Assembly (NCBI GenBank): GCA_951406725.2 | Contig: OX597822.1 | Coordinates: 49,104,001-49,168,000, forward strand | Length of the DNA: 64,000 nucleotides | Source of the DNA: Octopus vulgaris | Taxonomy: Eukaryota | Direction: 5' to 3' | In this document: one piece after another, positions 1-64,000 of the stretch | Numbering within the stretch: the stretch's first letter is position 1 | Layout: every line of letters starts with the position of its first letter | The notes under the pieces: generated by a model | Told to the model about the DNA's origin: nothing | The model's input: only the letters and a program-made list of their open reading frames with translations | The model's database searches: none | Program-made: the position numbers and the translations under genes

Positions 1-330
1 AAATGGAGAAACTCTCAAAATACAAAGACCTGGAAATAGAGGTAACTAGAATGTGGAATCTGAAAACAGAAACAATTCCTATCATAGTAGGTGCATTAGG
101 CATGATAAAAAAATATTCAGACAAATACATAACAAAAACACCAGGACTTACAAACACATATAACATACAGAAAATTGCACTACTAGGCACTGCACACATC
201 CTACGCAGAACACTTTCCATACAATAACCATCAGAGCATCACAACAAATCACAGCACATACCCAAGGCACACAGAGCTGCGCTCGGTAGTGAAGTGAAAG
301 CACGCTATAAAAATAAAAATAAAACTACTG
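1..330 (+). mobile_element. 3' end of R4/Dong-clade RLE non-LTR retrotransposon, ending in (AAT)n
   Basis: ORF 3..227 EKLSKYKDL..IPIIVGALG..IQKIALLGTAHILRRTL is the C-terminal RLE domain of R4/Dong elements; about 100-nt 3' UTR, then AAT repeat 331-343; near-identical to the copies at 6388-6708 and 6736-7042. Confidence 0.85.
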
Positions 331-469
331 AATAATAATAATAGCTGGTGGTTGGATGTGACAGCAGCTGGACGTGTTCTTCTACTAGATGTATTTACAA
401 TTGTAAAAAGCGAATTGAAGACACAGAAACACTAATATAACCCAGCAAGACAACTGAAAAATAACTCTA

Positions 470-1500
470 AGAGACTGGAATATCTACAGTTTCCAGTGAG
501 TATTTTGAATTTCCCTCAAAATAAGTTAAGGAACTTACATATTTACAGCTTTCAAACACATAAACGATTAGCTTTAAAACCTTTGATATCTACAACTTCT
601 GTGAATACCTATACTTTCCTTTCCCTCTGAGTGTTCGAAAATGTAAACATCCTCTTTATTCCAAACACTACAATTTTTCTCTATTTGGACAGATAAAAAA
701 ATCATCTCCATTAAATTTTATAACCTTAATATCAACAATTTTCTTTGAAAAAATTTACCTTCCTTTTCTTTCCGTTCCTTTTCCCCTGAATATTCGAAAA
801 TGTAACCATCCTTTTTATTGCAAAAAAAAAAACAAAAACAAAAAACAAACAACAAAACACTACAGTCTTCTCTGAACGGAAATACAAACGAACACCTCAA
901 AATATTTAGAAACTTTAATATCTCCAATTTTGTGTGAATATTTTATTTTTCCTTCTTCCCTAACTACCCGAATATGTTAACATGCCTTTTATTGTAACAA
1001 CACAAATGCACGATAACAAATTAAGGAAGTAAGAACCTACCAACATATATATATATACTGCACAACTACAAAACCTTTTAAAAAGAAAAGAAAAATTCCA
1101 AAAGAAAAAGAAATTTAGAAATTCAAAAATCCAAGGTGAACACCTCTTCTTCCTACAATTCCCACAGACTGGAATATTTACAATTTTCCTGTGAATATTT
1201 TAAATTTTACTGAAAATAAAATAAATGAAGAAACTTACATATCTACAGCTTTCGAACACACGATCGATCAGCTTAAAAAAACCCCTTTAATATCTACAAC
1301 TACTGTGTGAATATCTATCGCTTCCTTTCTCCCTCAGTATTCGAAAATGCAAAGGTCTTTTTCATTGCAAAAGTCCTGCTGTATTCTCCAACTGGACAGA
1401 AAAAGGAACATCTCAAGAATACTTAAAAACTTTATTATATTACCCAAATACGTAAACACATCTTTTATTGCAACAACATAATTGAATTCAGAAATTCAAA
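470..1500. repeat. degenerate tandem duplication / minisatellite
   Basis: Block gactggaatat..acttacatat..acagcttt..tattcgaaaatg..ggacaga at about 473-710 recurs at about 1167-1415; sub-unit ttcc..(ta)ttcgaaaatgtaa..catc..tttattgcaa also seen near 770-825 and 950-995. Confidence 0.6.
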
Positions 1501-1534
1501 GATTCAACACCGTGAATATCAGTATATATATATA

Positions 1535-2005
<471 letters not shown>

Positions 2006-2024
2006 TAGCTACTTACCACACAGT

Positions 2025-3293
2025 TTTTTCTACCAGTAATTACAAATAAAACATGTTAAATTGCGTCTTTTCAAGGCCAAAAGAACGCCCTCAGTGATCA
2101 CTGGTAGTAGTAAACACATTTGGCCTCTGCTGACAATAAAATCTCTTAAATTTTAATATTATTCAAAATTGCTACCAACAGCTCTTATGACAATGTTAAT
2201 TACTGAACAATACCGAGTGATTTTCTTGTACGAATACAAGTTGGGTCACTCTGCCGCCGAAGCTCAACGAAACATTAAGCATGTTTTTGGTAACGATTCT
2301 GTTGACATTAGAACTGTTCAGAGATGGTTCCAAACATTTTACTCAGGAAATAAAAGCCTTAAAAGTGAACCAAGAGGGAGACCAAAACCAGTTATTCGGC
2401 ATTATGAATTGAATTCTTTAGTTAAACGAAATCCGAGAAAAACAGTCCGAAATATCAGATCTGAGCTCCAGACACCTCCCTCAACTGCTTCTCGACACTT
2501 GAAGAAAATTCGAAAAGTCAAAAAGATGGATAGGCTTGTTACCCATCAATTTAATGAGATTAAAAAAAGCAACAAAAAAAACAGACGCCTTACAGCGTAT
2601 TCCATGTTCTTGTCTCGGCTGGAAAGAGAACCATTTTTGTATCGACTTATTACATATGATGGGCAATGGATACTCTTTGATAACAGCAGGAGGACAGAAC
2701 AGTGGTTAGATGCAGGAGAGTCACGAAAACACTACCTAAAACCGCCACTGCACCCTAAAAAGTTGATGGTCACTGTGTGGTTGTCAACAAAGAGGGTTAT
2801 TCATTATTCATTTTTGCAAAAGGAAAAACTGTAACAGCAACATCCTATCGTCAGGAAATTGATTGTATGCATGAAAAATTAAAAAAGAAGCAACCCAGAT
2901 GGTCGAGTTTTGATTCATGATAATGCACGGCCTCACACTACTCAAGCTACGGTCCACAAGTTGAAAAGCCTGAATTATGAAATTTCATTACATCCTCCTT
3001 ATTCTGCTGATATCGTTTCTACTGATTATCGCATGTAAACACTTCGAGCTTGCTATACGCAATAAAACATTCTTAAATAAAGAAGAGGTAATTGAAGCAT
3101 TTCAACAGTTTATCAGTGTAAAAGATGACAAATTCTTTGAAGATGGAATATATGCCTTAGAGGAACGTTGGATGAAGGTCATAAATGAACAAGGATCATA
3201 TTTTGATCAAATAAATAAATATTCTGAAACTTAAAAATACAATTTTAATGTTTCCCTTTTGAAATGCGACATTTCATGTGAAACAACCTAATA
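2025..3293 (+). mobile_element. mariner (DD34D) transposon, decayed, 5' TIR not found
   Basis: ORF 2169..2834 with HTH (FLYEYKLGHSAAEA..TVQRWF), EPRGRP, ITYDGQW; HDNARPH near 2916; HPPYSAD near 2991; 3' TIR ..catttcatgtgaaacaacctaa followed by TA. Confidence 0.9.
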
Positions 3294-3391
3294 TTTTAAG
3301 GAAATTCATTCTCCCAAAATACTAGTTATTGAACCAATACATATTTGGGTGAAACCATCCCTTCATGATTTTAACACAACCTCTAATTAAG

Positions 3392-3440
<49 letters not shown>

Positions 3441-3463
3441 GATAGATACAGTAATAATAATAA

Positions 3464-3943
3464 CTCTCATGACTCAGGCACTGGCTGTCATGGCTTCTGA
3501 TCTTAACTGATTGGAAGTGTTATTATGTGCATGCTTTTCTCGGTATACCACAGATTTGCTTGTCAGTTGTTAGACCGTAACCATATGAGCATGACGATAT
3601 GTGCATCTCTGATCACGAGCAGAAGTAGTGGGAAAGCATCATAGTCATGTGTTGAAAGAGGTTCTTTGTGGTTTGAATAATTCACCTCTGAAAACATTTC
3701 GTTCAACACCCTTAAACAAACTTTATTCAGGGGCCTTTTGAGCAGGAAGGGCTACTCGACCTGAAGAAAATTCTAACTGAGCCCCACCTGTTTATCTTGA
3801 TATGAGATTACCATGTCGCGCATATATGGTTGTGATGTATGAAGCTGGTGTACTCTTATGAACCGGTTATTTGTGATGGGTATACTAGGTTTCGTATATT
3901 TTACTCCAGTGTCACTTTTATGGGATGTAAAGCTCTCTAAGTC
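3464..3943 (+). mobile_element. non-coding (TAA)n-flanked interspersed repeat, copy 1 (5' end altered)
   Basis: Homologous to 5040-5595; AAT repeats on both sides (3452-3463, 3944-3977). Confidence 0.75.
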
Positions 3944-3977
3944 AATATTAATAATAATAATAATAATAACAATAATC

Positions 3978-4538
3978 CCATTGAAACTTCAAAACTTCTT
4001 AAGGCAACCTCCACCAAGGCAGCATCAACGTCCTCTCAACGATTATCCAGAGATGATTTTTAAAATGAGAATATCTGAAATAAACTCGACTGCTCTCACA
4101 AACGAGAATACTGAAAAATGAACCTAACCGATCTCATAAATTAAGTAAAATAAACCGAAAAAATAATCCAGAATCTTTGTCCGATACCGGATTGATCCCA
4201 ATGGTCGCCATGGAATGTGAAGATGGCTGTAGAAAATTTACTAAGAGTAATAAAGAATTTATCCTTAACTAATACAAGCCAAAGTTAACAAACTCACCAT
4301 TCAAAATAGTTACTGCCTAAAGGGAGATAATTGAGAAATTCTTGAAAGTTAACGTAAGATCGTAATCATGTAAAGTAAATATAACAAATAATCCAGAATC
4401 CTTGTCCGATACCGGATCGATCCCAAAATCTAATCAGTTTGTACCAGTCTTCAGATATCTTACCCACAGACAAACAAACAAACAAACAAACACGACTGAA
4501 AACAATACCTCCGCCTTCGCTAAGCTGGAGATAGTAAT
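3978..4538 (-). mobile_element. Helentron-associated non-autonomous element (HINE/DINE-1-like), tentative
   Basis: Sub-terminal motif acctcc(a/g)cc at about 4007 and 4507; terminal hairpin ctccgccttcgctaagctggag; (CAAA)n next to the end; internal direct repeat aataatccagaatc..ccgataccggat..gatcccaa at about 4163 and 4388. Confidence 0.5.
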
Positions 4539-4541
4539 GAA

Positions 4542-4990
4542 TGGTATAAAAGATGGGCTACAGCAAATATTCTTCACAATACCACAGTTTTGCTTGTCTG
4601 CTGTTTGACCATAACCAGTTGAGCATGTCCCTTGATTGCTGATATGTGCATTTCTCATCACAAGCAGAAGTAGTGGGGGAGCATCATATACCATGTGTTG
4701 AGAGGAATTCGTCGAGGGTTTGGATAATTCACCTCTGGAAACATAGATGTTTCGTACAGCATCCTTAAACAACCCTTATTCAAGGAACTTTTGAGCGGGA
4801 TGGGCTACTCGACCTGAAGACAATTTTAACTGGGTCCCACCTGCAAGGTCATCAGATCACCATGTTGCACACATATGGTTGTGATGCATGTGCCTGGTGT
4901 ACTTTTATCAGGCGGGTCGTCATGATGGGTATACTGGGCTTCGTATAATTTACCCCAGTGTCACTTTGATGGCATGCGCTGCTCTCTCAC
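4542..4990 (+). mobile_element. non-coding (TAA)n-flanked interspersed repeat, copy 2 (5' truncated)
   Basis: Homologous to 5126-5595; same 3' end, followed by (GAT)n(AAT)n. Confidence 0.75.
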
Positions 4991-5039
4991 ATAATGATGA
5001 TGATGATGATGATGATGATGATAATAATAATAATAATAA

Positions 5040-5595
5040 ATGCCCTGATGCAGTACCAGGCAGTGGCTCCCATGGCTTCTGATCTTAACTGATTGGAAGT
5101 GTTATCATGTACATTGTTTTGTCTTGGTATAAAAGATGGGCTACAGCAAATATTCTGCTCAATACCACAGATTTGCTTGTCAGTTGTTTGACCTTAACCA
5201 GTTGAGCATGTCCCTTAGTGGCTGGCGATATGTGCATCTCTGATCACGAGCAGAAGTAGTGGGGGAGCATCATAGCCATGTGTTGAGAGGGATTCTTTGG
5301 GGTTTGAATAGTTCACCTCTGGAAACATAGGTGGTTCTTTCAACATCCTTAAACAACCCTTATTCAGGGACCGTTTGAGCGGGATGGTCTACTCAACCTG
5401 AAGAAAATTCTAACTGGGCCCCACCTGCAAGGTCATGTGCTGTTTATCTTGATATGAGATCACCATGTCGCGCACATATGGTTGTGATGCATGTGCCTGG
5501 TGTACCTTTATCAGACGGGTAGTCATGATGGGTATATTGGGCTTCGTATATTTTACCCCAGTGTCACTTTGATGGCATGAACTGCTCTCTCACTC
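5040..5595 (+). mobile_element. non-coding (TAA)n-flanked interspersed repeat, copy 3 (longest, about 560 bp)
   Basis: Starts atgccctgatgcagtaccagg, ends gctctctcactc; AAT arrays on both sides; no long ORF. Confidence 0.8.
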
Positions 5596-5599
5596 AATG

Positions 5600-5655
<56 letters not shown>

Positions 5656-5668
5656 TATGATAATAATA

Positions 5669-6705
5669 AAATACGAGCAAAACAAAAAACTGTTCTCAGT
5701 ATTTAAGGAAGCTGACTAATAAAAACAAGAAATCATACCACCTAACAAATATGAAGAAGAAGAAGATGAAGAAACAACAAAAGCTATGAAACAAATGAAA
5801 TCCAAACTAAAAATAGAACAGCAACGAACCATGATAAAACGATGACAAGAAAAGCCCCTTCGTGGCTAATACTGGACTAAACTAAATGCAAAAGAAATAG
5901 ACAAAGAAAAATCCCAACAATGGTTGAGAAGCTCAGGACTCAAAGCAGAGACAGAAGGATTTTTAATTGCAGCACAAAACCAAAGCTTCCCCACCAGAAA
6001 TTACCAAAAACATGTAATGAAAAGAAATATAACAAGTAACTGCAGAATATGTGGAGATGGACAAGAAACAATAAATCATATTATCTCTGGCTGCCCAGTC
6101 CTGGCTAAGAAGGAATATATTCACAGACACGACAGAGTTGGGACCTATATACACTGGAAACTATGCCAACATTATGGAATAACAACAGAAAAAAGATGGT
6201 ATAGGCACACACCAGAAAAGGTCACAGAAAACGAGAAAGCAACCATACTCTGGGATATGCCAATACACACAGATAGAGAAATTAAGGCCAACAGACCAGA
6301 TATAGTTGTCAGAGATTATGAAGAAAAAAAAAAGTTTTCTAATTGATGTATCAATACCAGCAGATGACAACGTGTCTCTAAAAGAAATGGAGAAACTTTC
6401 AAAATACAAAGACCTGGAAATAGAGGTAACCAGAATGTGGAATCTAAAAGCAGAAACAATTCCTATCATAATAGGTGCATTAGGCATGATAAAAAAATAT
6501 TCAGACAAATACATAACAAAAACACCAGGACTTACAAACATATATAACATACAGAAAATTGCACTATTAGGCACTGCACACATCCTACGCAGAACACTTT
6601 CCATACAATAACCATAAGAGCATCACAACAAATCACAGCACATACCCAAGGCACACAGAGCTGCGTTCGGCAGTGAAGTGAAAGTACGATATAAAAAATA
6701 TACTA

Positions 6706-6708
<3 letters not shown>
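5669..6708 (+). mobile_element. 5'-truncated R4/Dong RLE retrotransposon (CCHC knuckle plus RLE), frameshifted
   Basis: ETEGFLIAAQNQ, CRICGDGQETINHIISGC (CCHC), RHDRV, ILWD, NRPDIVV, FLIDVSIP..EKLSKY; flanked by (AAT)n at 5596-5668 and 6709-6737. Confidence 0.92.
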
Positions 6709-6735
<27 letters not shown>

Positions 6736-6740
<5 letters not shown>

Positions 6741-7042
6741 CAAAGACCTGGAAATAGAGGTAACCAGAATGTGGAATCTAAAAACAGAAACAATTCCTAT
6801 CATAGTAGGTGCATTAGGCATGATAAAAAAATATTCAGACAAATACATAACAAAAACACCAGGACTTACAAACACATATAACATACAGAAAATTGTACTA
6901 CTAGGCACTGCACACATCCTACGCAGAACACTTTCCATACAGTAACCATCAGAGCATCACAACAAATCACAGCACATACCCAAGGCACACAGAGCTGCGC
7001 TTGGTAGTGAAGTGTAAGCACGCTATAAAAATGAAACTACTG
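6736..7042 (+). mobile_element. short 5'-truncated Dong copy, head-to-tail with the previous one
   Basis: Repeats KYKDLEIEV..RRTLSIQ plus the 3' UTR; ends in (AAT)n 7043-7055. Confidence 0.9.
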
Positions 7043-7819
7043 AATAATAATAATAGTCCTTTCTGCAATAGGCTCAAGTCCTGGATTTTGTAGACTTGAC
7101 TTTTGTGGTCGATTTTGATTGAGCAGACTTATGATTAAAGACGTTATAATACTGACAGTTCTGTCATAGAATTTCAAGCACAGTACATCTAAGACTACAT
7201 TAACCAACATGTCCATCTTCACGACATTACAAATATTTCAAGAAGGTCGAGCAACCATGCACAAATTTCCTTGTGAGCTATATGAGTGACAAACACTATT
7301 TGCACATAGATACAATTTTAGGTTATAAATTAGGGTGGAGAATCAGGTATCCAGATGCTTACTATAACTCTGCGGTATCCTACTTTAAATCTAGGGTCAG
7401 TATCCATAGATAATTCTAATTTGGACGAGATTCTACTCTAAAGGAATGGTTCTCGTGTATATACGATACTTTTCAACCCCCCCTCTTCTGCTCCAAAGAG
7501 ATGCGTTCAAAAGTGTTTTGATTCAAAATACAATTAGAAATCAATTAACAGCGAAAGTCTCATCCAGCCGATTCTATTATCCTTCATATCATCTAGAGAT
7601 ATTATAACAAATATTTGCAATGAAAATTTCATTGAGATAAAAATCTGTAGAGACACCGAAAAATATAGTTGATGAACGAATCAGTTTAACATCCAGACAT
7701 ATTTAGATTTAATTCCTCTGATACGAAATAAGAATCAATAAAGATTGAAATCCTGTCACTTGATTTAATACTCAGGCGCGCGCACAAATACACATATATA
7801 CTGCATATATTTGTGTGTG

Positions 7820-7867
7820 TTAGTGTGCATGTATATATATATATATATATATATGTTTAAATATTTG

Positions 7868-7936
<69 letters not shown>

Positions 7937-8061
7937 GTATATATATATATGTATATATATATATGTTTATATATATGTATATTTGTATATATATATATAT
8001 ATATAAAAATGTGTATATATATATATTTGTGTATATATATATATATATATATGTATGCATT

Positions 8062-8092
<31 letters not shown>

Positions 8093-8229
8093 GTATATGT
8101 ATGCATTTATATATATGTATATATATATATGTATGCATTTATATATATGTATATATATATATGTATATATATATGTATATATATATGTATATGTATGTAT
8201 TTATATATATATATATGTATATATATATG

Positions 8230-8322
<93 letters not shown>

Positions 8323-8345
8323 GTATATATATGTATATACGTATA
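7820..8345. repeat. imperfect (TA)n/(TATG) microsatellite
   Basis: Read directly. Confidence 0.95.
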
Positions 8346-8861
8346 TTAATATTGTTGCTCGCTTGAAGCATTGTGTATTGTTTGTAAATTATAATGTGTC
8401 TTGAATGGCACAGCAATGCACTATAATAACAACAATGGACTATAATAACTGTTATAGTTTAATCATCCATAGTCTGATATACTATTTCGGAATACAAAAA
8501 TTCCTTCTTCAGATATCCCTAGGAATTGATCGAGTCACTGCTATAATCGGTTTTCCAACGTTTTTTTTTTCTGGAAGCGTTCTCTGCAGTGGTCTCACGA
8601 AGCTCCTTTGGGAATTCCTCATCAGAAGTGCGTGAGAGCGGCCATGTCTCAAGCTTGTGTGTGCTGGCACATCCGTAACGCTGCTTCTAAGTTATGTATT
8701 ATACGTGCAGTCACGGGATATCTAAATAAAAATCTCTACTTATTGGTTTGTAACGTGGAACAAACTCACAATGAACATCTTTCAATTGAAAACGAACTTA
8801 CACGCTTTCAGACCTGAGCGACTCTATCGTGCTCTCCTTGGTTGCGGCGAGGATAATACAA

Positions 8862-9265
8862 ACCTACCTACCTACCTACCTACCTACCTACCTACCTACC
8901 TACCTACCTACCTACCTACCTACCTACCTACGTACGTACGTACGTACGTACCTACCTACGTACCTACCTACCTACCTACCTACCTACCTACCTACCTACC
9001 TACCTACCTACCTACCTACCTACCTACCTACCTACATACGTACGTACGTACGTACGTACCTACGTACCTACCTACATACATACGTACCTACCTACCTACC
9101 TATCTACCTACCTACGTACCTACGTACCTACGTACCTACGTACCTACCTACCTACCTACGTACCTACCAACGTACCTACGTACGTACCTACGTACGTACG
9201 TACGTACGTACCTACCTACCTACCTACCTACCTACATACGTACGTACATACATACATACATACAT
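8862..9265. repeat. compound tetranucleotide microsatellite (ACCT/ACGT/ACAT)n
   Basis: Read directly; explains the PTYL ORFs. Confidence 0.95.
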
Positions 9266-9363
9266 AATACTTACATACACATTTACATACATATACACAC
9301 AATTATATTGTCATTTAACTGATGTGTGTGCGTGTGTCTGTGTCTCTCTGTCTATCTGCCTGC

Positions 9364-9415
<52 letters not shown>

Positions 9416-9654
9416 ATATCTAAACTAATAAATGAGAAAAGAACAAGAATTATAAACACTTTCATTAACTTGCAGCTGTTTTTCTTTAAGATGCATTTGC
9501 ACCCAGAGCTTAGTGTTTGTGTGACATCTTAGAAATTTTATTTAAAAGCTTTCCCAAATAAACATACATTTCATTTGAATGTCTGCGAGGAACCCCTAAG
9601 GTGTCCCAGCGAAATCATAACATGTACATACTTACAACCTTGCATAAATACAAG

Positions 9655-10509
9655 CAGGATGTTTGGGCTAAATTTGATGATATTAATGTCTCCTTTTTTT
9701 TCAGGAATAGCTTGGTGTATTGGTTAACAGTCAACGACGTTGAAGAGCATAACGATTGAAGTAACTGACAGTGAGGACTGAAGCCATCTGAATATTGGAA
9801 AAAAATACCTGTATTATGATGATGCGTTTCAGGTATCAAAATGGCGATATCATAACTGCTCTACAATGCTCAGTGAACACTGTAATGGCTGCAAGATATG
9901 ACAGCTGCAACAAGAGACTACGAAGTCGTAGCCAGAAAGGAGGGACGTAGCAGGCGTTCTGATGGGTCTGCACATCAGAATTTTAACCCTCTATTTTTGA
10001 ACAGGGTCTTAGGATCAATTCAGATGACCATATGAAGCTACTGGAGACTGTGGTTAATCCATGGCTGGAGTAGGTTGCTGCTGGAAGGTCACCTGTGTGG
10101 CGACAGATTTCGGCTCCTCGCCATTCCTCTGCACAGTGTCAGAAATGGTTGTCAGAAAATTTTAATGCCTTCCCCAGTCACAATTTTTAGCCTCCTAATT
10201 TCCCCCTGTTGTAATCATATGAATTATTGTCTGTGGGGCGCGATTGAGAAAGACACCAACTGCCCTATCTGTTACGCCAAGTCTAAGCTGGTGACCAAGA
10301 TCAAGGAAGTGACAAGGAGCGCCTGTACCAGATTCCGGAGCCGTCTTGAGGCCGTGTTGGAAGCTGAGGACAGCTACTTTGAATAAATTGTTATCTCCCA
10401 GCCTTAATGTAGTTGATATTCTTTAAAAAAAAAAACTTTTAACTTTTGATGGTATATTGCATTTTTTTTTCCTTCTTTGCAAATTGTCAAATTTAGCCCG
10501 AACATTCTG
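9655..10509 (+). mobile_element. internally deleted Tc1/mariner (maT/DD37D-like) element with both TIRs
   Basis: TIRs caggatgtttgggctaaatttga (9655-9677) and tcaaatttagcccgaacattctg (10487-10509); remnants PWLE..VWRQISAPRH and PPNSPCCNHMNYCLWG..ACTRFRSRLEAV. Confidence 0.8.
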
Positions 10510-10659
10510 AACATATGTGCGCGCGCTTACACGCACAGACACACACGCACACGCACACACACTCATATATACAGTAGTAACACTCGGGTTTCCGATGGTA
10601 CCAAGGAATCTATGTTTCCAGTGGTATTTAAAATTATTGTACTACCTGTTGGCCGCTGA

Positions 10660-11528
10660 TAGAGTCCAAATCTCGCCCGCCAGTAGTTGTTGATAATAAG
10701 TGAATCGAGACTTTAATAAAAAAAATCCATGTCACACAACGCGAGACATCGCGGAAATTCCGTAAATAACTCATGCGAACGTTATAAAGCATTTAAAAAC
10801 ATTTTGTTACGCGAATTGCTATGAAGTTTGGGTGCCTCATAACTTAATACAGAGCATTTCCATCTGCTGAGACGAGACAAAAATATTTACAACAACATAA
10901 AACGAAAATGGTCCTGAGGGAAAACGAGATGAACCGTCTTCAATCTCTTCAAAAACTGGTCTGTATCCGAAGAAGGCGATGCTCTGTATCTGTTGGGATT
11001 GGAAGGGCATTGTGTATTATGAGCTACTTCTACAAAATCAGACGTTAAATTCAGGCTGTTGTTGTTCTCAATTAGACCGATTAAAGGATTGATGAAAAAC
11101 ATTAATTGATGAAAAACATCCAGAATTAGCCAGCCAAAAGCGGATCGTCTTACATCAGGACAACGCAAGACAGCACGTTTCTTTGCAGACCAGGCAGAAA
11201 TTGGTGTAGCTTGGATGGGAAGTCCTACCACACCCACCGTACTCACCTGACTTTGCATCATCGGATTCTCATTTATTCCGATCCCTTCAAAATTCTCATA
11301 ATGGGAAGAACTTCGATTCTTTAAAAGAGTGTAAAGACTACTTAGAACAGTTCATAACCCAGAAAGATGCCAAATTCTGGGATGATGGGATCATGAATCT
11401 GCCTCAAAGATGGTGAAAAGTAGTGGACAAAATGGGAAATATGTGGTTGAGTAAAGGTATGTACAACTATCTAAATATTGTTAATGAACTTTACTTAAAA
11501 ACGTTACGAACTTTTTATCAGCCCAATA
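10660..11528 (+). mobile_element. mariner remnant (3' two-thirds)
   Basis: WVPHNL near 10829, HQDNARQH near 11153, HPPYSPDFASSD near 11231, 3' TIR ..ttacgaactttttatcagcccaa followed by TA. Confidence 0.85.
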
Positions 11529-11623
11529 TATATATACACACACAGACACATATATGTATATATGTGTGTGTAAATGTGTGTATGCATAACTATGTAAATA
11601 TGGATACGTGAATGTGTTTGTCT

Positions 11624-11666
<43 letters not shown>

Positions 11667-11668
<2 letters not shown>

Positions 11669-12071
11669 CGCGGGAGTGGCTGTGTGGTAAGTAGCTTGCT
11701 TACCAACCATATGGATCCGGGTTCATTCCCACTGCGTGGCACCTTGGGCAAGTGTCTTCTACTATAGCCTCGGACCGGCCAAAGCCTTGTGAGTGGATTT
11801 GGTAGACGGAAACTGAAAGAAGCCCGTCGTATATATGTATATATATTATATATATGTATGTGTATGTATATGTTTGTGCGTCTGTGTTTGTCCCCCCAAC
11901 ATCGTTTGACAACCGATGGTGGTGTGTTTACGTCCCCGTAACTTAGCGGTTCAGCAAAAGAGACCGATAGAATAAGTACTGCAAAGAATAAGTCCTGGGA
12001 GTCGATTTGCTCGACTAAAAGCAGTGCTCCAGCATGGCCACAGTCAAATGACTGAAACAAGTGAAAGAGAG
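11667..12071 (+). mobile_element. tRNA-derived CORE-type SINE (OR-like), full length
   Basis: ggcgcgggagtggctgtgtggtaag..gcaccttgggcaagtgtc..cagtcaaatgactgaaacaag; inserted in (TA)n. Confidence 0.88.
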
Positions 12072-12967
12072 TATATATATATATACACACACATACACGT
12101 GTATGTATATGTACACATACATATGTGTATGTATGTCGTGTGTCTGAATATATGTATGTATCTAGGTAAGCATGCATGGATGTATGTATGAATGTATGCA
12201 TGTATGGATGGATGGATGGATGGATGGATGGATGGATGGATGGATGGATAGAATTGCTGTCAGCATTGCTTCATGTTTAATTGTGGAATTTTCGCAAAAG
12301 ACAAGATTGTCCGTTGCTATTTGAAAGGGAATGAAAAATATTCAATCTGAAACCAGAAATCGCATGAAGTTTATCTCCCCAAACCAACCAGCCAACCATC
12401 CAACCAACCAACCAGCTAACCAATAACCAAGAAATCTACAAAGAAAACAAAAGCACAAAACACAAACAAACAAAAAAACAAAAGCGCAAAAACAAACAAA
12501 AAATTATTAAGGACAAATGAAAGAAGACAAGTATGCTACGCATTGCAAGGTAAACGGATTCAAATCTATAATTTAGAGAAAGACGTTATTTCGAAGATAC
12601 ATTTTGTTTCTTCAAGGCTCTTTTCATCATAACTTAAATGTCTGTTATAGCTCTCGTTACATTCTTTATAATATTGGTGTAGTGGTTGTGTTGATGTAGG
12701 TTTTATTGTTGCTCTCTTACAGTCATGTTGTTGTTTGTGTTGTGCTGCTATTATTGTTGTTGTTTCTATAAGTCTATATAAGAAATACTTGTCTGGTCTT
12801 AAAACCTACAAACTTTTAATACTAATGTACGGCTTTGCTGGGAAATGTATTGAAGAAGACATACATACATACATATACATGCATACAAACATACATGCAT
12901 ATATATATACATATACATACATATATACATACATACACACACACACACATATATATATATGTGTGTG

Positions 12968-13006
<39 letters not shown>

Positions 13007-13679
13007 GCAAGTATATAGGTATGCGATGTATGTGATTACAGTGCGTATATTATAAAATCATAAAACGCTGCTGCATGAATACAGATACGCATACACAAAT
13101 AGAAACAATAAAAATATGGACCCACACATTTACACACACACACACACGCACATACACCTACAGACACACATGCACAACACACACACACACAGATGCACAC
13201 ACAAACACAGGCACACGCACACACACACTTATATAGAAAAAATATCATCATTATCATTACACATATACATATATAGAAACATGCGCATGTATAAATGTGT
13301 ATTAAGAGAATAAATAACGTTGAGTATAAACATATAAGTGCTGATATGTGACTATGTGAATATATATAAGTGGGCAAAAAATACGGAACATCGATTGGTA
13401 GCTCGGTAGGAAGAGAAACAAAGACACGATACGTCAGCACGCACGTACATGCATATGCATGTATATGTATGTGCTTGTGTGTCTCTGTGTATGTGAAAAT
13501 ACACACGTGTTATGTGCATCTGTGTGTGTGTGTGTGTGTGCGTGCGCACACGTCTGTGTGTTTATGTGACTTCAGGTGTATGAGTGTGCATTTGAATGTA
13601 AGGAATTCCGCAATCATGCATCAACACATACGCACAGTCACACAGATATGTTTATATAACACCTAAACACATACGCAAA

Positions 13680-13882
<203 letters not shown>

Positions 13883-13891
13883 ATCTATATA

Positions 13892-14301
13892 GGTTCGATT
13901 CAGCCTGATGTTAGCTCATCATTTTTCGGTCATTTGTTTATATTTAAAAAATGTCACTTCAAAATCGGAGAATAAATATCATTATGATATATATTATATA
14001 CAGTTATTGTACAGTTATTATACTATGAGCCTTCCATAGTAGCTTTCTCTCCGTAACTCGCAAAGCCTTTCAGGTTTGTTTATAAAAATGTTATTTATGT
14101 CGTATTAAGACAGTTTAAGTATATATTAACTAAATTTGACTGAAATTGATGGGTCAACGTTTGGCCAATCAGATTCGCAAAGAGCCATGAAAGCATCGAT
14201 TTGTGGGTTCGATTCGGCCTGAGGTTAGCTCATCATTTTTCGGTCATTTGTTTATATTTAAAAAATTGTCGCTTCAAATTCGGAGAATAAATATCATTAT
14301 A
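13892..14301. repeat. about 93-bp direct repeat pair bracketing about 220 bp
   Basis: ggttcgattc(a/g)gcctga(t/g)gttagctcatc..gaataaatatcattat at 13892-13984 and about 14206-14300. Confidence 0.85.
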
Positions 14302-14344
14302 TAGGATAAAATGCTTAGCAGCCTTTCCTTCGTCTTTAAGGTCT

Positions 14345-16809
14345 GCGGAGGTGTAAGCACATGTTTTCGAAGACGCTGAGTCTGTGTTATAATTATTGTT
14401 TTCACCTATTTGTTATTGTTTTGTATTCTAAGTTTTTGTTCAAACTCATTGTTGGGAACACCAGGAATTTCTTGCCTGGAATTCTGCGGTTGATTTTCCA
14501 ATATTTCTGTCTTCATATTTTTGCCTTCGTATTTTTGCTTTCATAAAACGCCCACCTATTTTGAAAAAAAAGAACAAACAAAAACAAACAAGCAGACGAA
14601 CATACATTCAAGATGGTGTCACTATCTGCCATCACCGCAACATTGAGAAGAAGAGGCGTACCTTCCACCATCTCTCCCTCATATGAAGACTTTCCTCCTT
14701 TTCAGTTGCCCTCTCCTCTAAACAGACACTGCATCACCACTACTACTACAAACACCTGAAACACTACCTCAACGAACAACACCACAAACACAACCTATCC
14801 CATGCACACAGCTACCACTGTCACCACCATCACGAAATTAAGTAGCCAAAATAGTGAGAACGACAGCAACAAATGTAACTCCATCACCACCAACACCACA
14901 GCCACTACAACAACAAACAGTATTAAAAAACCAAAAAAAAACTAAACAAACAAGCAGGAATAAAGTGAACGTCAAAAGCAATGCAAAAGTGAAACCAGAC
15001 GTCAACAACAACAACAACTATTACTACAACTATAGCAGAAATGACAATAACAACAACAGCAGCAACAGCAATAACAACAACAACGATAAGAACGACGAAG
15101 GAACGAGTCGGTGCAATGACATGGAATAACACTAAACTCTCCTTCACTTTGCAAGCAAGTCGTCTCTTCAGAGAATAAAATTCTCTGAAGAGGAAGTTAA
15201 AAATGCCAGATTGCTAGTCGAAAGAGAAGGGCTAGCTGTCAAGCTAAATATGCCCATGGAAACGATGCAAAATACGATATGTCGCACAGTGACGTATCGT
15301 ACAATTGGATTAAAGTCAAGGAGGGTAGAAAGAGTCACAGAGGCTCAAATACAAAAAGCTTTAGGTTCTGCATGGAACCTAAAGGATTGCATACAGAGAG
15401 GAAGAGGCTACAGGATGGTAGAAATGAGATTCCGGAAAGAGGAGGAACCTAAATCCCACTCACTGAAACCCCTCAAAAGCGAGGAACTGTTGTTGGTTCC
15501 ATTCTACTGCGACCAGAAACTGGCCAAAATAATCATGCAAATGCCGCCAGAAATAACCATTCCTTTGCTAATTGCTGCAGTAACGATACACATCGAGGAA
15601 AACTCGAAAAAATTCGCAGTCTATCAAGCCAAAAAGGAGAATTGGCCTGGTGTAACGATAGAAGTCCTCCTCCAAACAACCCAAAAGAATGTGGATCTCA
15701 TCCCGGACCAGATCCATCTTCATGGAGGCAGAATTATTCCGGTCAGAGTGGATGAAAGGAAAGCTAAGTGCCACATTTGCCTTTCTACCACTTATCTGAA
15801 AGCTTTCTGCCCTAGATTGAGGGAAAAAGACAGACGGGAGCCTCTCCTCCCCACTTGTTTTTGTGTTTATTACCACGTAGTTTGAAATGCTAGTCACATT
15901 ATTTTGTTTTTATTGCTGTTGTTGTAGTGGTTGTTGTTATTGTTGTGGTTGTTGTTGTTGTTGTGGTGGCTCTGATTGTTGTGGTGGTTGTGATTGTTGT
16001 TGTGGTTGTGGTTGTGTGCCACCAGAACTCAAGCGACAACAGCAGCACAACCATCACCTTCAGCAGATTCAGCCGTGGCAGCAGCAATACCAACCATACC
16101 GACACCAAGTTCCCCAAACACATCTCAGCGCCTGAAGATGTTCCACTTCCTGATGTCGAGCGAGCGGACATCACATGTGGAGAGTCTGATTACGATGAGG
16201 AGTGGAAGATAACCCCCACCATAAACTTTATAGGCACGGAAGTACCGTAAGCCGATCATGTCCGAGATGCATGCAGGTCAACGAGACAGTCCTGCATGCA
16301 GTCGTCCAATGCCCTAGAATTGCTGACCTGTGAGTTTATGTTGAACGACTGCTTTCACGTGTAGGAAGGATCCTGCTGTCAACCGACTCCATCGTGAAGA
16401 TCGCTCCGCCGTCTTCCTTTAACCGGGAAGGTAAGGTTGTCTTCATATGGTGGCCATGGTGAAAGAATTTGTATGGTGGACGAGACTGAAGGGGCGGAAG
16501 TCAAACACTTATCTCTTAGTCCAATCCCTACTCAACTTTTTCAAGTTTCACTTGAAAAGGAAAAAGGAAATAGAGAAGGAAGTGTTTTCTTCTTCCCAGT
16601 TTGTTGAAAGATGAATGAAAGTGGCGAGAATGGTGCGTATGAACGGGCCTGCCATGAGCATACGCCTGTAGTTGGAGAAAAGGAGAGAAAAAAGATAACT
16701 GCTTCAAAAGTCAGAGTTCTTATGAGGTTTTTATGTTTTTTCCTTGAGCAGCCATCGAAAGTCTCCTCCCTATTGAGGAAGACACATTGTTGAATTTGTC
16801 TTTTCTTTG

Positions 16810-16876
<67 letters not shown>

Positions 16877-16945
16877 TTCTTTTGTCCTGTACTGTCTTTA
16901 ATGTTTTTCTTATTGTAAACCCGTTGTCGTTACTAAAAATGAATT
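14345..16945 (+). mobile_element. Tx1/L1-clade non-LTR element: decayed ORF1 fused to the C-terminus of ORF2 (EN and RT missing)
   Basis: ORF1 from ATG 14613 with gag-like knuckle IPVRVDERKAKCHICLSTTYLKAFCP (15211..15885); ORF2 tail 16220-16671 KLYRHGSTVSRSCPRCMQVNETVLHAVVQCPRIADL..RILLSTDSIVKIAPP..FVER..RMNGPAMSIRL; pyrimidine-rich 3' UTR. Confidence 0.78.
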
Positions 16946-16949
16946 ACTG

Positions 16950-17205
16950 TTATTATTCTGTAGTCTTATTTTTATCCCATGCTTTCACTGCACTACCGAG
17001 CATAGCTCTGTGTGTCTTCGGTATGTGCTGTGGTTTGTTGTGGTGCTTCTATTTTTACTGTATTGAAAGTGTTTTACGCAGGATATCTGTAGTGCCTAGT
17101 AGTGATCTTTTCTGTATGTTATATATACTTGTAAGTCCTGGTGTTTTTGTTATGTATTTGCCTGAATGTTTTTTTATCATACCTAATGCGCCTACAATAA
17201 TAGGA
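16950..17205 (-). mobile_element. 3' fragment of a Dong RLE element (diverged copy)
   Basis: PIIVGALGMIKKHSGKY..LLGTTDILRKTLSIQ plus 3' UTR ending in AAT repeats on its own strand. Confidence 0.88.
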
Positions 17206-17350
17206 CAATAATAGACCCAGTCAACGACTATTGAAAAGGTTGCAAGACGCAACGAAAATTTTAAGAAAAATTAATAAGTAAATGAGTGGAAACTTTACTG
17301 GTGAGTGTGTTAAATAATAAGGTACTAAAAAAGAATGACTCCCCCCGGAC

Positions 17351-17394
<44 letters not shown>

Positions 17395-17821
17395 GCATGT
17401 ATGCGCGGGCATGTGTTTGTGTGGTTATGTGTGTCTTTGATATCATGTATTTATTTGCGTATACGTATATCAGTGTATACATTTGTGCTTGTGTCTGTAT
17501 GCACGTCTGTTCTGTAACAATATCTTTGTAATTTGTTCTCATATGTATCAAAGTGTATCATACTAAATGTAAGTGTCCATGTGTGCCACTGATATATGTA
17601 AATACTTTCCTCAATTATTAAATACTTCATTGATATGTCTCTGAGCTAGTTATAACATATTGCATGAGTACTCTGTCCTGGGTGCACGGTTTTTTTATTG
17701 GAGAAACAGCCGTAAGCTAATGAAATTGATTATGTAACACCGAATCGCTTGTCATTCATTATTAATATATATATATACATTTACATATACACATACATAC
17801 ATACATGCATGCACACACACG

Positions 17822-17852
<31 letters not shown>

Positions 17853-18304
17853 TTATGTGTATAGAGGTTGATGAGATTGAGAGAAAGAGAAAATGAGGGA
17901 AGAGGAAGGTGAGAGGAAGTCAAATTGAATTGAGATGGTAATTGTTCAAACATATGACTGGGTTGAAATAAACAATGAAAGTTTATGTTCCTGGTATGAG
18001 TGAAAAATCAAAAACAACAATGATTGGAGAAATTTAATATATCACATGACATATTACATAATATATTATAACATAATATGATATTTTCAAAAAATAAAAT
18101 GAATTAAAAATAATATAATATATATTAATTAAGTGAACAGAAATGGCTTCACTCTGAGACTTTGAAAATTGCATTGTGGAATCAGATTGATTTTGCCTTT
18201 GGCTCTATGGTATTCGCCACATTTATATTATATGCTCAGGAAAAAATATTTGACAACGTAATTATATATATCTATGCATACATATACGTATATACAGGTG
18301 AATA

Positions 18305-18440
18305 CAGGTGTATGTAGCTGTGTGGTAAGAAGTATGCTTTCTAATCACAGGATTCCGGATTCAGTCCCACCGCGTGGCACTTTGGGCAAGTGCCTTCTAC
18401 TATTGCCTCAGGCCGACAAAAGCCTTGTGAGTGGATTAGG
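18305..18440 (+). mobile_element. OR-like SINE, 5' half
   Basis: gtagctgtgtggtaag..ggattcagtcccaccgcgtggcactttgggcaagtg..gccttgtgagtggatt. Confidence 0.8.
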
Positions 18441-18442
18441 TG

Positions 18443-20763
18443 CAGTACAAGTGCCCCCTTGTACGAGTAATTGCTGTACGAGACGAGACTCTTGCGAATT
18501 ATTGTCTTGAAGTATGAGCGGAAATCCGCAGTACGAGTGTGTTTCTTACAAACGACCGCTAGTCGGCGCTGAGCTCGCACACGATCTCCCAACATGCGCG
18601 GTCTCCTCTCGCTCAGTTCACGAGTTTATCTCGTGGCAGTATCCCTGTTGTGTTTTTCCCGGTGTTTTTGTTTCATTTCGTGTATTTTTCATTAGCATTT
18701 TATAATAATTAGCTGTGTTAGCTATTTATCCTAAGAAGGTTAGCGCAAAGAATAGTGCTAAAAAAAAGGCTAATTGCGATAGAATTGAAGAAGGAAATCA
18801 TTGGTAAACATGAGAGAGGAGTGCTTGTAGTAGACATAGCATGTTAATACGTCTGAAGCACGTCGACGATTTGCACCATCCTGAAGAAAAAGGACGAGAT
18901 CAAGGCCGTCACAACAGCAAAGGGTGTCTCCAGACTCTCTAAGCAACGCACATCTGTCCATGAAAGGATGGAAACATTGCTTCTCCTGGAAATCAACGGG
19001 AAGCAACTCGCAGAAGATACGATTACTGAGACCATCATCTGTGAAAACACGAGCAATGTATGGGGATCTCTTGAAGCAGAACCCGGGAACATCGACGGAG
19101 GAGACATCAGTAGACGCAGTTAAGGCCTGTCGCAGCTGGTTTGATAATTTCAAGAAGAGGACGGGTGTTCATAGCGTCGTCAGGTTTGGAGAAGTAGCGA
19201 GCTCTGACACGAAAGCAGCTGAAGATTTCGTGCGTGAATTCCGTCAGCTCATCGCAGCTGAGGGGTACATCGCACATCAGGTATTCAGCTGTTATGAAAC
19301 TGGCCTCTTTTGGAAAAATGCCCAGAAGAACCTACATAACTGCAGAGGAGAAGAAAATGCCTATGAAAGATAGGCTAATTCTCGTCCTTTGTGCCAATGC
19401 GAGTGGAGACTTGAAGATTAAGCTGCTCTTAGTCTAACTTTCCGAAAACTCACGAGCGTTCAAGTCGCACAAAATCTAGAAGGAGGGCAAACGTTAATGC
19501 CTGAGTAACCAGGCAATTCTTCTCCAACCTTGTCTTTGGATCAGCAGTGAAAAAGTACCTTCTGGAGAACAATCTTCCTATAAAGGCCCTCTTCATCCCC
19601 GACAATGCTCCTCCTCACCCTCCTAACCTTGAAGATGATATCCTGGACGAATTTAAATTTATAAAAGCTCATTACCTTTCGCGCAACACCACCCCTATCT
19701 TGCAGTCCATGGACCAACAGGTGATTCCTAATTTTAAGAAATTATACACCAAAACAGCTGATTGGTCGGTGCTCTGAAGTCACCGAAAATACAAATCTAA
19801 CCCTTCGTGAGTTTTTGAAGGATTATTACAACATTGTAAACTGCCTGAAAATAATCAATATTGCTTGGCAGGGTGTAACGAGAACACTGAATTCTGCATG
19901 AAAGAAACTGTGGCCTGACTGCGTATCCGAAAGAGACTTCGAGGGGTTTGAATTTGAGACACCTGTAGTCGAGGAGATAGTATCTTTTGGCAAGTCCATA
20001 GGCATCGAGGTTGATGATGAGGACATTAACGATCTCGTCGAGGAACACTCAGCGGAGCTGACGACAAATGAACTCCTGCAGCTTCAGGAGCAGCAGGATT
20101 TGGATGCGGTTGAAGAGGATGATTCCCAGGAGGAGGACAGTGTAGCAGAGAATAGTATCTCTACGAGTGACATAAAGGCAGTGTTCGCAAAGTGGCAGTA
20201 TGTTTCTGAATTTGTAGGAAAATATCATCCTGTAAAAAGTAGCTACAGGTCGTGCAGCTGCTCTAATTAATAACACAGCTCTGGCGCATTTTCGTAACAT
20301 TTTGAAAGGCAGACTTCTCTTGATATGTTACTAATGAAACGACCTGTAAGTGCAAAAAGTGAAGAAACTGTGTCCAAAAAGCCTAAATTAAGCGAAGTTA
20401 GAGAGAAAACGCCAGAAATTGTTCTTCCTGAAGTCTTAATGGAATGATAATCTCCTTCCAAACAGTAATTCTCCTCCTCCCCGCTCCATCGTCTTCCTCG
20501 CGCACAAATCGTCCCATCTTTAATAAAACCAGTTTACATATCTCTTTTGCATTCTCTTTTTTATAATTGTCATTTTACTTATAACTACGTATTTTCTTTT
20601 TAAAAACCCATAAAAATGGTTTTGAGTGGTTTGGGGGTGGTGGCTGGAACGGATTAATTATATTTTAGTTAATTTCAATAGAGAGAATTGATCTGTAAAA
20701 CGAGTAAATCGTAAGACGAGCTCGGTCATGGAGCGAATTAAACTCGTACTGCGAGGCATCACT
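18443..20763 (+). mobile_element. pogo/Tigger DNA transposon, near full length, decayed
   Basis: CENP-B HTH (ELKKEIIGKHERG..STICTILKKK), KACRSWFDNFKKR, QVFSCYETGLFWK, KDRLILVLCANASGD, DNAPPHP, NTTPILQSMDQQVI; 3' TIR ..actcgtactgcgaggcatcact. Confidence 0.9.
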
Positions 20764-20826
20764 ATGTATGTATGTATGTATGTATGTATGTATGTATGTA
20801 TGTATGTATGTATGTATGTATGTATG

Positions 20827-20884
<58 letters not shown>

Positions 20885-21049
20885 TATATAGTGTAAATAG
20901 TTAGCGGTTGTAATAACTGACTAAGGGATAAAATATCCGTACGTACTACCGGTATCCGTTACCCGTGTTATCCCCGGGCATTGGTGTGCAGGTACACTAT
21001 GCTCATAGAGTGCAGGTAACAACAGGATAAACAAGAGTTTATCAAGAAA

Positions 21050-22040
21050 CAAATACAAATAATCAGAAAATGAAGAAAACCTCAGATTAACAAATACATC
21101 GATTGGACCACATTTATAGCTCATTTATTAATATACAATGCATGATATAACAAATAGGTGACATAACAAATCTTACGGCCGTTATTGCATCCACTGCCAA
21201 GTACTGTCTAAAAATAATTGCGAAACTAAGCTTCTACATCTTCGTAGGATATTCAGATTAAGGCATGGAGCTTCGTCAGAGTAAAAAAACAAGAGCATCC
21301 AATATAAACAAAGGGAAGAAGGAATAGGAAAGAACACACGACCGAGAAAAGTAGTCTATAAGCCCAATATGTTAAAAGCATATAATCTACCATCTTGGTG
21401 CTACGAGGTCCGTAGATAAAAGAGTGAGCTTGTAATGGTTTAGGGAATTCTACAATTTATTTACGGGTAGTTTCAATTTAAGCGGGGGTGGAAGAAGTTT
21501 TAAAATTTAAGGAAAGCGGTTATCAAAAGAAATATATAAGGAATCTTACTAACATGATTATCTAAGGGCAGTACCTATGCTAACGAAGTAAACTCAAGTA
21601 AATGTATCCAAAACATTACCATAAGGGGCTTAAGAAAGTTTACTCACAGAAATATTACCGAGAATCCTACCTTGGCCCTCCCACCTTAAATTGAGGAGAA
21701 TGGTAGATTGCATGCTTTTAATATATTGGGCTTATAAACTACTTTTCTACGCTATGTTTTCTTTCCTATTCCTTCTTCCCTTTGTTTATATTGGATTGTC
21801 TTGTTTTTTACTCTGATGAAGCTCCATGCTTTAATCCGAATGTCTTACGAAGATGAAGTTTATTTTCGCAATTACTTTTAGACAGCGCTTCGCAACGGAT
21901 GCGGAAACGCCCGTAGGATTTGTTATTTCACCTATTTGTTATGTCATGGTTTGTATATTATTAAATAAGCTATAAATGTAGTGCAATCGATATATTTGTT
22001 AATCTGATGTTTTCTCCAGTTTCTGATTATTTGTGTCTGT
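21050..22040. mobile_element. Penelope-like inverted pLTR pair (about 345-bp arms) with minimal type I hammerhead remnants
   Basis: 21050-21393 is the reverse complement of about 21700-22040; right arm has CTGATGA (21813) and GAAAC-gccc-GTA (21904-21915); left arm minus strand has CTGACGA and aac-ggcc-GTA. Confidence 0.7.
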
Positions 22041-22041
22041 G

Positions 22042-22353
<312 letters not shown>

Positions 22354-23224
22354 GTATATATATATAGTGAAAACGCAATGCAATAAATATAATTTGTTAT
22401 AAAATAATGTAAAACCGTTTTATAGCATAAAAAATTGAATCATGATGCAGCATAATATAATATAAACTTAGGACAAACAAATGTAAAAATTGCAACATGC
22501 ATGTGTGTGTGTATGTGAGTGTGTGTGCGCACGTATGTATGTGTCTGTTTGCGTGTGTGCGACTGTGTTAGAACAAATATGTATGTAATGTAACAAACAA
22601 ATAATCGACGTAAGGGAATATTATACAACAGCAGAAATCTAAAATAATATGTAGCAACACAGATGATGATTTGTTCAGCTGAATTAACGTCCATTGAATT
22701 AGCATAGTTTTGTTTTCTTTTAAATTGTAACATAGAAATATTTTATAACCTAATGATTGAATATCCTCAGATATTTAATCTTTTATTTCATGAAATATTT
22801 GAATGTTCTCTTTTTTTAATAAAAGGTCATTTGAAATATATGACACACCCAGGAGTTATTAGATTTGTTTATTTTGCCAAAAATGATCATTCTTGAAAAA
22901 GAAAAAAAAAAAGAATAGAAAAAAATAATTTTAAAAATCCGAGGGTTCTCATTATTTCATTTGTTTTCAGTGTATTATTGAAGTATTCATGTGGTTCAAA
23001 AATAACACATTAAAACAAAATAAAGCAAAGAAATAAAGAAACAAAATAAAGATAATGAATAAAGAAAAGAAATAAAGAAGCAAAATAAATAATGGAAAGA
23101 ACAATATTATTATTAATAGTGAAGCTGTGTACAAATATAAAAAAACAAAAATAACCAATATGATTTTGTCTTATGTGAGCGAGACTTGCTTATTGTTAGA
23201 GGAATATGTGCATATGTGTATGTA

Positions 23225-23329
<105 letters not shown>

Positions 23330-24140
23330 GTGTATGTGCGCGAACGCATGGTGGATCATACATATTTCGCTTAAGAAAGAAAGATAAAGACCCAAAGAAA
23401 GAGACAGAATAATGTATACGCACAGGTATGTATATAAAGAAGGAGTAAAATCCCGCCTTTACTCAGCTTTTAACCATTCTCATTGTCTCGCCTGATTAAT
23501 GCCTAATCAAGGTAACCAACTATAATGGTCTTAGCCTCTAAATGTCTCTGCCCTGAAACTCCACATTCTCAAGACATCAATCTGGTCGGGATTTTGACAA
23601 ACCTTTTGCTGTTTTTCTGACATCATAGTTTGAAGGTAACCAATACCAACTCTGGTTATTTTTTTCTCTTCATATCTTCCGCACAGCTAAAATAGGTTAC
23701 AACCCAGACTTCAGCTCCCCCAGTAACTTACGCACACCCGAATTGACTCCACAACACTTGGATAAAATTATACACTGGCAATAAATCAATGCAACTCCTA
23801 CACAGTGACTACTAGAAAAGCAACGCCTTTCTGCCTTCCATAGCCTGCAATATCTCCCACCTCCCGGATTACAGTCAGAATTTCTGGACTCTTTCTAAGA
23901 AGTTTTCTCGTAACTTTACAGAATCTTTTCACCTGATACTCTTCAATCAGTACCGCTCCGCAAGTAGTACTTTTCTGGATAAAGAAACTGGATTTAACCA
24001 CCGTTTTGTTTCCAATTCATCGCTGCACACAGTTGCTTAACCTCTCACGCAAGCGTAACCTCACACGAACTTCCGCCCTCGCCTCCGTTTATTTTATCTT
24101 AATGACTACCGTAAACAATGTAATAAATTCTAGAGAGGGA

Positions 24141-24193
<53 letters not shown>

Positions 24194-27100
24194 AGATAGA
24201 TAGAGAGAGTTAGAGAGAGAGAGAGGGAGAGAGAGAGAGAGAGAGAAAAGACATACAAAAATCATTGTTAGGGTATTAGTCGCAACATAAATTACTATTT
24301 TCAGCAACATCACTACAAAATTTTATTCAATCCTTCACATGTCAAAAAAAAAAAAAGGTGTCACCCCACCTGCCTTAATTATTTTCTTCCCTTTCAGCTC
24401 TTCTTTCTTCTCATTGTGTGCCCACATTTAGCATGTTTGTGTGTTTGGCCAGATACTGTTTTGTCATAGACTCCATTGTCCCTAAAATGTCTTCCTTTAT
24501 GATGCATGAAACTTTATAATTATCAACTCGCGAAGGACCCTGTATCACAGAAAGACCACTTTTGTAACTGATTAATTCAGTTATTAATGACAATAATTTT
24601 ATGACGACACCCGACGTAGTCACTTGATCTACGTTGAACAGTGAAAATCTCACTCAAATAACACTTTGAAATCATGAAAATTGTTGTGACCATTGTTGTG
24701 CCTGTTGGAATAGTCACGGCCGGAACATCTTTGATTATTGGTCTGCCGTACAACAGTAACAACTATAGCCTTCAATACGTACATCACTCAACTGAATATA
24801 CAGTCGAGAATATACAGTACGAGGATAAGGAAGATTATCGATTCACGGGACTTGTCTTTAAATCGAATATAGGTGTTCAATTTTGTTTCTGGCCTGACTA
24901 TTTTATTTTACACATTACTTTAATTCACCGAACTATTTGGAATAGGTACCAAATCGTTTTAAGATGCAGATTTATTTATTGCCCACCTAGTTTAACTCCC
25001 TCGACTAGTCCTTTTAATCGAGTCACCGATATTTCAGGTATTAGGATCAAGTCTCCAGTCTGAAGACAACCTCATCCCTTGCGCTCACCAGTCTTGGACT
25101 CCCTGGAAAAGGGTAATTAGAGTTGCTCTCTCTCCTTTGATTTAATCGATATAGCTTTTTAAAAATCATTGATTATTAGTATTTTTACCCGTTTTCTTAA
25201 CACCATAAAACAAACAAATGGCTTTTCACCACGAAACGGATTTAGCTTCCAAAAGCTCCCCTTTTAATCGAAAAGGTATATTTACATCACATTGACTCCC
25301 CGAATTTGAGATCTTTATATTATCTCCTCTTCAACGAAAAGTCTGATCTATAAACAAATATTACCAAACTTTTCGCTGGTAGCTTCTCTATTTCTCGCCT
25401 TACTTACTATTAGCTGCTAAATTGATGGCTCCTGGTTACATCGGTCTCCATAAAACTTCACTTTCTCGATTCAAAATGGATCTTCTACATGGGCTCACTC
25501 AAAACACTCCCTATTTTCTGAAAGAAAGAACACATTGCATAATGCAATCCTAGATATATTATGTCTAAAAAAAGCTAGTGGATGGTAGCATTTTCAATGC
25601 TTTTTGATCATAGGTCCGCCTGATCAAATTTGTCGTGGGTTAAACAGTTATAACCAATCAAATTTTCTACAAGCATCTGGTATCTTCATTAATATTAATA
25701 TAAATACTTGATCTTCAGTTGACTACCACCTGTGTACATACATTAAACTAATGAAAATCAATTCACATTTTACCATCATCTACCAATTGCAATTGCTCGG
25801 AGTCACAACAGCACAATAAATTAACGAAATTCGTAACTAGAAAATAAATTGAATCAGCCCACAGACTTTGTAATGTAGTCATGAAAAATGCCTTTCAATA
25901 ATTAACAACAGCTGATATCAAATATCGATTTTATGTGTCAGCACATTACATTATGAAATTTGTTTTGCCAAAATCTTGAAAGGAAAGTCAAATACAGTGA
26001 AATCAAAACGTAAGAGAAAAAAACCCTGACAAAAACAAAAAAAAAAGTAAGGAAAATAAAGGTAAACTAAATATTCGAAGATATTTAATCCGGAAGTCTG
26101 TCGTTTATACAATTCGATATAATCCGATATTACACCTGAAGGAAAAATATTGCAACAAAACGTCTCTTTTCATTATATATATATACGTTAATATCGAACA
26201 TTGAGATTGAGTGCTCAACACCGCATGACATTATAAAGTCATATTGCAATTTTAAATTACATTTATTGTTGAAATTGTTAATTTTCAACATGTCCAATAT
26301 CATTACATCTACGAACAGTGTAGCGATTTTGTATTCTACAGAAATGGTTTGCAGCTGATTTTCAGGTTCACTCTTAAACAGTCGTTATCATATTCAGCAG
26401 GTCATATATAGAAATAATATTTATGTGCATAAAGAATAACCTTGCTGTTGAAGTAAATCATTAAATTATTAAAATATCATAAACTGATACCTTTTTGATT
26501 AAAAATAAAATAGCAGCATCAGGTATCGAAATGCCTTTCGCATAATAATACTATCATATATAGAATTACGGTTACATAATAGTTTAACCATTTGAAATTT
26601 AATAGTTTAAAAATTTCACAAGGACTTCACAGTGAGTTGTCACTCTGTATATCTTTGAAAGTTTGCATAGAGTTATCTCGTTTCAACGCGGTCACAGTCG
26701 TATGATAACTTTTAATGATAATTTCTAAAGAAAAAAATGAAAAAGAAAAGAAAATGAAATTTTTAGACTCATTTTTCCAAAATAAACGCATAATTGTTTT
26801 CATTTTTTATTCTAATTTTTAAAGAAGAACATGCATGGTTATGGTGTTTCTAGTTATTCCGAAGAGACCATAATGAAACGCTTATGTTATCGAATCCTAT
26901 TTGTAGAATCGTTAAATAACGGGAGAGAAGAGGAAAATATAAGCACAGATACAGGAACACACAGAAATGTGCACACAACACGTGCAAACAAACATACGTA
27001 TGTAGATATATGTATGCATACACATTCATACACACTTACATGCACACTCAAACATGCACACATAAACACACATAAGTGTGTGTGTAATCTTTTTCTCTTT

Positions 27101-27216
27101 TTTACACAAAAACATATCGATATCGTCTCTGAACACACACACACGCATATAAATACACCTACATACACACACACACATACACAGAGGTATAAAGAAAAAA
27201 CACAAATGGTTTAATG

Positions 27217-27305
27217 TTTACTACAGCTGTTTCAGACGCGTTTATTTTTATTGATGAATAATTCAATTACACCATGAAAAACAAGCCCGTTTTCTCCAGG
27301 TGAAT
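27217..27305 (-). ncRNA. degenerate minimal type I hammerhead (Penelope type)
   Basis: Minus strand ttcac CTGGAGA..stem II..GAAAC agct GTA gtaaa; palindromic stem III loop; one core mismatch. Confidence 0.45.
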
Positions 27306-28307
27306 TAAATATTAAAAATTTGGTTCAGAGAAAAAATATCAAGATACGGAATGTGGAGTAACCCTCACATTAAGGCAATAAAGAAAATAGTGAAAACATA
27401 CCGAGGTTTAGCCAAATTTCATATGCCTATGGGTCATAAAGTAATCTACAGACAATGCCACATTAAATTATTTCTTTAAATAGACGGCCAGAGATAAATG
27501 ATAGGAGGAAGACAGACAGATAGATAGATAGAGAGAGAGAAATAGGGAGGAAATGTGGCGAGAGGATAGATTTGGGCTCATCAGCCAGTGTAGCGAAGGC
27601 AAATGTCTTGGAACCGTAAAGGGGTTTGCTACTCCAAGGAGTATACATGCATATGCGCATATATAGTATAATACGCACATATATACATACACACACATAA
27701 ATAGGCAAGCATATGTCTATATAGTGTATACCTTAGCTGAGCAGTTATTCTGTGCCGAGGAAGGGAGATAACTCAGAAACCGCAGATATTGCTTTGTGCT
27801 GAGTGAGGATACTGAACGCCCCTGTTAGAAAATATATGGACACAGATATTGTGTCGCATCGCCAGCTGGAGACTAATACTATTCACACTTATATGCCTTT
27901 GTGCTCATACGCACAAACGTACATACACACGCGCTCAAACACACGCACACACACGCACACATACACACATATATACATATATATATATATGCATATACAT
28001 ATACATCTACGTAAGAACTTATACACATGCGCACATTCACGAACTCATATATACATATATACACACACAATTATCAACAAATATACAAGCATTCAAATAT
28101 ATACTCATGTATAATATACCTAGGCATGTACATATATGTATACACACACGCCCACACACGTCTGTATTTATTTTTGTACAGTTACATGGATTACATGGTG
28201 ATAGCGTAATGTAGTGCAACCTTTCTTGGGATTACGCAGCAACTGCTAAGCTCTCTGGAAAATTGTTGCTTTTGTTAGAAAACTTTTTCCCTTCGTCTAA
28301 GTACATA

Positions 28308-28694
28308 TTCTTTTCTACTCTAGGCACAAGGCCCCAAATTTTGGGGGAGGGAACCAGTCGATTAGATTGACATCAGTACGTAACTGGTACTTAATTTATC
28401 GAATCTGAAAGGATGAAAGGCAAAGTCGACCTCGGCAGAATTTGAACTAAAGGTAGACGAAATACCTATTTCTTTACTACCCAAAAGGGGCTAAACACAG
28501 AGGGGACGAACAAGGACAGACAAACGGATTAAGTCGATTATATCGACCCAAGTACGTAACTGGTACTTATTTAATCTACCCCGGAAGGATGAAAGGCATA
28601 GTCGACTCGACGGAATTTGAACTCTGAACGTAGCGGCAGACGAAATACCGCTAAGCATTTCGCCCAGCGTGCTAACGTTTCTGCCAGCTCGCCA
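28308..28694 (-). mobile_element. tRNA-derived SINE with Nin/Deu-like domain (OK-like), dimeric
   Basis: Head ggcgagctggcagaaacgttagcacgc..gagttcaaattcc; domain gcctttcatcct..gataaattaagtaccag present twice, with two different tails. Confidence 0.8.
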
Positions 28695-28908
28695 CTTTCA
28701 TCTAAGTACATGTAAAAAGAAAAAGAATCTCTTATTCTACTCTTCGTAACCTTAGGGGCTGTTATAGCTGATTTTAATAGGCGGGAAATTTAGCCCGAAA
28801 TTACGGTCGAAATGTAATAAATAGACGTATAAACGCTAGGTGATTTGTAGATATAGTTCTAAGCTGTAGTGGAGAAAATAGCGAAAATGGGAACGCTGGC
28901 CGTATATA

Positions 28909-30235
28909 TTTTTTTGCAAACTTGCCGATGCAGGTGCTTCCAGTTGAAAGCTCCGCATACCGGATTCTAGCAAGTTTATGGGGTCATCAGGAGAGAATGC
29001 GTGCCGTTTCGGGGCCTACCTCTCGACAGCATCATTGCGCACCCACCTCACTGAAATGAAGCCCTGCTTGCTAGATCAACTGGTTATCAGGTTTCGCTCA
29101 ATATTCTTCAAACCATTGCTCATCGTCTCTTTTTCACCAAATCCAATGGCCTGCCTTTTCCACTGTAGTTTGGATATCACTCATGGTGGTATTTGCTTTA
29201 CAATGAGTTAGGCCTAACGATAAAGACAGACGCCTCACACTGTGTCCAACGAATACTCTACATCCGACTTCGATCAGAAAATATTCCTCTTCACATTCCT
29301 CGAGGAGGTTTTGTAACGGTCAATCCTTCGAGTCCGAGCGGCGTCCGTATTATATTCATGAGGAACCGTTAATTCAACCAGATTTACCACTTCCTTTCCC
29401 TCGCACCATACGACGACATCCGGTTTCTTCGTAACTGGAATAGGAAAGAATCCCTGGCACCCTAGTAAATCTGCAGCTCCCTCCCAATAACCGTTCAACT
29501 TTTCGTCGTTCAGAGGAAGTTACTTCTTCAATCGGATCTGCTGTCCTGAGCGCACGAAGGTAATGACATCTCTGGTCGGTTCTTTCAGTGGTTTTTGCCA
29601 CTGTTCATGAGAGCAATTTGGTTCTTTATAGTATTGAAAGTAACCTTAAGATTGTGTGCTCATGTATATCTATTCAATGCCTGTGAACAGTTGGAAAGAA
29701 TATGTTTTACTGTTTCGACTTTTCCGCATCTGCATCTATCATTTTCTGATACGTTCCATCTTAGGTTTGTAGGTGATGGCAAGACATCGTAGGAGGAACG
29801 AATCAGAAAACTGAGACGTGATATAGTCCACTTCCATATTTCATTGCAACTTATTTTTCTCTCAACAGCGTGTTTCTCTCATTTCATCATCTGTCCTTGC
29901 TAAGATCATTGAATCAAATGAAGCTCTCTTCTCTCTGTTTCCCTTGTTTTGACGCTGTGGCTAACAACAACTCTGCGTTCGCTCCTCATCATGCTTGCAA
30001 ACAGTCTGAACCGATCTGCGCCAAATTCAAGCCTCTTCCGATGAATTTGCGTTCCACCCACCATATCTCGGTGCGTAAGTGAAGATGTCATCATTCTCTG
30101 CTTCTGTTTTCCACTTCCTGGCTGTTTTTATATCTGGCGGATTACGCCTTATGTCTATATCTTTCGACTCTCTCAACATCATAAACGTTCGTACCTTCCT
30201 TACTTTATAAATTTCCCTACTGTATCTAACGTTAA
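28909..30235 (-). mobile_element. 3' part of a HERO-like RLE non-LTR retrotransposon
   Basis: Minus strand ARKWK, PSPTNL, CRCGKVETVKHILSNC (CCHC), KKPDVVVW..LVELTVPHE..RRIDRY (PD..ELT RLE); 3' UTR ending in A7 followed by tatatac. Confidence 0.8.
28981..29031 (-). ncRNA. non-circularly permuted hammerhead-like motif in the HERO 3' UTR
   Basis: UGCUGU-C-GAGAG..GAA-ACGGCA..CUCUC-CUGAUGA; stem III 6 bp (one G-U), stem I 5 bp. Confidence 0.7.
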
Positions 30236-30569
30236 TACATATCTAAGGTTAGTACCATGAACGGCAATGGTAGTAAGTGACAATATTAACTTTTACAATA
30301 AGAGGTAGTGTCTCGATAGCAGTGTTACTTACGTAAATAATAGCAATAATAGCTTGCATCAATGTCGTACTAATAATTGTAGCAATAACGATGGTGACGA
30401 TTTGTGTAATGTGAGTCGTCACAATAATAAAATAAAAAATAATATTACTAGTGATTGTAATAACATCATTATCATCAACAATAATAAGAGCAATAATGAT
30501 ATAAACAATATGTGTTTGTACAAGGCAAAGTTGTGTCGATATTGTCAATGAATGGAGTGTTAGACCGTG

Positions 30570-31223
30570 ACAACGAGAGAAACAAATGGAAACAAGACAA
30601 GTAACATAAAGAACGACCTTTCATCAGTTGTCGGATGTCTATCTACTCCTCACTTCGGGCATTCATCCTTTCTCTAATTCTTCTCTCTCATCCTTTCTCT
30701 AATTTCCGTTTTTCTCCCATTCACCATTTTCTACATCTCCCTCTCCCCCTTTCTCCTGTTCTCTCTCTCTCGTTTCTCACACGTGACCATCGTCCGTCTT
30801 TCTTTTCCTCACGTGAACATCTTTTCTTTCAGGAGTGTCCTAAGGGCTAGACGTATCCTATCTCTCTCTTGTATTTTTTCTCTTGTCAAAGAAAATATTT
30901 CTCCGGCGTTCGCTATTTTACCCTTGTTCTAGTCTAACGACCCTCTATCTTTGTTTTCGTTCGGTTTCCTTGTATGTCTCAACTGTCCTGTTTTTGTTCC
31001 CAACTTTGTCCTTCCATAAATCCCAAATTTTATTTTGGTACTTATGGGAGCAACTGTTGTCGAATACTCATATTGTTGAATGCTCGAAGTGAGGAGTAGA
31101 TAGACAGCCGACAACTGATGAAGGGTCGTTAGTTGTCCTGTTTTCCATTTGTTTCTCTCGTTGTTTGCGTATTGAACTCTGTTTTCGTATTTCATGTTGT
31201 TTATTGTTAGTGACGTCCTGTAT

Positions 31224-31225
<2 letters not shown>
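30570..31225 (+). mobile_element. non-coding fold-back element, family A, ending at (TA)n
   Basis: 30570-30665 is inverted relative to about 31077-31164; shares cccttcatcagttgt, aataaaatttgggattt, gatggtcacgtg and gtgacgtcc with 44931-45760. Confidence 0.7.
31067..31126 (+). ncRNA. non-circularly permuted hammerhead-like motif
   Basis: CUCAU-A-UUGUUG..GAA-GUGAG..CGACAA-CUGAUGA (position 15.1 is G in this copy). Confidence 0.65.
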
Positions 31226-31274
<49 letters not shown>

Positions 31275-31287
31275 TAATAGACAGACA

Positions 31288-31333
<46 letters not shown>

Positions 31334-31870
31334 CTAGCTGAATAGCCCGTCGTTGCCGGGTAACTTTTACAATAGAATGTCTTATATAAATTTTTGTCTA
31401 TTCCATGTCAGACCATATCTTCCCCGACAGATAGGCCTCTTGATCAGGAGAGATTTGTGCAATTTTTCGCAGAGAAACTTCGTTGAGGATTTTTTTTCCT
31501 CTTTAAATTATGTACGTCTGTTCGACCGTTTCACATTACTTTATTCATTAAAACTTAGTAAAACTTCGTTCTTTTAATAAAAAAAATTCCTCCATCTAAT
31601 GATTTTGCTTTCATTTCGTGATAGACAGCTATCATGCAGAAATGTCAGCTTCCAAATCTTGTTTTCTGATTAGGTAAAATTGATTAAACTTTAAACCTCT
31701 GTAACATTCTTCTGCATTTTTTCTGGAACAAATAAATAACAAAATCGGATTTAACGTGCAAAGTTATTGCAATATACCAAATTTGAAAATTTTGGCGTAA
31801 TTTTAAAATCTCACAATATTTGACACCAACGGGGAAGAACCTAAAAACGTTGACAGACAGACAGTTATAG
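31334..31870 (-). mobile_element. non-autonomous Helitron (Lep1-like)
   Basis: Minus-strand 3' end has hairpin cccggcaacgacggg, then ctattcag-CTAG-t; (GACA)n near the other end. Confidence 0.6.
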
Positions 31871-31874
31871 GGCG

Positions 31875-31939
<65 letters not shown>

Positions 31940-32093
31940 TGTATTTACAAACGTACACTCAGGTAATCACGAGTTTAAAATGTTGTATAGTAGACATGTA
32001 TGTATGTATGTATGTATGTATGTATGTATGTATGTATGTATGTATGTATGTGTATGTACGTACGTTTGTATGTAGTATGTACGTTTGTATGTA

Positions 32094-32145
<52 letters not shown>

Positions 32146-33235
32146 ATAGTTTAATTAGAGCTTGTTATTGACAATAACTCACATTAAAACAGAAGGAAAG
32201 TGTAGTGCTCGTTGTCAGCCATATTCGAAATAATATTATTATGGAGGCAACACAGGCGAAGTCTAAAAGAACATAACTGAAATACGTATCCAAAACTTAT
32301 ATAAATATATATATATATTCTCTATAAAATGAAAATAAAATTCCAAACTACACAAATGTATATAAATAGACAATACTGCCGCTGATGGTTGATCAACCTT
32401 GGTAGGTAGATGTATTTATGAACTTTGTGTCACATCCTGATGAGGGGAGTGCCTAGATCAGTAATATGAACTATGTCATATTCCATTGGCACATCTCTGA
32501 ATGTGATGTTTATATATATGTTTTTTCTTTCGCTGATTTTAATGTTTTCAATACTTAATCATTTCAAGTTAAATTTTTAGTTCATCATACAATGTACGAT
32601 TTTAAATGTAATTACAAATGATATTTTCTTAAATTCAGTCGTTTTTATTAAAATTCAATCGTATTTTATGCATTGCATTGTTATTGTCTATTTATATATA
32701 TTTGTGTATTTTGAAAATAATAATATTATTATTTCGTATATATATATATGCATGTATATGTGCGTGTGTGTATCTGTGTTTGCGACGAACAGCAGAAAAA
32801 CCATCTATCCCCTCTCTCCTTAAAGCTACGTATTCTTCACACCCACCTTACCCTTCCTTGCCGCATGTGTGTGTGTGTGTACATTTACGAAAGTACGTGT
32901 ATATGACAGTTGTATTAACGTTACCATCTCACTGCCATTCCATATTAGTCGCTAACACAACGCTCTTCTTCCCTTCCATGATATCAGTCACACTCACTCT
33001 ACCACGACATTTCTCTCACACTACTACTCTTTGTACCCTTCTCATTTTATCATATAATTCGCCCAACCCAGTAGGGGGCACATTATGAACTTTTATTGAA
33101 ATCCAAATTAGCCTATTATTGAAGTGGATGCTAGTTTAACATGTATGCAAAATTTCGTGAAGATTGGCTCGCTGCTTTTGTAAGCCAGATGGTAACAGAT
33201 AGAGGGACAAAAATTGGCATTTACATCTAAGGTAT

Positions 33236-33274
<39 letters not shown>

Positions 33275-33318
33275 CAAATACACACACACACACACACACT
33301 CACACTCACACACACACG

Positions 33319-33352
<34 letters not shown>

Positions 33353-33370
33353 CGCACAAAAATAATTCCA

Positions 33371-33744
33371 AAGCCATTTAAAAACACAAAAGCAGATAGA
33401 TTCACTTCAAAAGTAAAATTTAATTTGCCAAAATATTTTCGTCTCTTTGAGACCGTGATCTGAGGACTGACAAAATTCCGTGTCGCTACACGGAATTCGG
33501 AGATGCAGTACTGAATTTAGTCAGTGATGAGGTGGCGATCGCAAAGCGACGGAAATATTTTGGCAAATTAAATTTAAATGTCAAAAGGAATCTAACGGTT
33601 TTTGTATTTTTAAATGGCTTATAAACACCTTCCACTCTGAAATTGTTTTTGTTTCAGTAAGTACATCTCCGTAATATGTGAGTTTGTGTGCTGAAACGAA
33701 AACAATTACAGGCTGGAAGATGTTTGTAAGCCATTTAAGAACAC
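33371..33744. mobile_element. double fold-back (A-B-B'-A'-C-C'-A) Penelope-like repeat with degenerate minimal hammerheads
   Basis: Hairpin 33371-33620 centred on about 33485 and hairpin 33604-33744 centred on about 33670; gtca-GTGATGA-g-gtggc..gcgac-GGAA-atat-tt-tggc at 33520-33564. Confidence 0.65.
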
Positions 33745-34323
33745 CTCCGGGACGGCAAGGCAGGTTGTTGGTGGCCAGTCGACGTCATACCGTGTCGTTG
33801 CTGATCATTGTCCAGTGCCAATGATCACGCGAGCTGGTACGCTGACCAGTCTGAAGCTATTACGGTGGTGTTGTAGGTGGATGAAGCGGTCACCCAGGGG
33901 CGCCCTCTGCTGCTGATGTTATTGTATCGCTGTTACAGGTGATAGATGGTACTGACATTGACACTAAGTTTTCTCAACAACTAGGGCACGCTGCCCTGCT
34001 TGCAATCGGCCGATAGATTGTTCCCTCTGCGCTGCTGCATCCGAATTACGAATGCCAGGAACGTGGTTCAAGTTGATTTTTATCAACTGAAATGCATGTG
34101 CATTTCGGCTTTCATGATAACTGTTTGCGGCTGCTACACACAACATTCAACGCAACGTAGCTGCGCTTTGGCGTCTCGCTTCAGGGAAAGTTGAAAAGTT
34201 ACCTGCAATTTGGATCTAGCCATAAACCAGCATGTCTTGGAATATTTACACTTACATCCCCGAAATAAATTTTCACAATTACCATATAAAAATGACATTT
34301 GAAAAAATCGCGTTTCTTTTGCA

Positions 34324-34325
<2 letters not shown>
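33745..34325 (-). mobile_element. 5' fragment of a Tc1-like transposon
   Basis: Minus strand AAAQREQSIGRLQAGQ..VNVSTI..RGRPWVT (paired-like HTH); end tactgcaaaagaaacgc next to (TA)n. Confidence 0.6.
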
Positions 34326-34373
<48 letters not shown>

Positions 34374-34496
34374 GGGCACATATGAGTGTGTGTTATGGAC
34401 ATGTGCTCGTGTATGAGTGTATGTGTATAAGTTCGTCCGTTTATGTATGTGTACGCATGTATATGTTTATATATATATCAACACATACCTACGTAC

Positions 34497-34553
<57 letters not shown>

Positions 34554-34879
34554 TTCCACTTCTTTACAAAAGAAAGACATGACTAGTGAGTCCGCCTTTA
34601 GACTGCCAAACATACATACATGTATACATACAAGCATATGGTCATTCATTCATAAGTGCATACAAAGAAACATACATACATGCATATATACATACACACA
34701 TACACATATATACATATATGTGCTTTGTGTGTGCATGTGCATAAATATATGTATGTATATGATTACACACACATATATACACACAGAAACACACACACGC
34801 ATATTTACATACATATATACACATATCTACATACATACATGTGCATGAGCGTGCGCGCACGGAAATACATTCATATATA

Positions 34880-36102
<1,223 letters not shown>

Positions 36103-36357
36103 CACATTTACATACTTACAAGTGTGTTGATGCGAACAGTAAAAATAGAACTCTAGATATCAGTGTGTTTGTTTTTTTTCTTAATATTTAGCAGAAGTAA
36201 TTTCGCTAAATATTAAGAAAAAAATAAATACATACTCAGAGTGACTCACAGTCCTAGAGTTTCGTGCGTTGGCACTTATGAAATTAGTCACTCTGTTACT
36301 TCTGCTAAATATTAATAAAACATTTTTCGTATACTCACACACACACGCACACACACA

Positions 36358-36402
<45 letters not shown>

Positions 36403-36434
36403 ACACACACACACACACATATTTATATATATTC

Positions 36435-36651
36435 TCTTTTACTCAATTATTTGTTTCAGTCGTTTGACTGCGGCCATGCTGGAGCACCGCCTTTAGTCGA
36501 ACAAATCGACGCCAGAACTTATTCTTTGTAAGTCTAATACTTATTCTATCGGTGTCTTTTGCCGAACCGCCGAACCGCTAAATTACGTAGACGTAAACAC
36601 ACCAGCATCGGTTGTCAAGCGATGACCGGGGACAAACACAGACACACAAAC

Positions 36652-36652
<1 letters not shown>
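36435..36652 (-). mobile_element. OR-like SINE, 3' half
   Basis: Reverse complement of the SINE tail (tgtttcagtcgtttgactgcggccatgctggagcaccgcc). Confidence 0.85.
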
Positions 36653-36682
<30 letters not shown>

Positions 36683-36686
36683 CATA

Positions 36687-38649
<1,963 letters not shown>

Positions 38650-38678
38650 GTTCATACATATATACACACGCGTGCACA

Positions 38679-38998
38679 TATAATATCAATTTCTATTTAA
38701 TGAAAATGGGTTTGATAGTGGTTTAGATTAGTTAATGGCGTTTATCATTTCATAATATTTTATAACTTCTTTTGTATGAAGATTTTATTTTACAACACAT
38801 TCATATTAACACCGGTATTATATCTGAGATCTAATTTCCTTTTCATAGTAATATTGCTTTGTATTTCTAAGCATTATCAAATTTTGTGCTCAGTATAATA
38901 TCAATTTCTATTTAATGAAAATGGGTTTGATAGTGGTTTAGATTAGTTAATGGCGTTTATCATTTCATAATATTTTATAACTTCTTTTGTATGAAGAT
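38679..38998. repeat. near-perfect 105-bp direct repeat pair
   Basis: tataatatcaatttc..ttttgtatgaagat at 38679-38783 and 38894-38998. Confidence 0.9.
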
Positions 38999-39469
38999 CA
39001 TTTTCTCGTACGTAATTCTACGAATATTTTTTTCCGTAAGACTTGATATGAGCTGGCCCACTGTTTCATATTTATGCTATTCTGATACATATTTGATATC
39101 CATAATCACATCTGCAAAACGTAGTTTGATAATAACCAAGTCTTTCTCTAACACCATTATAACCTCCCCCATTTTTTTAAATGAAAAAATTCATTATTAA
39201 TATTGCTTTCTGGAAGCATTCAGAATATCATCCTTACCCCGTTTGGAATTAACATAATTTTACAACTTTTCTCACTTTTTATGAGTTTATTCAATATGTT
39301 ATATAAATTCTATCTCCCATTAAATTCACCTACTTATCTTGTCTGCTCGTATCTGTAAAGATTTGAAAAGCCGTCTCGCCACAGTAATAATAATAATATT
39401 AATAATGATGATAATGATAATAATAATAATCCTTTTTACTATAGGCACAAATAGACATATACAATCCTC

Positions 39470-39745
39470 TTAAATACACGATAGTTTGACTGTGGAAACT
39501 GAAAAGATGAAGACAACGCTAATTATTGATGGGATCTTGGGGAAAGTATCAGAAGGTATTGATAGGAATATAAAGGAAACGGAATAGAGTACCAAGTAGA
39601 GTTGCTGCAAAAAGGTTTGCGTACTTGGTATGGCCAGAATCATCAGGAAAGTATTAGATAGTGGAGGAGAACAAATTGCTTGGTACAGTAGATAGGAAGC
39701 CTGCTACATATGCAAGGCCTGAGTTGAAAGAACGACAATAATAAT
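39470..39745 (+). mobile_element. 3' fragment of another R4/Dong-like RLE family
   Basis: WKLK..LIIDGILGKV..LLQK..LGMARIIRKVLD; ends caataataatg. Confidence 0.65.
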
Positions 39746-42700
39746 GAAAAACAAAAACAACGCATTTCCTAGAATCACCTTTTGTTCCATTCCAGTAACC
39801 CTTTCCTAGGATACTCACCTCTAATTTATAAATTGAACAACATTTGATGACAATATTACTTACATATCGTTTCCGATATCAATATATTTATTTATTCATT
39901 CATTTAATATTTCTTGCTATTGCAACAGACAGGAGTGTTATTTTTGTGTGATAAAGTAAACAAATATTAGGAACTTCCCCCCATCAGGAAGAACAACAAC
40001 AACAGCAACAACAACAACAACAGTATCAACAACGACAACAATAGCTATTCTCTTAACAATAATAACAGAAGTTATACAAAGCGGAAAAAAAAATGTTTGT
40101 TCAAAGGAAAAACATAAAAACTAAAAACTTATTTCAACACAAACTTTTTTGAAAATAATGAAAACATTAATAACAAAAAAAAAAAGAAAGATACAATAAA
40201 CAGCTAATGAATTCCTCCGAGGAAAGATTGGAAGTATTTGCTAAGCAAATTTAGAATGATGGTTAGACTGATTAACCTCTCACCATTCTTATTTATTTAT
40301 TTGTTTGTCCTTGTATTTTTTCCGAATATATTTCAAAATTTATATCCAGACTGATGTTCTTCTGCAGGCGTTTCTCTGTAAGTCTTTATACGTAATATCC
40401 TGCATGTAAAGGCTTCCCAGTACACACACACTCATACACACACACACACACACGAGCGCGTACACACGCACACACGCACACATACACATATATATGTATG
40501 TATGTAAGTATATATGCATGCATGTATATCTATATATGTGTGCGTATGTATGTATGTATATGTGTATGCATATGCTATAAACTGAAATCTTCCCTGTCTG
40601 TTCTACATTTCTTTTGTAAATGTGAATCTATTAGGGAAGTTTTTAGCATTCAATAAATAAAATGTAACCCTGTATTTCGTATTTAGTTTTTTTTCTTGTC
40701 CCTTTTTCTTGTTTGTGTAGACTTTCGTACCAAAATACACACACACACACACACATATGTATGTATGGATCAGTGTGTGTGTGTGTACATGCATACATAC
40801 ATACATACATACATACATACATACATACATACATACGTATCTGAGTGTAAGTGATGCACTTTCCTTCAAACTTGCGCATTGTTGAGTTCGAAGTTAAAAT
40901 ACTTTGAGCAGTTTTGGGGATTTTGGTTACATATTCCACTTGCATTATATATATATTGCTTTCTGTCTTTCAGTCGTTTGCAACACATTCTTATTTTTAT
41001 CGAAGGATGTTGTTTCTGAAATAGAAATAAAAAGTCAATATTAAGCAAGATAAACACTCATTTATATTTTTATACAGACAATATATACGTCGTTGGACTC
41101 TTCTCTTCACAGACACATATACACACGTATTACACGCACATACATAAATACGTACATGCATACAAATGCTGCAGAAAGCAATTTATATAAACTTAGTAGA
41201 ACTACATTCTCGTTGACTGGGCATTAAATTATTATAAAATATCTTACAGTTCAGTAGCAAATGCAAGCAGAACGGCAAGACATTCAGTCTGCTACCATCT
41301 TACCTGTTTTTTTTAATTCATATTTACAAGTATGTTTTCCCAATGTGCATATCCTTCTTTCAAGAGCATACAGTGTGAATTAGTTAGCAAAGTGTGGTGG
41401 GGCGTGCATTAAAAGTGAAAATGTCTAAATTTAATATATATCTTCTCTCAGACACATGAATCCTATCTTCCTGCCTCTGTGCTAATTGGTTTTGTAAACT
41501 TGAAAGAAGCAACTGGAGAAGATATGCTCCCGAAACTTTTGTATACCTGACCCGCACTCCGACAGATAGACACGCTCTGATATCCTGCAACAAATTCAAC
41601 TCGTGGATTAAATGATAATCTTCAATGGTTGAGGGCTAGGCTATCAAATCTATGCTATAAAAACAACCAAGCCCATTAAAGAATCAACTATAAGTACCTA
41701 TTCTTTTGAAGGAGAACAGAAGACATTCATTGCCCTGTGTCCCAATGGAGAGAAGCAAACTTAAATTTGTGCTTTACTGAAGGAGAAGCAAATCCAGGTT
41801 TATACTGTTACGGAAGGAAGAAGAAAAATGTGTGAATTGTTGGAAATTGGCTGCTATTTCTAGCATATCGAGCAACCACGTAAATACTCCTTGTTTGGTG
41901 CATGAATATGTTGCTGTTGTTTTAAAGCCTCGACTGGACCTGTTGATCACTCACGATCATCCTGTCTTTCATTTACAGTGTTGGAACAGTACAATTACAT
42001 AATCTTTCTCTTGTAGAGTTGGATTTGAGGGAAATTTTATTGGTATATCAAGAGGTCTATCTTGTATTTCTTCTCTTTCTCTTTTTATTCAGTATATATA
42101 CAATTACTTTAGCCAATGCAACCTTTTCTTTTTGTGGGAGATTTTGCTTCTATTTTTAGGTGGTAAAGTAACCACGTAGAGGCATCCTATTTGATTCAAA
42201 TATGAGTTTTGTAGTTTTTCAGTGATGTATTAAGAGAACTATTTTCCATGTCACACCCTTAAAAGAACTATCTTCTACGCTACACCCTTAATAGAACTGA
42301 TTTCTATTTCTATGTTCCACCCCTAATAGACATGTTCAGGATCACACACACACACGCAAACACACACGTACACAATACACACACACACGCAAACACACAC
42401 AAACACACACATATTTTCACACAAACATGAAAATGGAGGTTTTTCACTTGCTCGGGCAAGGAAGATAGATGTCAAGCCAAGAAGAGAGCCTTTATCAGTC
42501 GCTCAGTTTGCCACATTAAATCCTGTCATAAACAAAGTAAGACACCTGGAGCAGAGTGTATTTGGATATACAAAAGAAGCTTATCTGCAGCCGCAACAAC
42601 CATCGCAGCAGCAGCAACAGCAGCAGCAGCACTGTCTCAGATGTGGAAATAGTTATTGAGGGATTAACTATTTAACTATTTCATAACTCTGGAGAAAGGC

Positions 42701-43064
42701 TCGTCTTTATGATGTAGTTTTTCTTATGTTGATGGTGACACGTTGCATCTATAGTACTATTGAGAGTTCTTCTTGGGTGTTGTTCACATGCAGGAGCTAG
42801 CGGGATGATAGTTTCGTGATATGTGTAGTGATTTCTGTGTTTGTGCTGTTGAAAGAGACATTTCGAAAGCAACAACATTGACCAGACTCCATTCGATGAC
42901 AGAAATATATTTCTAATTAAGAAACGACGTTATCGATGCTTTTTACTAGTTATTTACAGAAGCGGGAGCAGCAACCTTGATTATTTTTCATTGCCTCTTA
43001 CTTTTTACGAAGCTTCATCAAATCCGCTAGTCCATCACGCTGGACTAGCATTTTATAATATTGA

Positions 43065-43190
43065 TCTAGACATGGTGAAACACAAAGTCGACCTTGGCTC
43101 GATTTGAACTTAGGGCGTAGGGCGTAGAGAGCTGAAACAGACAGCATAAAATATTTGGCCCTACAACCTAATGATTCTGAAATTCGCTAC
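43065..43190 (-). mobile_element. highly diverged OK-like SINE fragment
   Basis: caaagtcgaccttggctcgatttgaact matches the family at 28308-28694. Confidence 0.45.
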
Positions 43191-43620
43191 CTTGTTGGTG
43201 TTGTTAATTTTTACTATCGAGTCTGATCAACTTGAGCTGATGAGTTGTCAAAGTTGTTCTGTATGTGGACGACATTTGTTTCTCATATTAGGACACTAGA
43301 GAGTGATATGACGAAAATTTGGTTGATAATTCCAGTAAGTCGGGTGATATCGTAAATGATCTGTGGTTGTCTCCTGATGGAACTAGCAGAACAGAAAGAT
43401 AAAGTTGAGGTACGACTACGTCTAAGATCAATATGAAGGCTTAAATGTACCAGAACATACTATTATGTATTTGTGCAGCACTGTAACATCGATGAACGTC
43501 CATTGATATATTACTGTTTGCAACTGTTTTTGTCATGGAGAATAAGAGTCGCTTTCGAAACCCTGATATTTCTTTGGTCTGCAACCTGGCTTCACCAGCT
43601 ACAACACACAATATATTCAT

Positions 43621-43672
<52 letters not shown>

Positions 43673-44847
43673 TTCACATACAACTTGCAATGATAAATAA
43701 ACATATGAAAACACCATTTGTGACATCGCTTGTGGCAGGAAGATACATACACATATGAATTCTTTAATTTTCTTTCACGATCTATAAAAATCGATATTCA
43801 ATTTTCCAAATATCGTTGTATTATCTGATATATCGTTGGGCCAAAAGTGCTAAGTTTAATTTCTCAAAGTTATGTTTTTGTTGTTTTTGTCAGATGATTG
43901 TTTTTTAATCTGATTTCTGTAAATATTGCGTAAAATTTCTGTGAAATCCTTCTAACCTCTAAAGATAATGCTTGTTTATATAAAACAGTTGGATCATTGT
44001 AAAGTCTAAAATGAAACCAAAAACTACATACTTTTTATTTTAAATATATTGTATGCCTCCTTGAATGGTGGTCTTCTTGATGATTTAAAATTTTTTTATT
44101 GTATACACACACAAACACACGCATAAACTGAGCTCTGTATTAACAAAGTCTATGTATTTATTTTATTGAAATTTGAAACAAGATAACAGGAATAACTTAT
44201 ATATGCTCATTCTGTTTGAAGCATTGTAAAAATTAAAGAAAATGATTGGAAAGGACAGATGAAAAAACAAAGGGACGGGGTTAATTGCACTAAGGGTGAA
44301 GAATCCAAAATTGGTCAGGAGTAATGATTAGAGCAATGTTTTAATAAATTATTAACGGTTCGACATTCGCGGTCCCGGTTATTTGCAGAACTAATAATTG
44401 TTCGTGGAAACCACCGCATATTCGCAGGATCGTAAATTTCGTCCGCGATTTTTTATGGTTATTTTCGTGGCAATATATACATTTTCACACTTTTCAAGGC
44501 TAAATTATTAATAATAATACACTGTATTTGTCGGTTTATTGGACGTCCCTTCGCAACTGAAGCTCTGATTAGAATAGCTGCACATCACATCGCTTGATTC
44601 TTAAAATTCCTGCTGTCAATCAAAACTTGCTTAATTAGTATAGCAACATCTATTTATGTTTCCCACACACACACATACACACACACACACACACACACGC
44701 GCGCACACACACACACGCACACACATACTCTCCCTATCTCACTGTATTTGTCTCTCAACAACAACAACCTCTCGTTGTAGTGAAAGTATATATATATATA
44801 TATATACTTGGAAAAGGAAGTGTGGCGTACAATCATATAATAATATA

Positions 44848-44884
<37 letters not shown>

Positions 44885-44930
44885 TATATATATATATACG
44901 TATATGTACATACTTACATTTATACGTATA

Positions 44931-45760
44931 TACATATGCATATGTGGGCAGAGGACGTCACAAAACGTAAACAACAAAAAATATGAAGTACGAGGACATG
45001 GAATATGAACGTTTTTGAACGACGAAAGGAAAACATGGAAAACAAGGCAAACAAAACAAAGAACAACCCTTCATCAGTTGTTGGCTGTTTTTCTAATCCG
45101 TATTTCATGCAATTCACGACAAGATACGCCTTCGATAAAACAGTTGGTCCGCAAAGCAAATTTAATAAAATTTGGGATTTTGCGGAAGATCAAAATTGGT
45201 GACAAAAACAGCACAATGAAAACAAACAGGTAGGGGTGCTAAGGCTGAACGGGGTTGTGGTGGCGAACGCGAAGAAAGAAGCTTGGACAGGTGACAGACA
45301 AAAATACGTCTTCCTCGTCCAGCCGCAACAGGAAGAAAGAATGAAACATAAGCTAGGAGAAGAAAGAAAAATGGCCGATGGTCACGTGGGAGCAATGTGA
45401 GCAAAGGAGGAAGAGTGAGGAAGAGAGAGCAACAGACAGATAACTGTGAAGGGGAGAGGAAAAAATTTGAAGAAAGGATAAGAGAGAAAAAAAGAGAGAG
45501 AGAGATGGGGAGGTAAAAGAATAAGAGAAAGGAAGAATGAAAACGAAAGAATAAGGGGATACAATAGTGGGAGAAGAGAAGGTAAAAGAATAAGAGAAAG
45601 GAAGAGAGAAAAAACGAAAAAGCAATAGGTAGAATAGAGATGTTCCTTGTGTTGTTTGTCTCGTTCGTTGTTCGCAAAAAATTCACATTCCATCTCCTCG
45701 TACTTCGTATTTTTTGTTGTTTACGTTTTGTGACGTCCGGTGCCCACATATGCATATGTA
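44931..45760 (-). mobile_element. non-coding fold-back element, family A, with about 105-bp terminal inverted repeats in a TA-rich microsatellite
   Basis: catatgcatatgtgggca..ggacgtcacaaaacgtaaacaacaaaaaata..gaagtacgagga at both ends in inverted orientation. Confidence 0.8.
45066..45128 (-). ncRNA. non-circularly permuted hammerhead-like motif
   Basis: CGUAU-C-UUGUCG..GAA-AUACG..CAACAA-CUGAUGA; intact core; stem III differs from the 31067 copy but still pairs. Confidence 0.7.
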
Positions 45761-45788
45761 TCTCTCTCTCTCTCTCTCTCTCTCTCTT

Positions 45789-45851
<63 letters not shown>

Positions 45852-45932
45852 GTATATATATATGTAAGTATGTATGTGTACGTATGTATATATGCATATA
45901 TATATTATTTATATTATATATATATCCTGCTA

Positions 45933-46146
45933 TCCTTTTACTTGTTTCAGTCATTTCACTGCAGCCATGCTGGAGCACCCTCTTTACTCGAACACATCGA
46001 TCCCAGGACTTATTCTTTGTAAGCTTAGTACTTATTCTATCGGTCTCTTTGGCTGAACTGCTAAGTTATGGGGACGTAAACACACCAACATCGGTTGTCA
46101 AGCGATGGTACGAGAACAAACACAGACACACAAACATATACATACA

Positions 46147-46223
<77 letters not shown>

Positions 46224-46232
46224 GATGGGCTT
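45933..46232 (-). mobile_element. OR-like SINE, 5' truncated
   Basis: SINE tail, central microsatellite, then cgatgggcttc. Confidence 0.85.
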
Positions 46233-46310
46233 CAAAAACTGTGTAGTAAATAAACATATGATCATATACTAAATACACAGACGCAGAGAAGACACAAAAG
46301 GTCACGAACA

Positions 46311-46370
46311 CCTCTTCAGTTATCGGCGAGGGGGTCAAGTTCCACTCTGGAGGCACCGGCAAGAAACTTG
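46311..46370 (-). ncRNA. degenerate permuted hammerhead-like motif in an unclassified non-coding repeat (about 46235-46740)
   Basis: CAAGU(UU)-C-UUGCCGG..GGA-ACUUG..CCGAUAA-CUGAAGA. Confidence 0.5.
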
Positions 46371-46749
46371 CCGGGAATGGGACCAAAACATAACAAAATG
46401 AGACGGGCTCAAGATGAGACCGCTAGTAAACGGACGAGGGACAAAACGATAAACAGAATAAAGGCTTAGGGTCACACGAAAAGAACAATTAAAATGATAA
46501 TAATGCATATACAGCAAAAAAAAAAAAAAGCCTTAGGACTGCACGACAGGACAAAAATGGGTAACGCGAAGGAGGAATGAAAACTGTTCTAAAAGACTAT
46601 AAACACGGGAGGGTAGAGTGAGGAGCTCAGAAAACAGTGACCAGACCAGTCGAAGGCAACACGAAAATGAATGACACCGCCTTAGGCCGTCACGGATCAC
46701 GTGATAGTGGGAGGAGAGTAACAGAGTAAGGCAATCACACCTATATTTT

Positions 46750-46986
46750 TGGGGCTAGCGATGACAAATGAAATATACCAGCGCTGTTTTTTAAAAAATC
46801 ATCGCTACATTTGATCATTCACATTGTTTATTTCAACAGGATAATTTTCAAGTTCGTGAACGAATATAGCCTCATTGAAATTAGGTTACTTGCTGTTCCC
46901 TATCTCTCTCTCCGACTCCACCTCTCTCTTTCCCACCACCTCTATCTCTTTTCTACCCTTCCCCCTCTTATTAATATAGTATAGAT
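46750..46986 (-). mobile_element. possible Helitron 5' fragment
   Basis: Minus strand starts a-TCtatactatattaataag, a typical Helitron 5' terminus; no 3' CTAG end identified. Confidence 0.3.
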
Positions 46987-47049
46987 TACTGTATCGTGTG
47001 GTAATACAAACTAAATTTTTCAACACTATGATTATTTTTATTATCTGCT

Positions 47050-47880
47050 CAATCTCCTATTGGTGGTATGCGCATATTAGACGCAATGAAGTTTTTTGTA
47101 GTTATTTTTGGAAAAACTGCGTCCCGTAGCTATCTCCAGATTTTTGTTGAGCGCTGTGTTTTTTGCAGCGTGTTATTAAGGCTCTAAGATGCCGCTTAAA
47201 CACCCTACACCTTCTAAGGCAGTGAACCTAAGCATCAGAAAAAGGTCATGACGTTCCATGAAAAGGCACATTACTGGATATGTTCCAGGAAGGTAAAAGT
47301 TATGCTGCAGTAGGTCGCTGTTATGTTCTCAACGAAAGCACCATACGCTACATAATACAGAAAGAGGTGGCGATCAGGACTACTGTAGTAGTAAGTTTCT
47401 GTGAATGTGCCAAAAAGATAACGATAATAAGAAATAAGCACTTCGTCAGGGTGGAATCTACCCTGGCATTGTGGATCAGTGACGGCAAGAAGAAAAACAT
47501 CCCCTTGAGCGGTAACATTAATAGAAAACACGGAAATTATACCAGCAGTTTCACAGAGGAGACGGAGCAGAAAGCAACGAAAAACTGCTGCGAAAACCAT
47601 TGACAGCTTCCGTGACCGAAGATGTTCGAACCAGAAAGGGACGGTTTAACCGTTTCCAGAAATGGTTTAAAATAAAGTGTGTTTACCCGCATGGAGAGAC
47701 AGCATCAGCCGACAAAGAAGCCGACAAAAAAGTACCTCGAGACCTTCAGGCAGATCATCGATACAAACCGGAACAGGTTTTCAATATATGTTTCACCCCT
47801 CAAACTAAAGAATACCTCAAAAATGTTTGCATGGAATTCAAGGTGTTCCTTGTTATGGATAATGCTGGTGGTCACTCAAT
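47050..47880 (+). mobile_element. internally deleted pogo/Tigger fragment
   Basis: QKKVMTFHEK, YVLNESTIRYI, KGRFNRFQK, HGETASAD, YKPEQVFN, FKVFLVMDNAGGH. Confidence 0.8.
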
Positions 47881-49372
47881 GCTACGGCAATCCAACAGTA
47901 AACTAAGACGGATGCATTTTTCAAAACACTGGAAGACGCCCTACTTGCTGACCCACCGGAAGGCAATGTTCAGCCGAGATGGGATTCTCTCGGGGACATC
48001 ATCTATAGCACTGCACTGAGAGCGTTTGGAAGGAGGAGGAAGATGACACAAGACTGGTTTGAGGTGAATGTGAAACTCAATACCCCCATGGAGGAGCATG
48101 CTGTCCTGCTATAGCACAAACACCGACCTACCAGGGCAATGCTGCAAGTATTGAAATCAGCAAGGCACAGCATGTAGAAGACAGTGAAGCGATGTGCAAA
48201 TAACTACTGGTTACAGGTATGTGTAGATATCCAACTGTCGTCTGACACGGGCAACGTTCATGGAATGCATGAGGGTATCAAGAAAGCCATCGGCCCAACC
48301 CAGAGCAAGATAGCTCCACTCACATCCAGAACAAGGGAAGTTATCAGGGGCAAAAGAGCGCATCGGAAGAGCTGGGTGGAACATTATTCCGAACTCTAAG
48401 CCAAAGAAACCAACATCTCGGACAGTGCCCTAGACACTGTAGAACACCTACGTGTCATGGAGGAGCTAGACACACTGCCAACTGCCGAAGAACTGAGCAG
48501 AGCCATTGATGGCTTGCTCAGTGGAAAAACACCGGGTTTAGTGGCATCCCGCCAGAGATCAGATGTTCAAGGCAAGTTCTACTTAGCTACTTGATGAAGC
48601 TACTATGTCAGAAGCTAGTATGTCAGTTATGCTGAAACATGCATTTGGGACATCAGCTGATGGTGTTTACCTTCACACCAGATCAGACGGTAAACTGTTT
48701 AGTCTGTCGATGCTGAAAGCAAAATCCAGGATATAACAGGAACTCGTCAGAGAAATGCTGTTCGCGGACGATGCGGCACTCACAGTGCACTCTGAAGAAC
48801 AAATGCAACACCTCGTGGACAAACTCTCAAAGGCCTGTCAGGAATTCAGCTTATCAATCTGATGAAGACCCAAGTAATGAGCCAAAATGTCAAGCACCTC
48901 TCCACCACCACCACCACCACCATCTACAACTACAAGCTGGAGGTAGTCCATCAATTCACCTATCTTGGCTGTACCATCATTGATGACTTCTCCCCGGACC
49001 CTGAGATCAACAGACGAATCGGACAAGCATCCTCTATATTTGTCAGGCTCACAAAGAGAGTCTGGGAAAGCAAAAAGCTGGCTTCAAACACCAAGATTGC
49101 CTGCGTCCTTCGTACGCTACTTTACGGCAGTGAGACGTGGAGCCTCTACTCCAGATAGGAGTGGCGTCACAATGTCTTTCACTTTTGTAATTTGAGACGT
49201 ATCTTGGATATCAAGTGGAGCGACCGCATCACCAACACCTAAGTCCTCAACCAAGCCAAGATACCCAGCATTCTCACCTGCTCCAGAGCTTCGTTTGCAC
49301 TTGCTCGGTCATGTACATCGCATGCTGGACGGAAGGATTCCAAAAGGTTCCCTATATGGGGAACTGGCCACT
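47881..49372 (+). mobile_element. RTE-clade LINE, deleted and decayed reverse transcriptase
   Basis: QDWFEVN, WVEHYSEL, HTRSDGKLF, MLFADDAAL, FTYLGC, LLYGSETW, LGHVHRMLDGRIPK..LYGEL. Confidence 0.9.
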
Positions 49373-49574
49373 TCATTTATATGGATATGCATATGTTTGT
49401 ATATATGCGGGAGAGTGAATGTATGTCAGTATATATATATACGCATATTTATACGTATAAATATCTAAATGTATATGTATTATGTTACGTGTATGCATGT
49501 AAGCACCTATGTGTATATGAGGATGAAGGTGCGTACACATATACATACATACACACATACATATATATATATAT

Positions 49575-49623
<49 letters not shown>

Positions 49624-49753
49624 TCGTATGTATCGTAGCTCTCCGCTCTGACATTCGAAACTCCGAGTACTATAATGATAATCTTTTATTGTTTGTTCTA
49701 AATTGTAACACACACAAACACACACATATACACACACACATATATACTTACAC

Positions 49754-49784
<31 letters not shown>

Positions 49785-50383
49785 CATATCCCCCCCACAC
49801 ACATATATGTATATATATATACATATATGTGTGCATATAATATATGTATATATATATAAAGTAAATTAGAGATAAAACCACTATTAGGCAAATCAAACAG
49901 TGAAAAACATAAACCAAAACATAAAAATAAAAATAAAAAATATAATTTACAAAATTTATAAAATATAAAAATTTAAATTATTTAAATTTAAAATTATTAA
50001 TTCATATTTATATTTATATTTATAATTTAAAAAAAAAATTATCTATAACTATCAAAAAGTATTAAAAAGTTTATTATAAGATATATATATATACATTGCA
50101 TACACATACATTAATTCTGATCTATTTCTTCAATCTACCGTTATTTCCTATAATAGCTTATTCGAATAAACACGTTCTGTATCATTACCTTATCTCTACT
50201 ACTTCTGACAAAGTTAACAACCACCACAAACTTCACAATTCGAACATATCTCACCAGTAATTCACAAGCAGGTTTCAAATACAAAACTATAAATAAAATC
50301 AGTTATGTTTTTCCTATACGTAATCTAGAAAATTGATAGGTATCTACTGTAATCATACTGTTTTTATGCATACATACATACAC

Positions 50384-50654
50384 ATCTGCAGTTACTCTAT
50401 CCAGATTACAAGTTCAGGTTCATACCTGTAATTATTGGGGCCCTGGGATATGTAACATACTGCCTAAATACCAATCTTGAGAAATTAGGCTTCTCGAAAC
50501 CAGAAAGGAGAAAGCTAATTCGAAGGCTACAGATCCAGTCCATCATTGGACTGTAAAAATTTGTAAAACTTTCCTGAAGTATATCATTTAAATATATATG
50601 AGCATGTCTAGATATGAGAATATATACACAAAGCAAAACATACAAATCTGCACA
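50384..50654 (+). mobile_element. 3' fragment of an R4-type RLE family flanked by (CATA)n
   Basis: LQLLYPDYKFRFIPVIIGALGYV..KICKTF; (CATA)n at 50369-50381 and 50655-50740. Confidence 0.8.
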
Positions 50655-51033
50655 TATACATACATACATACATACATACATACATACATACATACATACA
50701 TACATACATACATACATACATACATACATACATACATACATGTGTATTATATATTATAGATGTATATGAATATATGCGTACACACACATATACGGATACA
50801 AACACACATATATGGATACACGCACACGCTCATTCACATATACTGACAAGTAATGATCCATAGCAAACTTTACTGAGTGACTGAACCAAAGAAAACATTT
50901 TAACTATTCATTTTATATAGTTTTATATTCTCACAGTGATGTCCTTTATTATAAAACGAGACAGCTTTATGCATGTATATCAATGCATATATATGTATAC
51001 AGAAATGTATGCGTGAATATGTGTACGAGAGAA

Positions 51034-51061
<28 letters not shown>

Positions 51062-51065
<4 letters not shown>

Positions 51066-51425
51066 TCAAAGGTAGAACAAAAAGAACACAACACACGGAA
51101 GCCAACGAAACACAACATGCGGAAAAATGGACGATAGCACGATAAACGGCAAACAGGGCAAAAACAAAATGAATGGATTATTCGTAGTCGATTAACTCAT
51201 CAGTAAGAGTCCGGAATGTCCTTGTAGTTTCGCCTCTTTATCTCCCATACTACTCGAATCCAGGGGGCGGGGCTGGGACTTAAGCTAAAAATCTTATGCT
51301 TCTGGGAGGGGCAAACGAATGTGTACAAGGACGAGAACAGGAATGGAAACAAAAGCTAGAATTATACACGTATGACTACGTTTTCCGGCTATGCAATAGA
51401 AGCAAAAAAAAAAAGAAAGAAATTG
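51062..51425 (-). mobile_element. unclassified non-coding element ending at (TA)n and carrying a permuted hammerhead
   Basis: On the minus strand a G/T-rich tail of about 130 nt follows the motif and runs into (TA)n at 51040-51062. Confidence 0.5.
51194..51253 (-). ncRNA. non-circularly permuted hammerhead, best-preserved copy
   Basis: GUAGU-A-UGGGAG-auaaaga-GGC-GAA-ACUAC-14nt-CUCUUA-CUGAUGA-GUU; all core nucleotides, stems I and III, and a 3-bp stem II with G10.1-C11.1. Confidence 0.78.
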
Positions 51426-51433
51426 TACATATA

Positions 51434-51792
51434 GGCGCAGGAGTGGCTGTGTAGTAAGTAGCTTGCTTAGCAACCACATGGTTCCGGGTTCAGTCCCACT
51501 GCGTGGGTCGACCAAAACCTTGTGAGTGGATTTGGTAGACGGAAACTGAAAGGAGCCCGTCGTATGTATATGTATAAATGTATGTGTGTGTATATGTTTG
51601 CGTGTCTGCGTTTGTCCCCCCAACATCGCTTGACAACCGATGCTGGTGTGTTTACGTCCCCGTAACTCAGTGGTTCGGCAAAAGAGACCGATAGAATAAG
51701 TGCTAGGCTTACAAAGGATAAGTCCTGGGGTCGATTTGCTCGACTAAAGGTGGTGCTCCAGCATGGCCACAGTCAAATGACTGAAACATGTC
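51434..51792 (+). mobile_element. OR-like SINE with an internal deletion
   Basis: ggcgcaggagtggctgtg..cagtcaaatgactgaaaca; CORE segment missing. Confidence 0.88.
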
Positions 51793-52028
51793 AAAAAAAA
51801 AAAAAAAAGAAGAGATATACGAATACAAATAAGTAAATAACAGAAGGGATCTTTCGACCATCAGACGAGCGTAGTAAGCTGACGCAAAGGAAAATGGAAA
51901 CATGGAAAGAGTATATATACATATACGCATGCGTTTGTGCAAGTATGAATTAAGATTTATATACAAACTTTATTTTCAATGTGATTATAAATTTTAATGT
52001 AAATATATTTTTCAAATAACATTGAATG

Positions 52029-52059
<31 letters not shown>

Positions 52060-52135
52060 CATACATACATACATACATATATATATAAATATATATATAT
52101 ATATATGTATATACATATATACATACATACATAGA

Positions 52136-52267
52136 TACGACAGGTTTCTTTCACTTTCCGTCTACCTAATCCCCTCACAAGGCTATAGTAGAAGACACTT
52201 GTCGAAGATGCTACGCAGTGAGACTGAATCCGGAACCATGTGTTTGGTAAGCACACATCCACTCCTG
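52136..52267 (-). mobile_element. OR-like SINE, 5' half
   Basis: ttccgtctac..ggctatagtagaagacacttg..ggaaccatgtg..ccactcctg. Confidence 0.75.
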
Positions 52268-52667
52268 TATGTATGTATGTATGTATGTATGTATGTATGT
52301 ATGTATGTATGTATGTATGTATGTATGTATGTGTGTATGTATGTATGTATGTATGAATGTATGTATGTATACATATATATCTATGTATATATATATATGT
52401 ATATAAATATATATATATATATGTATATATATATACATACATACATACATACATACACATGCGTATATATCTGTATGCATATGCAAATCTGTGTGTGTGT
52501 TCCGTAAATTTAAATGGATAAAAATAAGTTAGCTTTTTCATTTACATATATAAACTTTTATTACTGAATAATTTATAGTAACATGCACACAGACAGACGC
52601 ATAGGCACAAACACACACACGCACACACACACACACACATACACACAAACACACACACGCACACACA

Positions 52668-52705
<38 letters not shown>

Positions 52706-53178
52706 AGGCGCACATACACATCCAAATTGTTTGAAATATTTCCGTTAATTTACATACATAAAACACTTAAGTATTTTAATTTCTATACATAGAATTTATT
52801 GGTGTATAATTTATTGAAACGTTCCTCTAATCTTCCCTTCTAGTCAATACTGAATACTTCACGCATAATATAATGATTTCTTTCATTTACCTTTTCTTGA
52901 AGTGGAACCAATATATATAAGTTATTTCTTTACTCTATTTAAAACTTCAAATATTTTATCAACAGATCTTTAGGTTATTTATATCTTACACACACACGCA
53001 CATACACACACACACATGCAGTCACACAGATGTACACACACACACGTGCGCGCATAAGCAGACACATACACACTTATATAATATATATATATATACATAC
53101 ACATATATATTTTTTTATATGAATGAATGGAAAACGAAAGAAAATGGCACTCAACATATTCAGCAGGTATTATATATA

Positions 53179-53415
53179 AGGCGGCGAGCTGGCAGAAACG
53201 TTAGCACGCCGGGCGAAATGCTTAGCGGTATTTCGTCTGCGTTACGTTGTGAGTTCAAATTCCACCGAGGTCGACTTTGCCTTTCATCCTTTCGGGGTCG
53301 ATAAATTAAGTACCAGTTACGCACTGGGGTCGATGTAATCGACTTAATACCTATGTCTGTCCTTGTTTGTCCCCTCTGTGTTTAGCCCCTTGTGGGTAAT
53401 AAAGAAATAGGTATT
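53179..53415 (+). mobile_element. OK-like tRNA SINE with Nin/Deu-like domain, monomer
   Basis: ggcggcgagctggcagaaacgttagc..gagttcaaattcc..gcctttcatcctttcggggtcgataaattaagtaccag..aaagaaatagg. Confidence 0.85.
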
Positions 53416-53425
53416 ATATATACTA

Positions 53426-53536
53426 TTATTTTAAATGGCTTGATTCGGCCCCACGCAGTTTAGAGTTCCACAAGATCGTTACAGAAACCCACGAAACCTG
53501 AAATTGCATGGGGCCGGATCAAACTCTTTTTAAATA
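53426..53536. repeat. short imperfect inverted repeat
   Basis: ttattttaaatggcttgattcggccccacgcagttt versus aaattgcatggggccggatcaaactctttttaaataa. Confidence 0.7.
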
Positions 53537-54237
53537 ACACACACATACACACATACACACACAAATAAACAACATATACACACATATAAACATGAAGATA
53601 TACATACACATACATATGAACAATGTATACACACACATATACAAACATGAAGATATACATGCACACACACACACACACACACACGCATATGGATGTTAGT
53701 GTAAAGTCATAATTTTAAAGTTTAAGAATACATTTACTGGCTGTTGAGATTCAACAGAAAAAGAAAGAAAGTAGAATTAGAGAGAATTCCTTTTCACAAA
53801 GACCTTCTGAAACCTTCAGCATTCAAGCCGGCCATTCTAAAACTAAACAGGCACATGATCGAAATCTCTAAACTACAAAATAATGTGAGTAAATACGTAT
53901 CATATTTGACAAGAGTAATTTGAATGCTAAAGGGTTAAACCTCAGTTGTCTGCTTAAAAATATCACCCACCCTTTGGAAGAGCCAATATCAGGTCATATT
54001 TACTTAGAACCGAAAGTGGTTTCGTTCATAAATACAGAATGGAAGCGGTGAACAGGAACTGTTATATAACGCTGTCAAACTGGCTTGTGTATTAGGAATA
54101 GAAAAATTGTCAGCACTTTTCTTACTTATTATGTATTTCAGTTATCATTTGGACTTGTAAGTCTTATTCATAGCATCATCAACAGACTGATACGTGTGTG
54201 TGTTGTTTGGTTGCCTACGTTTCTATTTCAGTCTTGT

Positions 54238-54316
<79 letters not shown>

Positions 54317-54585
54317 GTATATCTATATACAGGTGTTTATTCAAAGCAATGAATAGCTTATGAAGAAACCATGGTATGCTTTGTTTTCTGACTTTTTAAT
54401 CATCTAGTTATAATGACTTTTATGACTTTTATGACTACCTCAGTCCATCTAATTGTATATATCTGTCGTTAACTTTCATAAAAGCCTTTTCTTTTTTTAT
54501 TTACAATTTGCATTTTCGTTGACTTGTCTTATTTTCCCCTTATATTTCCACGTATATTTTATAGTTTCTTTTTGTAATATATTTC

Positions 54586-54672
<87 letters not shown>

Positions 54673-54674
<2 letters not shown>

Positions 54675-54811
54675 CGCAGGAGTGGCTGTGTGGTAAGTAG
54701 CTTGCTAACTAACCACATGGTTCCGGGTTCAGTCCCACTGCGAGGCATCTTGGGCAAGTATCTTCTGCCTTGTGAGTGAATTTGGTAGACGGAAACTGAA
54801 AGAAGCCTGTC

Positions 54812-54862
<51 letters not shown>

Positions 54863-55108
54863 AATAAAAATAGTTAACGCAGGTTTAAACAAGTATTTTT
54901 TCTTTCTACATATGTAGAAAGAAAAAATACTTGTTTAAACCTGCGTTAACTCCATTTTTATTCCTATTATTCAAATATTCAACGTAAACACGAAGTTTCA
55001 ACCTTTATAAACAAGGAGTTACAACATCTTTACTTGTGAGATTTTTGCTGCCCTGGTAACTATTCATTCATTTATCCGTGTTAATTGTTAACAAGGTAAA
55101 ATACACTC

Positions 55109-55177
<69 letters not shown>

Positions 55178-55378
55178 TGTGTCTGTGTTTGTCCCCCTAG
55201 CATTGCTTGACAACCGATGCTGGTGTGTTTACGTCCCCGTCACTTAGCGGTTCGGCAAAAGAGATCGATAGAATAAGTACTGGGCTTACAAAGAATAAGT
55301 CCCGGGGTCGATTTGCGCGACTAAAGGCGGTTCTCCAGCATGGCCGCAGTCAAATGACTGAAACAAGCAAAAGAGCAA
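54673..55378 (+). mobile_element. OR-like SINE split by an insertion in its central (TA)n
   Basis: 5' half 54673-54813, 3' half about 55170-55378, unrelated segment about 54860-55115 between TA arrays. Confidence 0.85.
54858..54967. repeat. near-perfect 110-bp palindrome with no spacer
   Basis: Centre ctacat/atgtag at 54911/54912; arms gttaacgcaggtttaaacaagtattttttctttctac. Confidence 0.92.
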
Positions 55379-55379
55379 A

Positions 55380-55416
<37 letters not shown>

Positions 55417-55424
55417 TGTATATA

Positions 55425-56358
55425 CGAGGGGGTACCCAAAAGTACCCGGAAATGTTCTCTGTCGGAATACCCATTGTAGTTCAGACTTTCGCCGCTAGAA
55501 GCCACTTGATGTGACTCTCAGGCACGAGTCTGCCGACAGGTGTCTTCGGGTGATGTCGCACTGCCTCGTGACACGACATTTTTTGGCAGTGCTTCTCGCC
55601 TGTTCGTCGATTATTGCGGTGGATGAAACGAAGGAACAACGTGCTTCCGTGAAATTCTGCTTTCTACTAGGAAGGGGTGGGGGGCAGTCGAAACAGTTGT
55701 CATGCATTCAACCGCTTATAAGGACGCTACCATGAGCAAAACACAAGTTAAGAAACGATAACTTGTTGCTTGATGACCAATCTCGTTCAGGGCGACCGTC
55801 GACCTCCCGAACGAATGAAAACACCGCATGATGTTTTCATGAACTGATTTTGGAGGACCGTCGCCGAACAATTGAGCAACATATTGATATGAGTGAAGTG
55901 CCTGCCAACGAATTTTGAGCGAGGAAAAGCAAATGGAAGGAGTTGCAGAAAAAAATTTTTGTGCCTCACTTGCTCACGGAAGATGAAAAGTAGTCACGAC
56001 TAAATGCGTGTCGTGAACGGAAAGAACAGTTGGAAGTTGATCCAAATCTTTTTTTTGAAGGTCATCACTGGTGACGGAAGCTGATGCTACGGCTACAACC
56101 CGGAAACGAAGCAGCAATCGAGACAATGGTAGCATTCAATGTCACTACGCCCCCCAAAATGTGCGTCATGTGAAGTCCAATGTCAAGACGATGTTGATTT
56201 GTTTTATCGATTCGAAAGGAATTATCCACGCAAAATTTGTTCCTCCTGGTCAAATGGAGAATACTTTCAAGGCGATAAAAGTGCAATCATGTAAAACTAA
56301 GTGAATAAACGAATAAAATAATATTACGAAATTCCGGTTTGCTTTGGCTACCCCCTCG
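55425..56358 (+). mobile_element. internally deleted mariner with both TIRs and TA flanks
   Basis: TA-cgagggggtacccaaaag ... ctttggctaccccctcg-TA; EQRASVKFCFLLG, RSGRPSTS, FVPHLL, ITGDGS..YNPETKQQS. Confidence 0.88.
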
Positions 56359-56379
56359 TATATATATAAGGATATCCAG

Positions 56380-56520
56380 CAAGGGTAATGCAGTACGATT
56401 GTTTCATGCAACTCCATTGATTTTATGTAAATTCTCTGCTCAGTTTTCTCTGTCATGAACAATGATTACATAGTTCAATTAAATGGAGTTGCATGAAACG
56501 ATCGTACTGCATTATCCTTG
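56380..56520. repeat. inverted repeat containing a hammerhead 3' half
   Basis: 56380-56418 versus 56482-56520; GAAAC-gatc-GTA in the arm; the loop holds a short mariner-derived piece homologous to about 57248-57275. Confidence 0.7.
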
Positions 56521-56659
56521 TTGCTTATTTTGATTTTAATCACCTTACTTTGAAATTGCATGGATAATACCGTACTAAATTCTGGTGTCTCAACTTAAGT
56601 ACCATATTCCATATATATATATATATATGCTATATGTATATCTCTTCTGTATCTACCAT

Positions 56660-57050
56660 TTAAATTTTTCCCCTGAAGAAGGGGCTGTTTTCTAACAAAG
56701 GTACAAGCCTCCATCTTGGGAATGTAGATAGCAAAAACAATGTCACATTTTAAGCCCGAGAAAAGTCTTCCACTTACAGATTGTATTTGTAATGTGCTAA
56801 TCGGTTGATTTCTTTTTCTGAAAATCAAAGCTTATCCAGACCGACAAGTAGGCATTTACTTACAAAACCAAGTGCTCCAATTATTATTGGTATAAATGTA
56901 AATTTGTAAATCGGATATAGATGCTTGAGGTGTCGAAGCAGTTGTACATAGTTATCTTCTTTCTCTTTGATTTTCAAAGAGATATTTACATCAGCAAGGC
57001 AGTTGACCTCTATGATGCTACATTGTTTTCTTATCTGTCTCAAATAAACA
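56660..57050 (-). mobile_element. 3' fragment of an R4-type RLE element related to the (CATA)n family
   Basis: CSIIEVNCLADVNISLKIKEKEDNYVQLLR..FIPIIIGALGFV. Confidence 0.8.
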
Positions 57051-57051
57051 A

Positions 57052-57545
57052 TACGTGGTCTGATCAATAAGTATCCGAACTGTTGCCATAACAACGAAGC
57101 TAAAGCATGCAGAGTAAAGCTGCTTGGCACAGATTGATCTTGAAACCTGCTGTGTATGTGCATTAAGTTCTAAGATTGTAGCATATTTCCGCTGTTTACA
57201 GCAGTGCTTGAAAGGAAGATGTGTAGCGTTTGCTCATCGCATTGATCATGACAGAGAATGTTTAGCAGAGAATCTGCATCAAATTTTGCCAATTTGCAGA
57301 GAATATGCATCAAATTTTGGCGATACCTGCTCAGACGCCTACATACAGTTTACAAAAAGTTTTCATTGTTCTCGACAAAATCAAGGAGATCTTGTGTCAC
57401 TGAAACCCGAGTATCTTCTTAGCTGAAAGCAGTTTTGGCAGATACGCGTCTCATACCCAAATCTTCAGTGATGGACTGAACTTAACCGTAACTAATTTGC
57501 ACATCCTCTGATAACTCACGGATGGTGATCCGACGATGTTTTTCT
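57052..57545 (+). mobile_element. mariner 5' fragment with an internal inversion
   Basis: ta-cgtggtctgatcaataagtatccg TIR; MTENV.QRICIKF on plus; HRRITIRELSEDVQIS..LGMRRVSAK on minus (about 57355-57540). Confidence 0.75.
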
Positions 57546-60483
57546 CAGTTCTGCTGATGCCTTGCAAACCTGTTGGCAAATGGCTCAAGTATAGGCCTCA
57601 GTTTGCTCGAGTGCTTATGGATCACTTACTGCGTGTTTTCTGGGGTGGACAGTAAGTCCTGCTTTGCTCTGTGCCATAGTGGCATGTAAAGTTTTCATTT
57701 GGAAGAGTGGCGTTTATATACGCACACATACGCCTCGGTATGTGCGTGTGTGAACAAATAATTTACGCACATATTTATGAAGTTCAATAGAAGTATTTAA
57801 ACAGGTGTCCGGAAATTTACGTAGGAATTTAAAATGTCATAACATGTCAGATCCCTTAGTGATTTTGGCTACATTTATACATAGATACACACACATACAT
57901 GCACACATACATACACACATGTATGCATAGATATACGTATATTCAGTCATATACCAATACATTTACTTACATATATAAGCGTATCCAATGTGCTTCATAT
58001 CGATTTTTACTGTAGGTTTCTATTTCATTGCATGTATCGCTTCGCTGATATTAGATAAATATATAAGTCTGTTTATTTTTGCATAAACACTCTTGGTTTG
58101 TATAGAGAGACTCATTCGACCTATATACTGCTTTATATATTCCACCGATTTCGTTTAAAATATTTGTAGACATCTAACGATAATGGTTTCCTTTGTTTCT
58201 TTAAATTTTGCTTTCAGTATTATGAACATTTTCTTTATATAATTTATCTTTTCAGAAATATATTTTAATGCAATAAAATAAAATTAAAGGACAAAAGACA
58301 AACAAAAACAAGCAACAACCGGGAAAATCAAACACAAACTAACAAACATAAAGAAACCGTGAAATACAAAACAATAAGAAAATATAGAAACACACTTTGA
58401 AAATATAATACTTATAATTTTTTTCTTTTGTCTATATCGACTTTTCTATTTGCTATGTAGTGGTTTAATGTAGATTACATTTCATTTCTATTTCTGTTTA
58501 TAGCTTTGAAAACGTCAAGAGTTGCACACATTTGAATCCTAAATACACCGATATCGGTTTCAATCTTGCAATTTAACACAATATGTGGGTGTGAAGGCGA
58601 TGCTATTGAAAGGATCAGAAACTATTCAACCAAAGCAACGTCTGATGACGCCTATTGATATAAAAACCAGTGTACGTATGCAAATGTTCTCTTATCTCCA
58701 GACAAGGACCTTGTCCTATTCCTTAATGGTATATCAACTTTACAGAATTCCTGATTCTTGCAATTATCTCCTATTCTCATATGGAACTGTTTTTAATTGC
58801 CATTTGGTAATTGTGACAAATCCTGTAGAGACAGAGATAATTTCAAATTTATTTAAGAATTTATACTGTAATTTTATAGGATATACATGTATTTGCCTTT
58901 TTTTCCTTTAGCATGGATTTCAAATATGCAGCAGCGTTTTGTTGTTTTGTCTCACCTAGAAATGACTAAGTTTCACTTGTCATAAGGTGTTGAAATTATC
59001 AGATCTCCTGGAAGTCACTTGTGGTTCTTAAAATACTTTCCTCCATAAATATTTGTTTTCTTCTATTAATTTGTTCCTCGCTTCTAATATCTAAATTACA
59101 ACAGTAATATATCTTATTCCACCAACATTTATTTTTCTTCTAACCTACACTTTCCGTTAACTAAAATATGTTAGCTCTTCTGACATTTGTGCTCTCCTAC
59201 TATAATCTGTTTTAACTTATGACATCCGCCTGCTTTTCCAACATCTGTTCAATCTAACTTATGTTTTCTCCGATCGTCATTTGTTTCTTCTTACTAACAC
59301 ATCTACTTCTACCTACCAATATGTTTCCTTCTCCTTACATCTGTTTCCTGTTTTTAACATCTGTTTCCCGTTTTTAATATATGCTTCCTTGCCCCAAAAT
59401 ACGTTTTCCCTACTAACATTTATTTCTACATATTTACGTTTCCACCTACTAAGAATTGTTTTTCGCTTGCTGCTTTCCTATACGCTGTTCTCCACCACCT
59501 ATAATTTATTTGAGTAATTTATCAGTATGCATTTTTATCTGTCTGTCTATCTGTCTCGCTTTCTCTCTTACTCTCCGTCTCTCCAACGAAATACCCCGTT
59601 GGAAAATTAGACTTCTTCGTTGCGTTGCAATAAAATGATATATTATTTGTCGACATTCGAACTCGCATTTTCCGAAGCATACAATTACTATTTCCTAGAA
59701 TTTTACTGTTATACTTCTTTATAACAGACTCTCATTTTATTCCGAATGAAATTTCATTTCTCATTTCGTTGACGTGACTTAACCTGGAGCTAAGAACGGC
59801 ATGTCAATGATACTATGACATTTCAAACACGATACAACCTAAAGCAACACGGGCAAATATTTTCACTAAACCGACAATGAGAAAAAGAAACCGAATCTTT
59901 CTGAAAGTATACCGTACTATCTAGCAAAGCAAAGAAAAATTGGATAATATAACCCTCAATGTATAATACCTGAAAAAATATTTAGTGATCACAAATGGAA
60001 TATCTTTGATTACCAACTATGCTAAGGGCTGAACAACAACGCAATCCATTTAATTGTTCCGTACAACAATCAAAATAAAACGTGAAGTATCTTAGCATGT
60101 GTAGAAAAGAAAACTAAACGTTTCATTGAATGTTTATATCTGAAATAAAATTTCTAAATTTAGCAAGTTAAATGCACAGGTGACTGTTTTGTAAACCTTG
60201 AAAACGGAATCTTTGCCTGATGAGCATTAAGAGACGTTAAGCATCACAATATGAAATCATCGATGATCTGGCTACATCTGCGACCGTAGGGAGTTTGTCT
60301 CCCTTGTCAGTCATTAAGATTGTGCTTCTGTGGCTATTGAGTTGTTTTGACTCTTATTTCTAGCAATACTGGTGCTGATTAGTACCCTTTGTCACTTAAG
60401 TGATGTATATATAAATACAAAATGGGACAAGAACGGAAAACATTCAATTAGACGATACAAAAAACACGGACGGGTCATTCGAA

Positions 60484-60548
60484 GCCTCTAATCTTCAGTC
60501 AAGAACCGGATCATCCTCGCAATTCCGGCTCATTAATCTTGTGATTGC
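60484..60548 (-). ncRNA. permuted hammerhead-like motif in a short TA-adjacent repeat (about 60412-60588)
   Basis: GCAAU-C-aCAAGA..GGA-AUUGC..UCUUGA-CUGAAGA; two point deviations. Confidence 0.6.
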
Positions 60549-60596
60549 TCCAATCTAGCCAGCCCCAAGGAAAAAAACCAAGCTAAGTGTGCGTGC

Positions 60597-60644
<48 letters not shown>

Positions 60645-60659
60645 GTCGTATGTAAGTCC

Positions 60660-61059
60660 TCATGTGCAGTCAGCTTGAGAGGGGGTACAGAGATGTTGGT
60701 CGACTATGGCTCAGATATAAGGACAAGCTGAAGAGTAAACTCTTAGAAATAAAGATATCTCACAACACCTCTGAGCGAACAGCCTTGGAACGAGCAAAAC
60801 GGAGACCGTTGCGTCAAAATAGTCTTAAAACGTTGTTGCAACCAGCATTAACAGGCTTCGGGGTGCAAGGCAAAGGAGAAAAGCGGCTGCAAGTATACAA
60901 CCCGCACTGACCTGTCATGCTCATATTTGTAACATATGTGGCCTTCTTTGCAAAGCGTTGGCGGGATTTAAATGTCACATTCCACATAAGCATTATGACT
61001 GACAAAGAAAGAGAACATTATCGGAGCCTTAAACGTCGAAACCGACGGCAGAGTCCATC

Positions 61060-61060
<1 letters not shown>
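60660..61060 (+). mobile_element. 3' end of an RTE-like LINE
   Basis: SQLERGYRDVGRLWLRYKDKLK (GRPxxRYKD motif) and a C2H2-like remnant CNICG..H; ends at (TA)n. Confidence 0.65.
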
Positions 61061-61092
<32 letters not shown>

Positions 61093-61134
61093 TATATATA
61101 CATATGTATATGTATTCTTTTATTCTTATGTTGT

Positions 61135-61342
61135 TTTACTTGTTTCAGTCATCTGACTGCGGCAATGCTGGAACATTGCCTTTAGTCGAGCAAATCGCCC
61201 CCAGGGCTTATTCTTAGTAAGCCTAGTACTTATTCAGTTGGTCTTTTGTCGAACCGCTAAGTTACGGGGGCGTAAACACACCAGCATCGGTTGTCAAGTG
61301 ATGTTGGGGTGACAAACATAGACACAGATACACACAGACACA

Positions 61343-61426
<84 letters not shown>

Positions 61427-61580
61427 ACGGTCTTCTTTCAGTTTCCATCTATCAAATCCACTCACAAGGATTTGGTCGGCCTCAGACTATAGAAGAAGAC
61501 ACTTGCTCAAAGTACCACGCAGTGGGATTGAACCCGGATCCATGTAGCTGGTCAGCAAGATACTTACCACACACCCACTC
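61135..61580 (-). mobile_element. OR-like SINE, near full length
   Basis: Same family as 1535-2005. Confidence 0.85.
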
Positions 61581-61707
61581 TATATATGTATATGTATATA
61601 ATTTCTCTTGTACGTGTAAGAATATATGTTTAATATACAAATAAAAATATGATGTAACCTATATTTAAATACAAATATAAATATATATATGTAAATATAT
61701 ATGTGCA

Positions 61708-61747
<40 letters not shown>

Positions 61748-61972
61748 TGTGTGTTTGCGTGCACTAAAATAAAAGAATTTGTTATAAGCTGAATGTAAAT
61801 ATTGCGAAGCATGTTGCTATTACATACACTTGTTCAGCATATTGGCAAATATCATATTTCAACCATTTCCAACACAATGCATACATTCTCTGCATTGACT
61901 AACTGCACATAAAGTTGATTTTATGGAAACCTAGAGAAAGAGTGAGAGAGAAAGCGAGAGAGAGAAAGAGAA

Positions 61973-62009
<37 letters not shown>

Positions 62010-62410
62010 GAGCAGGAAGTGGAGTGTGCTATGGTGATGTGACGTATTGCTGTGTTAGGATTGACAGTAAAGTACATAGCTGTTATAACTTTAGCAACAT
62101 ATATAAAGAACATAACGTATGTCAGTCTGATTTACTAAAATACAAATGATATTCATACATGAGTAAGTTAAGAAGGATTGACTGCTTATTGTTTTAATAA
62201 ACATCGCTTCCTATCCACTTTTATATTGACGTGAAACATTTACATACATAGAAATAAGACTGTGAAGTTATAAAGTCTGCTTCGCAAACACGAGCTTTTG
62301 GATTTGATTCCACTGCACGGCCTCTTGGGAAACTATTTATTTCCTTTTGCTCGACGAATCCAGGTGTGCGAATTTTGCTAGATGGAAACTGAACGGAAGT
62401 CTATGTATGT

Positions 62411-62540
62411 CATTATTCAGTTTATTTCAAGATATCTTGCCAATAGTGAAAGAACTGGCTTCTAACCTACATCCAAGGCTCCTTCATTGGAATTTCAACA
62501 TCAACAACAGGATATTTTTGCTTGTTCGTTTGTATGTATG

Positions 62541-62574
<34 letters not shown>

Positions 62575-63240
62575 TGTATGTATGTATGTATGTATGTATG
62601 TATGTGCAGATTTGTTTGTTTTATGTATGTATTCTTATGCATATAGTTGCATATCTAGACATGCTCATATATATTTAAATAATAAACTTCTGGAAAGTTT
62701 TACAGATTTTTACAGTTCCAGCGATGGATTGGATCTGTAGTCTTCGAATTAACTTTCTCCATGCTGGTTTTGAGAAGCCTAATTTCTCATGATTGGTATT
62801 TAAACAGTGTGTTACATATCCCAGGGCCCCAATAATTATAGGTGTAAACCTGAACTTGTAATCTGGATAGAGTAACTGCAGACTTCTCAATAGTTCAGCA
62901 TATGTGTTCTCCTTTTCATCGATTTTCAGCTTTATGCTAACATCCGCTGGGCAGCTAATTTCCACAGGTTTATTGAGGTCTTCACTGATACACTCCACCA
63001 GTATTCCTTTTCATTATGAGTAGCTATGGCTTCTTGCATGTCCTCGGGATTATCCTTCCGATGGATTTCATTATAGTGTCCTAGCTACAACGTCATGGTT
63101 CATCGGTAGATAATACACCGATGGCATTTTCTGACAACTGCTTATGATGTGGGTGGTAATCTTCAGCATGAACTCCACAGAGTTTGTATCGGTTGTAACA
63201 TTTTACGACTTTTTCCGTATGTGCATCAGGTATTTGACTG
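62411..63240 (-). mobile_element. 5'-truncated R4-type RLE retrotransposon flanked by (CATA)n
   Basis: Minus strand KLCGVHAED.THIISSC (CCHC remnant), NHDVVAR, EYWW, VEISCPAD..EKENTYAELLR..PIIIGALG..KICKTF; 3' UTR ends aaataaactgaataatg-ACATACATA; (TATG)n at 63240-63308. Confidence 0.85.
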
Positions 63241-64000
63241 TATGTATGTATGTATGTATGCATGTATGTATGTATGTGTATGTATGTATGTATGTATGTA
63301 TGTATGTATTGGTTAAAAAAGAATGCAGGAACTTTTGAGATAGCATTTTATTTCCCAAGAATTTTTGACCTTATTATTTAAAAACTAATTATAACTTTTG
63401 ACTGTCTTAAGTGGTTCAAGAAACAGCCTTTTATGCCATTTAAGTATCGTACACAGAGACATTTTTTCAGAAACTAGTACAATTGAAATAGATGAACATG
63501 CTTAAAAATATAGACTAACAGGATATAACCGTTTCTATAGAAAATCAGAGTGGAAATAATATCCAAATTAGTTGCTATCGATGGATTTCCATAAATGTAA
63601 CAGATAAAAGTGCTTTTATCACAAAAGCTATTACAGACAAAGGTTTAATTTTATCAAAACATGGTTCTCATTTAATGCAGCTAATTCAACGCTAATATAA
63701 TTTGAAAAATATTGAAATTAAATTTTGTGATTAAAATATGAAGTATAAAAACGAGGGTCTGAAAAAATTCAATATTTCTTTGGATGAAAAAATATTTTTG
63801 CGTAATCGCATTAATTTAAATAATACAAATGTACACTCATCCGGCAAATTGTGGAATTTAAGAATAACCAAAATTTATGAAAGTTTACTTGGAGGAAACA
63901 TGATTGGACTTTAAGAAACTAAATTCCTGTATTCAAACTTGTCTTGAAAAAAGTAGTTGCAGCCACAACTGATAGAACCAGTGACAGGGTTAAATTTGGT

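What the first reader, a model, noticed from the sequence alone, without database searches (positions are those of the whole stretch)
51194..51253. Best test substrate: fully intact 60-nt permuted hammerhead
All canonical core positions are present (CUGAUGA, GAAA, GUA site, G10.1-C11.1) with three stems. The linker from stem I into stem II is plausible because the distal ends of stems I and II are adjacent in the hammerhead tertiary fold. Predicted cut between 51248 and 51247 on the minus strand.
Basis: partly seen in the sequence, partly recalled or inferred. Interest (0 to 1): 0.8.

Follow-up and report, generated by a model that had tools for sequence, protein, structure and literature searches.

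The report
Rewired hammerhead in Naiad-type retroelements
A jumping-gene remnant carries the catalytic letters of a hammerhead self-cutting RNA in a scrambled order, and relatives from several animal groups keep a predicted fold outside the six published hammerhead layouts, which would explain why 'Naiad' retroelements seemed to lack this ribozyme; cutting is untested and this copy is likely damaged.

Summary
The window holds three such cores, against about 0.12 expected.

In paralogues the bases after CUGAUGA differ. In 4 metagenome loci and, read by eye, 10 published Naiad consensi, stem II's 5' strand lies upstream of the cut site, and the strand after CUGAUGA forms an extra helix (P4). The catalytic core is thus likely opened between A9 and G10.1, a wiring outside the six permutations of Eckert et al. 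2023 and not found in my paper searches.

It sits where other Penelope-like elements hold their hammerhead, and Naiads are reported to lack a canonical one. This copy has a broken P4 and weakened stems I and II. It is not intact, and the 60-nt piece omits stem II's partner, so it is a poor test substrate. Cleavage is untested. The window element's Naiad membership is inferred, because no ORF remains.

The parts
51063..51420 (-). Decayed, ORF-less pseudo-LTR-like remnant of a dispersed repeat family that carries the ribozyme; ends approximate
   Evidence: Dozens of 80-95% alike contigs in three organisms cover 51068-51400; no Pfam RT or GIY-YIG hit in 295 window ORFs; ends in (TA)n
51275..51281 (-). 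P4a: upstream strand of the extra helix that pairs with the bases after CUGAUGA; decayed here (2 of the first 4 pairs form)
   Evidence: family loose ends show a pyrimidine strand complementary to the majority letters after CUGAUGA (inferred from unlinked tallies)
51263..51273 (-). 5' strand of stem II, beginning with G10.1; the family position is likely 51272 (C in this copy), and G51273 or G51268 could substitute (4 of 6 pairs either way)
51242..51253 (-). Block S: stem III strand, U16.1 (51249), A17 (51248), predicted cut 51248/51247, stem I strand
   Evidence: Sequence; pairs
51238..51241 (-). Short linker from stem I into the 3' strand of stem II
   Evidence: 2-5 nt in the nine copies tabulated; Eckert 2023 describe about 3 nt for type SGC
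51224..51237 (-). Block G: 3' strand of stem II (51237-51232, A at 51237 and 51235 where most paralogues have G), GAAA, stem III strand
51197..51209 (-). Block C without stem II: stem I strand plus CUGAUGA
   Evidence: majority letters at 51205, 51206 and 51246 make stem I six Watson-Crick pairs
51191..51196 (-).
   Evidence: 51195 and 51194 differ in most paralogues
51039..51063 (.). (TA)n tract at the element's 3' end, a preferred Naiad target
   Evidence: PMC8557442 section 6
60480..60575 (-). Sister copy with the same layout (GGAA for GAAA; upstream stem II of 4 pairs); likely the same family, by shared downstream sequence with the loose ends, judged by eye
   Evidence: blastn did not link it to 51203
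45060..45190 (-). Copy of a second family, same layout, with P5 hairpin; stem II decayed; an inverted partial copy lies at 45645-45807
31005..31130 (+). Copy of the second family: P4, P5, upstream stem II of 5 Watson-Crick pairs, GAAG for GAAA; inverted 5'-truncated copy at 30570-30665
28980..29065 (-). Copy of a third family: stems I and III intact, no local stem II possible (C opposite C), upstream stem II decayed and of uncertain register

Best explanation
The stretch holds hammerhead core letters in S-G-C order inside a decayed repeat that is likely the tail of a Naiad-type Penelope-like retroelement, whose ribozyme is predicted to have its core opened between A9 and G10.1 and would cut the element's RNA after the GUA. 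The order along the RNA is P4a, an optional hairpin P5, the stem II 5' strand (G10.1), the stem III strand, UH and the cut, stem I, a 2-5 nt linker, the stem II 3' strand, GAAA, stem III, stem I, CUGANGA, and P4b. P4 and P5 would stack and exchange strands with stem II and the A9-G12 pair as a four-way junction that replaces the A9-G10.1 bond (inferred). In this copy's family a 2-3 nt linker seems to replace P5. The likely job is that of other Penelope hammerheads: cutting tandem precursor RNA in the pseudo-LTR (inferred). This copy has lost P4 and part of stem II and is probably inactive or slow.
For: Three S-G-C cores against 0.117 expected. A metagenome pattern that specified no pairing gave 38 distinct matches: all 4 with stems I and III also had a perfect 6-pair upstream stem II starting with G, and 0 of the other 34 did (Fisher p=1.4e-5; P4 in 4 of 4 against 3 of 34; two of the four are close relatives). 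The same test found 0 of 38, 0 of 112 and 0 of 100 S-block cases in prokaryote and viral matches. Over nine copies, stem I paired at 43 of 45 cells, stem III at 34 of 36, upstream stem II at 46 of 54, P4 at 29 of 32, and the local stem II at 11 of 27; every position but G10.1-C11.1 showed 2-4 Watson-Crick pair types. L049 has the motif about 520 nt upstream of an ORF with an N-terminal GIY-YIG (PF01541, E=1.6e-5), CxC and DKA, the Naiad hallmarks. By eye, 10 of 54 published Naiad consensi carry the layout in their 3' ends. In the target's own family the majority letters restore stem I and supply a G-rich stem II 3' strand, and only 1 of the 40 listed difference rows falls on a core letter.
Against: No cleavage was measured. 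Eckert 2023 state that no known alignment has more than 1-2 nt inserted next to CUGAnGA, so an opened core might not be active. The registers of upstream stem II and P4 were picked by hand and lean towards the model. In the four metagenome loci the pattern itself ruled out a local stem II and fixed the P4b letters. One search gives unlinked per-position tallies, shows 40 of 149 rows, and keeps only contigs at least 80% alike. In this copy and most of its family a G follows CUGAUGA, so a one-pair local stem II cannot be excluded. No Naiad ORF remnant lies in the window, so clade membership is inferred. The published consensi were read by eye, not computed, and 38 of 54 showed neither layout in the passages I saw.
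Confidence: 0.75

Rival explanations
1. One reading: an intact type-SGC hammerhead (Eckert 2023) whose stem II is G51196-C51232 plus two U-G pairs, active as a 60-nt RNA.
For: All core letters, the S-G-C order and a possible G-C pair next to the core are present. G after CUGAUGA seems kept in this family (no listed change at 51196). Natural SGC ribozymes cut in vitro.
Against: The duplex is +0.6 kcal/mol. Positions 51195 and 51194 differ in most paralogues: 10 and 8 contigs in X3, 6 and 4 in X6, 8 and 5 in X15. Local stem II pairs at 11 of 27 cells over nine copies (four of them fixed by the pattern). No I-II interaction helix was found by eye.
Confidence: 0.08
2. The layout is real and conserved but no longer catalytic: a hammerhead-derived fold that the element's protein recognises, or that ends or stabilises its RNA.
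For: The A9-G10.1 link is broken, which has no tested precedent in the papers I read. Metazoan PLE hammerheads cut poorly in vitro. One identical contig from a run guessed to be RNA runs through the cut site (X4 record 17; strand unknown, may be DNA).
Against: CUGANGA, GAAA, UH and G10.1-C11.1 are kept while all stems change, the pattern expected of selection for catalysis. One extra nucleotide between 9 and 10.1 is common in PLE hammerheads.
Confidence: 0.13
3. A decayed canonical type III (S-C-G) hammerhead whose GAAA block lay downstream, at 51190-51184, with the upstream GAAA an accident.
For: The sequence at 51189-51185 can pair with the stem III strand, and a one-pair stem II could close behind CUGAUGA.
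Against: There is no GAAA there. Paralogues differ at 51188 (all X3 depth, 17 contigs) and 51185 (13 contigs), so the match is specific to this copy. Sister families show the same S-G-C order.
Confidence: 0.02
4. Chance co-occurrence of short motifs in repeat-rich DNA.
For: The motifs are short, and Rfam finds nothing.
Against: and the published consensi.
Confidence: 0.02

Closest known systems
Type-SGC hammerhead ribozymes (HRIMA-1 and variants; Eckert et al. 2023, PMC10085705; read parts 1-6 of 8, supplements not read)
   Same: S-G-C block order, full core, short linker from stem I to the stem II 3' strand, pseudoknotted stems.
   Different: There block C keeps CUGAnGA joined to stem II, and a I-II interaction helix is needed; they were found in metatranscriptomes and none in genomes of known organisms. 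Here stem II's 5' strand lies before block S, P4 (with or without P5) replaces the A9-G10.1 link, and the host is an animal retroelement.
Type-CSG hammerheads (Eckert 2023; two metagenome examples)
   Same: Same cyclic order of strands. The window's layout equals CSG opened at A9/G10.1. By eye, 6 nematode Naiad consensi carry complete CSG motifs.
   Different: CSG keeps the core continuous.
Minimal and canonical type-I hammerheads in pLTRs of Penelope-like elements (Cervera and De la Pena 2014, PMC4209133; parts 1-2 of 4 read)
   Same: Place in the element, core letters, probable role in cutting precursor RNA, tolerance of a nucleotide between 9 and 10.1.
   Different: Those are C-G-S order with little or no helix III and are thought to work as dimers. 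This one has a long stem III and looks monomeric.
Naiad 'HHR_core' and 'HHR_half_core' annotations (Craig et al. 2021, PMC8557442; passages, section 6, supplement metadata, three whole parts and motif searches read)
   Same: Same elements and 3' region; the authors noted half cores with the other half 35-50 nt away on either side (Naiad_Ovul is one).
   Different: They reported no canonical hammerhead and no fold. Several consensi with the full layout (Plae, EuTe, Amil, Obim) carry no HHR remark.
Pseudoknot (pistol-like) hammerhead (Zhan et al. 2024, PMC11300833; part 1 of 6 and passages read)
   Same: Helix II is largely formed with a distant upstream strand, and there is a fourth helix.
   Different: A9 stays joined to G10.1, which keeps a local pair with C11.1.

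Membership tests
Hammerhead ribozyme (class) | Core letters CUGANGA, GAAA, UH | tested here: met
Hammerhead ribozyme (class) | Stems I and III flank the cut site and covary | tested here: met
Hammerhead ribozyme (class) | Stem II closed by G10.1-C11.1 next to GAAA | tested here: met
   Met with an upstream strand: 6 of 6 pairs in 4 loci; 4 of 6 in this copy
Hammerhead ribozyme (class) | Site-specific self-cleavage | not testable with these tools
   Only contigs were available
Rfam hammerhead families (types I-III) | Match to a covariance model | tested here: not met
   0 matches on 51068-51420; no hammerhead family among 9 matches on the 4 loci
Type-SGC hammerhead (Eckert 2023) | Block order S, G, C | tested here: met
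Type-SGC hammerhead (Eckert 2023) | Block C unbroken: CUGAnGA directly followed by the stem II strand | tested here: not met
   a one-pair G-C remains possible in this family
Type-SGC hammerhead (Eckert 2023) | Helix joining the free sides of stems I and II | tested here: inconclusive
   None seen by eye in this copy; the paper's figures could not be seen
Naiad PLE (window element) | ORF with N-terminal GIY-YIG, CxC, DKA and RT | tested here: inconclusive
   No ORF is left in the window; present beside the same RNA layout in L049
Naiad PLE (window element) | (TA)n target; truncated tandem or inverted pLTR units | tested here: met
   (TA)n at 51039-51063; inverted copies at 30570-31164 and 44884-45807 in the sister family; not specific to Naiads

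The most novel reading that the evidence does not exclude
Many Naiad retroelements across animal phyla carry active non-circularly permuted hammerheads: type CSG in nematodes and, in cnidarians, an acanthocephalan, a crustacean and cephalopods, a seventh wiring whose catalytic core is split at A9/G10.1 and rebuilt as a four-way junction, derived from CSG by circular permutation in tandem copies.
Probability: 0.6. Interest if true: 0.85.

Novelty: new variant of a known kind. Interest (0 to 1): 0.74.

Why it matters
Eckert et al. enumerated six hammerhead permutations on the assumption that CUGAnGA stays joined to stem II, and found the non-circular ones almost only in environmental sequence. 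A conserved form that breaks this assumption would enlarge the known wiring of the best-studied ribozyme and put non-circular permutations in animal genomes. It would also answer a stated puzzle, the lack of canonical hammerheads in Naiads, which had been taken to suggest that the ribozyme is dispensable for these elements. The claim is testable with an RNA of about 110 nt, and the open A9/G10.1 junction would be a new place to attach switches in engineered ribozymes. The particular copy flagged matters only as a pointer to the family.

Tried and rejected
No genome is held for the window, so there is no genome-wide count. Rfam on the whole window listed 150 of 235 matches, all microsatellite-driven miRNA or snoRNA models below their gathering scores. 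Pfam on 295 window ORFs found transposase and zf-RVT scraps but no PLE protein, and tblastn of the L049 ORF found nothing in the window. The L049 protein gave 0 loci in viral and prokaryote collections. The first pattern gave 0 viral matches; relaxed patterns gave only chance matches in the scanned parts (23 and 33 of 64 parts). The metagenome scan stopped at 38 of 64 parts, and 77 of its 119 loci were one gut-bacterial sequence. No RNA holder listed. Contigs cannot show ends or strand. A MAFFT alignment of 7 copies was out of structural register, so pairs were counted by coordinate instead. Minimum-energy folding cannot form the pseudoknotted model. My first reading of the 28990 copy's stem II partner was dropped; its register stays uncertain. 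The downstream second-G-block idea was rejected. Look-ups of earlier findings by sequence and by place were empty. Paper searches that found no description of this wiring: (open-licence PMC and bioRxiv only). The Eckert supplements and all figures were not seen and could bear on novelty.

Full report
Observation. On the minus strand the window reads GUA at 51250-51248, GAAA at 51231-51228 and CUGAUGA at 51203-51197. Stem III has four Watson-Crick pairs plus U16.1-A15.1. The order is S-G-C, which Eckert et al. 2023 (PMC10085705, parts 1-6 of 8 read) call type SGC. A descriptor needing stems I and III of four or more pairs finds three S-G-C cores in the window and none in the other five orders, against 0.117 expected from 60 local Markov resamples. 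Rfam has no match there.

Surroundings. The window is animal-like DNA rich in microsatellites and transposon scraps. Its likeness to octopus repeats is recalled, not tested. The motif lies in a pyrimidine-rich stretch of about 360 nt between a multi-copy SINE-like repeat (51426-51700) and a (TA)n tract. Related cores lie at 60498, 45077, 31115, 30627 and 28990. The 45077 and 31115 copies each have an inverted, truncated partner, the arrangement described for Penelope-like elements. No PLE reading frame remains.

The lead. Craig et al. 2021 (PMC8557442) report that Naiad PLEs lack canonical hammerheads, prefer (TA)n, and in eight cases show a 'half core' with the other half 35-50 nt away on either side. 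I read their Naiad consensi by eye: motif hits for ctgatga (places 1-55 of 62), ctgaaga (1-35 of 43), ctgacga (all 23) and ctgagga (all 25), and parts 12, 19 and 24 whole. Motifs broken at line ends would be missed. Ten of 54 consensi show S-G-C order with stems I and III: Obim, Ovul, Amil, Aacu, Anas, Naiad-2_Movir, Plae, EuTe, one in part 9 (probably Clytia) and one in part 8 (probably Bfor, with a 2-pair stem I). They make about seven independent lineages. In these the bases after CUGANGA do not pair with the bases before GAAA. A strand upstream of the cut site does, for 4-6 pairs, beginning with a G opposite the C before GAAA. The bases after CUGANGA pair with a strand further upstream (P4; one mismatch in Obim and Ovul), and in most a hairpin (P5) fills the gap between that strand and G10.1. 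In Plae and EuTe the motif begins about 40-50 nt after the stop codon. Six further consensi in the nematode part of the file show complete type-CSG motifs. The other 38 showed neither in what I saw.

Independent test. A pattern naming only core and nearby letters, with no pairing, gave 119 metagenome loci and 38 distinct matches. Four had stems I and III (L049, L064, L093, L108; the last two are close relatives). All four also had a perfect six-pair upstream stem II starting with G, against 0 of the other 34 (p=1.4e-5), and a four-pair P4, against 3 of 34. The pattern fixed the P4b letters and ruled out a local stem II, so these loci show that the fold is complete without one, not that a local stem is selected against. 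The same test gave no S-block case among 38 prokaryote and 112 plus 100 viral matches. In L049 the motif lies about 520 nt upstream of an ORF with an N-terminal GIY-YIG domain (PF01541, E=1.6e-5), CxC and DKA, the Naiad hallmarks. Over nine copies the counts were stem I 43 of 45 cells paired, stem III 34 of 36, upstream stem II 46 of 54, P4 29 of 32 (eight copies) and local stem II 11 of 27, with several pair types per position. The registers of upstream stem II and P4 were chosen by hand.

This copy's own family. Laying four runs at 80% likeness brought 77, 55, 93 and 2 contigs (X3, X6, X15, X4), mostly under 90% alike; 40 of 149 difference rows were shown. Majority letters at 51246, 51205 and 51206 turn both G-U pairs of stem I into Watson-Crick pairs. 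Those at 51237 and 51235 are G, which completes pairing with the C-rich upstream strand. Position 51272 is G in the few contigs that reach it. Only one shown row (51229, two contigs) touches a core letter. These are unlinked tallies. One contig each from organisms B and D spans the stretch with few changes, so the insertion is probably old (inferred). One identical contig from a run guessed to be RNA crosses the cut site; contigs cannot show strand or ends.

Mechanism. Shown: the letters, the order, the pairing potential and its recurrence with different sequences. Inferred: that A9 leads into P4 and P5 leads into G10.1, so that P4/P5 and the core/stem II meet as a four-way junction; that cutting follows ordinary hammerhead chemistry; that the job is to cut tandem precursor RNA, as proposed for other PLE hammerheads; and that the form arose from CSG by circular permutation, since opening CSG at A9/G10.1 gives this strand order. 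In the flagged copy P4 keeps 2 of its first 4 pairs and stem II 4 of 6 (-3.9 kcal/mol against -11.9 to -13.4 in the four loci). It is probably weak or dead. I put the chance that the 60-mer cuts well at about 0.1.

Comparison. It works like a hammerhead and shares block order with type SGC, but fails the SGC feature of an unbroken C block. [quoted passage not shown] The pistol-like pseudoknot hammerhead keeps A9 joined to G10.1. Passages of PMC3088659, PMC10162972, PMC13725137 and bioRxiv 10.64898/2026.07.22.740005 (8) described no such form. Searches found none, within a library limited to open-licence PMC and bioRxiv; figures and the Eckert supplements were not seen. Earlier notes of this scan mention rearranged hammerheads in Penelope-like elements and an opened core in phages. 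They are unchecked and are not counted as support.

Verdict. The 'best test substrate' claim fails, but the motif points to a probably undescribed hammerhead wiring in Naiad-type retroelements. New variant of a known kind; interest 0.74.

Noticed in passing
L049:2707-3360, L064:710-1240, L093:419-640, L108:422-640 (all minus strand): In all four metagenome loci the ribozyme starts about 15-25 nt after the stop of an ORF ending in a ubiquitin-protease-like domain (PF00443, E=6e-23 in L049 and 2e-17 in L064; L093 and L108 similar by eye). It may mark a Naiad subfamily with a C-terminal or second-ORF deubiquitinase.
   Followed up: partly
PMC8557442 File S5, parts 13-16: Six nematode Naiad consensi (Naiad-1, -2 and -3_Nbra named; three others not named in the passages) carry complete type-CSG hammerheads by eye; Eckert 2023 had two CSG examples.
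   Followed up: partly
PMC8557442 File S5, part 16 (place 12): One consensus shows S, G and C blocks with a hairpin between stem I and GAAA, possibly yet another wiring; uncertain.
   Followed up: no
window 21279(-) and 21813(+): Inverted pair of another repeat, each with a CUGANGA core and a GAAG about 30 nt downstream; the S-G-C descriptor did not call them.
   Followed up: no
window 32437(+), 60217(+), 46319(-): Further CUGANGA cores in pLTR-like remnants; 60217 lies about 280 nt from the 60498 copy on the other strand.
   Followed up: no
window 3761, 4814, 5398 (+): Three copies of a repeat share a CUGAAGA in the same context; no stems were sought.
   Followed up: no
window 51426-51700 (-): SINE-like repeat directly upstream of the element, with at least ten other partial copies in the window.
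   Followed up: no
window 2157-2831, 10901-11089, 35397-35801, 36996-37992, 56059-56301: Mariner/Tc1 transposase fragments; zf-RVT scraps at 5870-6343 and 29663-29878.
   Followed up: no
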